Shown here piece by piece: positions 1-64,000 of a stretch of 64,000 nt of DNA. The position numbers were made by a program, and so were the translations under genes. Origin of the DNA: Octopus vulgaris (Eukaryota); NCBI GenBank assembly GCA_951406725.2, contig OX597826.1, positions 8,866,001-8,930,000 on the forward strand, given 5' to 3'. The notes under the pieces are model-generated. The model was not told the origin of the DNA. It saw only the letters and a list, made by a program, of their open reading frames with translations, and did no database searches. Each line of letters starts with the position of its first letter. The stretch's first letter is position 1.

Positions 1-988
1 GGACTTCGTTAAAACAGTCCTTCCCGCAAAGCAAATTAAATAAAAATTTGGGATTTTTTGCGGAGGGTAGCAAAAACAGGACAGTAAGAACAAAACAGTA
101 AAAAGAAACGGTGAGGGCTGTTAAGCCAAGACGAGGTGAAGTGGTGAACGCTTGGAAAAACGAGCTTTGAGAAGAGACAAGCAAAAGTACGTCTTGGCTT
201 TAGGAATGAAGTGGAAGAAAGAAAGATAGATAGCCGTTGGTCACGTGTGAGCAATGAGAGGATGCATAGAAACTTTCATTATTCCATACACCTATCGCAC
301 CATTCTTATGTGCCAATATGCATAAGCAATGGTTCGTTCGAAACAGCTGTCAAAATAAAATTTATACAAAACTCCTGTTTATTTTCTATTCTTTACTGCG
401 TACTCTGTATTTTCTATTCCTTGTAAGTATGCTCGTTAAGCCTATTTGTGTTTATCTGTCTTTCCATATCATCTCAACGAGGATTATTCTTAAACTTTCT
501 ACGTTAGAGGAATCTGCCCCAGATTAACGAGTTAAATCTTTAGTTCTCATTTATCTAAGCACTGCTCTGTAGATATACAATGTGTCCATAAATTATCTTT
601 TCAACTTCTATACTTTTAAAATCCATATTGTAAAGAGGCTTTATGGACGCCGTATAAGTGTGTGCGCGCGCGTGTGTGTGTGTGTGTCTGTGACTATCTG
701 TCTGTGTATGTGTTTAGGTGTGTATGTGCGTGTCTGTGAGCGCGTGAGTGTGTGTGAACACCAATGCCACATATTTCGGTTGTTGTGTATGTTACGCTTA
801 AAGAATAACACACATATACACACATGCATACATATTTATACACATTTATAAAAATATAAATATATTAAACTAATCTTGTCGCAAATTGACGTTGACAATC
901 TTCGGTCCAGTATCGTATTTTAAAAGTCGGAATTGAATAAAGATCGTTAGTTGACAAACTTGGAAATATCCCTTTAAATATATACTAA

Positions 989-2410
<1,422 letters not shown>

Positions 2411-2694
2411 GAAAGTGTAATGACATATACTTATGGATGATTTACATTCTTATGTTCTCTGGTGGTGCCTCAGCATGGCCACGGCCTTAAGGCTGAAGCA
2501 TATAAAAGAATAAAACAATACGTGGCACTGTCCCTATCTTACTCTTTCCACCCGTTATAACTATCTAATTGATTCTGTACTCAAATACATTTTTCACGGG
2601 TCTTACGAGAAATTCTAAGCAACGACATCTTGAGCTATTCAGCTTCAATTTATATCATGTGTACGGAGTGTAAGTATTTAAGTACACACATATG

Positions 2695-2775
2695 ACTATA
2701 TATGTGTTTGTGTATGTATGTATGTGTATACATATATGTATATATATATGTATATATATATATATGTAGATATAG

Positions 2776-2850
<75 letters not shown>

Positions 2851-2859
2851 GATAGATAG

Positions 2860-2902
<43 letters not shown>
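2695..2902. repeat. (AT)n-rich microsatellite
   Basis: Directly visible. Confidence 0.97.
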
Positions 2903-2907
<5 letters not shown>

Positions 2908-3323
2908 ATGTACGCCGTGACATAAAAGATTATCAGGATTTTCTGTGATTTTCTGTCTGTATACACACGCTGGTACGTAGGAATTTATAAAGCTTATCTG
3001 TTTATAAATATATACATACATACTTAACTACCTCACTATCTCTTTGTAGCTAGCTAGCAAGCTATCTATCTGTCTATCAATCTGTCTCTCTGTCTCTCTG
3101 TCTCTCTGTCTATCTATGAATCTCATCTATCAAAAGGTGTTTGGGATATCATAAATACCCTTGGATTGCATTTATCTCCTTCGACACACTCTCGCTGGTC
3201 TTCATCACAAACTACTGGCTTTTTGCTTTATCTCGCTTGTGCTTTCTTTTTCTTTTTGCAGCCTTCTGCTGCAACGCCTCACACTGCACCCTACGACACA
3301 ACACCGACCTGAAACATACTCAC

Positions 3324-3442
3324 CAATCAGTATTAACATGACCAGCATCATAATACCACTGCGTCTTTTCACCTCCCGTTTTTCTCTCTTCTCCTTCGCT
3401 TCTCTCCAGCCCAATCGGCACCACGTACAGATAATAAATCAT
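3324..3442 (-). CDS. Candidate short coding exon (possible signal-peptide exon MMLVMLILI-G)
   Basis: Non-repetitive island; minus-strand donor G|GTGAGT at 3324/3323; open frames from ATG 3351 (MMLVMLILI, phase 1) or ATG 3442 (MIYYLYVVPIG..., phase 2); no homology recognised. Confidence 0.25.
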
Positions 3443-3624
3443 TGATGGACGGCTATTGATTATGATGATGGATGCCGATGGTGGCGAGTGGTGAGTAGTG
3501 GCGAATAGTATTATGGTCTGTTCGTGTTTATTCTCTAAGATAGCAACTAATATTTCTAACCACCCATCGAAAACAAAATGTCTGACGTGATTTGTTGTTG
3601 CACGAGAATATAGGAAAGAAAGTC

Positions 3625-3682
3625 ACAGAGAGAGATAGACAAAGTGAGAGAAAGAGAGAGAGAGACAGGGAGAGAGAGAGAG

Positions 3683-3768
<86 letters not shown>

Positions 3769-3800
3769 TGAGTGTGTGCGTGCGTGATAGAGAGAGAGAG
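3625..3800. repeat. (AG)n(GT)n microsatellite
   Basis: Directly visible. Confidence 0.97.
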
Positions 3801-3999
3801 GCCACCTGCTGAAGAGGTTTCTATTGGATATATGTATGTTTGTGTGATCATGTGTAACTATATATATATGTGTGTGTGTGTATAGATATGTAACTGCCTT
3901 ATCGACCGTGTGTATGTATATATGTATGTGTGTATTAAGTATGATACATAGATGGCTGATTTAATGTTGCCTCATTTGTGTACACTGGATGTATATGTA

Positions 4000-4279
4000 T
4001 AGGCGCAGGCGTGGCTGTTTGTTAAAAAGCTTGATTCCCAACCACATGGTTCCGGGTTCAGTCCCACTACGGGACACCTTGGTGAAGGGCCTCTGCTATT
4101 CTTTTATTTGTTTCAGTCATTTGACTGCAGCCATGGTGGTGCACCGCCTTTAGTCGAACAAATCGACCCACTACTTATTCTATCGTTCTCTTTTGCTGAA
4201 CCGCTAAGTTACGGGGACGTGAACACACCAACATCGGTTGTCAAGCGATGGTGGAGGGGGACAAACACAGACACACAAC

Positions 4280-4369
<90 letters not shown>

Positions 4370-4430
4370 CGACGGGCTTCTTTCAGTTTCCGTCTACCAA
4401 ATGCACTCTCGAGGCTTTGGTCGGCCTCGA
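4000..4430. mobile_element. SINE family A: + strand head (4000-4097) abutting a - strand body/tail (4098-4430)
   Basis: Head TAGGCGCAGGCGTGGCTG...GGTTCAGTCCC (A/B boxes); remainder is the reverse complement of the family A body seen at 31842-32308. Confidence 0.85.
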
Positions 4431-5317
4431 GTAGAATAACCCAGCATTTCGTATCCTCTCACTGACAATGGCTTTGTCTTGGGCTATGACTCTTATTTCT
4501 CAACGGTACAACCCACCAAAATGCAACAAGTTGCTACTCACAGAATTATGTTTGTTTGGACTTTTGTTTTTTTCTTTTTCTTTTCTTTTTTTACGTTACC
4601 TTGCTATACTGAGTTAAACTTACAGAGTTAAGGGAGTACAAACAAATTTAATAGTACTCAACTTTAAAGATCACAGATTTCATTGGTTTGTGTGCTGTGG
4701 ATATACGAAAATCCATACTGATCTGCATTCACTAGGCAAAGCAAGTTAATGTTCTACTAATCTAAGAACAATTGGATGGGGTCCATCTTCTTTGGAAAAG
4801 AGAATGTGCCAATACCGCCATATTCCCTTCTTGCAGGAAAAAAAATAACCTCATCCTTTCATTGCCTGTAACAATATCAGAGACCTAGCAACTACAGGCT
4901 ACAATTTTAGCTGGGACACATACGGCAATATAACTCGCAGGCAGAGGCCCGGGTATCCTTGGACTTTTCACCCATGCATCTTTTTACCTACAGTGAAGTC
5001 TTCTCGCATCAAACAAAACATCGCCATTTTCGTGTCACCACAAAAATACAAAAAAAAACTTATCTAATTTACTAACTTTACTGAATATTTTTGGGTTTTT
5101 TTCTGTTTCCTTTTCGTTTTTTTTTTTTCTTGCCCAATATAGACACCACCACCCACACCCCTTACATCGTTCTTCTGTTTGTGCTTTGACTTATTTTCTC
5201 TATTTATATTTTGATATATTTATTTTATTGTATAGACAACGGTTCTGTTATTCTGTTGTTCTCTCAACGATGCAATCGGGGTGATGTGGTAGATGTCTCT
5301 TGCTATCGTATTCGCCC

Positions 5318-5612
<295 letters not shown>

Positions 5613-6383
5613 TAGGGTGGTGATGTATACGTGTGTATATGTGTGTGTATACTTATGTATGTCTGAAATTGTCTGATCTATTCACCACAAATGTTTCATT
5701 GAACAAATCGCTTGGAGGTGTAAACATTTAACTTGTTAAATGTGGGGAGGAAATACTCTGAGCTGAATAATAATCAGAAAACGACATTTTCTAGTGACGT
5801 AATAGAGTTTGAGGCGGAAGCAATCTGACATTGAAAAGGTTAAAAGGTGAAAGTTAACTTTGGCGAAAATGATCTTCACTTCGGTGCAATCCAAGTCAGA
5901 ATAAACAGCTCTATTGTCCGATTTTACTTTATTTTATTTATTTTATTTTTGCTTTCTATTTATTTTATTTTTGTTGTTTATTTTATTTTATTTTATTTTA
6001 TCTTATCTTATTTTATTTTATTGGTGATCGATTCTGATGTAAAAGTCCGTGATTTGGTCAACAGTTGTCGTGTGTATTCTTAGTAGTTAAATTGTTAATG
6101 TTATAACAGTCGTTGTTGTTCTTTAGCCCCAGGTAATTCTCAACTGAGCAAAACTAAGATCAAAGACGCTCTGGTTGTGACCATCACGTATATTTTGTAT
6201 ATATTAGAACTACATTGGCCAGTATGCTTCTTTTTCCTTTTATGAGGTATTGAAAAATTGAAAAAGGGAATAATTTGGTTGCAATTTTTAACAGGTTGAA
6301 CGACTGCGTAGACTCCTCCGTGGTTCCTTAATGTATAAGTTACATAAGCAGACATAAAGTCAGACAGACTGATACATATAGAC

Positions 6384-6457
<74 letters not shown>

Positions 6458-6601
6458 AGAGAGAGAGAATGAGTGAGTGAGTGAGTGAGTGATATAGATG
6501 AATAGATAGATTTAGATACTCGTCATCAAGATAATAATAATGATAATAAAAATGGTAATACAACCCCAGTGTCACTTTGATAGCATGCACTGCTCTCATT
6601 C

Positions 6602-6656
<55 letters not shown>

Positions 6657-6658
<2 letters not shown>

Positions 6659-7040
6659 GATTAGTAAATATAAAGACTTGCTAATAGAAATTGAAAAAAT
6701 GTGGCATCTAAAGGCGACTACAGTACCAGTGATTGTAGGATCTCTAGGAATGATAAAAAAAAGTACTGAAACCTATTTGAAAATGATTCCAGGCTTACCA
6801 TCCCTACAGGAAGTGCAAAAAATCGTGTTAACTGGAACGGCTCATGTACTGAGAAGAGCATTATCGATGTGAAAACAACTTCCATTCATGAATTTATTTA
6901 TTCATTAATTTTTAAATACATATTTGTCTGTGAATTTGCGTGTGTAATCTGGGAATGCATACAATGAGCTTCTATGCCCTAGGTGTATGGAAAACACTCG
7001 GCGAGAAACGGAAGAAAATTTGAAAAAAGAAGGAAAAAAC
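6657..7040 (+). mobile_element. 5'-truncated R4/Dong-type non-LTR retrotransposon (end of REL endonuclease ORF plus 3' UTR) within (AAT)n
   Basis: KISKYKDLLIEIEKMW..PVIVGSLG..LQEVQKIVLTGTAHVLRRALSM* (stop 6872); (AAT)n on both sides. Confidence 0.85.
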
Positions 7041-7043
7041 ATC

Positions 7044-7106
<63 letters not shown>

Positions 7107-7127
7107 GTAATAATAATAATAATAATG

Positions 7128-7512
7128 AAAGGGGGGAAAACTAAACTGTACTCAAGTAATGAATTCCTTGGAGAAGTTAATATTAAAAGGAGAATCTTCC
7201 GTTACTTTTTGTAATTACATAACAATGACACTTAGGAAAGTTAAGATGGGTTACCGATGTGGGAAGAAGGGCCCATCATTGAACCATCTTCTGTTTATGG
7301 ATGGCCTGAAATTGTTTGGGAAATCTTAAAAACAGATAGATTCCTTAACGAAAACAGTCCAGAAGTATGGTAGGGACATCGGTATGGAATTTGGGATTAC
7401 CAAATCCTCAGTACTTAATATGAAAAGAGGGAAGAAAGCATCCTGCAGCGGATTGCGGTTACCATCAGGAGAGACCATGGGTAAACCCGACGGTAGTGGG
7501 TATAGATATTTG
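7128..7512 (+). pseudogene. R4/Dong-type reverse transcriptase fragment
   Basis: Disrupted translation ...GEVNIKRRIF...LNHLLFMDGLKLFGKS*KQIDSL...DIGMEFGITK...YRYL (FMDD catalytic motif decayed to FMDG). Confidence 0.8.
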
Positions 7513-8152
7513 TCTTCTACTGAACCGGGGTCATCCCTTGACCCTAGGGTCACAGCAGGTTCTCATCTCATGAAGAGTACACGGCGTAAAATGTGTGCGG
7601 AACCTAGCAACACTATTTTCTGAAGTTCTCCCACGTTAACACTGCAAGGGAGTTTGTTGAGCTGCTTATCAAGGCCCTTTTTAATTAGCCCTAATGCTCC
7701 AATCACCACTGGTGCTGTGCTGCTTTTCATTCCCCACATCTTGGTCACTTCTATTTCTAGGTCTTTGTACTTAAATAACTTCTCAACTTCTTTAACGGAC
7801 ACATTTCTCTCAGATGGTACTGTCACATCTATCATTAAGCATTTCTTATCTTTCCAATCTTTGATGATTATGTCCGGCCTGTTTGCCTTGATTTCTTTAT
7901 CGGTGTTGATTGGCATGTACCAGAATACTGTTATATCACCTTTTCCTGTCACAGTTTCAGGTTTATACTGGTATCATCTGAAGTTGGAAGCTGGTAGTGT
8001 TTACATATCTTCCAATGGATATATTGCGCTACTCTATCGTGTATATGAATATATTCGGTTTTTGCAAGCGCTGTGCATCCGGTTAAAATGTAGTCCACTG
8101 TTTCATCCTACTCATGAAACATTCTGCAGTTCGGGTCAGTGCCATCGTTCAT
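7513..8152 (-). mobile_element. R4/Dong-type 3' fragment: decayed CCHC knuckle, REL endonuclease and short 3' UTR
   Basis: Minus strand DPNCRM..ETVDYILTGC..HDRVAQYIHW, then ANRPDIII..IDVTVP..KEVEKLFKYKDL..PVVIGALG..HILRRVLFMR* (stop 7563); begins at (GAT/AAT)n. Confidence 0.85.
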
Positions 8153-8198
8153 TATCATCATCATCATCATCATCATCATCATTATTATTATTATTATT

Positions 8199-8760
8199 GA
8201 GTGGGACAGTAGTGCATGCCATTAAAGTGACACTGCGGTACAAATATACGAAGCCCTCTATACCCATCATGACTACTCGTCTGATAAGGGTACACCAGGA
8301 ACATGTATCACAACCATGTATGCGTGACATGGCGATCTCATATCACGATAAACAGCGCATGATCTTGCAGGTGGGGCCGAGTGAGAATTTTCTTCAGATC
8401 GAGTAGCCCATCCAACTCAAATAGTCCATGAATAAGAGTCGTTTAAAGATGTTGAATGAACCACCCATGTTTCCAGACGTGAATTATTCAAACCCCAAAG
8501 AATCCCTCTCAACACATGGCCATGATGCTCCCCCACTACTTCTGCTCGTGATCAGAGATGCACATATCGTCAGCCACTAAGGGACATGGTCAACTGGTTA
8601 AGGTCAAACAATTGACAGGCAAATCTGTGATATTGAGCAGAATATTTGTTGTAGCCCGTCTTTTATACCAAAACAAAACAATGTACATGATAACACTTCC
8701 AATCAGTTAAGACCAGAAGCCATGAGAGCCACTGCCTGGTACTGTATCAGGGCATTTATT
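8199..8760 (-). mobile_element. Non-coding (AAT)n-associated repeat, family E (longest copy)
   Basis: Homologous to 37596-37915 and 6564-6601; all copies end at the same terminus next to (AAT)n. Confidence 0.75.
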
Positions 8761-9053
8761 ATTATTATAACACTTCCAATCAGTTAAGATCAGAAAGTCA
8801 TCGTCGTCGTCGTCGCCATGGTGGTGTTCATCGACATTCTCAACCATATGTCAGACGAAATATTTGCCGATCAGAACTTGTGAAGTTTGGTATTTAAATA
8901 CTAAATAATATTGCACTGGTTCCAGATCATCTGATGCCATATGAAGAATTGTCTGTTACTTTCTTTCTTTATTCATTTACCTAAATTTATCTTTTTTTTT
9001 TTTCTAATTGTTTGCACCTTCCTTATTGATTACAGTATTTTTTCTTTCTCTCT

Positions 9054-9121
9054 TTGTTGTTGTTGTCGTTGTTGTTGTTGGGGGATGGTGGTGGTGGTTG
9101 TTGTCGTCGTTGTTGTTGTTG

Positions 9122-9153
<32 letters not shown>

Positions 9154-9197
9154 GGTGGTGGTGGTGGTGGTGGTGGTGGTGGTGGTGGTGGTGGTGT
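9054..9197. repeat. (GTT)n(GGT)n microsatellite
   Basis: Directly visible. Confidence 0.97.
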
Positions 9198-9464
9198 TAC
9201 TGTTGATGTTCTGATTGTTATTTCCCAGTGCGGTCCACTGACCATTTCGCTATCGATGCTACTTGCAGACAGACAGAACATCTCAGCTGACATTTATTGG
9301 GCGCCGACCGATCTCACTCTTGATTGTTTCATAAGAACGAAAGGCAAAGAACCCCGACCTCAGCTGATCTGATTCTCACCACACCACTTCATCTTTTTAT
9401 ATCTTTTTATATGAATTTCGTCTTTATATATCGGTTTCTATTTTTTTTTCAGCCATTGGAATGT

Positions 9465-9920
<456 letters not shown>

Positions 9921-10770
9921 TGTGCGTATATGAATGTATATATGAGTTTGTATGTGTTCTTGTTTTTAGTTTGTTGTAACCTCCAGGGCCAACGTCGTTC
10001 TGAACCATCGTCTTCAGGGTAGTATAAAACGCCTAAGGTTTCTTAGAACACATCATCATCGTTCGTCTTCAATTTTACCATAACTTTAGTGCCGTCTGCA
10101 TATCTGCTGAGTGAAGACGATTTTACATTTTTCAAACCTGACAGCATTATGATGGACAATTAAGTGTTATTATCTTCGTAATAGTATGTAGGTGGATAGA
10201 AAGGATAACGAGAAGGCTATTAATATAAAAAGGGAAGCGTGTGGGAGACATAGCCAAACACTGAGTTACACAACTGTGATCTTATGTGGGAAGAAGAGAA
10301 AGCTGTCGATATATCCTGTAAGGGAACGGTATGACAGGAAATATCCAGTCCATGAGATGATAAGTCAATGTCGCCCACATATTCAGTGGATTCTGCTGGA
10401 AAGTTCTTCTGGTAAATTCGCCTTTGCTAATGACTTGGCACAAAAATACTTTTACCGAAGTTTTCAAGGGCGAGAGACCAGTAAACTCTGACGTAAGAGA
10501 ATAAGTCTCTGGTAAATCTCATATTATATTGGTAGTCACTGCGAAGAGAAAAAGAAAGACGTAGAAGGAGAAAACGGGAGTCGCTTAGAACTAGTTCCAT
10601 GACCTTTGGAAAAATTCAGAAGTGAACGCAATAAGTTGGTAGCTGGCAGAATCGAAGAGAGAGATAATTCTTTGTGGAATATCGTGTAGGACGCCATGGT
10701 AGATAGTTAGCTCCTACACGCATTTTTTTTCTCTCCTTGTTTCTCTCCTTGTTTTTTTTTTTTCTGTGTA

Positions 10771-10808
10771 TCTTTCTGTTGAAGAGCGTAGGCTCGAAAC
10801 GTAAAAGA
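10771..10808 (+). ncRNA. Minimal type I hammerhead ribozyme motif (A6U core variant) in short repeat 10706-10910
   Basis: TCTTT-CTGTTGA-A-GAGC-GTAG-GCTC-GAAA-CG-TA/AAAGA: stem I TCTTT/AAAGA, stem II GAGC/GCTC, palindromic ACGT stem III. Confidence 0.65.
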
Positions 10809-11745
10809 CTTTTTCTATTTCTATTCCTGAGCGCTATACTAATACAATTGTTTGTTTGTACTCCACCTGCCTTCGTCTTTTGTTTATTTTCGTAAACCTT
10901 CCCGTTATGATATAACGTACATATCCTTAAGATGTGACAGGTTCCGACAGATGGAAAAATATAGAATTCGGTGAAAATAAGTAGCCGTGGAATACTTTGA
11001 CTGGATGTAAATTGTAGGCATGAAAAATTATTATAAATAATCAAACATGAATAAAATTAACTACTTCGGTTATAAACTCTTTAAAACATTTATTATCAAT
11101 TTTATTTAATTATTTGTTGTACCATTAAAGAGTTGGACGATTGCACTGTGTTGGATTTAGTCTTTGCTCTTCGTTCATGTTCGCCACGTTGAATTTACTT
11201 AAACCGAACAGAGCAGACGAGGACTAAAATGTTGTCGTCTGTAAAGAAATCAGAAAGGAAATCAATTGATTTTTTTTTTCGTTTTTCATTTTTTTTTTTT
11301 CTTTTTTCTGGCATCAGGATTTTCAATGAAAGCTAAGAAGACATGAGTTTTAAACAAGCAAGTTTAAGAATTTTAATATAATTTTAATAAATAGTTTTGA
11401 TATTCATTTACGAATGAATTATTTTGATATAGTTTAACTGCTACGTTTGCAAGAGAAAATACTTTTAAAGATATGGTTATTTATGAACATTTTATGTAAA
11501 AACCTACCAATTAATGTTTCCATTTATTTAATCTTCAAACTTATCCCGCATTTCTTCTAAGAATTGTTTGTCTTTTAGAATATCCAAGCAGAAATTTCGT
11601 TTGAAATTTTGTTGCACAGTAAACTAAAGATTCTCTTTCATTCATTTTTCAAAAGATAAAATGTGTATTTTTATGAATTTTTCTAAATAATAAGTAAAGT
11701 TGCATATTTTTCTTTTTTGAGACGTCCATCAAATTTCTGCCGTGC

Positions 11746-11785
11746 CTACACACACACACACACATTCTCATATCTGTATGTATGC

Positions 11786-11858
<73 letters not shown>

Positions 11859-11978
11859 TGTATGTATGTATGTATGTATTTATGTATGTATGTATGTATG
11901 TATGCATGCATGTATGTGTGTATGTATTTATATGTATATATACATATACATACATACACACATACATGCATACATACA

Positions 11979-12014
<36 letters not shown>

Positions 12015-12063
12015 TATATATACATAAATATTCACTTACATACACAAATGCACACATATATAA

Positions 12064-12129
<66 letters not shown>

Positions 12130-12137
12130 CACACACA
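11746..12137. repeat. Compound (AT)n(ATGT)n(ACAT)n(AC)n microsatellite
   Basis: Directly visible. Confidence 0.96.
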
Positions 12138-12614
12138 TGCGTATACACGAGAGGTATATATAAATATAAGCGCACACATTAGAAGTGACTATATTGAAGA
12201 GAAACTCGAGAAATAACAACCAAATCTCCCTCAAATCACAACTTCGCATCTTAAAAAGAAAGAGGACACATTAAATATTGTATTTCTCGATGTTCTACAC
12301 CTGCATAAAAGACGTGATGGTCACGACCGGAATGTATTTAATCATACATCAGGCCAATCAAATCTAGTCAGTTAAGTTGACCAAACAATTCCAAAGATGT
12401 GTCCTTGCGAACAGAATAGCTTTCAGTTTTTTAAATGAACAATATCGTTTATATTCTGTCTCTTCGTGTCCTTTGACTTAGTGATTCGACATAGAGAGAT
12501 CAATAAAATAAATAGAAAGCGGGAATAATTGCTGGGAGCGGGGTTGATATGATTGTCTAAATCCGAAAATTCTTCACTCGGAAAAACGAGATTAACAACA
12601 TCTGCAACGACAAC

Positions 12615-12689
<75 letters not shown>

Positions 12690-12850
12690 GAGTGTGGTAA
12701 GAAGCTTGCTTCGCAACCACATGGTTCCGCTTTCAGTCCCACAGCATAAAGCACCTTGGGCAAGTGTTTTCTATTATAGCCTCGAGCTGACCAAAGCCTT
12801 GTAAATGAATTTGGTAGACAGAAATTGAAAGAAACTCGTAGTATACGTAT

Positions 12851-12934
<84 letters not shown>

Positions 12935-13030
12935 GTAGATAGATAGATAGATAAAGACAGAGAGAGAGACAGACAGACAGGCAGGCAGGCAGACAGTCAG
13001 ACAGAGAGACAGACAAACAGACAGACAGAA

Positions 13031-13065
<35 letters not shown>

Positions 13066-13095
13066 AAGACAGACAGACAGATAGATAGATAGATG

Positions 13096-13168
<73 letters not shown>

Positions 13169-13430
13169 AGACAGAGATAGGGAGATAGATATGTGTGTAC
13201 ATATGTATATATCTATGTTTGTGTGTCTTTGTGTCTGTTTTGTTCCCCACCTCCGCTTGACAACCGGGGTTTGTGTGTTTACGTCCCCCTAACTTAGTTG
13301 TTGGGCAAAAGATTTCGATAGGATAGTTACCAGGCTTTAAAAGAATGTACTGGTGTCGATTCACTCAACTAAAAATTCTTCAAGGCGGTGCCCCAGCATG
13401 GCCCCAGTCTAATGACTGAAACAAGCATAA
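12690..13430 (+). mobile_element. SINE family A with ~350 bp central (GATA/GACA)n expansion
   Basis: Head TGTGGTAAGAAGCTTGCTT.., tail ..GGCGGTGCCCCAGCATGG..GACTGAAACAAG. Confidence 0.85.
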
Positions 13431-14001
13431 AAAAAAAAGATTTAAAAAACGAATCTGTAGAACGCCATTGGCCATAGGGTTCCTGGGACCAGCGAGAAAA
13501 TTTCAGGATACGACGGGATAATTTGGGAATTCTAGAAAACAACTTTTAAGTTGGAAAATTCATTCTCATTATTCAAATTGCCTTCCACGACATTTATTTT
13601 CCTTAATATGGTTATCCTTTATGATTCCAATTCCCCTGAGATAGTTCTTCGTTACAAACTCCCTGACTTAAAGCGATCTAAATTTAAAAGTCCTTGAAAA
13701 ATTCAAACACAAGGTTAATAAGGTCAAGGTTATTTTACCTAATGCTTCGCTAATTTCCAGTATATTATTTCAACAGAAATATGGTAACAAGTATTGTGGA
13801 ATTAAAAGTACAATCCACGCGATTGGATTCTATCCAGTTTCCATGTTGACGCGATTTCACTCACTCTCTATGACATTTATCCTGCATGCCACGCAACGGG
13901 ATCGAACTTAGAATATTGTAGTTACGACGCAACCTTCAAAAGAATTGGACCACACAGAGACTGTGAGTGTATTTATGTGTATGTATATATGTGAATATGT
14001 A

Positions 14002-14093
<92 letters not shown>

Positions 14094-14094
<1 letters not shown>

Positions 14095-14790
14095 AAGAAA
14101 AATAAGTTGGCTAGCAGCAAGCTGTTTCGCCTCATACCGAAGGAATTAGAAATGGCAGTCAAAGACCGTTTTTTCCATTTCTATAAGTGGAGATTCCAAA
14201 AACGAAGGCCCTTGCGGCTCACATACACAAAACCGGAGTGGCAAATATACGAATTCAGTCACTTACCGTTAATAGCGAACACCGTGTTTCTGGATCACAA
14301 ACATATAAAAAAAGGGGAGTTTGAATTCCGTCATCAGCGCTATATTCGATAGCTTTATCAAATGCCACCAGCCCTCACTTCTGACCCAGCGACATCAGAT
14401 AGTGGGGGGAAGTGCGCAGATGTTAAAACCAAGTAACGACTGGGAACGTAAATTTTCCCTCCAAAATTCTGCCATGCGCGCCTTCTGGGTAATCGTAATG
14501 GAATGAGGAATCCACATGGTAATACAATAAAAATGGTAAATAATTTTCCTGTGGTTTTTCATGTAACCAACAATTATTTACCGGTAAATTTCGGTATGTA
14601 AATACGACAAAATAATTGTCAAGACCTTTGTAAGGTTCAGTATATAGTAAAGAAAAATAAGTTGGCTAGCAGCAAGCTGTTTCGCCTCATACCGAAGGAA
14701 TTAGAAATGGCAGTCAAAGACCGTTTTTTCCATTTCTATAAGTGGAGATTCCAAAAACGAAGGCCCTTGCGGCTCACATACACAAAACCG
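14094..14790 (-). mobile_element. Hammerhead-containing non-autonomous element (Penelope-derived/retrozyme-like), 555 bp monomer plus ~142 bp terminal direct repeat, in (TA)n
   Basis: 14094-14235 repeated identically at 14649-14790; (TA)n both sides; hammerhead at 14272-14343. Confidence 0.85.
14272..14343 (-). ncRNA. Type I hammerhead ribozyme (canonical core)
   Basis: Minus strand ATAGCG-CTGATGA-C-GGA..CAAAC..GTTTG..TCC-A-GAAA-CAC-G-GTG-TT/CGCTAT; perfect 6-bp stem I. Confidence 0.85.
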
Positions 14791-14960
14791 ATATATATAT
14801 ATATATATATTATATATATGTAATGATGTATGTATGTATATTGTATGTATACATGTATATATATATATATGTACACACACACACACACACATATATATAA
14901 ATATATATCTACATATATAAACTTATACATACGTGCACGCAGATACATAGTCCATGTGTA

Positions 14961-15010
<50 letters not shown>

Positions 15011-15215
15011 TATATATATAGAGAGAGTTATACTCACACACACATATACATATATATATACATATACATATATATACATATATTTATATAGGTATGCATA
15101 TATATGTACTTATGTGTATGCATGTGTATGTGTGTGTGCATACATACACGCATATATATACGTGTCTATGAATACTGTTTGTATATGTGTGCTTCTGAGT
15201 GTGAGAGCGTGTGAG

Positions 15216-15249
<34 letters not shown>

Positions 15250-16161
15250 AGCGTGTGGGTGTGTGTGAGTGTATGTGTGTACAGGAGAATGGGAATTTGT
15301 GTGGGTGTAAATCTAACTATAAAGCAAATAATTGAATTTAAAATGTTGCTTTTGTAACCTGGTCTTCTACTCATAGCAGTATGTTAGTTACTTTACAGAC
15401 TACGTTTAATTACGAATTAAACAAAACAGAATGCAAAAGAAAAAGCAGAGAGGAAAATGAAATGAAATGAAATAAATAGAGCTAACAACTAACAAGAAGA
15501 AGTGTGAAGTGTAGATATAGAGGCTTTAGTGACTCTATGGTTTACTTAAATGCGTCGAGAGTAAATTGAATTTTCTCAAGTAGCCAATAATGAACTTCAT
15601 TTCGGAAAGTAATCCAAATGTTTTATAAGATTTATATGATGGAAATTGCGATTTCATGTCTTCTATTTCTTAGTCTTTGATGAAAAAAAATTCGATTAGA
15701 TTTCTTTATACACAGAGACCCATACACTCTTCGATCACCTACCTTGACACTGGGAGCCTTTTGTAGTGGCAATTGTATTACAAGTTTTCGGCTAAGATCT
15801 CTAGTTTGGGGATAGGATGATGTTTTTTCTCCCAACGGTCAAGGAAGGTTTGAATTCCTGCAAATGGTCATGGGTGTGGTACTTCAGTCTCTGACTAACC
15901 CATTACAAAATTTGTATATATTCAAAATTTTGCTTCCTTAACCCGTGATTTAGTAGAAACCATCGCATTGCAGTCTTCGGCTAAGATCTCTGATCTGAGA
16001 ACAGCATGATTTTATTTTTATCCCAATGGTCAAGGAAGCTATGAATTCCTGCAAATGGCCAATAATGCGAGCGGCATCAATAAACAAAAATAAAATTATT
16101 CAAATATTTGGTTCCTTAACCTGTGGCTTAGTGAAGGCCATCCTGCTGCATGCATTCGGCC

Positions 16162-16398
16162 TGGATATTGGAAACACATGTGTTCACCAATGGAAACCAG
16201 GTGAATCAGAAAAGGAAGACCGACACCCCATGTTCTTTACAGAGGCTCCGTGACTTGTGGCGAGATCTCATCTACTTCGATCATTCGGTCGAGATCTCAC
16301 CACAAGTCACGGAGCCTCTGTAAAGAACATGAGGTGTCGGTCTTCCGTATCTGATTCACCGAGGTTTCATTGGTGAACACATGTGTTTCCAATATCCA
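16162..16398. mobile_element. Foldback/MITE-like hairpin element
   Basis: ~107 bp near-perfect inverted arms (TGGATATTGGAAACACATG...) with a 21 bp spacer. Confidence 0.8.
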
Positions 16399-17369
16399 TT
16401 TATGCACAACAGAGTATAAAATACAACTGAAAGAAATTTAAACATCATAAAACTTCACTGTGGTTTGTATGAGAATGTAAACACTTTCTTTGTCTTGTGT
16501 TGAAGTATTGTAAAAAGCGAAGAGTCTCGTGACTGATCAGTTTATAATTGCGACCACTCATCAGAGAAAATGTACTCGGCTTGCTTCCTCAATTAAGACT
16601 ATAAATCAGTTTCTTATTAAGCAATCACGAATTAGACTAGTACCATGAATGATAGTCTTATTTGCATATTTCTGCTTTTCATAGTTAGTAATTAATTAAA
16701 CAAAATCTATTTCATGCACAACACTGTAAATCAGAAGAACTGGAAATAACTTTAAATAATATAAAACTTTACTGTGGGTTAAATAGGTTGTATAGATGAT
16801 ATGCATGAAATAAAGAAGGCGGGTGTGTCTTGGTGAACCTCAGAGATGTATCCGGCTTTTAGTAACCTAGATCAGTTGCTTATTGGAGCAAACCTAGTCT
16901 TCAAAGCCAAGTGGTGAAAACAGCGAATATGCTCCGACTTTATCAGATCTCCTCAGCCAAGTTAATTCTTTTGAGTTAGAGAAAACAGGGGATATCAGCA
17001 TATGTATAGAGACAAAGTAATGATGCTGATTATTAATATCAACAATGTGGTTGAAAGAAAGTACCTCAAGGGGAATGTTGTGTATACTTAACAGAAATAT
17101 AATTAGTTTTTTCATGTATGTAAAACAGTGTGTTGAAAAACTTCAATCAGCTGAAATTACCCGAACAATTTGTAACACAGCTATTCCCTGTCGGTGGTGT
17201 TTCATGTCTAAAACCTATAACTAAGGGAGATAGCTTCCATAAGGCATTTGTTTATATATAATAGTGCAAGATTAAAATTATATATTTTTCCAACTCACTT
17301 GCTAATGAGCGTTATATATATGTATGTAAGTATATGTGCGTGTGTATGTGTCAGGGAGTGTGTGTGTGT

Positions 17370-18010
17370 GTTTTAGATCGATAAAATAAATACCAGTTCA
17401 ACATTGGGATCGCTGTAACCGAGTTACCCCTTCTCGTTAAAATAGCTGGCTTTCTGCTTGAATTTGAAACCACTGGCAGAATTGTTAGAGTGCCTGTAGC
17501 ATTTCTTTTAGCTCTTTGCGTTACCGAGGTGGAATTTCTGGCCTTGTGCCTATAGTACAAAGGATTATTATCATTATTATTATTATTATTGTTATTATTA
17601 TTATTATCATCATCATCATCATTATTAAGGTGGCAAGTTAGCAGAAGCGTTAGCACACTGGGTAAAAGTGCTTCGCGGCATTTCGTCCGTCTTTACATTC
17701 TAAGTTCAAATTCCACCGAAGTTGACTTTACCTTTCATACTTTCGTGGTCGATAAATTAAGTACCAGTCAAGCACTGAGGTCGATATAATCGATAATCTC
17801 CCTCTCCAAAAATTTCACGCTTAATGCCTATAGTGGAAAGGATTATTATCATTGTTATGGCAAGCTGGCAGAATCGGTAGAGCGTCGCGAAAAAGAGCTC
17901 TGCGGTATTCTGGCCCTTTATGTTCAAAATCGTAGTCAAGAAGTGCAATCGATGCATCAATGCTATCGACTTATCCTCTTCCCACATAATTACTGACCTT
18001 GTTCTTAAAT
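17370..18010. mobile_element. Cluster of degenerate SINE family B copies separated by (ATT)n
   Basis: AGCTGGCAGAATCG..GTTCAAATTCC..GACTTT..CTTTCAT..GGTCGATAAA..GTACCAG motifs. Confidence 0.75.
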
Positions 18011-18084
18011 CTCTCTTAACGTTCATTGAAAATCCCTATGTCAGAAAAAAAGCTTGAGATTTATATATGTATATATATATATAT

Positions 18085-18726
18085 ATAATTTATAAAAATA
18101 TGGTAAAGTAAAAGAATTCACTTTACCACACACCGAACTTTTCCGAAATAGCAGCCAAAAACTTGGCTATTTCTTCAACTGCAAATAAAAGTCTCCAGAC
18201 AATGTATACTCAGAAAAATAACTCACATAGGAATAAGGGAAAAACAATGAAAGATCACATCCATATACGATACCCGAGGACAGTCTGTTTCTGGATTTGT
18301 GGGTAAAACGCCACTTTTCCTTCATCAGCTCAGAGATTTCTTTTGATTTAGATTTGAAAATACTAAGAATCAAACATACCCGTCCGATATCTGTAACATC
18401 GGACAAACTATGCCAGACATCCAGTACTAGCGAATCCAAAAATACGAATGAGATCTATTATTCTCCCTGTCCGCCCACGTGAGTCATAGAGCATTCTATT
18501 TCTACAGAGGTAAAAACTGCAGTTTAAATTCTTGGAGAGAAAGCATTATATTGTTATGAGAAGTGATCTTTCATTGTTTTTCCCTTATTCCTATGTGAGT
18601 TATTTTTCTGAGTATACATTGTCTGGAGACTTTTATTTGCAGTTGAAGAAATAGCCAAGTTTTTGGCTGCTATTTCGGAAAAGTTCGGTGTGTGGTAAAG
18701 TGAATTCTTTACTTTACCATATTTTT

Positions 18727-18735
<9 letters not shown>
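18085..18735 (-). mobile_element. Hammerhead-containing element with ~174 bp inverted terminal repeat in (TA)n
   Basis: 18085-18258 is the reverse complement of 18563-18735 (one 1-bp indel noted); hammerhead at 18273-18334. Confidence 0.85.
18273..18334 (-). ncRNA. Type I hammerhead ribozyme (canonical core)
   Basis: Minus strand CTGAG-CTGATGA-A-GGA..TCC-A-GAAA-CAG-A-CTG-TC/CTCGG; GUC cleavage triplet. Confidence 0.8.
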
Positions 18736-18767
<32 letters not shown>

Positions 18768-19310
18768 GAGATCCCCTTCGGTCATGACTGACCATGGGAT
18801 TGCACCTAGGAAGTTACCCTTCCAGGCACAAGTCCGGGCAAGGTTGTTTTATGGAAGACCAGCAGTCGCCCATGCATGCCAGCCTCCCCTCTCCACGCCA
18901 CCGATGTTATCCAACGGAAAGGCAAAGGGGCCGATACAGCTTGGTACTTTGACGTCGCAACTCATTTCTACAGCTGAGTGAACTGGAGCAACGTGAAATG
19001 AAGTGTCTTGCTCAAGAACATAACACGCAACCCGGTCCGGAATTCAAGTTCACAACCTCACGATCGTAGGATCGTAAGTTCAGTTCCCAGCGACGCGTTG
19101 TGTTCTTGAGCAAGACACTTTATTTCACATTGCTTCAGTCCGCTAAGCTGGTAAGAAGGAACTGTACCTGCATTTCAAAGGGGCCAGCCTGTCTGTGTCA
19201 CGCTGAATCGGCCCGAGAACTACGTTGAGGGTACACGTGTCTGTGAAGTGCTCACTCGCACGTTAATATCCCGAGCAGGCTGTTCCGTTGATCGTAACCG
19301 ACGGAGAGCC
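18768..19310. mobile_element. Two CORE-like SINEs (family C head) fused head-to-head: - strand 18768-19068, + strand 19070-19310
   Basis: GTGTTCTTGAGCAAGACACTT..TTTCAC.TTGCT.CAGT core on both strands; junction CACGATCGTAGGATCGTAAG. Confidence 0.75.
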
Positions 19311-19423
19311 ATAGATATATATATATATATATATTCGGAGCTTTCTATCGTCAGTCGAGTTCCCGATCATCCCTGCAGTTTCGCCGGTTAGTTGAAAGGC
19401 ACCTGTTGTTTTATTTGTAATTC

Positions 19424-19653
19424 TTTTCTTTTATTCTTTTATTTGTTTCAGTCATTTGACTGTGGCCATGCTGGAGCACCACCTTTGGGCGACCAAATCG
19501 ACCCCCAGGACTTATTCTTTGTAAGCCTAGAACTTATTCTATCGGTCTTTTTTGTCGAACCGCTAAGTTACGGGGACGTAAACACACCAGCATCGGTTGT
19601 CAAGCGATGTTGGAGGGGACAGACACAAACACACACACACACATACACACACA

Positions 19654-19718
<65 letters not shown>

Positions 19719-19845
19719 GACTGGCTTTTTTCAGTTTCCGTCTACCAAATCCACTCACAAGGCTTTGGTCGGCCCCAGGCTATAGCAAAAGACACTTGCC
19801 CAAGGTGCCACACACCTGAATCCGGAACCATGTGGTATGGCAGCC
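19424..19845 (-). mobile_element. SINE family A
   Basis: Reverse complement of family A with central (AT)n. Confidence 0.9.
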
Positions 19846-19846
19846 T

Positions 19847-20112
19847 GTGTAGTATTTCTCCTTTTTTTTTCGTCCTTGTTTTCGCATACATTCGCTTGCT
19901 TTCTTCCAAAGAATCTAGTGCTTTTAGCTTAGATTTTGTTGCTTAGATTGGAGCAGCCTCGAGTGTAACCGGCCGAAACTGCAGGAATGATCTGGAACTC
20001 GACTGACTATATAAAAGCTCCTAATGACCCGTCCTCGTTTTTTCCTGTCCTTCTTTGTATCGGCTAACTGTCCGGATGTTTTGTTGTCGCCTGTTACGTT
20101 CTGCTTCCATTT
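19847..20112 (+). mobile_element. Short interspersed repeat family P (Penelope-terminus-like); other copies 19335-19392(-), 47455-47620, 47888-48210, 49905-50015(-), 57505-57680, 62398-62510
   Basis: Shared GCCGAAA(C/T)TGC..GATCYGG..GACTGANGA..GAATGACCCGTCC..GATGTTTTG motif, adjacent to (TA)n. Confidence 0.7.
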
Positions 20113-20403
20113 ATATATATATGCGAATTCTAGCTTAGTTAAAATATATTTGTGACATATTTCAACTTCTAAAGGTAAATTCCCTGCAGTTAAAGTGGAG
20201 TAGTACAATTATATATATAGAATATATATAGGAGTGGCTCTGTGGTAAGTAGCTTGCTTCCATACCACATGGTTCCGGGTTCAGTCCCACTGCGTGGCAC
20301 CTTGGACAAGTAAATTCTACTATAGCCTCGGGCCGACCAAAGCCTTGTGAGTGGATTTGGTAGACGGAAACTGAAAGAAGCCCGTCGTATATATGTATAT
20401 GTA

Positions 20404-21694
20404 CGAGGGACGTTCAGTAAGTAATGCCCCTGACCCACTTGTTGTTGTTTGATCTTGCTGAAATTTTGCATGTGCAATTATTCATATCTTTATAGATTAC
20501 GTGGCAAATTACAGCTCTGAACTAATTGTGGTTTCTGATTTACAGGTGTTTGAACTGAGTCAAGTGTGAAATGGAGCCTGTTGAGTGTCGAGCAGTGATC
20601 CGGGTTTTGTATTTGAAAGGACGCACACCACGGGAGACTTTTGATGAAATGAAAGTAACTTATGATAATGATGCCCCATCATATGACCTCGTAAAACGCT
20701 GGCATCGTGAATTCAAACATGGTCGGAACTCTGTGGAAACAGCCCCCAGAGCTGGTCACCCTCCTTCTGCCATTGATGAGGCATCTGTCCGTCAAGTTGA
20801 GGATGCCATTTTGGAAGATCGACGCATAACTATTCGCCAAATAGCCCATGAGGTCAAGATTAGTACCGGGTCTGTGGAAACTATCATTCATGACCATTTG
20901 CATATGCAAAAGGTGTCTGCCAGATGGATTCCCATGTTGCTCGCACCTTTCCAGAAGCAAGAACGCGTCGAGTGCTCGAGGATGAATTTGGAGATGTGCC
21001 AAGAAGATGAGTCAAAATTTTTCAAAAGTCTGATTACACAGGATGAAACCTGGGTCCATCACCATGATCCAGAGACCAAAGCCCAGTCAAGGCAGTGGAA
21101 ACACCGTAACTCACCTCCTCCAAAGAAGGCAAGGGTGCAGCCCTCCGCTGGCAAGGTCATGCTTACAGTCTTCTGGGACCAGGACGGAGTAGTGAAGACA
21201 GATTTCCTGGCAAAGGGTACCACAATTACAGGTGTCTATTATGCTTCACTTTTGAGGAAATTAAGAGAAGCTATCAAAATCAAGAGGCGTGCAAGATCAG
21301 CAAAGGCATCCTCCTCCTGCAGGACAACGCTCCGGTCCACAACTCGATGGTCGCCAGATCAGAAGCACAGGCGTATGGCTATGAACTCCTCCCCCAAACT
21401 CCTACTCTCCTGACCTTGCACCCTCGGATTTTCACCTCTTCCCAGCCATGAAGTTGTTTTTGAAAGGAAAGCGTTTCCCAGATGATGCAGCCTTGATTTC
21501 TGAAGTCACGTCGTGGTTGGAGGACCAAGCTAGGGTCTTCTACAAAAACGGTCTCTAGAGCTGCATCAAACGATGGGAGAAATGCGTAACTCTGGGTGGT
21601 TCCTATGTAGGAAAAGACTAATAACTGTGCCAAGTGTCGTTGCTCTACTGCTATGGGAAGTGGGTCAGGGGCATTACTTATTGAATGCCCCTCG
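20404..21694 (+). mobile_element. Mariner DNA transposon (DD34D), full length 1291 bp
   Basis: TIRs CGAGGGACGTTCAGTAAGTAATGCCCCTGACCCACTT / AAGTGGGTCAGGGGCATTACTTATTGAATGCCCCTCG; TA duplication. Confidence 0.96.
20571..21621 (+). pseudogene. Mariner transposase, frameshifted (~21290) with premature TAG (~21556)
   Basis: HTH region, WIPMLL, QDETW, then shifted frame QDNAPVH..YSPDLAPSDF (34 residues between 2nd and 3rd D); natural stop 21619-21621. Confidence 0.93.
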
Positions 21695-22003
21695 TATGCG
21701 TGCGTGTGTTTGTCCCCCTAGTATTGCTTGACAACCGATGCTGGTGTGTTTATGTCCCCGTTACTTAGCGGTTCGGCAAAAGAGACCGATAGAATAAGTA
21801 CTGGGCTTACAAAAGAATAAATCCCGGGGTCGAGTTGCTCGATTAAAGGCGGTGCTCCAGCATGGCCGCAGTCAAACGACTGAAGCAAGTAAGAGAGTAA
21901 AAGAGTAAGAGTAAAGATATATATAAGTATGTATGTATGTATGTATGTATGTATGTATGTATGTATGTATATACATGAGAGAGAGAGAGAAAGAGTGATT
22001 CAC

Positions 22004-22091
<88 letters not shown>

Positions 22092-22681
22092 ATATATGTG
22101 TGTGTTTGTTTGTCACTGGATGAGCCATGTTCATCCAATCATTTTCTAAGTGCAGCGATTCAAGACACTTAATGTGGTTTAAAAGGATGGAAGGTGGCTG
22201 CTGTTTCTAGCATTATGAGCAACCCGTGTTGAGACTTCCTCTTCAGTTCGTGGTCTAAAATCTCTACTAAAGAATCTTGTGGTTAAATCTCATAACTAGT
22301 ATCGTACATTACCTAGTAGGGGACACTAAGCTGCTCGTGCCTAGTCTAAAACTTAACAAAGAGAAACTAGCAAAAACGAAAATTTCAGTGGTTGGAAGTC
22401 GATTTTACTTCATCTTACTGAAAGCAGCATGAACAATATTCGAATATGAAATAATGAATTGAAATGATTCATTTAAATTAAAATTCCAAATGAGTCATTA
22501 GACGAGATGAGAGAATTGTTAAAGACTCGAAAAAAATACCTCGTGAATTCAGATCCATCCGAGATTAAATTTGTTTTTCCTCCCTCTGAGGGTTTTAAAA
22601 TAAGGTCCCGGTTAAGTACTGGGGACTCCTGTATTTAACTTAAAAATTACTGGCCTTGTATCTAAATGCCAAGCCATTAAT

Positions 22682-23091
22682 ACTCTTTTACTTGCTTCAG
22701 TCATTTGACTGCGGCCATGCTGGAGCACCGCCTTTAGTCGAGCAAATCGACCCCGGGACTTATTCTTTGTAAGCCCAGTATTTATTCTATCGGTCTCTTT
22801 TTGCCGAACCGCTAAGTGACGGGGACGTAAACACACCAGCATCAGTTGTCAAACAATGCTAGGGGGACAAACACAGACACACAAACACACACACATATAC
22901 ATATATATATACATATACATATATACGACAGGCTTCTTTCAGTTTCCGTGTACCAAATCCACTCACAAGGCATTGGTCGGCCCGGGGCTATAGCAGAAGA
23001 CACTTGCCCAAGATGCCACGCAGAGGGAATGAACCCAGAACCATGTGGTTGGTTAGCAAGCTACGTACCACACAGCCACTCCTGCGCCTAT
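22682..23091 (-). mobile_element. SINE family A
   Basis: Full reverse-complement copy ending ..ACAGCCACTCCTGCGCCTA. Confidence 0.9.
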
Positions 23092-23206
23092 AAGATAAGT
23101 TCTTCACATTCTTGTTGTTGAAAACTCTTTTAATATTCAATTCAAATTAGCATTATGTTTGCATCCAATTGTTCTTTTTTCTTTGTTATTGAATATTTAG
23201 ACACAT

Positions 23207-23280
23207 CAATCCGGATTCGAACTAGGAACCTCTATTTTCTAAATAAAAGGTGGCCGCGTTCTTATCCACCAGGCCACTGA
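23207..23280 (-). other. tRNA-derived Pol III head (pseudogene or SINE remnant)
   Basis: A box TGGCCTGGTGG and B box AGTTCGAATCC; no complete cloverleaf. Confidence 0.5.
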
Positions 23281-24687
23281 ATGAGTCAGTAATCCAGTGG
23301 GAATGAACAAACATATGTAAACGATAGCGTTGATATAACTATTTCTTTTAAGTGCAAACATTTTTTTTTTATTGTTGTCCCTAAACATAAAACCATAAAC
23401 CTGAAAAATAAATTATGATTTTATTCGTTCATTTTACATAGCTTCAAAATTTTAATTTTATTCATTCATTTTACATAACTCAACACAAACTGACATTTGC
23501 TACCTTTAAATGTCTAAGGCGCTGGTTAATGAGTAAAGGTGAGAGGTATAAGAAATGCGGTCGAAAGCAGCAAGATATTTCTCCATTAGCCTTTCTGCAT
23601 GTAGTCAGCCTCTTTCGAAGCATCTAGTTGCGCGCAGTTAATTATGCCAGCTCTCATCTTAATTGGCAACGACTATAGTATTGTTAAAATGCTTTTACTG
23701 AAGGTTAAACACAGACGCAACACTGCAAATTAGGGAATTACTCATCGACAAATGCAATACCTTGGCTTGCCTTCACTAATAACCGCACCCACTCTAAGTA
23801 AGATCTTTATTGTCAGATATTACTTGCCGTCAATATATTCGAACTTAGAAACAAATCATTAAATATATATGTATGCAATGCTGTGTCATTAAATCTAGTG
23901 AAAATAGCAAGAGTTACAGATTTCAAGGGAAAATACTTATGATTAGGTTATCTCCCTTGAGTTATTATTATTACAGCTTCTATGAGTAATATTTTGTTCA
24001 ACGTTGCAAAATTCTGTTGCATTTTATTAAGGTGAGTATATATATTAGTTAAAAAGTAAATAAATGCCTAGTAATTAAATAATTAAAAAAAAAATTCTAT
24101 CAAGTAAAAGATGTTTCATAATATGTTTCAACGAATTCTGCTATTTTTAATACTTATGATATTTCATAGTCCAATAATTTATAATTATTTCCCTTAGATA
24201 TTACATATTTTTATTATTATTATCTCCCTTGCATAATTTAACCTTTATTTTTCTAACAGATCTTTCAAGTCTTGTATGTACCTCGACACTTAGGCACGAG
24301 TATCTGAAATGAATGCTCCCTTCTTCACGTTTTTTTCTTTAATTTCAAGTCGGAATTCACTCCAATGGCTGCTCGAAAAAAATTATCCATAGCTATAATG
24401 CCTCTCTTGCAAGTTAAGGTGATGGTAAAACCGCACTGAAAAAATAACTTTAAAACTATGCACTTCAGTTTACTAATTATGTAATGCTAACGATTTGCAG
24501 CATACTCCCCTTCTACATTATAGAAGTTCTTAAACGTAATGGCTTAGCTGGTCGAAACTTCGAAGTCACTGCCAAATATATTCTTGTATGAGAATAATAA
24601 ATTTGTACTCAACAAAATTATAGAGTAACCCATCAGAGTATTGTAAAACTGTTTTTTACTATTACTGATCATAAAAACAAACATATA

Positions 24688-24768
<81 letters not shown>

Positions 24769-25264
24769 GTATGTACGTATGTATGTATATATGCATGCAT
24801 GCATGTATGTATGTATATATGTACGTATGTATGTGAGTAAACAAAAGAAAGTATTATTCAACACATATAGGATCGTATCTATTTAATAAGTTTCACTTGT
24901 CTCCACATTACTTAAAAGTCTTGTGGACGTAGAATAAGTAACCACACACACGCGTAAACACACACACATCACATCACATCACACACATATGCACGCACAT
25001 GACAGACTTCTTTATATACTAGTGTCAATGACCTCCAGGAAAAAAGTTCCCTAATCGATACACCATTTCGAATGGACAATAATGTTTTGTAGAAGAAATG
25101 GGGAAACTAAATTAATCTAGTAAAAAAAACCGAAAAGTGGAGAAATCTAGAGTCTGAAAATTGAAAACAGATTCCATCACCATGGAGTAGGTTCCTTAGA
25201 ATGATAAAAAGAGGGAAATGTGTAGCAAAATTCCAATGCTTACACAATATTTGGAATATTGGTT

Positions 25265-25410
25265 TCAAATTTTAGCACAAGGCCTGTAATTTCGACGGAA
25301 GGGTGAATTGATCACATCGACTCCTCACCTGTATTTAATTAGTACTTGTTTTATCGTTCCCAAAGGGATGAAAGGCCAAGTCGACCCCAGGGACATTAGA
25401 ACTCAGAACG
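25265..25410 (-). mobile_element. Degenerate SINE family B
   Basis: GGATGAAAGGCCAAGTCGACC..AACTCAGAACGT. Confidence 0.7.
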
Positions 25411-26505
25411 TGAAATTTTCTGTTAAACTTGGAAAGTCTGCTACAGAGACTTTGAGCACGCTTCAACAAGCTTAAGGCGATGAAGGTTGTACGCAAGGTT
25501 TCGAGGGGTACGGGTGCTTTAAAAGCGGAAGAACTTCCCTGAAAGACGGAAATGTGGTATTGTGCATCAAGAATTTGTTCCCGGGACCAAACTCTGAATC
25601 GAGAGTTCTACTGTGATGTTTTGAAACATCTGAGAGAGGACAATCGGCGAAAGTGACGGGATCGGTAGAGCACGAAAAATTGGATTCTTCATGATGGCTA
25701 TGCACCCTGTCACAGAGCTCCGCTCACTCGTGAGCTTCTCACGAAAAACATGGTATCGCTTCTCTACCCGTCCTGTTCGCCAGATTTAGCACCAGCAGAC
25801 TCTCGTCTCTTCCTCAAGATGAAAATGCAGCTCAAAGGTCGTCGTCGTTTTAACACCATTGTCGAGATCGTAGAAGGACCTCGACTCGCTTATGGAAAAC
25901 CACTTCTCAGGCCGGATTCCAAAAGCGACAGAAACGCTGAAACCGGTGTACTGTTGCGCAAGGTGACTATTTTGAAGGAGATGATATTAAAATTTAGGTA
26001 AATAATTTATTTCTTTATTAAACATAACTAGTCGTGGGAGTGGCTGTGTGGTAAGTAGGGTAAGTGTCTTCTACTATAGCCTCGGGCTGACCAACGCCTT
26101 GTGAGTGGATTTGGTAGACGAAAACTGAAAGAAACCCGTCGTATATATGTATATATATATATGTGTGTGTGTGTGTATGTATGTATGTATATATATATAT
26201 ATGTATGTATGTATGTATATATATATATGTATGTATGTATATATATATATGTATGTATGTATGTGTGTACTTACGTTTGTGTATCTGTGTTTGTCCACCC
26301 ACCATCGCTTGACAACCAATGCTGGTGTGTTTACGTCCCTGTAACTTAGCGGTTTGGCAAAAGAGACCACTAGAATAAGTACTAGGCTTACAAAGAATAA
26401 GTCCTGAGGTCGATTTGGTCGACTAAAGGCGGTGCTCCAGCATTGCCACAGTCAAATGACTGAAACAAGTACAAGAGAGTCGGGAAACTTTTTGATACAA
26501 CATAA
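25409..26505 (+). mobile_element. Old internally deleted mariner (different family) with its 3' end interrupted by a SINE
   Basis: VKLGKSATETL..FKSGRTSL..GIVHQEFVP..WILHD..SPDLAPAD..KGRR..QGDYFEGD remnants; TIR-like GTCGGGAAACTTTTTGAT resumes after the SINE. Confidence 0.8.
26035..26477 (+). mobile_element. SINE family A (head partly deleted) with putative AGTCG target duplication
   Basis: AGTCG at 26030-26034 and 26478-26482. Confidence 0.85.
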
Positions 26506-26685
26506 GGTCGGAAGAAAAGTATTTTTTCTGGGCCGTAATTATTTTGCCAGCTCGCCACCTTCAACATTTGGAATATTTCATTGATAGACAATGCACTGAT
26601 AAAAAAAAACAATACTAAAACACAAAACATTATGTATACATAAGTTATATGAAGCTGAGCTCGGCTGGGCAGTGAAAAACCACTA

Positions 26686-26823
26686 GTGGGCGCATTAGGT
26701 ATGATAAGAAAATATTCAGACAAATACGTAACAAAAACACCAGGGCTAACAAGTATATATAACATACAGAAAATAGCACTACTAGGCACCACACACATCG
26801 TCTGTAAAGTAATTTCAATACAT
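26686..26823 (+). pseudogene. R4/Dong-type ORF C-terminal fragment
   Basis: VGALGMIRKYSDKYVTKTPGLTSIYNIQKIALLGTTHIV, homologous to the 6657 and 7563 fragments. Confidence 0.7.
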
Positions 26824-26969
26824 AGTACTTATTTCATTGGTTTCTTGCGCCGAACCGCTAAGTTACGGGGACATAAACACTCCAACATTGGTTGAAAAGT
26901 GGTGGTGGTGGTGAGGGACAAATATAAACACAAAGAGACACACACACAAATATATATATATATATAAAT

Positions 26970-27666
26970 ATTTAGCAATTAAGGACAACTACTTAATAAG
27001 GAAAACTTAACAAGAAATTGTCAGGTAGATAGCGTAATAACCTCATAAGAGAAAAAATTTCGAAAATAATTATTTCTTATTGAACATATTAATTTATATA
27101 TAGAGGGCATTATACATACATGCCAGAAGGCATTATATATACATGCCAAACGCTAAGAGGGACAATTAGTCATTTCTACCAAAAATATTACTAATCCCAC
27201 CGAATGCAATTTTTCAAAGTAAGACATTTAAAAAAATATAGACCTGTATCACAGTGATTTCATACTTACGTACTCATCAGCAGGCCTTAATGCATTATAA
27301 ATAAACAACGACCCTGCCCCGCTTAAGTCGATCAGCTAACTGTTCAACATCAACGAAGCACATGGGTGAGTTTACATATATTACATCCGGTCAAATGGCA
27401 AACTTTTACGAATTGCATTTCGGGAGAGGAAAAGTTTTTTCGGAATAAAAATTTAGCAATTAAGGACAACTACTTAATAAGGAAAACTTAACAAGAAATT
27501 GTCAGGTAGATAGCGTAATAACCTCATAAGAGAAAAAATTTCGAAAATAATTATTTCTTATTGAACATATTAATTTATATATAATGACTAATTGTCCCTC
27601 TTAGCGTTTGGCATGTATATATAATGCCTTCTGGCATGTATGTATAATGCCCTCTATATATAAATT
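26970..27666 (-). mobile_element. Hammerhead element: 481 bp monomer, 133 bp direct terminal repeat and 84 bp 5' inversion
   Basis: 26970-27102 = 27451-27583; 27583-27666 = reverse complement of 27091-27174. Confidence 0.88.
27241..27286 (-). ncRNA. Type I hammerhead ribozyme (canonical core)
   Basis: GGCCTG-CTGATGA-GTAC-GTAA-GTAT-GAAA-TCA-CTG-TGA-TA/CAGGTC; GNRA loop II; AUA cleavage triplet. Confidence 0.9.
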
Positions 27667-28256
27667 TATATATATAAATATATACAACGAGCTTCTTTCA
27701 GTTTCCGTCTACTAAAGCCACTCACAAGGCTTTGGTCAGCCAGAGGCTATAGTAGAAGACACCTGCCCAAAGTGCCATGCAGTGGGGCTGAACCCGGAAC
27801 CATGTGGTTGAGAAGCAAGCTTCTTACCTCACATTCTCCTGGGAAGAGTAACAATTTTCGGTCTTCGGTTATTACTCATTTAATCAATATTTAATCCGAT
27901 AAATGACCAACCTGCAGCTCTCAAGATTTTCTAAATGGCATACCCAACGAAAAATTTACCTTGAATTCTTTTTAGCAGTGTGTTCTGCCAGATGGTGAGT
28001 CGTGTTTTATGCGGCCCACTTCCCGAAAACTGTTGTCCATGGCCACTTTATCGTTATATTCTTATAATTTTTTGTGGCAGCCATTCTCCTTCAGCAGTCT
28101 AGCATGGGATGTGGAGTGGGTACGGATCGCACATGGTAGCCACTTTAAATGCATGCATTTGATATAGACGAAGGTATGTCGTATGTAAGAAAGGGGCGGC
28201 CAAATTCTCTACCGCACATGGCAACCAAACTCCACTTTGAATTTTTACTGTATGAA

Positions 28257-28582
28257 GGTGCATGACTTAGATGTTAGGGTATTCGGCTCATGATCGTAAG
28301 ATCGTGAGTTCGATACCTACCCGTTCCTACACGTTCTGTCCTTGAGCAAAACACTTTATTCCACGTTGTTCCAGTCCCCTCACCTGGCGAAAATGAGCGG
28401 TACCAGTAATTGAAAGGGCCAGCTCTGTCACATTCTGAATCACATTGAATCTCTCAGAAAGCTATGTTATGGGTACACGTGTCTGTGGAGTACTCAGCCA
28501 CTTGCACATAAATTTCACGAGCAGGCTGTTCCGTTGGTCGGATCAGCTGAAACTCGTCGCCGCAAACGATGGAGAACCAGTT
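28257..28582 (+). mobile_element. CORE-like SINE family C
   Basis: GTTAGGGTATTCGGCTCATGATCGTAAG..GAGTTCGAT..TGTCCTTGAGCAAAACACTT; related copies 56018-56160 and 56973-57230. Confidence 0.8.
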
Positions 28583-28696
28583 GTATTTTTTATTTTTTTA
28601 TTCTATTTTATTGTCTTGGTAAGTAGCTATCCTTTGCGAAAATATTGCTGCTGAGCTTTGTGCATTTTATAAGCCTCAACATTTCAGCATATTTTC

Positions 28697-28730
<34 letters not shown>

Positions 28731-28973
28731 TGTGTGTGTGATTTCATGCTTATCCTCCACCACTGCCCGAATAACGGTGTCGTTTTGTTTATGTCCCCGT
28801 AATCTAGCGATTCGGCAAGAGGAAACCAATAATATAAGTACCAGGCTTTTAAAAAAAAAAAAAGTATCGGGGATCGATTTGTACGACTAAACCCTTCAAG
28901 GCGGTGCTCCAGCATGGCTGCAGTCTAGTGCCTGAAAGAAGTAAAAGGCAAAAGATATTAGATTTTACTTAGT

Positions 28974-30022
<1,049 letters not shown>

Positions 30023-30714
30023 TTCGAGATAAAATCTTTTTCAGATGGAAACAAGCTGTTTTCTTCCTCCACTGGAGTTCTGTTGCTTCTTCATAAGAAC
30101 GAAACATATGCGGTTTAGCATGGATCTCCTGTATAAATACGTTACTCGTTGATTTCGAGAGATTCACTTTGTGTTATGACGTATTCTAATAGCATTTGTC
30201 ACTCTTCTTTTTCTCTCCTATTTCTTTACTATCCTCGTTAAAGATTGAGAGAACTTTTATTTAATTTTTTATCTTTCTTATTATGCTTGTTAGCCTCAGT
30301 TTGCATATTCCTGAATGAAGCGTTTTGAAGAGGGACACCAATTCTATTTGCAACTACTCTGACGGTTGCATAGATTATTTGATTTAACCTTGTGATATTG
30401 ACTTTCGTGTCTGTTTATACTATATTTGTGATAACCTGCACGCCTTCCTCTCATTGATGTTGCTATGTTATCGTTCAGTTTTATCTCTGAGAGGGTCTTT
30501 CATTCGTCTTCGTTAGTCCATGCGAAGATCTTCGATCGATTTGAATTCTTTGACATATTTCCACCAACAGATTACTATCGGATTCAGAACCTCACGATTT
30601 ATGTTCTTAGCGTTCACAATTTCAATATCTTCTTTTAATTTTCGTTGTTTGTATTTTTATTGTTTTTATTTTTTCTTCATTGTTTGAATTATTTATCATC
30701 AATTCTTTCTTTTC

Positions 30715-31010
<296 letters not shown>

Positions 31011-31841
31011 GCTGGTACTGTTTTTGTTTCAAAAATATATCTTCTTAAATTAGTAGCTTCTCTGTATGGATCCAAAGTTATTTCTAGATCCATTATGCTT
31101 TGTTCAGACACACAAATCGGCTATATTCGTCTCGTTTATTTATTCTTTTTAAATTTCCTTTTATTATATATTTTTATCAGTACATATTATTATATATATG
31201 CATATACATTCATATGTATATATGTATATATTTAATTTTATTATATATATTCATCTGTATGTTTTATTAATTTATTAATTTATTTTGTGGAGTGTGGCTG
31301 TAAATATTTATGTAGTATGGAAACCAATTCCTATCAGATCTCTTTATGCATTTTCTTCTTTTTTCTTTGGGTCGGGGGAGTTGAGTGGTTTAAAGTGTAA
31401 AGTTCGACTATTTGTTTAAATTGTCATTATTTTATCGATTACTCACACGTTTGTTTCTTTTCGGCCTTTTTATGCATAATTTTTATGCATCGAATTAATA
31501 TCAAAATACGATTTTCCCTCTTTAACCTTGAACCCGAATGATACAGCTTTTTTTGTTTGTATTGTTTGTCGTATTTTGTTTTGGGCTGAAATTATCTGGA
31601 ATCGATTTGCCTTGTGCTCCATTACTTGTTGATACAGTTATTGTTGTTTTTGCTTTTGTTGTTGCTGCTGCTGCTGCTGTTAATGATGATGATGATGATA
31701 ATGATAATGATGATAACGACAACGATGGTGTTAGTACTGTTTAATTGTTTTCTAAGAGGATGGTAAAGTGCTTTTACTTTTGAAACTATTTTCAAGTATT
31801 TAAAAAAAATTATCCCGCCACAGAGATTACTACTAATATTA

Positions 31842-32021
31842 TAGGCGCAGGAGTGGCTGTGTGGTAAGTAGCTTGCTTACCAACCACATGGTTCTGGGTT
31901 CAGTCCCACTGCATGGCACATTGGGCAAGTGTTTTCTACTATAGCCTTGGGCCGACCAAAGCCTTGTGAGTGGAGTTGGCAGACGGAAACTGTAAGAAGC
32001 CCGTCATATATATGTGTGTCC

Positions 32022-32052
<31 letters not shown>

Positions 32053-32308
32053 TGTATGTATGTATGTATGTATGTATGTATGTGTGTGTATATGTTTGTG
32101 TGTCTATGTTTGTTCCCTAACGTTGCCTGACAACCAATGCTGGTGTGTTTACGTCCCCGTAACTTAGCGGTTCAGCAAAAAAGAGACCGATAGAATAAGT
32201 ACTAGGCTTACAAAGAATAAGTCCTCCTGGGTCGATTTCTTCGACAAAAGGCAGTGCTCCAGCATGGCCGCAGTCAAATGACTGAAATAAGTAAAAGAGT
32301 AAAGAGTA
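31842..32308 (+). mobile_element. SINE family A, complete reference-like copy
   Basis: TAGGCGCAGGAGTGGCTGTGTGG (A box), GGTTCAGTCCC (B box), central (ATGT)n, tail ending AAGTAAAAGAGTAAAGAGTA. Confidence 0.92.
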
Positions 32309-32730
32309 CCTTCGCTTCTCCTCCCACTCCTCCTTCCTCCTCTTCCTTCTCCTCCACCTTCCCTTTCTCTTCCTCATCCTGCACTGTTACGGTCACGATG
32401 GAATATGAATAACGATGAAAGTGTTTGCTTCACAGAAATATACAATTAATTCGAAACCGAACGCCAGTGGGGAAACTTTCATCCATTCCGGAGTGGAAAT
32501 GGAGCCTCAATGGAAACGCCTTCTTTCCCGAATATTCCAAAGTGAAATCAACAGCAATTTTTTTTTTTTCTTTCATTTGGCAATTTAGGAGGTAATTGCC
32601 TCTGTGTGTGTGTGTGTGTGTGTGTATGTGTGTGTGTGTGTGTGTGTGTTTGTGTGTAATAAGGATAGTGGTAGTGGTGGTGCTGGAGGGGGATTGGATG
32701 AGGAGGAGAGAAGAACAACAACAACGAGAT

Positions 32731-32826
32731 GATGAAGAAGAAGAAGAAGAAGAAGAAGAAGAAGAAGAAGAAGAAGAAGAAGAAGAAGAAGAAGAAGAAG
32801 AAGAAGAAGAAGAAGAAGAAGAAGAA
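32731..32826. repeat. (GAA)n microsatellite
   Basis: Directly visible. Confidence 0.98.
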
Positions 32827-33603
32827 AAGTTTGCCGTAAGGCGAGCAATTTTAGTGGGAGGTGGTTAGTCAATTACATCAACTCCAGTACTCAACAGGTC
32901 CCTATTTTAGAGAGAAGGAGGAGATAGAAAGAAATCCTTTATCCAAGAATTTCAAGGCTTCAAGCAACAGATGCAATCCATTGTTTTGCATCGATATGAA
33001 TCTTGGAAGACAAACAGAAAACCGTTGGAAAGAAAAGAAAGAGTGAGCCTAGACGAAAGTAAGTGGACAGACGGATAAAGCCCGCAGAAGGACGCTTTTT
33101 CGGTATAAACTTAATATCGAACACTTTGTTCTCTGACAGAATAATGTGATCAATGGCGAGTAGTGAGACTGGCCTAAGTGAATGTATTGTGTCTCAACAT
33201 ACGCTCGTAGACTAAAAGCAGAGTTCTGAAGAGCGGGAGAAAGCACTTGCCTTTGGCAGTAACCAAATCTCCCTCAAATTATATCCAACTGTTTTAAAAA
33301 CGGAACACTGGGTTATGTAGTCCGGAGTAAACAATGCGCGAGAAATAAAAAGTAAAAAGGCAAAAAATAAAAAGCAAAACAAAAAAATAAACTGGATGGT
33401 TACATTTGAAATGACTTTGATCATTGATCTGCTTCATCAAAGCTGATATGAAGTTAAAATTACGACGATAGACAACAACAACAACAGCAGCATCAATACA
33501 ACAAGAACACGAAAATAACACCACAAGAACTACTTCAACAACAGCATCAACAACTAACAACAAACAACACAGCAACAGCAATGACAGCAGCACCAGCAGC
33601 AGT

Positions 33604-33978
33604 GTGGAGGCGCAATGGCCCAGTGGTTAGGGCAGCGGACTAGCGGTCGGAGGATCGCGGTTTCGATTCCCAGATCAGGCGTTGTGTTTATTGAGCGAAA
33701 ACACCTAAAGCTCCACGAGGCTCCGGCAGGGGTGGTGGCGACCCCTGTTGTACTCTTTTCGCTCCAACTTTCTCTCACTCTTTCTTCCTGTTTCTTGTCC
33801 CCGACTTCCTACGCAACCGCTGAGCCTGGATGCGCATTCATCCATCCGTCGATGCTCTCGGTGTCGGAGGTTGACCTGCTTTCTCTTCTGCGGGTCTTAC
33901 GAATAGCAAAGGACCACGTTTCGGACTTCACCCACAATAACTGGGACGAAGACCGCTTCGCTCAACAAACAAACAAGC
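33604..33978 (+). mobile_element. SINE family D (tRNA head)
   Basis: TGGCCCAGTGG A box, GGTTTCGATTCC B box; head shared with 54230-54422(-); (CAAA)n tail. Confidence 0.8.
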
Positions 33979-34065
33979 AGTAACAGCAATGGGGAGTTTG
34001 AAGAGTTTCCCAATTGGCCATAGCAGATGTTCTCCTGCTCAGACACTTCATGTCATTCATGTTTG

Positions 34066-34495
34066 TAGGCGACGAGCTGGCAGAATCGTTAGTACGCCTG
34101 ATAAAATGCTTTGCGGCATTTCATCCGTCTCTGCGTCAAGAGTTCAAATGTCACCGAGGTCGACGTTGCCTGTCATCCTTTTGGAAGTTGACAAAACAAG
34201 TACCAGTTGAACACTGGGATCGATGTTATCGATTTACACCCTGCCCGAAATTTCTGGCCTTGTACCAAAGTTTGAAATCATTTTTTTGTCACACCGCTTC
34301 TCCAAACACGATCCAAAACGCCACATACTTGTAAATTGCCCTTGTAATGCCCCCTCGTCTATAACATTTGCGGTGATAATAAGCAAAAGTTCATCATCAT
34401 CACCATCAGCACTGTTGTTGTTGTTGTTGTTGTTGTTGTCGTCGTCGTCGTCGTTGTTGTTGTTGTTGTTATTATTGTTGTTGTTATTATTTTTA

Positions 34496-34547
<52 letters not shown>

Positions 34548-34965
34548 GGCGGTAAGCTGGCAGAATCGTTAGCGCGCTGGACGAAATGTTTAGCGGAATT
34601 TCGCCCGTTGCTACGTTCGGCGTTCAAATTCCGTTGAGGTCGACTTTGCCTTTCATCGTTTCGTGGTCGATGAAATAAGTACCAGTGAAACACTGGGGAT
34701 CGATGTTATCGACTTATTCCTTCTCCCAAAATGGCTGCCCTTGTGGCAAAATTTGAAACCATTATTATTATTATTATTGGAAAGGTGGTGTGCTGGCAGA
34801 ATCGTTACCGCGCCAGGCAAAATTCTTAGCGCTATGTCGGCCGTCTTTACGTTCTGAGTTCAAATTCTGCCGATGTCGATTTTCTCTTTATTCCTGTCGT
34901 TGTCGATAAAATAAATACCAGTCAAACACTGGGATCGATGATATCAACTTACCCTTTCCCCTATA
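34066..34965 (+). mobile_element. Three family B SINE copies (Nin/Deu-domain-like core) separated by (GTT)n/(ATT)n
   Basis: GCTGGCAGAATCGTTA..GTTCAAATT..GTCGACTTTGCCTTTCATC..GTCGAT..AAATAAGTACCAG starting ~34067, ~34547, ~34784. Confidence 0.8.
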
Positions 34966-36317
34966 TTCTTAGTTCGATGCCTGGCTATTTTGATTCACCC
35001 ATGCCACATAGCTGGTGATAGCATCTCCTAGACTTATCTTTAAAAGAACTCAGGTTTCGTGGGTTCACGATAAGAATTTTTTTTTTCTGCAACATGTAGA
35101 AGACAACTGCGAGAGACAAGTGCCAATCACTTCAACCTACTGTCTCACAACAAAATTTTAAACCTAACCATACCCCTTGAGAAACAGTCCGTAACCGAAC
35201 TGAAATATGAAATATGACTTCCCAACTCTCCCGCCCCTATGAATTAAAACTTTCATAATTAAACCACTGAAAATTTCTATTTAATGTAGAGAAAATATAT
35301 TTTAGGTGAGCTTCAAATTCTTGTTGTTTACTTTTGTCATTTATTCACGAATTGCAGAGAAGTTATATAATTTCATTTGCAGATGCAGCAAAAATTTGAG
35401 TTCCGATTCTTTTTTGAAAGGGTTGTTACATCTTTTAACAACTAATTTTTTCTTTTTCCACAAACTCGGGGGAGAAACTGTGTTTTCTTTAAAGATTCTT
35501 AAATATTTCTTCAATATTTTCATTTATTTATTGATAGTTCCCTGTTTTTCTTCTTCGCCTTAGTCTTCCGTTATAATTCCATTCACATCTAGAATGCCTT
35601 ATAGTAATATTAAATCGATGAAAGTACATGGTTGGTTCTCCATAAAATGTGCGCCTGTGGGAACACACGTCTTGCAATCAATGCACAAAAGGAATTAATA
35701 TGCACACAAAGGGTTAGTTGTCTAAAATAATGAAGTAATTAAAAGTTATGCTTATTATACATTCAATGTTCAACGCACACGTGTTTCTTCACAAGAAGAC
35801 AAGACAGAAGAAACTTGCTCAACATAAGATCTTGCACACGGATGCTGTCGTGTCAAAAGTACGCGCACACGTAAACATGAAGCACACTTCAGAATGATGA
35901 AAAACAAAGCTGATCCCGCGGGATTTGAAACGAAGAACCTAAGAGGCCCTACCAAAATGGCAGAAGAATTTTTCCAGCCACTCAAACCATTCCGCTAAAC
36001 CATTTTTAAATATGTAACATAAGTAAGATGGAAATATGTTGCTCAGAATAATCAGTCTCCGAGTAAGTATTCAGAAATGTGCGACGATCTTTCTCTTTTT
36101 TCCGCCACTCTCCCTCGTGGGCAGTTTGACTTGTCAAGTGACGCAGCCACCGAGCACTGCTAGCTCGCTTCGCCTTTGGCCATCACTGCAACCGTATTAT
36201 GTAACAGGCGCATTTCTTACTCTCTTCTGTTTCAGCGTCACTCACATAAGACATAACCACGTTTGTACTACTTTTATTGATTCACATTCACTTTTGTATG
36301 AACACTGTTATAAAGAC

Positions 36318-36608
36318 GGCAATCTTACGGTTCTAGTATATTTTACGTCAACTGACCATGTGTATTTGTTTATATATGATTGTCGATTTCCGTAAAAAAA
36401 CTTTTATTTTTTTACATAAGGGTTGGGGGTAAATGGGATCTTTCGGGTTAGGGTTTGGGGTTAGGTTAGGACCCTAACCCCAAAGATCCCATTTTCCCCC
36501 GACCCCATATGTAAAAAAAATAAAAGTTTTTGACGGAAATCGACAATCATATATAAACAAATACACGTGGTCAGTTGACGTAAAATATACTAGAACCGTA
36601 AGATTGCC
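36318..36608. mobile_element. Palindromic MITE with 8-bp target duplication (Merlin- or hAT-like)
   Basis: ~137 bp inverted arms GGCAATCTTACGG../..CCGTAAGATTGCC; ATAAAGAC at 36310-36317 and 36609-36616. Confidence 0.88.
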
Positions 36609-37510
36609 ATAAAGACTTGTTGTTGAACTTTGACTGGATGTTGTTTGTCACACCAGTACACGCACCTTAACACAAACAAGAACACAGGATTCATGTTTAC
36701 TCTTCTCTAAACTCTGGTGGCTGGCGACTGAGTTGGTAGACCACCACAAGATCATCCAACACCTTTCCAGCAACAACCTTGGGCAGCTTTTTGAATTCCC
36801 TATGTTTAACACCCGTTGACATGTTTACAAAATCAGAAAACACCACAGCACCCATGACTTTCGGAAACATTTTCCATACTGAGAATTGCTGAAGCCGGGA
36901 ATAAACTACCAGAGGCGTATATTCCGGGTGTGCTAGGTGTGCGCTTCACACCTATCGAAAATGGCAAATTCATTATAAATATTACTCATTAATTTAATCA
37001 CAAATCTTAATGGAAAACTTTTGCTATACCCCTATTTGAAACTTGGTGGCATTGGGTGTGACACCACACCCAATACAACAACCACCATAAACCACTGCAA
37101 AACCACCCGTATCATTTGTTGGCTGCCGGGTCAATTCATCCTTCAAAACTTCCATGCTTCCTGAAATTCACCTGATATGCATTGATCTATGGGATCTTTT
37201 CCTTTTGATAAGCAAACGAGGAGACACACGCCGCATACACACACACACACATATTCAGATACATACACACGTACACTTGCACACACACACACACTCTCTG
37301 TCACTCTCTCTCTCTCTCAAACACATGCATATACATTTGCACAAGCACATAGTAATTAATATATAAGCGTACACACACATACAAACAAAGATATACATAC
37401 ACACACAATTCCGTCCATCAAAAGGAAAAGATCCGATCTATGTACCGTACATGCACTTTTGTCTACCTTTCCTGATGAGATGTAATCACCTCTGCACCGA
37501 TTACAATAAG

Positions 37511-37580
<70 letters not shown>

Positions 37581-37595
37581 ATTATTATTATTATT

Positions 37596-37915
37596 GAGTG
37601 AAAGAGCAGTGCATGCCATCAAAGTGACACTGGGGTAAAATATACAAAGCCCAGTATACCCATAAGGGTACACTAGGCAGATGCATCACAACCATATGTG
37701 CGCGACATGGTGATCTCATATCAAGATAAACAGCACACGACCTTGCAGGTGGGGCCCAGTTAGAATTTTCTTCTGGTCGAGTAGCCCATCCTGCTCAAAA
37801 GGTCCCTGAATAAGGGTTGTTTAAGGATGTTGAACGAACCACCCATGTTTCCAAAGGTGAATTATCCAAACTTCCAAGAATTCCTTTCAACACGCAGCTA
37901 TGATGCTCCCCCACT
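37596..37915 (-). mobile_element. Family E copy, truncated, between (ATT)n and (ATC)n
   Basis: Homologous to 8199-8537. Confidence 0.8.
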
Positions 37916-37975
37916 GATTATCATCATCATCATCATCATCATCATCATTATCATCATCATCACCATCACCATCAC

Positions 37976-38035
<60 letters not shown>

Positions 38036-38580
38036 TATCATTATTAATATTAAAGCTAGCTACATAATCTTAGAATATTTCTGTTCTATGCTCGAATATT
38101 ACCGATGATTACTTATTTGAATTTAAACATGTACTTTCTAGATTTCTGAACAAAAAATTACAAACTTTCCACAGTTTAAACGCAGGAATACAAAGCAAAA
38201 AAAGACGGGAAATAAGTATTATAAAAATGAACCATTTCTACACTTCTGCTTAAAACTAGTTTCAAGGGAGATTACTCTGACTTTACTCTCTTGTCTTATT
38301 TTTTTTCTTTAAACTGATTTTCCACCTCAGGCGCTGAGTTAGAAATTTGTACAAATGCAGTAGAGCCGATAAAAGTTCAACCTCGTACATTACTAATACC
38401 TATATAATCCGGTTGAAAGGGATAAAAAAAATACAGAGTCGAGACTTCCATGATTTAAATTTAGAACGTAAAAGAGTGTAACTAAATATAACAATAACAC
38501 AACTGACAAGAACGATGATGATGATGATGATGATGATGCAGTGATTAATTCGAAATAATGATTTAACGCTTATATTAATT

Positions 38581-39325
38581 AAATACCTATTTCTTTACTA
38601 CCCACAAGAGGCTAAACAAAGAGAGGACAAACGGATTAAGTCGATTATATCGACCCCAGAGCGTAACTGGTACTTATTTAATGGATGAAAGGCAAAGTCG
38701 ACCGCGGCGGAATTTGAACTCAGAACGTAACGGCAGGCGAAATACCTATTTCTTTACTACCCACAAGGGGCTAAACACAGAAGGGACAAACAAGGACAGA
38801 CAAACGGATTAAGTCGATTATATCGACCCCAGAGCGTAACTGGCTACTTAATTTTCGACCCCGAATGGATGAAAGGCAAAGTCGACCCCGGCAGAATTTG
38901 AACTCAGAACGTAACGGCAGAACGAAATACCTATTTCTTTACTACCCACAAAGGGCTAAACACAGAAGGGACAAACAAGGACAGACAAACGGATTAAGGC
39001 GATTACATCGACTCCAGAGCGTAACTGGTACTTATTTAATGGATGAAAGGCAAAGTCGACCTCGGCGGAATTTGAACTCAGAACGTAACGGCAGAAGAAA
39101 TACCTATTTCTTTACTACCCACAAGGGGCTAAACACAGAAGGGACAAACAAGGACAGACAAACGGATTAAGTCGATTACATCGACTCCAGAGCGTAACTG
39201 GCACTTATTTAATGGATGAAAGGCAAAGTCGACCTCGGCGGAATTTGAACTCAGAACGTAGCGGCAGACGAAATACCGCTAAGCATTTCGCCTGGCGTGC
39301 TAACGTTTCTGCCAGCCCGCCGCCT
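38581..39325 (-). repeat. Head-to-tail tandem array of SINE family B (4 units plus one head)
   Basis: Units begin AAATACC at 38581, 38740, 38925, 39098, 39271. Confidence 0.9.
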
Positions 39326-39529
39326 CAGTTCAATACCTGTGTATAACTTTCAATGTATATAAACATTTGTGTGCGTGTGTGCGCGCGCGTTCCTGCTTGT
39401 TCGATTAGTTGAGACAAAGGATGAAATTAACAAAGTGCGCGTTTGTGTGAGTGTATATTTACGTGTAAGTGTACATTTATGTATACGCGTATGTTGTGTG
39501 TATGTAATACATCTATGTACATGTGAGTG

Positions 39530-40275
<746 letters not shown>

Positions 40276-40377
40276 ACTTAAGTTAAGGCGCCAGAATTTA
40301 GTACGGTATTATCCATACAATTTCAAAGTAAGGTGATTAAAATCAAAATAACCTTTGGATATCCTTGTTGCTTATTT

Positions 40378-40439
<62 letters not shown>

Positions 40440-40448
40440 ATATATATA

Positions 40449-40497
<49 letters not shown>

Positions 40498-40502
<5 letters not shown>

Positions 40503-40750
40503 AAAAATGGTAAATAATTTTTCAGTGGTTTTTCATATAACCAACAATTATTTACCGGTAAAATTCCGGTATGTAAATATGACAAATTCATCGTCAGGAA
40601 CTTCTGGAAAGTTCAGTATATAGTGAAAATATATACTGAATCGCAGGGATCGTCGTATTTGGAAAATCCACTTATAGAAAATGGAAAAAACAGTCTTTGA
40701 CTGCCATTTCTAATCTCCTCCGGTATGCGGCGAAGGCAGCCTGCTGAGAT

Positions 40751-40752
<2 letters not shown>
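40498..40752. mobile_element. Diverged relative of the 14094 element with an inverted segment
   Basis: 40498-40630 resembles 14524-14650; 40640-40752 resembles the reverse complement of ~14110-14220; (TA)n flanks. Confidence 0.75.
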
Positions 40753-40809
<57 letters not shown>

Positions 40810-40810
<1 letters not shown>

Positions 40811-41866
40811 GAGGGGCGTTCAATAAGTAATGCCCCTAACCCACTTCCCATAAGCAGTAGAGCAACGAAACTTGGCACAGTTATTAGTCTTTTCCTACAT
40901 AGGAACTACCCAGAGTTACGCATTTTCCCATCGTTTGATGCAGCTCTGGAGACCGTTTTTGTAGAAGACCCCAGCTTGTTCTTCCAACCACGACGTGACT
41001 TCAGAAATCAAGGCTGCATCATCTGGGAAACGCTTTCCTTTCAAAAACAACTTCATGGCTGGGAAGAGGTGAAAATCAGAGAGTGCAAGGTCAGGAGAGT
41101 AGGGGGCATGGGGGAGGAGTTCTGCACACTGCACCCTTGCCTTCTTTGGAGGAGGTGAATCACGGTGCTTCCACTGCATTGACTGGGCTTTGGTCTCTGG
41201 ATCATAGTGATGGACCCAGGTTTCATCCTGTGCAATCAGTCTTTTGAAAAATTTTGACTCATCCTCTTGGCACATCTCCAAATTCATCCTCGAGCACTCG
41301 ACGCGTTCTTGCTTCTGGAAAAGTGTGAGCAACCAGGGAATCCATCTGGCACACACCTTTTGCATATGCAAATGGTCATGAATGATAGTTTCCACAGACC
41401 CGGTACTAATCTTGACCTCATGGGCTATTTGGCGAATAGTTATGCGTCGATCTTCCAAAATGGCAGCCTCAACTTGACGGACAGATGCCTCATCAATGGC
41501 AGAAAGGGGGCGACCAGATCTGGGAGCTGTTTCCACAGAGTTCCGACCATGTTTGAATTCACGATGCCAGCGTTTTACAAGGTCATATGATGGGGCATCA
41601 TCACCATAAGTTACTTTCATTTCATCAAAAGTCTCCCGTGGTGTGCGTCCTTTCAAATACAAAACCGGATCACTGCTCAACACTCAACAGGCTCCATTTC
41701 ACACTTGACTCAGTTCAAACACCTGTAAATCAGAAACCACAATTAGTTCAGAGCTGTAATTTGCAACTTAATCTATAGAGATATAAGTAATTGCACATGC
41801 AAATCAAACATGCTAGATCAAACAGTTGCAAGTGGGTCAGAGGCATTACTTATTGAACGCCCCTCG
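40810..41866 (-). mobile_element. Second copy of the DD34D mariner, internally deleted (1057 bp)
   Basis: Same TIRs and TA duplication; TGA at codon 7, two 1-bp deletions, ~242 bp deletion replaced by TGTGCA. Confidence 0.95.
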
Positions 41867-41890
41867 TATAAACAGAACACAAAGGATGTC

Positions 41891-41982
41891 GCGGTACACG
41901 TGTTTCGAGCTTTTTAGAGCAACTTATTCTTACATCAATGTATAATCGACATAACAGATAGTTTAAAGCCCTCTTCAGCCGC
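41891..41982 (-). ncRNA. Type I hammerhead ribozyme (canonical core, long loop II)
   Basis: GCGG-CTGAAGA-GGGCTTT..AAAGCTC-GAAA-CACGTG-TA/CCGC; palindromic stem III ACACGTGT. Confidence 0.85.
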
Positions 41983-42834
41983 ATGCAATTGCTACACCAA
42001 AGACTTGTATCACATTATGAAGAGTCCGAAAAAGAACATTTGGTATTATTTATAATGTTAGGTATATTGAGTATCACTGAGAAAGTATGTTTGTAAATCT
42101 TCATAATCAAATAGGCGTACAGGGTAATATTGAACTCCAAAAATCCTTCCATACTGTATCATCACTCAGTATAGAGAGAATACTGGGTAGATTCCAGTTG
42201 GGTTCATTCCTCTTGTAAGGGAAGGAAATAAGGAGGATTGAAGGTTGAGAAAAAAGAGAAAGGAAAGGAAAAAGAAGAATAGAGGAGAAGAGAAGGAAAC
42301 AGTAATGATGTTGAGATCATAAATAAAAATATAAATATAAATGGATATAATACAATAAAAAAAAATAAATAATAAAATATAATTAAAAAAATAAAGATAT
42401 AAAGAACGTCAGGTATAAGGTCATAAATTCTAGAAATGTATTGTAAAAATGCAAAAATGTATATATATATATGTATGTATGTATATATATATATATATAT
42501 GACAAATTTGTAAGTAACCAGAAGATGGATTAATCTTTATTTTGTTCCTGAAGTATATCCAACAGAAATATACCCCAACTGCAGGTGACACCGGGTGGCA
42601 CAAAGTGTGTCAGTGCCCTACTAAACACTTCAACACACTAATTAACATATACCCATTGGTCCAAAATATTAAATATATATACATGTATGCATACATACAT
42701 ACATACATACATACATACATACATACATACATACATCGGTGTATATATGTATTATATCTATTGGGGGTGATGCATGTCTGTGTGTATACATATGTGCGTT
42801 TGCAAGTTTGTATGCATACATGTTTTGTGTGTGT

Positions 42835-42886
<52 letters not shown>

Positions 42887-42887
42887 C

Positions 42888-43041
42888 GGCGTTAGGAAGG
42901 GCATCCAGCTGTGGAAACTTTGCCAGATCAAGATTGGAGCCTGGTGCATCCATCTGATTCACCAGCCCTCAGTCAATATCGTCCAACCCATCCTAGCATG
43001 GGAAGCGGACGTTAAACGATGATGATGATGATGATGATGAT
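42888..43041 (+). mobile_element. Isolated RTE 3'-end copy with (GAT)n tail
   Basis: Matches 45910-46088 (GGCGTTAGGAAGGGCATCCAGCTGT..GCGGACGTTAAACGATGATG). Confidence 0.85.
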
Positions 43042-43071
43042 ATATGTTATCGAATCTCCGATCCTGATTTA

Positions 43072-43348
43072 GAAGGTTAGGGTGCAGCACTCACGATCGC
43101 TAGATCATGGGTGTAATTTCCGGACCAAGCGACGTCGTGTTCTTCAATAAAACACTTCATTTCACGTTGCTCCAGTTTGCTCGGCTGTAAATGGGTCACC
43201 ATGGGACGGAATAGCCTTCCGATCAAGGGGGAATCTTGGCCTGCTCGCCTAACCAGCAGGGGTGACATCATTCAGATGCTAAAACAATGGGAAGCGCATT
43301 GTGACCGGCTATGTGTAATTACATCGGACAGTCTAGTCGGTGGGATAT
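43072..43348 (+). mobile_element. Chimeric SINE: family C head/core plus tail shared with the family D copy at 54143
   Basis: GGTTAGGGTG..CACGATCG..AAACACTTCATTTCACGTTGCTCCAG then TTGGCCTGCTCGC..GAAGCGCATTGTGACC. Confidence 0.7.
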
Positions 43349-43421
43349 AGATAGAGCGGACGTAAATAATGTGGAGCGCCGCCCCTTCCGTTGTTGTTTT
43401 TTTTGTCTTGTTTTCTTTTTT

Positions 43422-45513
43422 TGGAGCAAAGTCCCATCTCGACCCAGGGTAACGTGGTGGTGGAACAATGTTGTTGACAGGGCTATTAGACAAAAGAAAC
43501 AGGCTTGGAAGGACTGGAAGAACGGTGGTAGCAGGGAAGTGTATCAGACTGCCAGAAGGGAAGCTAGGAGACAGGTTTATTTAGCCAGAGGGGAAGCAGA
43601 TAAGAAAAAATTTGCCAATGTTCTGCGCCGTGAGGACCAAAGACTTGAGGTATTTCGTGTTGCAAGACAGTGTGTGAAAGAGAATCGTGATGTGGTAGGA
43701 GACAAATGTGTTCGCATGGATGATGGTTCACTTGCGCTAAATGAGGATGCAAAGAGAGAGGTTTGGAGATGCCACTATGAAAGGTTGCTGAATAAAGATA
43801 ATGAATGGGATGAAGAGAGTCTGCCGAATGTCGACCCAACAGAGGGACCAGCTATCCGAGTTGACAGTTCTTTGGTAGTTAAGGCAATTAGAAGCATGAA
43901 GACAGGGAAAGCCCCAGGCCCATCAGGAATTACTGCAGAGATGCTCAAAATATCTGGCAGTGTCGGCTATAGTCTAGTCACCCGTATAGTTAACCAGGTG
44001 ATACACGAAGGAGTCATACCCAATGACTGGTGTAGCAGCATAATAGTCAACTGCTACAAAGGTAAAGGTGACACCCTAGATACAAATAATTACAGAGGTA
44101 TCAAGCTGTTGGATCAGGTAATGAAGGTTACGGAGAGGGTCATAGCCCAACTGATTAGGGAGAGAGTCAACTTGGACGAGATGCAGTTTGGTTTCGTGCC
44201 AGGGAAAAGCACCACTGATGCCATATTTCTGGTGAGACAGCTGCAGGAGAAATACCTAGCCAAAGATAAACCTCTGTACCTGGCTTTCGTTGACATGGAG
44301 AAAGCCTTTGACAGGGTCCCCCGATCCCTTATCTGGTGGTCAATGAGGAAACTAGGAATAGGTGAATGGTTAGTGAGAGCTGTACGAGCCATGTACAGGG
44401 ACGCTATTAGTAAGGTGAGGGTTGGCAACGAGTACAGTGAAGAATTCCGAGTAGAGGTTGGGGTCCACCAAGTTTCAGTCCTCAGCCCCCTCCTATTTAT
44501 CATAGTCCTCCAAGCAATAACGGAGGAATTCAAGACAGGTTGCCCCTGGGAGCTCCTCTATGCTGATGACCTTGCTCTAATTGCTGAGTCACTATCAGAA
44601 CTGGAGGAGAAGTTTCAGGTGTGGAAGCAAGGATTAGAATCGAAGGGCCTTAGAGTCAACCTAGCTAAAACCAAAGTTCTAATAAGTAGGAAGGTAGACA
44701 AATCACAAACACCTTCAGGTTGATGGCCCTGCTCGATCTGTAGAAAAGGCGTAGGTATAAACTTTCTAAGATGCACCAAGTGTAAGCTATGGACACATAA
44801 GAGGTGCAGCAATGTCAAAGGAAGGCTAACTAGGAAGATAATTTTTGTATGTGGCAGATGCTCAGGAGCAATAAACACTGAAAATACGCAGAGTCCAACC
44901 TTGCCACATTCCAGGGAGAAAAACTAGAAATAGTTGATAGCTTCCGTTAACTAGGTGACCAAGTCAGTAGCGGGGGCGGGTCTGCTGAAAGCGTAACTGC
45001 TAGAGTAAGAATAGCCTGGCCAAAGTTCAGAGAGCTCTTACCTCTGCTGGTGACAAAAGGCCTCTCGCTCAGAGTAAAAGCAGATTGTATAACGCATGTG
45101 TACGAACAGCCATGCTACATGGCAGTGAAACATGGGACGTGACTGCTGAGGATATGCGTAAGATCGCAAGAAATGAAGCCAGTATGCTCCGATGGATGTG
45201 TAATGTCAGTGTTCATACTCGACAGAGTGTAAGTACTTTGAGAGAAAAGTTGGATCTAAGAAGCATCAGTTGTGGTGTGCAAGAGAGACGTTTGCGCTGA
45301 TATGGTCATGTGGCGAGAATGGATGAAGATAGTTGTGTGAAAAAGTGCCACACCCTAGCGGTTGAGGGAACCTATGGAAGATATAGACCCAGGAAAACCT
45401 GGGACGAGGTGGTGAAGCACGACCTTCGAACTTTAGGTCTCACCGAGGAAATGACTAGAAACCGAGACCATTGGAAGTATGCTGTGCGTGAGAAGACCCG
45501 GCAGGACAGGTGA
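43422..45513 (+). pseudogene. RTE ORF2 (RT plus inserted PHD-like finger), disrupted by stops and frameshifts
   Basis: Open to TGA 44721-44723; further lesions near 44900, 44948, 45080, 45298; endonuclease domain lost. Confidence 0.9.
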
Positions 45514-45669
45514 GGCCATAATCCCGTGGCCTCTACCTGGGACGTAGCCAGCTCACTTATGCGTTCCTTTCCTTCTTGAGACACAAAACTCCACTTGTGA
45601 AGACCTGTTGAAGCAAGTGAAAATCAAAATCGTAATCTATCAACATCAGTGGAATTTGTAGCTGTGATA

Positions 45670-45890
45670 CCTGTGCCGGTGGCACGTAAGAGAACCATCT
45701 GAACGTGGCCGTAGCCAGTGCCGCCCTGACTGGCTTCCGTGCCGGTGGCACGTAAAAAGCACCATCCGATCGTGGCCGTTGCCAGCTTCGTCTGATCTCC
45801 GTGCCGGTGGCACGTAAAAAGCACTATCCAATCGTGGCCGTTTGCCAGCCTCGTCTGGCACCTGTGCCGGTGGCACGTAAAAAGCACCCA
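45670..45890 (+). repeat. Four ~63 bp tandem units with GTGCC-GGT-GGCAC hairpin in the LINE 3' UTR
   Basis: Motif at 45673, 45739, 45801, 45864. Confidence 0.9.
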
Positions 45891-46035
45891 CTACACTCAC
45901 GGAGTGGTTGGCGTTAGGAAGGGCATCCAGCTGTAGAAACACTGCCAGATCAGACTGAGCCTGGTGCAGCCTTCTGGCTTCCCAGACCCAGTTGAACCGT
46001 CCAACCCATGCTAGCATGGAAAGCGGACGTTAAAC

Positions 46036-46089
<54 letters not shown>

Positions 46090-46380
46090 TCTCCCCTTTT
46101 CGAGTATGGAGATTCTGATTCTGCAAAAAAAAAACGGCGTTTTAAAAGTTTAATACGTATTTTTCTACGTATTTCACAAAAAGAAATTTCAAAGAAAAGT
46201 GAAAATTGAAGAATTTGGGTGTAGGGGCTAGCGGGAAATTAAAATATTAAAATGTCATTGTTGTTTTTTTTTCTTTTTGCAGAAGCAGAATCTCCGTACT
46301 CGAAAATGAGGGATTCTGTAAAAAAAACAAATGGGGCGCAGTCCACATTCTTTACGTCCGCGGATAGATAGATAGATAGG

Positions 46381-46470
<90 letters not shown>

Positions 46471-46500
46471 CATACATACATACATACATACATACATACA

Positions 46501-46532
<32 letters not shown>

Positions 46533-47421
46533 CAGGGTGAGTGAAAAGTAACTCCCTATTTTAAAATACTTATAATTTATTTATTAACTATAATTTTTAG
46601 AAAAATGAATATATGAAGAAAGCGGATGGCATGAGTTTTATTCAAAATTCGATATAGACACCAGCATTCGTCACCAGCTTCTCAAGCCGCCCAGGAACCG
46701 CATCAACTGATCTCATCAGGAATTCTTGTGGGATGGAAGACATATCTTCTTGTATTCGCCGTTCAGGTTCTTCCGAAGTCGTTGGTTTAATAGAGTAGAC
46801 TTGCTCCTTTAACCAACCCCAAAGAAAAAAGTCGCAGGGTGTTAAATCAGGGCTTCTGGCCGGTCAAACATGCGGACCTCGACGACCCATCCATCTCCCA
46901 GGAAAGCAAGCATTCAGCCATTCACGAGTAATGTAGAGGAGCACCATCTTGCATAAAATCAAAATCTTCAATATTCTCCCAAGTACTGATAACTGGCCAG
47001 ATTTCATCTCGCAGTATGGTGAGGTACTTTCAACATTCGTGGTATTGCAAAGGATGAAAGGACCCACAATCCTGTCCAAAGTCATTTCACACCACACCGT
47101 TACCTTGGGCCAATTCTGCATTTTTTTAGAAGTAATACGAGGATTTTCTCCTGCCCAGTGGTGGTAGTTGCGAAGGTTCACAAACCCACCGATGAAGAAT
47201 ACCGCTTCATCACTCCAGGGGATATTTCTGAAGAGATCAGACCATGTTTGTTGGGCTTCTAAATTTCAAACAAAATGATCCATCTGCAAAAGAAGAAAAG
47301 ACAAACATAGAACCAATTCCCATACAGTAAAGAACATACACAACAAATCTGAGGAAAAAATTATAGTTAATAAATAAATTAAAAGTATTTTAAAATAGGG
47401 AGTTACTTTTCAATCACCCTC
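46533..47421 (-). mobile_element. Internally deleted Tc1/mariner-superfamily element, DD41D (rosa)-like
   Basis: ~65 bp TIRs CAGGGTGAGTGAAAAGTAACTCCCTATTTTAAAATACT..; remnants WSDEAVF, VTVWC, IVGPF, QDGAPLH, FPGRWMGRRGP, PARSPDLTPCDFFLWG. Confidence 0.85.
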
Positions 47422-47453
<32 letters not shown>

Positions 47454-47617
47454 AAACCAGCCGAAATTGCAAAGATAACCTGGAACTCGACTGAGGAAAG
47501 AAAAACTCCGAATGACCCGTCCTTGTTTTCTTTGTATCGTCTGTCTGGATGTTTTGTTGTCCCTTTTTTGTATCACCTCACTGTCTGGATGTTTTGCGTT
47601 CTCATCTTGTTTTTGTA

Positions 47618-47689
<72 letters not shown>

Positions 47690-48206
47690 GCATATACATA
47701 TATATTCCGAATTTGTGTGAATCTGTATAGACTATTAAATAAAGTTAAAATATGGTCTGGTCTTCACGCTTTTAACATGAAAAACATATTTTGTAATATT
47801 CAATTCAAAAAGAAATACGCTGTTATGGTAACTTATCTTATAAGCAAAAAACGAAATCTTAATCATATATATATATATATGGATTAATCTTCCTCGCCCG
47901 CTCTCATATATATTCGTGCTATCATTATTGTTTTTACGTATTTTTGTATTTTTATTCGTGTAACATCGTCCGTTTTCCGTCCCTGTGTTGTATACATTCG
48001 AGGCTTTCTTCCAAGGAATCTAATGCGCTTGGCTTAGATTTCCCTTGGGGGCTGCCCAGATCGGAGCAATCTCAAGATTAATCAGCCGAAATTGCGAAGA
48101 TGATCCGGTTCTTGACTGATGATTGAGGGCTTCGAATGTCCCATCCTGGTTTGTTGTGTCGTCTTCTAAATGTTTCACGTTCTTGTCCCAGTTTGTATAT
48201 TTTTTA

Positions 48207-48255
<49 letters not shown>

Positions 48256-48487
48256 GTGCGATAGAGGAAGGTAACTTAGCAGTTCGGCAAAAGAGACTGA
48301 TAGAATATGTACTAGGCTTACAAAGAATAAGTCCTGGTGTCGATTTGTTCGACCAAAGGCGGTGATCCAGCATGGCCACAGTCAAATGACTGAAACAAGT
48401 AAAGGAGTAAAAGAGAGTAAAGGTCCAGTAAGCGACTTCTCACCTTAAGGAATATTCGCATATGATCTTGTACATCTCGCCTAATGC

Positions 48488-48556
48488 CTGCACTGGATTT
48501 GAACTCAAGTCTACGGGATTGATAGTTCGCTACCGTATTCACTTGACCATTTGCGT
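48488..48556 (-). other. tRNA-derived Pol III head remnant
   Basis: TGGTCAAGTGA A-box-like and GAGTTCAAATCC B box. Confidence 0.4.
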
Positions 48557-48644
48557 TGAACTTTCTGTGTGACAGTTCTTTCGCATAGGGACAGTCACTA
48601 AGTGGGAAACCAGTGCAAGAATACAAAATTGTATGAACACGCAC

Positions 48645-48705
<61 letters not shown>

Positions 48706-49496
48706 CATGCGTGTGTGTTTGTACGCGTGTGTGTGCTTGTGCGTATAACCTTATTGGACAGTCAGTAGGCAGACGTCAATGCGCTAGGAAAAATGTATGT
48801 ATGTGTGCGTGAGTCTATGTGTGTGTTTGTGTGTGTGTGAGTGTGTGTGGTGTGCGAGTGAGCAAACACACACACACACACACGCACACACACATACACG
48901 CACGCACACATATATATATGTATACAAACTGATGCACATAACACATCAAGCGGATGCGTCCGTGTTAATAGTTTAATGTCGGAGAAACTGCGAACAGTTG
49001 ATTAGCCACATTGCCGTCGAGAGTGTATAACTACGAATATGGTTATCAATATTTTAATATCAATAAGAGCAGATCAATTCATCTTCACTTGAGGATCACA
49101 GATTGTCACTAACATCCAATAACATTAATCGTCCACCCGGATATGGGTGTGACAAAGGTACGTATGCACACGTCACACTCCTCCACACATACACACGAAT
49201 ATATATACATATGCTTCTACCCAGCTCTCTCTCTCACGCTCTCTCCCTCTCTCTCCCTCTATGTGTGTATGTATATATATATATATCTATTTCGTTTTTG
49301 TATTTGGTTTACAAGATTCTTTATGTGAATTCGTGTGTTGAAGCATATTTTATTGTGTCAGGGGAGAGTCATTCTCTTTTAGTGCCTTATTAATTTAACA
49401 CACTCACCGATTTCCACTCATTTACCTATTTATTTTTACTACATATATATAAATAAGTAACTGAGTGGAAATCAGTGAATGTTGTATATATGTATG

Positions 49497-49548
<52 letters not shown>

Positions 49549-49593
49549 TAGTAATAGTGTGACAATAATTAATAGTAAATGTCTCGAGGTATG

Positions 49594-49648
<55 letters not shown>

Positions 49649-49875
49649 CGTCAGCGTATCATATATCCGAAAAAGAAGCGCATCCTAAGCATAATGCAGT
49701 TAAGTATATGTCCGGTCATAAAGTGACCAATAGTTTCGCATCAATAGAGAGGTTAGGTCCATGAACGACACGTCAGACTCTAAAGCCGATGGCATATAAT
49801 TCTTCAGCTCTGCTATACATTCACGCACGTGCGTATATTATATATATATAGGAGAGCAAAAGAGTACGTACGTCG

Positions 49876-49909
<34 letters not shown>

Positions 49910-50241
49910 GGGACAAGAACGCAAAACATCGAAATAGACGATACAAAAAACACGGACGGGTCATTCGAAGCCTTTAATCTTCACTCAAGAACCAGATCAT
50001 CCTCGCAAGCCGAAATTGACCTTATTAGACCTTTACTCTCTTTTACTCTTTTACTTGTTTCAGTCATTTGACTGTGGCATGTTGGAGCACCGCCTTTAGT
50101 CGAGCAAATCGACCCAGGACTTATTCTTTGTAAGCCTTATTCTATCGGTCACTTATTGACAAACCACTAAGTTATGGGGACGTATACACACCACCATCGG
50201 TTGTCAAGCGATGTTGGAGGGACAAACACAGACACACAAAC

Positions 50242-50297
<56 letters not shown>

Positions 50298-50298
<1 letters not shown>

Positions 50299-50781
50299 AG
50301 ATGGTATCAGCCCTTCTGGTGACGTTGATGATCGCCTGGGGCTAAATGCATCAGTAACACCCCCACCACCCCGCCCTGTCCCTAGCCACATTCAGATGGC
50401 TGATCCCCCCTTATGTTATAGAGCAGTTACTGTTTATATCTCGCTCAGAGATTTATTATTGTTGTCGAACGGTTTTTCTACATCAGTGACTGTGGTTACT
50501 GTGAAAATCCATATATATCCAGCCTGTAGAGGGAGTCCCTCAACGAAGAACGGTGCTTACCATGCGTTAATAAGAGGCAAATACCTCGAAACCGGTCCGT
50601 ATGTAGTATCCGTATCTTCGGGGAGGCTGATCTCCCTTTGCAGGCTGGCAAGGACACCGAGATGGTGTCAGCCCTTCTGGTGACGTTGATGATCGCCTGG
50701 GGCTAAATGCATCAGTAACACCCCCAACCACCCTGCCCTGTCCCTAGCCACATTCAGATGGCTGATCCCCCTTATGTTATA
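50298..50781 (+). mobile_element. 361 bp monomer plus ~123 bp terminal direct repeat with variant hammerhead, in (TA)n
   Basis: 50298-50420 nearly identical to 50659-50781; hammerhead fold at 50561-50603. Confidence 0.82.
50561..50603 (+). ncRNA. Hammerhead-fold motif with variant core TTAATAA
   Basis: CATGCG-TTAATAA-GAGG-CAAATA-CCTC-GAAA-CCGG-TC/CGTATG. Confidence 0.65.
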
Positions 50782-51312
50782 TATATATACATATATTCGA
50801 TGGGCTTCTTTCAGTTTCCATCTACCAAATCCACTCACAGGGCTTTGGTCGGCCCGAGGCTATAGAAGACACTTGCCCAAGGTGCCATACAGTGGGACTG
50901 AACCCGGAACCATGTGGTTCGTAAGCAAGCTACTTACCACACAGCCACTCCTACACCTTATTAAATTTCTTTTCACAAACACTTGAAGTTGTTCAAATTT
51001 TCAACACTGAAGTAACTTTTTTCATTAATACCTGGGAAAAAAATGATTGTGATTTCCATCATCAGCAACCAATCTAAATTTTTCGGGAAAATTTGAAATA
51101 CTTTAAATGGTAAAAGAAAATTTATTAGGATCCAATTTAGTTCCAATCCACCATGAAACTTAAGTTAATCGTTGTAACAAGCTTTTGGCAAAAATAAGAA
51201 ATCCTATGTGATCCCTCGATCTACAAGAAACTGCAAAGGAATCTTCCTTAATTCGCATCCTGCCGTTTTTGTAAACATGATAGTAACATTGGATAATATA
51301 AATGTAATCTTA

Positions 51313-51697
51313 GGTAGCTTGCTTACCAACCACATTGTTCCGGGTTCAGTTCCACTGCGTGGCACCTTGGGCAAGTCTCTTCTACTATAGCCTCGGGCCG
51401 ACCAAAGCCTTGTGAGTGGATTTGATTGACAGAAACTAAAAGAAGCCCGTCATATATATGTATTATATGTATATATGTATGTGTGTGTGTATGTTTGTGT
51501 GTCTGCGTTTGTCCCCCCAACATCGCTTGACAACCGATGGTGGTGTGTTTACGTCCCCCTAACTTAGCGGTTCGGCAAAAGAGACCGATAAAATAAGTAC
51601 TAGGCTTACAAAGAATAAGTGCTAGGGTCGATTTGCTCGACTAGAGGCTGTGCTCCAGTATGGCCACGGTCAAATGACTGAAACAAGTAAAAGAGTA
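51313..51697 (+). mobile_element. SINE family A
   Basis: Consensus-like copy lacking the first ~25 nt. Confidence 0.9.
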
Positions 51698-51984
51698 TGT
51701 TTGTTGTTGAAATGCTTTTGATTTTACATTTAATTGACCAGAGCCAGAGCCAACAACAGCATGTGCTGGCGTTTATTCTAGAATTCAAATAACTAATCAA
51801 GCCAAAGTGTGCGTTAGACTAGCAACGTATCCAAGAGGAGTGTTTCACCTCATTAATATTGTACAATAACTTCTACGAATGTAAGTTGGTAATGAAGACA
51901 TAACATACAATATTTGAGCATATTCCCCACACACTCACATACAAACACGCATGTGCATGTTTGTGTGTGTGTGTGTGTGCAATG

Positions 51985-52897
<913 letters not shown>

Positions 52898-53169
52898 TCT
52901 ATGGGATCATACACATTTGAAAATCTTTCAAGGCAAAATTGTTCATTAATAAAAGTCTTATTCTGACAAAAACATTTCCGACGATGTGACTCTTAAAATT
53001 TTAATTTGTTTAATGGCTTCTCTATAAACACTGTTGTTATTTAAACCAATTTTATGGGTAAATACCTTAACAGATAAATAGTTATGTATCTTCTTCTTAC
53101 TAAATAAGTTTCTTCTTAAACTATCCCTTTCTGCTGCTAGGAAGACATAAGTGCCAAGTACCAAAGAAC

Positions 53170-53255
53170 TTCCGGTTGCTTCGAACCAACAACGCCACTG
53201 ACCCTGATAATGTCACTTCTTTTATTCTCAAACAATACGCACCTATTCTCATTAT
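53170..53255 (+). pseudogene. Possible tiny CR1/Jockey-type RT remnant
   Basis: NNATDPDNVTSFILKQYAPIL resembles the KAxGPDxI..LK..A.L motif. Confidence 0.35.
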
Positions 53256-53271
53256 GTATTACGCACTTCAA

Positions 53272-53302
<31 letters not shown>

Positions 53303-53390
53303 GTCCTTCTCTCTCCCTCTCTCTGTCTTTCTCTCTCCTTCTCTTTCTTTCTCTCCCTCTAAATTCTCCGCTTGTTTTTATAAAAGTCCT

Positions 53391-53462
<72 letters not shown>

Positions 53463-53569
53463 GTAGGTAGGTAGGTTGGTAGGTAGGTAGGTAGGTAGGT
53501 AGGTAGGTAGGTAGGTAGGTAGGTAGGTAGGTAGGTATGTAGGTAGATAGGTAGGTAGGTAGGTAGATC

Positions 53570-53634
<65 letters not shown>

Positions 53635-53703
53635 GTAGGTAGGTAGGTAGGTAGGTAGGTAGGTAGGTAGGTAGGTACATACATACATACATACATACAT
53701 ACA

Positions 53704-53739
<36 letters not shown>

Positions 53740-53741
53740 TA

Positions 53742-53938
53742 TACCAGTGTAAGCCCATAAATGTGAAACAAGGTGGGAAAAAATAGTACTCAAATACCGG
53801 AGGTAGAGTAATATCCTTTATTAATAAAGCTACAAAGACATCACAAAAACAGTTACTCAGAGTTTCACGTTCCCGTTCGTCTGAGAGTTTAGGAACGTGA
53901 AACTCTGAGTAATAGTTTTTGTGATGTCTATAAATAAA
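53742..53938 (-). mobile_element. Hammerhead-family fragment with inverted duplication; same family as 63810-63958
   Basis: 53742-53890 is the reverse complement of ~63812-63958; 53891-53938 inverts ~53818-53872. Confidence 0.78.
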
Positions 53939-54142
53939 GTACACACACACAACACGCACACACACATAGTTTAAATTTACAGAAAACAGAAGATGAAGAC
54001 AGGTGAGGGAACCACAAGCAGGTGTTTGAGGCTTGGGAAGAATGGAAACTTCTGTTCTTCGGCAGAAAGGATTGAGAGGGGGAAAAAATGGAGATTGAAA
54101 ATAAACGGAGCAAGAAAAAAAATTGTAAGATATATATATATA

Positions 54143-54423
54143 TCCCATCCGTCTTCAATCACTGGTCACAATGCGCTTCGCATTGTTTTAGCCTTCAAAT
54201 GACGCCACCCGGCTGGCTAAGCGAGCAGGCCAACAGTAGAAAGAGTGAGAGAAAGTTGTGGTGAAAGAGTACAGCAGGGATCGCCACCACCCCCTGCCGG
54301 AGCCTCGTGGAGCTTTAGGTGTTTTCGCTCAATAAACACTCACAACGCCTGATCTGGGAATCGAAACCGCGATCCTACGACCGCAAGTCCGCTTCCCTCA
54401 CCACTGGGCCATTGCGCCTCCAC
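54143..54423 (-). mobile_element. SINE family D
   Basis: Reverse complement of the 33604 head with a different tail. Confidence 0.8.
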
Positions 54424-54520
54424 ATAAATATAAATATATATATATATATTGTGACCGTGTGTGTACTGTTGGTGATTTTTTCCTCCGTCTTCTCTTCTTT
54501 TGATCTTTCCTTTTCCTATA

Positions 54521-54553
54521 TTTCCGACGAAGAGCTCCGCTCGAAACGTTAAA
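54521..54553 (+). ncRNA. Minimal hammerhead motif (U4C core) in repeat 54450-54658; decayed sister at 62817-62850
   Basis: TTT-CCGACGA-A-GAGC-TCC-GCTC-GAAA-CG-TT/AAA. Confidence 0.6.
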
Positions 54554-54654
54554 CCCTCCTTCTTTCCTTCTTTCCTGGGCGTCCAATAATACTATACATG
54601 TTCAACGTCCTCGCGTGCTGTGTTCTCTCTTTGTGTTTTCATGTTTGGATTAAC

Positions 54655-54752
<98 letters not shown>

Positions 54753-54798
54753 CATATATATATATATACATATATACATACATACATACATACATACA

Positions 54799-54831
<33 letters not shown>

Positions 54832-54846
54832 GTGTGTGTATACGTA

Positions 54847-54922
<76 letters not shown>

Positions 54923-55693
54923 CATTATTATTATTATTAAATACTTGATATTATATACTATAGACTAAGACAACATTTAACGTTTTCCAGTTGTTCACTT
55001 TTCAGAGTTACATACTTAAAATCTAAACTAAAATCTAAACATCTTTCGAGCCAGTTATTCTCAGAGACAATACTGTAATATTAAATACAATGCTCTATGT
55101 CTTAAAGTTTACAACAAAAAGATCCCTCATTAAAGATGTGATTGACACATCAAAGGCCGACTAAAGCTATGGTTCATTGAAGCTAATCACCAAGTGTAAT
55201 TAACCTCGGTGACTTTTCCTTAATAGGTTGATTGTTTGTGTCCACTCGCGCATGATACACTGTCTCAACATAAGAGAGTCTCTCATGTTGACGTTCGACC
55301 ATTATGATTGAGTTTACGTTCCACTGAGGATATCTAATAATGCCGAAACATGTATGGGGGTGTCTCACGTACTTGACGAAATCATTAAAATATTTTTCCA
55401 TGAAATTAGCGAGGAGATAGTAACATTACTTAGAAGAAATATAAACAAGATCACTGAAGATCGCATTTATATAGTGCAGCAAAACTGGCCAAGTGCATTA
55501 ATTAACAAGGTTAACTACACGGAGTATTTAAACTAAATTTGTAAAGTTACAATAATATATATTTCATAAACACACACATTTATATATATTGATAGAAATG
55601 GTAAGACAACAAAAGAATGAAAGAGACCTCGACGTTATGTAAATAGAGGAATTTATCTGTAAATGTAATATGTGACAATTATTTGGTAGCCAA

Positions 55694-55755
55694 GATAAAA
55701 CTCCGAGTTTCGGATGCCGAGGTGGAAATCCACCCCACCATCTCTTCAGTTTTCC
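55694..55755 (-). ncRNA. Type I hammerhead ribozyme (canonical core, extended stem II)
   Basis: GAAAA-CTGAAGA-GATG..GGGGTGGA/TCCACCTC..CATC-C-GAAA-CTC-G-GAG-TT/TTATC; stem I has one mismatch. Confidence 0.72.
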
Positions 55756-55984
55756 GGCCATCGGAAAAAAATATATACATATATATATCCGCATGGGGTT
55801 TGAGGCCCGATGCATCTATATGGTGTTACTCAGGTACTGAAATATGGACCCACTGCATTCTATATCCGACACAGGTGTAAGCTAATGAAATCCATAAGAT
55901 AATAGCTTATTCCTTTGTATTCATGTATGTGTATGTGTGTTGTGTGTTTTCTTTACGCACACACGCACACACACACACACACAC

Positions 55985-56015
<31 letters not shown>

Positions 56016-56504
56016 TCCGCGTGGCTTAGTGGTTAGGGTATTCGACTCACAATCGCAAGGTCGTGAGATCAATTCCCAGCGACGCGTTGTGTCCTTGAGC
56101 AAGACTCTTTATTTCACGTTGCTCCAGTCCACTCAGCTGGCAAAAATGAGTTGTACCTTTACTTTAAAGATAAATGGATGTTAGCGTCAGGATTTTCGTG
56201 AGGAAGCAATTGGACACAGATCTTAAGCAGAAAATACTGATGCCCTAAATACACCCTTATAATTGAAACTCACAGTATTAAAAATTGAAATCCACTCGAT
56301 ACTGCGAAGAAGAGTTAGACACAAAGAAGTGTATATACTGTTCCTATCAGTGACCGGTATCCCGATTCATCGGGTTGCCTCTGCGGTAGCAAACTTACAA
56401 ACAACGTATCTGATTAAATCCAAAAGTGCTCAAAATTGAACGACACCTTATCCAGCAACAAGACTCGGTCTACAGTTATCAGTTAATTTAATTAAATTTT
56501 ATGT

Positions 56505-56524
56505 CTATCTATCTTTCTATCTAT

Positions 56525-56582
<58 letters not shown>

Positions 56583-56590
56583 CTTTGTCC

Positions 56591-56654
<64 letters not shown>

Positions 56655-56791
56655 CTTTGTCCATCTGACTATTGATCTGTCCCTCAATCCCAATCTCTCT
56701 GTCTATCTATCTGTCTGTCTGTCTGTCTGTCTGCCTATCTATCTATTTATCTACCTACCTACCTACGTATCTATCTATCTGTCTATCTATG

Positions 56792-56841
<50 letters not shown>

Positions 56842-56910
56842 CCTACCTACCTACCTACCTACCTACCTACCTACCTACCTACCTACCAACTTACCTACGT
56901 ATCTATCTAT
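56505..56910. repeat. (CTAT)n/(CTAC)n/(CTGT)n microsatellite
   Basis: Directly visible. Confidence 0.96.
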
Positions 56911-57676
56911 CAAACTATGTATTTCTTTATCGATTTACTTATCAGTTTCTCGAACTGCTAATAAACCCAAGGCTCGTGGCTTAGAGGTCAGGGTCTTCGG
57001 ATCACGGTTGTGAGCTCGATTCCTGACGGTGTGTAGTGTCTTTGTCGCTCCAGTCCCCTCAACTAGTAAAAACGAGTAGTACCTGTAATTCAAACGGCCA
57101 GCCTTGTCACATCCTGTGTCACGCTGAATCTCCGTCGTTAAGGGTATACGTGTCTGTGGAGTGCTCAGTCACTTGGAAGCTAGTTTCACGTGCAGATTGT
57201 TCCGCTGATTGCAACAGATGGTGTACCAGTTCCTAACAAACCTAAATTAAATTCCTGTTCTCATATAATGCAGTTTGTGAAGCCGCTGTATGACTTGAGT
57301 TTTAACATAACAAAAGCCGCATATAGTTAAACTGAACAAACCACAAAAGACAAACTATTCATCATTTCATTAGCTATTTCGATATTGTCATCTGATAAAA
57401 TGATTTGGCGGATCTTTACTTTTTGACCGACAGATTTAAAAAATAATTTTTTGCAACTAAACACTTTCAGACTTCGGACACAGGTAGATTGTGTCATATA
57501 AAACATCTCAAGAATAATCAGCCGAAATTGCGAGGATTATCTGGTGCTTGACTGAGGAAAGAAAAACTTCGAATGACCCGTCCTTGTTTTCTTTGTATCG
57601 TTTTGGATGTTTTGTTGTCCCTTTTTGTATCGCCTAGCTGTCCAGATGTTTTGCGTTCTTGTCCCATTTTGTATTT

Positions 57677-57756
<80 letters not shown>

Positions 57757-57848
57757 ATATATATATATACAATATGTTACATTACTCGGTAGTCGAGGTC
57801 TCTTTCTTTCTTTTGTTATCTTACTGTTTTATCAATATATATAATATA

Positions 57849-58228
57849 CACTTGCGTCAGAAATTAATTAGCACTTCTCAAATTTCTACATTAAATAGGT
57901 TAAATCAATTAACCTATGAGCTGTTCAAAACGTCTTACGCGATGAGAAAACTTAGTATGGTGTGATTTCGGTCCTTGCGGGGCGCTACCTATATCTATTA
58001 AACAAAGGAAGATTTGTCTGCATCCGCACTCCAAGTTGTTGTTGCACTGCTATGTCAACATCATAATGCTGTAGACTCTCAAACTGCTCTGCAAACAAAG
58101 TTACGTCATCGTTCTGCGCAACAGTGAACTCGCAACAAAGCAATAGTTCGAGATATGGCCACTAGGTGACAGCACATACCTTGAGTGAAGAGCAAATCAA
58201 GGGTGCTAATTAATTTCTGACGGTAGTG
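57849..58228. mobile_element. Tc1/mariner-type MITE (380 bp)
   Basis: TIRs CACTTGCGTCAGAAATTAATTAGCAC / GTGCTAATTAATTTCTGACGGTAGTG; TA duplication. Confidence 0.85.
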
Positions 58229-58725
58229 TATATATATATATATGGCTGTTTGTTGACAACTTTTCCGCCTTATAAGAGCAATTTACCCGTTACACACATT
58301 CCGTATCGTATTTGTGGTCCTACTTCTCGATTGCCTAATTTACATAAACATAAAATCATAGCTCCGTCTACTAGTGGAGTCGTTGTGCACTCTCAGTAAT
58401 TAAATATTTCTCTTAGATCAGCTAAATTCGTACTGCTAGGTTTAATATGCGTCTTGTCTATGCGATCCACATATGAGTGTGTGTATACGAGTGTGTTTTG
58501 TGTGTGTATGTGAGTGTGAGTGTCTGCGTGCGTGTGCGCGTGCGCAGTTTTGTTAACCATTTTTACATTGTTTTCTTTCGAATCCTGCAGTCATTTTCTC
58601 TTCCATTAACACATGATGGAATTTCAGAATTCTCCAAGAATGTCCATCAAAGAGAAGCAAAACCAAATCAAAACAGACACCAATCTAATAAAATGCACGG
58701 ACTTAAGCCTGATTAGGATGTAAAA

Positions 58726-58748
58726 ATAACAACAACAACAACAACAAC

Positions 58749-58825
<77 letters not shown>

Positions 58826-58999
58826 TAATAATAATAATGATGATAATGATGACGACGATGATGATGATAATAGTAATTATTATTACTATTACATTACTAT
58901 CATTGTAGTAGTAGTAGTAGTAAGGGTGATAGTGGCGGCGGCGGAAGTAGTGACAATGATGGTAATAGTCGTCGTGGTAAAGGGAGTGTAGTGGTGGTG

Positions 59000-59067
<68 letters not shown>

Positions 59068-59128
59068 GGTGGTGGTAGTAGTAGTTGTAGATGTCGTAGT
59101 AGTAGTAGTGCTGGTGGTGGTGGTGGTG

Positions 59129-59160
<32 letters not shown>

Positions 59161-59173
59161 GCTGGTGGTGGTG

Positions 59174-59265
<92 letters not shown>

Positions 59266-59323
59266 GGTGGTGGTGGTGGTAGTGGCAGTAGTAGTAGTAG
59301 TAGTAGTGGTGGTGGTGGTAGTG

Positions 59324-59364
<41 letters not shown>

Positions 59365-59371
59365 GGTGGTG

Positions 59372-59427
<56 letters not shown>

Positions 59428-59456
59428 GGTGGTGGTGGTGGTGGTAGTAGTAGTAT

Positions 59457-59511
<55 letters not shown>

Positions 59512-59601
59512 GGTGGTGGTGGTGGTGGTGGTGGTGGTGGTGGTGGTGGTGGTGGTGGAGGTGGTCACGGTAGCAGTAGTAGTAGTAGTAGTAGTAGTAG
59601 T
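58726..59601. repeat. Trinucleotide tracts: (AAC)n(AAT)n(GAT)n then ~610 bp interleaved (GTA)n/(GTG)n
   Basis: Directly visible. Confidence 0.97.
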
Positions 59602-60396
59602 AAAAACAGTTGAAACAGATCAAAACAGTTTTGTTTTTATTTTAAAAAAAAGAGAAACAAAAGGCAAAACCCATCCAAGAGACGTTTGTATGGTTTGTTA
59701 TAACAATTAGCCATGAAACCATATTGCAAGATGGTGTTAATTTAGTTCTTGCTTTCATCATTTCCGCACTTTTGTGACGCGGCTATCTTGAAACGGTACT
59801 GCGCCGCCATTTACAACTCTGAAGACTAAGGAAGGGTGGGCTTGCATGGACAGGCAGTCTGTTGCCAATCTTTGGGGTTTGCTGGCTGGCTGGTTGGTTG
59901 GCTGGTCTTTTATTTTCATTCATTCATTTCGTTTATTATTTATTTTATTTTATTTTATTTTATTTCCTAAAATGCTTCAGACACAAGAAAAGAAACGGAG
60001 AAAAAGAAAAAAACGAAAGACAGAGATATAAGAGAAGAACGAAAAACGAAGAAAACGGTAAGAAAGGAAAATAAAAAAGAACGACTCTAAGACCTCTGGG
60101 AGGTCAGAGGTGTATCCTCCTGTCTCATCGCTAAAATAGAGGAGGAAAAAAAATCGGTTTAGGGGGTGGTTTTTCACCCAGTTTTTCATCTGTTTTTATA
60201 TTTTATATTTTATTCATTTATTTATTTATTTATTTGTTTATTATATTTGTTGTTGCTTTTCTCTTCTTTTTATTCTTGTTCCATTCCGTTCAATAAATCA
60301 TTAGATTTTCCTTCGGTTCAACTTAGGCTGAACTTAGTAGTCGCCACTAGTCTTCCGCTTATCCTCCTTCTCCCTCTCTCTCTCTCTTTAACTCCC

Positions 60397-60878
<482 letters not shown>

Positions 60879-61585
60879 GCCAAACTCGCTCTATTTCGTT
60901 TGAGTTCTCGACACATTAACTCTTACATTTTTTTACACACGTATTATCTACTTTTTTCCTTTTTACCCAAGCACACAAAATAACGCGCTCACATACACAC
61001 ATACACTACAGATTTCCACAACTCATATACGCAATCTCACACTGATTACCCCCTCCCCACACACACACACACACTCTCTGTACGTCTCACGCACACGCAC
61101 ACACACACACACAAGCACACACATCCTTGCTTTCACACTTCGTTGCATACATTCATTAACCTACTCATGCACACACACGCATATACTGGCTCTTACTCCG
61201 TAACGTATTTGTACTTTCATTATTACTACATTGTGTTACACAAATATACACTTGCACTCTCTTAAACTCTCCCTGTATCCCAAGAACACACACACACACT
61301 TTCTCTCTCTCACTCTTTCATTGTCTCTCTCTCTCTCCCTTACTGTGTTCTTCCCTTTATTTTTCTTTGTTCCCGCCAACCTCTCTCACAAACACAACAC
61401 GCTTTCTCATTTCTACTGTACACACGTAATCCGCGTCTCAGATGCATATGGCTGTACGTACGTATCTATGTATGTACGTACGTATGCATGCATGCAGAGA
61501 AACAGGGCGAGGCTGTTCTATATACATATATTTACTGGAAATAGGTTATTGTTTCACGATGAGTTAACAAATTGTATACTCCATT

Positions 61586-62392
61586 AGGGGCTTGCGTGGG
61601 TATGTGGTAAGAAACTTGTTTCCACACAACATGGTTCCGGGTTCAGTCCCACTGCCTCGCACCTTGGATAAGTGTCTTCTGTTATAGCCTCGGGCCGACC
61701 AAAGCCTTGTGGGTGAATTTGCTAGACGGAAACTGAAAAGAAGCCTGTCGATTATAAATATATATACTCCCTTTTACTTGTTTCAGTCATTTGACTGCGG
61801 CCATGCTGGGGCACCGCCTTTAGTCGAGAAAATCGACCCCAGTACTTATTCTTTGTAAGCCTAGTACTTAATCTATCGGTCTCTTTTTGCCGAACCGCTA
61901 ATTACGGGGACGTAAACACACCACCATCGGTTGTCAAGAGATGATGAGGGGGATACACAGACACAAACATATACACACACATACATATATACATACATAT
62001 ATACGACGGGCTTCTTTCAGTTTCCGTCTTCCAAATCCACTTACAAGGCTTTGGTCGGCACGAGGCTATAGTAGAAAACACTTGCCCAAGGTGCCACGCA
62101 GTGGGACTGAACCTGGAACCATTTGGTTGATAAGTAGCTTGCTTACTTACCACACAGCCACTCTTGCGCCTATATATGTGTATAAATTTATGTGTGTCTT
62201 TGTGTCTGTATTTATACCCCATCCACCATCGCTTGACAACCGATGTTGGTGTGTTTACTTCCCCATAACTTTGCGGTCCGATAGAATAAGTACTAGGCTT
62301 ACAAAGAATAAGTTCTGGAGGCGATTTCGTGGACTAAAACCCTTTAAGGTGTGCTCTAGCATGGCCGCGGTCAAATGACTGAAACAGGAAAA
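61586..62392. mobile_element. Nested SINE family A: - copy (61765-62172) inside a + copy (head 61586-61750, tail 62190-62392)
   Basis: Order and orientation of head and tail modules. Confidence 0.85.
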
Positions 62393-62537
62393 AGTAGTCG
62401 AAACTGCGAGGATGATCCGGTTCTTGACTGAAGATTAGAGGCTTCGAATGACCCGTCCGTTTTCGTATCGTCTATTTGAATGTTTTGCGTTCTTGTCCCA
62501 TTTTATATATTTTTATACATATATATATGTATATATT

Positions 62538-62746
62538 CGGCGAGCTGGCAGATACGTTAGTATGCCGGGCGAAATACGTAGCCGTATTTCGTCTGTCGTT
62601 ACGTTGTGAGTTCAAATTCCGCCGAGGTCGACTTTGCCTTTCATCGTTTCGGGGTCGATAAATAAAGTACCAGTTACGCACTGGGGGTCGATGTAATCGA
62701 CTTAATCCCTTTGTCTGTCCTTGTTTGTCCCCTCTATATTTAGCCC
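62538..62746 (+). mobile_element. SINE family B
   Basis: GGCGAGCTGGCAGA..GAGTTCAAATTCC..GTCGACTTTGCCTTTCATC..GGGGTCGATAAA; older copies at 63060-63180(-) and 63415-63535(+). Confidence 0.88.
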
Positions 62747-63813
62747 GTGACCTCGTGTGTACCGTTGGCGATTTTTTTTTCCTCTGTCTTCTCTTCTATG
62801 GATCTTTCCTTCTATGTTTTCGACGAAGAGCTCCGTTCAAAACGTTAAACCCTCCTTCTTTCCTGAGCGTCCAATAATACTATATTTGTTCCACGTCCTC
62901 GCGTTTTTTTTTTTGTGCTTTCTTGTTTGGATTAACTATATATATATATATATATATCGATAGAATTTTTAGCGAACGTTCTATTGTGATATTCGATTGT
63001 AAATGCCTTGTATTTATACATATTGCTTCCTGTGCTGGGATTTCTGTATTTGATTGTCACTTTATTTTATCGACTCTGGAACGATGAAAGGCATATTTCA
63101 CCTTGGTACGATTCGAACCCAGAACGTTAACATCCCAAAATATTGTACAGATACTCAACCGACTCCGCCAATTTACCGCCCTGTCCTCTTTAAAATTAAA
63201 TTTTAAGGTGATATATTGATTGAATTGATATTTTCTATGTGATGTATTGACTGAATCGTTAGAACAGCAGAGACATTGCTTCGGTATTAGTCTACAGTGT
63301 GTCGATATGAACAGACGACGTCATTCACCTTATACTTTAGCCTAGCCTCTTTACCTATGTCATAAGGGAAAGCTGTATGGATGAGAGACGTCATATACCT
63401 ATATCGAAGTATAGGTATCGCAGCAGACGATAAAGAAATACACTGAGGTATTTACTTTGACATTTTGCGTTTTGAGTTCACATACCATCAAGGTCTATTT
63501 TACTTTTCATCCTCCCGGGGTCGATAAAATAAAGTAAGCACTTTCCTACTATATAGACAGACATTTCCTTTTTTTTTTATAAAGGGTTAGTAAAATAATA
63601 AAATAAACTATTACAATGGTAAGACAGGCATAAAAGAAAGGAAAGAGCAAGGAATTTGGTAATTGTTTCCTTCTGAGAAAGAAGAATTCTATGTCCAAAA
63701 CATGCCCTTTAGCATTCAGATTATTCTGTCAAATGTAATACAGCTGTACCTCGGTTTACGAACGTCTCTGATCAAGAAGGAATCGTGCTTTATATATATC
63801 TATACCAAACAAA

Positions 63814-63856
63814 ACTGTCCGACGAACGGGAACGTGAAACTCCGAGTAACAACTTG
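63814..63856 (+). ncRNA. Hammerhead motif (U4C core)
   Basis: TGT-CCGACGA-ACG-GGAA-CGT-GAAA-CTC-C-GAG-TA/ACA. Confidence 0.65.
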
Positions 63857-63954
63857 TGTTAAATTTCTGATGCTTTTAAATAAAGCATACTACTCTGCCT
63901 CTGGTATTTGAGTACTCTTTTTTCCACCTTGTTTCACATTTATGTGTTTACTCC

Positions 63955-63994
<40 letters not shown>

Positions 63995-64000
63995 GCAGTA

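Follow-up and report, generated by a model that had tools for sequence, protein, structure and literature searches.

The window analysed here is the whole 64,000-nt stretch of DNA, and the element under study occupies 697 bp of it (14094-14790) between two TA tracts. As stated in the original prediction, made from the window sequence, 14094-14235 is identical to 14649-14790 (142 bp, spacing 555) and the ends are not the TG..CA of an LTR: the element ends AAAGAAA...AAACCG. The direct repeat grows to 150 bp with one mismatch once the common TATATAG is counted, and the GC content of the monomer is 40%. Monomer coordinates (m) are given as the window position minus 14093. The features were assigned as follows.

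13980..14091, no strand: flanking (TA)n of the target, RNA-3' side.
14086..14093, minus strand: S start site, the RNA 3' junction, with TATATAG common to the target; assigned by the 150-nt repeat with one mismatch and by the S end in 33/48 single-armed copies.
14094..14648, minus strand: full monomer of 555 nt; the RNA corresponds to the minus strand.
14272..14343, minus strand: predicted type I hammerhead, a variant of the type found in Penelope-like elements (PLEs).
14522..14640, minus strand: 'tail' of 119 nt, from the L start site (14522, ATACAAT) to the internal S site.
14641..14647, minus strand: the S site repeated internally as TATATAG, in which ATATAG is invariant in 11/11 aligned monomers.
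14649..14790, minus strand: second turn, 5'-truncated, 142 nt, the 'terminal redundancy'; assigned by the exact repeat and the variable 5' ends of relatives.
14791..14810, no strand: flanking (AT)n of the target, RNA-5' side.
40496..40746: two-armed fragment belonging to an older subfamily, its L-site arm at 40496-40635 and its inverted arm at 40642-40746; identity to the monomer is 86-87%.

With one plain S-primed arm, the window copy runs for 1.27 turns, and its 142-bp repeat is a truncated second turn, not an LTR. The identity of the repeat had been read as the mark of a recent insertion. A single reverse-transcription run over the same stretch twice would account for the identity of the two 142-bp copies, and by the rule of three that identity would limit divergence to no better than about <2%; youth is better seen in the nearest relatives, which differ from the window copy by 0.5%. 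The absence of a credible ORF was confirmed, the frames being short or starting in the TA tract. The longest frame across the unit begins inside the TA tract, its 85-aa part inside the unit gave no Pfam match at E<=1, and single-base indels disrupt it between subfamilies; a coding role for this plus-strand frame was rejected on the last two grounds. Elsewhere in the window, the hammerhead region is absent from the older copy at 40496-40746, an inverted repeat at 16162-16398 (108-nt arms, 93% complementary, 21-nt spacer) is MITE-like or a fold-back, and 38614-39277 contains a 173-bp unit repeated 3.8 times in tandem which resembles an abundant SINE-like repeat.

The window copy carries one hammerhead only, on the minus strand from 14343 to 14272. 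Stem I is formed by 14343-14338 with 14277-14272 (6 bp, ATAGCG/CGCTAT), followed by the core CUGAUGA (14337-14331), a long bulged stem II (14329-14292) and GAAA (14290-14287). Stem III (14287-14279) is a palindrome of the dimer type, ACAC-G-GUGU, closed by a loop of 1 nt, and cleavage is predicted after the GUU triplet, between 14278 and 14277. Stem II has one extra base on each side, including an extra A before GAAA. Of the 'intact canonical hammerhead' originally described, the single motif, the 6-bp stem I and the bulged long stem II stood, and the word canonical did not, given the GUU triplet, the stem III with its 1-nt loop and the extra bases of stem II. With Rfam, the window had no hammerhead match at gathering score, and around the element at E<=10 there was simple-repeat noise alone and no hammerhead; the isolated motif produced no active-core fold and folded no better than shuffles (z 0.35).

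The pairing was then examined in 20 variants, which were hand-picked to span the subfamilies and are related sequences, so that shuffle counts are no probabilities. Pairs are formed in 99.1% of 340 cells, against 31-43% in slid controls, and two-sided changes occur in 6/17 pairs, namely three in stem I, two in the distal part of stem II and one at core 3-8 (CG 9, UG 7, UA 4); a set of 11 sequences gave the same picture. The length of stem III varies among subfamilies with its palindromy kept, GUU is the commonest triplet with GUC in one subfamily, and sister subfamilies have a C4 core. On this pairing, the predicted hammerhead is more than a chance motif, a real but atypical variant of Penelope type. 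The GUU triplet, the 1-nt loop III, the C4 core of the sister subfamilies and the lack of a predicted active fold are features expected to weaken its cleavage. In the sections of PMC4209133 used here, PLE hammerheads are described as weakly cleaving, probably as dimers, and covariation of the core 3-8 pair is a trait of theirs. The family has in common with those variants the extra base between 9 and 10.1, G10.1-C11.1, the palindromic helix III, the long bulged helix II and the U3-A8 core covariation, and differs from them by a further invariant A before GAAA, a 6-bp helix I and GUU as the commonest triplet.

Many copies at 96-100% identity are present in the host assembly (G000, 2.8 Gb, 227 contigs). 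Exact patterns for the 3' half of the hammerhead, a 22-mer of the tail and a 26-mer of the young subfamily gave 481, 435 and 77 matches, respectively, and the reversed-pattern controls gave 0 each. Subfamilies have units of 546-555 nt with identity down to 83%. The sequence is present in 20 of the 24 public runs listed (9 studies, 4 organism labels), and a cyclic contig of 585 nt in X14 can be read equally as a tandem or as a circle. At least two hammerheads in one arm are found in 22/115 insertions. The longest array seen, about 7 tandem turns of the older subfamily, lies near a contig end (G000:C18:83923474-83927501); near a contig start (G000:C13:266791-301592), a two-armed insertion of 4.5 turns has another copy some 30 kb off, which is inverted and in part duplicated. 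A literature search, with supplements and Repbase outside its scope, returned no description of this 546-555-nt family.

For the analysis of the ends, 116 distinct insertions were kept after the removal of duplicates and of 11 loci cut by an edge or an N run. The sample was obtained by similarity and pattern searches and is not a random draw; one locus (L008), a segmental duplicate of another insertion, was dropped from the arm/cut-site and junction counts. Of the 48 single-armed insertions, 33 have the 3' end of the hammerhead strand at S (m545-555), 14 have it at L (m421-437) and 1 has it elsewhere. The two-armed insertions (68/116) are head-to-head with their 3' ends outward, and are divided into 42 L/S, 16 L/other, 9 S/other, 1 S/S and 0 L/L. 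Outer ends fall at L or S in 158/184 cases (47/48 single-armed, 111/136 two-armed), the two intervals together making up 5% of the monomer, and when both ends are fixed, 42/43 insertions use one site each (P 5e-12 versus independent choice). The two sites are 119 nt apart and are kept in a subfamily about 83% identical; S has a conserved TATATA match to the target, and L varies (ATACAAT, ATGCAAT, ATTCAAT or ATATAAT). On the hammerhead strand, it is the 3' ends that are fixed, and the 5' ends scatter over the whole monomer. The circular permutation of both start and end points that the original prediction had envisaged among genomic copies was not borne out, since the 3' ends are at two fixed sites and only the 5' ends vary. 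A TA run continues past the 3' end in 45/48 single-armed copies and past the 5' end in 28/48, and empty-site reconstruction gave a partial paralog in 1/38.

The arrangement of these insertions was compared with that of PLEs. The PLE footprint in the consulted parts of PMC8557442 and PMC3846280 consists of partial tandems, a truncated arm in inverse orientation, a tail on one side and insertion into microsatellites, and the family has partial tandems, 5' truncation, an inverted arm, a one-sided tail and a microsatellite target. The likeness extends to EN+ PLEs (Neptune clade) and to non-autonomous Chlamys such as MRC1, in which the same two sources describe LTR-mimicking partial tandems, 5' truncation, a truncated arm that is inverted, a tail restricted to one end and microsatellite targeting; the family differs from them in having no ORF and a tail of 119 nt as compared with the 30-40 bp given there. 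Purified protein of the Anolis Poseidon PLE, according to the parts of Frangieh et al. 2024 (PMC11167929) consulted, nicks DNA and primes and extends both strands in vitro, with two internal RNA start sites setting the tail and with ribozyme cleavage not needed; the two start sites, the priming of both strands and the dispensable ribozyme cut resemble the situation proposed here. The same parts report no strand difference in the use of the start sites and no homology to the target, whereas here the two arms nearly always start at different sites and S has its TATATA match to the target.

Frames with a reverse transcriptase plus a GIY-YIG domain at the C terminus are abundant in the genome, and many are intact at 781 aa. 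By our own reading of the CxxxxCxxC linker, as described in the part of PMC8557442 used, these 781-aa frames are Neptune-type. Scoring of 150 of 6136 candidates from the GIY-YIG search, together with 36 further stretches, gave about ten PLE lineages. Copies of the frames with reverse transcriptase and GIY-YIG likewise end in (TA)n with a short tail present or absent, and some have similar hammerhead variants (by eye). None of 66 GIY-YIG loci and 10 PLE-bearing flanks contained a PLE sharing sequence with the monomer (blastn, nhmmer); strong monomer matches near PLE loci were all separate non-coding insertions, and a degenerate motif near the S end matched further non-coding families only. PLE fragments adjoining retrozyme copies were considered as a partner and rejected, being separate neighbours in TA tracts. 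Since no PLE sharing monomer sequence was found, it is the footprint that points to the partner, and mobilisation by the Neptune-type PLEs of the genome, which the original prediction did not name, is likely. At two loci (L032:432-1338 and L245:1670-2500), retrozyme copies lie in the TA tract directly at a PLE 3' end, as shared or nested targets. For canonical PLEs, one ORF only has been described. At L164:768-2204 and L169:881-2317 (plus strand), a 479-aa open frame lies upstream of the dominant 781-aa PLE in another reading frame and overlaps the PLE start, and the tail runs into it.

At the level of sequence, the family falls under the definition of a metazoan non-LTR retrozyme: each unit has a type I hammerhead (variant), the head-to-tail unit is short and non-coding, and there are no true LTRs. 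As in the retrozymes covered by the consulted parts of PMC7229834 and 10.64898/2026.07.22.740005, where mobilisation by PLEs from circular RNA is a published hypothesis, the tandem unit is non-coding with one type I hammerhead, GC <50% and no LTR ends, it co-occurs with PLEs, and its copies are mostly dispersed monomers and dimers. The unit of 546-555 nt exceeds the 150-450 bp given in the part used of Cervera & de la Pena 2020 (PMC7229834) and lies inside the 51-972 bp given in that of Li, Clavereau & Pollet 2026. Unlike in the other metazoan non-LTR retrozymes of these sources, (TA)n targeting here masks any TSD, and no homologous pLTR partner was found here, as compared with 21/57 Xenopus families in the portion consulted of 10.64898/2026.07.22.740005. 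Two consecutive hammerheads, which define 'active' in the consulted text of Li et al. 2026, are absent from the window copy and present in the family (the 22/115 above). With its single hammerhead, the window copy cannot release a monomer; it is a monomer derivative and an ordinary dead-end insertion.

Taken at a probability of about 0.85, the window copy is a single-armed, 5'-truncated member of a non-coding 546-555-nt hammerhead family (metazoan non-LTR retrozyme), likely copied into (TA)n by a PLE reverse transcriptase-endonuclease. The family is new among metazoan non-LTR retrozymes and has a PLE insertion footprint, and as a parasite it is of a known kind. The central proposal of the original prediction, 1.25 turns of a circular or multimeric RNA with a hammerhead, reverse-transcribed into (TA)n, is supported, the copy measuring 1.27 turns. 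In the proposed course of events, the PLE protein would bind the RNA and nick (TA)n on both strands, and cDNA would be primed from each nick at one of the two internal sites, L (14522) or S (about 14647). With an RNA circle or an uncut multimer as template, copying would continue past the ribozyme site and often make more than one turn, and the arms would stop at variable points and then be joined; for the window copy, the S-primed arm alone is seen, with 1.27 turns. At an earlier stage, the ribozyme, probably weak and working as a dimer, would free monomers from copies with two hammerheads.

Three other origins were weighed for the repeats and the arms. The identical direct terminal repeats of this one copy could be taken as the 142-bp LTRs of a TRIM or another small LTR element, an origin that is scarcely conceivable when the repeat length differs in every copy, the copies range from less than one turn up to 4.5 turns, the arms are inverted without TG..CA and only the 3' ends are fixed. 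The TRIM with fixed ends that the original prediction had named as its counter-case was ruled out by the varying repeat length and 5' ends, and the fixed-length LTRs, TG..CA, 4-5 bp TSD and type III hammerhead by which a TRIM or an LTR retrozyme would be recognised were not found. It is very improbable that the repeat is an assembly artefact or a local slippage duplication; identical repeats within a microsatellite would suit such an origin, and it is opposed by the same head-to-tail overrun in 66 arms elsewhere and by the head-to-tail (555-back) junction in contigs of 4/4 public runs examined, the runs being not on record as RNA. For the inverted arms, fold-back self-priming on the first cDNA or on an antisense template, in place of two target-primed reactions, is an unlikely origin with some evidence in its favour. 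Fold-back has been proposed for PLEs from junction palindromes (PMC3846280, in the part used), both arm ends are <=12 nt apart at 9/67 junctions (about 3 expected, P 0.003), and one arm is nested in the other in 23/42 L/S copies; the 19/42 L/S copies without nesting are not makeable by fold-back, by which it was excluded as the sole route.

The form of the template bears on the two leading readings. Of 187 arms, 124 read through the ribozyme cut site, 71 are longer than one turn and 7 are longer than two turns. Stops at the cut site (m180-191) numbered 8 versus 4.3 expected (P 0.07), and 2 versus 2.2 in pattern-picked arms; a pile-up of 5' ends there, suggestive in the first 30 loci, was rejected as not significant overall. 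Since the arms pass the cut site without significant stops, the template would not mainly be a cut linear monomer. The pooled difference between the arms of one insertion is 1.3%, and in 26/48 no other sampled arm is closer; by this measure, both arms are of the same sub-lineage, which is not necessarily one molecule. In the L/S copies, the L arm passes S in 38/42 and the S arm passes L in 15/42, and on one circle such passage would need strand displacement. One circular 555-nt RNA per insertion, with a PLE dimer priming both nicked strands at the two fixed sites and copying round the circle by strand displacement, comes close to an even chance. If true, the circle with its dimer explains the one-sided PLE 'tail' together with the head-to-head arms, and the family is a countable genomic record of rolling-circle TPRT. 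A linear uncut multimer from a tandem master locus, in the same family and with the same enzyme, with no circle and a nearly inert ribozyme, is a serious contender at rather less than even odds. It agrees with unprocessed RNA as the dominant in vitro substrate (PMC11167929, in the part consulted), with the cut-site counts, with the tandems of 4.5 and about 7 turns and with a ribozyme that looks weak by modelling. A multimer has several L and S sites, from which L/L and S/S arms are expected, and 1/43 was seen; a dimeric protein holding both sites might account for the L/S pairing too. Against a tandem master locus, there was no cluster of more than 3 motif matches among the first 100 of the 481 matches listed, and against an inert ribozyme, the stems covary across subfamilies to about 83% identity. 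Folded as a circle, the hammerhead strand is stable in 3/4 monomers (z -5.3, -5.5, -4.5 and -1.5; 25 shuffles), which argues against a linear template; the corresponding values for the opposite strand were -2.2, -5.0, -3.5 and -2.2 (25 shuffles). Private variants common to all turns of their insertion (8, versus 88 in a single turn) argue weakly in the same direction, and they gave no signal of A-to-I editing fixed into the copies, with 1 A>G among the 8. Taken together, the template evidence modestly favours a circle over an uncut multimer.

The family adds counts on how retrozyme RNAs re-enter genomes, and it bears on why PLE insertions have inverted arms and a one-sided tail. With two start sites set well apart and several subfamilies side by side, it is well suited to experiments on circle versus linear templates and on two-strand priming with purified PLE protein. 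A sister family, more remote and about 553 nt long, was observed at L244, L255, L227 and L238, with fragments in L157, L171, L138 and L191; its core reads UUGAUGA/UUGAUAA, its triplet is GUC, it has a separate pair of ends about 100 nt apart, and a motif near the S end is in common. Beside the 5' end of the insertion at L005 lies an unbroken frame of 199 aa (minus strand, 534-1130) with a QACRG motif, which we take to be caspase-like, and on that side there is no TA tract.

What the first reader, a model, noticed from the sequence alone, without database searches (positions are those of the whole stretch)
26970..27666. 481-bp hammerhead monomer whose tandem continuation is flipped (5' inversion)
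Seen: after the 133-bp direct repeat, the next 84 bp are exactly the sequence that should continue the tandem, but inverted, at the 5' end relative to the ribozyme strand. It holds the cleanest hammerhead in the window (GNRA loop II, AUA site, G10.1-U11.1 wobble). Inference: twin-priming-like integration from a greater-than-unit-length RNA.
Basis: partly seen in the sequence, partly recalled or inferred. Interest (0 to 1): 0.7.

Follow-up and report, generated by a model that had tools for sequence, protein, structure and literature searches.

The report
Ribozyme retroelement with flipped 5' end
A young copy of a many-copy, 481-base non-coding repeat carrying a hammerhead (self-cutting RNA) motif sits here as 1.4 units with its last piece flipped, likely because both strands of the target primed copying of one RNA, which would give a handle on the open question of how Penelope-type retroelements make inverted ends.

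Summary
There is an exact 133-bp direct repeat at period 481, an exact 84-bp inverted copy, and a complete type I hammerhead on the minus strand (0 of 5000 shuffles match it). One correction: 72 bp continue the tandem and 12 bp overlap the repeat's end. The insert sits in the TA tract of a host repeat inside an 11-15-bp target duplication. Public contigs show a many-copy family joined head to tail, with three other inversion junctions at different breakpoints, so this inversion is not fixed. The element fits animal non-LTR retrozymes, likely moved by Penelope-like (PLE) enzymes. Inverted 5' ends are known in PLEs, but there the 3' end is mirrored; here the flipped piece is the upstream continuation, as in L1 twin priming. 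The target's 11-base match to the RNA lies exactly at the inversion point. That same match makes a later DNA-level flip between 12-bp inverted arms fit the locus equally well, so twin priming is likely (about 0.55), not shown. Cleavage, transcription and circles are untested; the motif is predicted to fold best as a dimer. New variant of a known kind; moderate interest.

The parts
26823..26969 (+). Left half of the host interspersed repeat, ending in its CA/TA tract
   Evidence: BLAST to more than ten paralogues in the window at 72-86%; alignment of 6 copies
26957..26969 (+). Left target-site duplication (13 bp; 15 with two bases shared with the element; 11 bp from 26959 under the shorter reading)
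   Evidence: Longest match between the two junctions is 15 bp, 26957-26971 / 27667-27681; both readings
26970..27450 (-). Complete 481-bp non-coding monomer, 33% GC; RNA sense taken as the hammerhead strand
   Evidence: Period 481; six-frame translation full of stops; GC 0.326
26970..27102 (-). First copy of the 133-bp direct repeat (unit positions 1-133)
27102..27147 (.). Internal 23-bp tandem duplication (91% alike)
   Evidence: family D4
27240..27287 (-). Type I hammerhead motif; predicted cut between 27247 and 27246; U1.7 at 27240 and loop-II terminal A at 27266
   Evidence: family variants at 10.1 and 11.1 keep a purine-pyrimidine pair
27451..27583 (-). Second copy of the direct repeat (pseudo-LTR-like partial unit, positions 1-133)
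   Evidence: Identical to the first copy, including a base that is the minority letter in the family (27038/27519)
27572..27583 (+). Inner arm of a perfect 12-bp inverted pair (unit positions 122-133); contains the 11-base match to the target duplication
27583..27666 (+). Flipped segment, unit positions 205 down to 122; head-to-head junction at 27583 with one shared base
   Evidence: spacer 27584-27654 is the exact reverse complement of 27103-27173
27655..27666 (+). Outer arm of the 12-bp inverted pair; element-derived overlap or, under the shorter reading, the right target duplication
27667..27679 (+). Right target-site duplication (13 bp, to 27681 if 15)
27667..27833 (+). Right half of the host interspersed repeat
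   Evidence: BLAST to paralogues at 77-89%; motif found in 14 copies including this one

Best explanation
This is a 1.4-unit insertion of a many-copy, 481-bp non-coding repeat with a type I hammerhead motif, likely an animal retrozyme moved by a Penelope-like reverse transcriptase, and its flipped 5' piece was likely made during insertion by twin priming on one longer-than-unit RNA. Shown: the anatomy, the target duplication in a TA tract, the family's head-to-tail junction and other breakpoints. Inferred steps: (1) tandem loci are transcribed and cut by the hammerhead, probably working as a dimer, into multimers or circles; (2) a GIY-YIG endonuclease nicks both strands of the AT-rich target 11-15 bp apart; (3) the plus-strand end primes cDNA at unit position 1, inside the RNA, and runs 614 nt through the junction to position 133; (4) the minus-strand overhang anneals to the same RNA at positions 123-133, its best exact match in the unit, and primes a second cDNA that stops at 204-205, 72 nt short of the next ribozyme cut; (5) the two cDNA ends are joined head to head over one shared base and gaps are filled. 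This copy has one hammerhead only, so it would not release a unit-length RNA by itself.
For: Geometry: the flipped piece's outer end (122) lies 12 nt from where the forward copy stops (133); an independent stop would fall that close in about 25 of 481 positions. Kojima 2010 describes this layout as twin priming. The 15-nt target overhang's longest exact match in the unit is 11 nt at 123-133; next best sites are 9 and 6 nt, and the other strand gives at most 8. Target duplication: 15-bp match at both ends; 0 of 13 other host copies carry that interruption. Youth: no mismatch in 217 duplicated bp, leaving little time for a second event. Family: 18, 1224, 57 and 1316 contigs laid in four runs; an X1 contig bridges the 481-to-1 junction with 92 and 106 letters at the depth of the hammerhead contig (128.5 v 123.2); depth folded on the unit varies 2.1-fold in X16 with no fall-off from position 1. 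Three further head-to-head joints, at unit positions 329>175, 392>169 and 402>196 with 1-2 shared bases, plus one loose end of the same polarity; no tail-to-tail joint listed. A PLE protein nicks and extends both strands at AT-rich DNA and primes inside the RNA in vitro (PMC11167929). Two copies of the 48-mer have the double hammerhead as their lowest-energy fold, -30.5 v 2 x -12.4 kcal/mol.
Against: The locus is also an exact flip of a 71-bp spacer between perfect 12-bp inverted arms. Under the 13-15-bp duplication the priming junction has no strict microhomology and needs a primer slip to explain the 12-bp overlap, whereas 95% of inverted L1s have microhomology there; under the 11-bp reading the match is perfect but the target must already have held two interruptions. 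By duplex energy with G-U pairs the site near 394-413 is as good as 122-133 (-7.9 v -7.6 to -7.8). The other breakpoints are not clearly at good annealing sites for TA-type primers: only 402 ranks high (top 2-13%); 329, 392 and 103 do not. The extra joints are single contigs with 27-29 letters on the short side, and the reference could only display joints into its own flipped piece. Folded depth varies 58-fold in X2 and 6.9-fold in X8. In L1 systems, 5' inversion is rare for elements moved in trans (1 of 5554 Alu). No PLE open reading frame was found in the ten window frames scanned.
Confidence: 0.55

Rival explanations
1. Ordinary PLE double-ended insertion: each target strand primes on its own RNA molecule (or at a second preferred start near position 122), both cDNAs are 5'-truncated and are joined head to head. 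The adjacency of the two breakpoints is then chance or due to the shared TA-rich motif.
For: PLE insertions often carry an inverted 5'-truncated copy; the anole PLE protein extends both strands, has two start sites and is predicted to be a dimer. Depth is highest in the bin holding position 122 in X8 and X16.
Against: In the described cases the inverted copy mirrors the 3' end and the two ends differ by a 30-40-bp tail; here they differ by 121 bp and the flipped piece shares only 12 bp with the direct repeat. About 5% chance for the adjacency.
Confidence: 0.18
2. A plain 1.43-unit insertion came first; later a replication template switch or recombination between the TA-rich 12-bp inverted arms (one in the element, one in the target duplication) flipped the 71-bp spacer.
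For: Arms 27572-27583 and 27655-27666 are perfect reverse complements and the spacer is flipped with no gain or loss; an 11-bp target duplication reading fits; the 11-base match explains the place just as well.
Against: The insert is very young; the reading needs a target with two interruptions where 0 of 13 paralogues have one; other copies show different head-to-head junctions and no reciprocal junction was listed (weak). The mechanism is recalled; my one search for it gave a single off-topic listing.
Confidence: 0.17
3. Self-priming (fold-back) on an antisense template, as proposed for rotifer Penelopes, made the inverted end.
For: Proposed for head-to-head PLE junctions in PMC3846280.
Against: That model rests on 18-38-bp palindromes at the junction and a mirror image of the adjacent sequence; here the longest palindrome near the junction has 5-bp arms of TA and the flipped piece is not the mirror of its neighbour.
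Confidence: 0.04
4. The inversion is an assembly or library artefact in a high-copy repeat.
For: No shown contig bridges 27583 (32 of 2634 pieces shown), and X1 and X8 have no depth on the flipped piece; duplicated parts are perfectly identical.
Against: Host repeat halves and the target duplication close cleanly round the whole insert; the runs need not be the same individual; similar junctions occur in independent runs.
Confidence: 0.04

Closest known systems
Animal non-LTR retrozymes (Cervera and de la Pena 2020, PMC7229834; Li, Clavereau and Pollet 2026, bioRxiv 10.64898/2026.07.22.740005)
   Same: Non-coding, low-GC unit joined head to tail, one canonical type I hammerhead per unit (helix I 6-7 bp, helix II 4 bp, palindromic helix III), high copy number, proposed PLE mobilisation.
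   Different: 481 nt is above the 170-400 nt of the 2020 paper though within the 51-972 bp of the 2026 preprint; this locus has one hammerhead, not two; no inverted 5' end is described in the parts I read; transcription and circles untested here.
Endonuclease-bearing Penelope-like element insertions with pLTR and inverted pLTR (PMC8557442, PMC3846280, PMC11167929)
   Same: Partial tandem forming a pseudo-LTR, head-to-head inverted piece at the 5' end, target duplication of about 8-15 bp, AT-rich or microsatellite target, hammerhead.
   Different: No ORF; the inverted piece is the upstream continuation, not a mirror of the 3' end; no 30-40-bp tail; the hammerhead is canonical rather than the minimal PLE type with long helix II and a bulge (PMC4209133); no sign of a fixed 3' end.
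5'-inverted L1 insertions made by twin priming (as described in Kojima 2010, PMC2912911)
   Same: Inverted 5' segment continuing the 3' segment, short microhomology at the inversion junction, 10-17-bp duplication round the whole insert.
   Different: No poly(A) tail or TT/AAAA site; template longer than one unit; non-autonomous element, whereas trans-mobilised Alu and SVA rarely invert; likely a different enzyme class.

Membership tests
Animal non-LTR retrozyme | Type I hammerhead with intact core in the unit | tested here: met
   of 23 variant rows only one (27273, position 10.1) lies in the motif and it keeps the pair
Animal non-LTR retrozyme | Head-to-tail tandem organisation | tested here: met
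   1.43 units in the window; junction-bridging contig in X1 at hammerhead-level depth
Animal non-LTR retrozyme | At least two consecutive units each with a complete hammerhead (the 2026 preprint's test for an active locus) | tested here: not met
   One hammerhead at this locus; other loci could not be read, no genome held
Animal non-LTR retrozyme | Non-coding, GC under 45%, short monomer | tested here: met
   481 bp is outside 170-400 nt but inside 51-972 bp
Animal non-LTR retrozyme | Self-cleavage in vitro | not testable with these tools
   Prediction only: hammerhead-compatible monomer fold about 0.5% of the ensemble; dimer fold is the minimum
Animal non-LTR retrozyme | Expressed as linear and circular monomers | tested here: inconclusive
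   Only contigs of runs not on record as RNA were available
Penelope-like element (autonomous) | ORF with reverse transcriptase and GIY-YIG endonuclease | tested here: not met
   No ORF in the insert; at most 5 in 100 laid contigs run on into unlike sequence
Penelope-like element insertion signature | Inverted copy mirrors the 3' end (inverted pLTR), optional 30-40-bp tail | tested here: not met
   Flipped piece is positions 122-205, direct repeat 1-133
Penelope-like element insertion signature | AT-rich or microsatellite target with short duplication; partial tandem | tested here: met
   two X1 loose ends also run into TA tracts
Penelope-like element insertion signature | Sequence shared with the pLTR of an autonomous partner | not testable with these tools
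   No genome held; no second copy in the window
Twin-primed 5' inversion | Inverted segment continues the forward segment, on the RNA-5' side, inside one target duplication | tested here: met
Twin-primed 5' inversion | Microhomology between target overhang and RNA at the outer end of the inverted segment | tested here: inconclusive
   11 nt under the 11-bp duplication reading, 0 strict under the 13-15-bp reading
Twin-primed 5' inversion | Inversion arises at insertion (no unflipped allele; breakpoints differ between copies) | tested here: inconclusive
   Breakpoints differ between copies (3 joints); alleles of this locus not seen

The most novel reading that the evidence does not exclude
This retrozyme family is routinely inserted by twin priming on multimeric or circular RNA with no fixed 3' end, so the target overhang chooses both priming sites. 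The inverted ends of PLE-type insertions would then be twin-priming products in general, with the mirror-image pLTR a special case, and the many inversion junctions of this one family would map where PLE reverse transcriptase primes and whether templates are bounded by ribozyme cuts.
Probability: 0.3. Interest if true: 0.62.

Novelty: new variant of a known kind. Interest (0 to 1): 0.4.

Why it matters
How PLEs form tandem and inverted ends is called undefined in PMC8557442, and PLE mobilisation of retrozymes rests on co-occurrence and pLTR similarity. A young, many-copy, non-coding family with target duplications and varied inversion breakpoints is a ready dataset for both questions: breakpoint geometry separates one-RNA from two-RNA priming, and the span of inverted pieces tests whether the template is a ribozyme-cut multimer or a circle. 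As a single locus it is suggestive only; its class and the existence of inverted 5' ends are already known.

Tried and rejected
No whole genome is held, so copies could not be read whole. Rfam: no hammerhead among the 150 of 199 matches shown for the window or the 9 matches for the element. Pattern scans for the hammerhead found 0 loci in metagenome contigs and 0 in viral contigs. Earlier findings: nothing by sequence, place or a long word list. No RNA holder listed; run X1 is only guessed to be RNA, so its near-identical contigs covering 473 of 481 positions are not used as evidence of expression. 4 of the 24 listed runs were laid; missing cover on the flanks and on the flipped piece in X1 and X8 says nothing on absence. 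Testing whether the other four breakpoints sit at TA-primer annealing sites gave no consistent signal. Compensation in helix I of a second subfamily (change at position 1.3) could not be tested because the partner base was not shown. No tRNA gene in the window. Rejected: autonomous PLE end (no ORF, even cover round the unit), canonical inverted pLTR (wrong segment), other hammerheads in the window. PMC6007223 held nothing relevant; PMC5785218 is not held. No supplements were read; consensus libraries in the supplements of PMC8557442 and PMC7229834 could already hold this family. The resemblance of the host repeats to an octopus genome is recalled and was not tested.

Full report
Observation. 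The direct repeat is exact over 133 bp (26970-27102 / 27451-27583, period 481) and the inverted repeat exact over 84 bp (27091-27174 / 27583-27666). In unit coordinates (1 = 26970) the plus strand reads 1-481, 1-133, then 205 down to 122. So 72 bp continue the tandem and 12 bp (122-133) occur on both sides. No other copy lies in the window. The unit has 33% GC and no ORF.

Ribozyme. On the minus strand 27287-27240 carries a full type I core: helix I 7 bp, CUGAUGA, helix II 4 bp with G10.1-U11.1 and a GUAA loop, GAAA, an 11-nt palindromic helix III and an A-U-A site cut after 27247. It is the only core found by three descriptors. 0 of 5000 monomer shuffles and 0 hits in 100 window shuffles reach its 16 pairs. 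Rfam does not score it. Helix sizes match the canonical metazoan type I rather than the PLE minimal type (PMC4209133, passages). It has U1.7 and a loop-II terminal A, the proposed tertiary pair, though U1.7 can also pair with A2.7 (PMC11875169, passages). As a monomer it is predicted to misfold, the core pairing with helix III; the hammerhead-compatible fold holds about 0.5% of the ensemble. Two copies have the double hammerhead as their minimum-energy fold, -30.5 against 2 x -12.4 kcal/mol. In family contigs only 1 of 23 variant rows lies in the motif: position 10.1 is A in 18%, 45% and 43% of depth in X2, X8 and X16 and 0% in X1, giving A-U; loose ends show a second subfamily with a 2-nt centre in helix III and, in one contig, C11.1. 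The 88% threshold hides more divergent copies. Activity is not shown.

Insertion site. The flanks are the two halves of a host repeat with many paralogues in the window, and the insert lies in its TA tract. A 15-bp match brackets the insert (26957-26971 / 27667-27681); 0 of 13 other host copies carry that interruption. A shorter reading (11 bp, 26959-26969 / 27655-27665) is also possible. At the 3' junction the target resembles the sequence that precedes position 1 in the tandem, which suggests priming inside a longer RNA.

Family. 20 of 24 listed runs hold the unit or part of it, in two coded organisms; I laid 4: 18, 1224, 57 and 1316 contigs. An X1 contig bridges the 481-to-1 junction (92 and 106 letters a side) at the same depth as the hammerhead contig. 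Depth folded on the unit shows no decline from position 1 in X16 (2.1-fold range) or X1 (3.8-fold) but is uneven in X8 (6.9) and X2 (58); summed contig depth is a crude measure. At most 5 in 100 contigs run on into unlike sequence. This fits a circularly permuted tandem unit, not the end of a long coding element. The window's base at 27038 and 27519 is the minority letter in the family yet is shared by both repeats, consistent with one source template. Three joints into the flipped piece come from other breakpoints: 329>175 and 392>169 in X2, 402>196 in X16, with 1-2 shared bases; one X2 loose end at 27553 is the reverse complement of family sequence near 27284-27320. All four are head to head like this locus; no reciprocal joint was listed. 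They are single contigs with 27-29 letters on the short side, only 23 of 102 loose ends and 32 of 2634 pieces were shown, and the reference favours joints into its own flipped piece. They suffice to say the inversion is not fixed, and little more. No shown piece bridges this locus's own junction.

Mechanism. PLE insertions often carry an inverted 5'-truncated copy, but it mirrors the 3' end, with an optional 30-40-bp tail (PMC8557442 passages; PMC3846280 passages; PMC8969392 passages). Here the flipped piece is the upstream continuation and starts 12 nt from the forward stop, which chance would give in about 25 of 481 positions. That is the L1 twin-priming layout (PMC2912911 passages). The target overhang's longest exact match in the unit, 11 nt, lies at 123-133. 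An anole PLE protein nicks and extends both strands at AT-rich DNA, primes inside the RNA, and its hammerhead cuts only with protein (PMC11167929, parts 1-2 of 4), so the chemistry is available. The template needs at least 686 nt; the inner end (205) is 72 nt short of the next cut (277). I put one-RNA twin priming at 0.55.

Against it. 27572-27583 and 27655-27666 are perfect 12-bp inverted arms round a spacer flipped without gain or loss, so a later DNA-level flip explains the locus, and the 11-base match, equally well; youth of the insert and the single-interruption target weigh against it (0.17). Under the longer duplication there is no strict microhomology at the priming end. By duplex energy a site near 394-413 equals 122-133, and only one of the four other breakpoints ranks high for TA-type primers. 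Independent priming on two RNAs in the ordinary PLE manner stays open (0.18). Fold-back self-priming lacks its junction palindrome (0.04); an artefact is not excluded by reads (0.04).

Comparison. The element works like, and meets the testable structural features of, animal non-LTR retrozymes (PMC7229834 passages and Discussion; bioRxiv 10.64898/2026.07.22.740005 parts 1-3 of 5). This locus fails the two-hammerhead test for an active source, and cleavage and circles are untested, so membership is likely, not shown. It is not an autonomous PLE. I found no paper on twin priming in PLEs or retrozymes (3, 3 and 4 listings, none on this; PMC11722881 passages had nothing on inverted retrozyme ends), and none on this family; the library lacks most subscription papers and I read no supplements. 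Earlier scan notes from other genomes report PLE-type inverted ends on non-coding tandem units; they are unchecked leads that lower the surprise.

Verdict. Real, well-formed and informative, but a variant of known parts: retrozyme-type unit, PLE-type targeting, L1-type inversion geometry. Interest 0.4; 0.62 if twin priming on multimeric RNA proves to be the family's rule (probability 0.3).

Noticed in passing
window 20559-21413 (+) and 40916-41683 (-): Two similar broken mariner-type transposase frames (Mos1 HTH_48 in both, Transposase_1 in the first).
   Followed up: partly
window 43305-44723 (+): 472-aa stop-to-stop frame with a reverse transcriptase domain (RVT_1, E 5e-29); looks like a non-LTR element of the RTE kind (recalled), not tested as a partner.
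   Followed up: partly
window 6516-6872 (+) and 7563-7973 (-): Two related frames that resemble the C-terminal restriction-like endonuclease end of non-LTR elements (recalled); no Pfam hit.
   Followed up: partly
window 26044-26384 and 26823-27833: A second copy of the host repeat lies in opposite orientation about 440 bp to the left, forming a long imperfect inverted pair round the insert's left flank (I1 and I3). The host repeat has at least 14 copies in the window.
   Followed up: no
window 27102-27147: The 23-bp internal duplication seems variable in the family: an X1 loose end at 27113 looks like a copy with one unit that then runs into a TA tract.
   Followed up: no
window 27655-27674: The outer junction of the flipped piece forms a perfect 20-bp AT-only palindrome with the flank, with ATT on both strands at its centre, the motif cut by the anole PLE protein.
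   Followed up: partly
window 27235-27335 (loose ends): A second, more divergent subfamily exists with a 2-nt helix III centre and a change at helix I position 1.3; its partner base was not shown.
   Followed up: no
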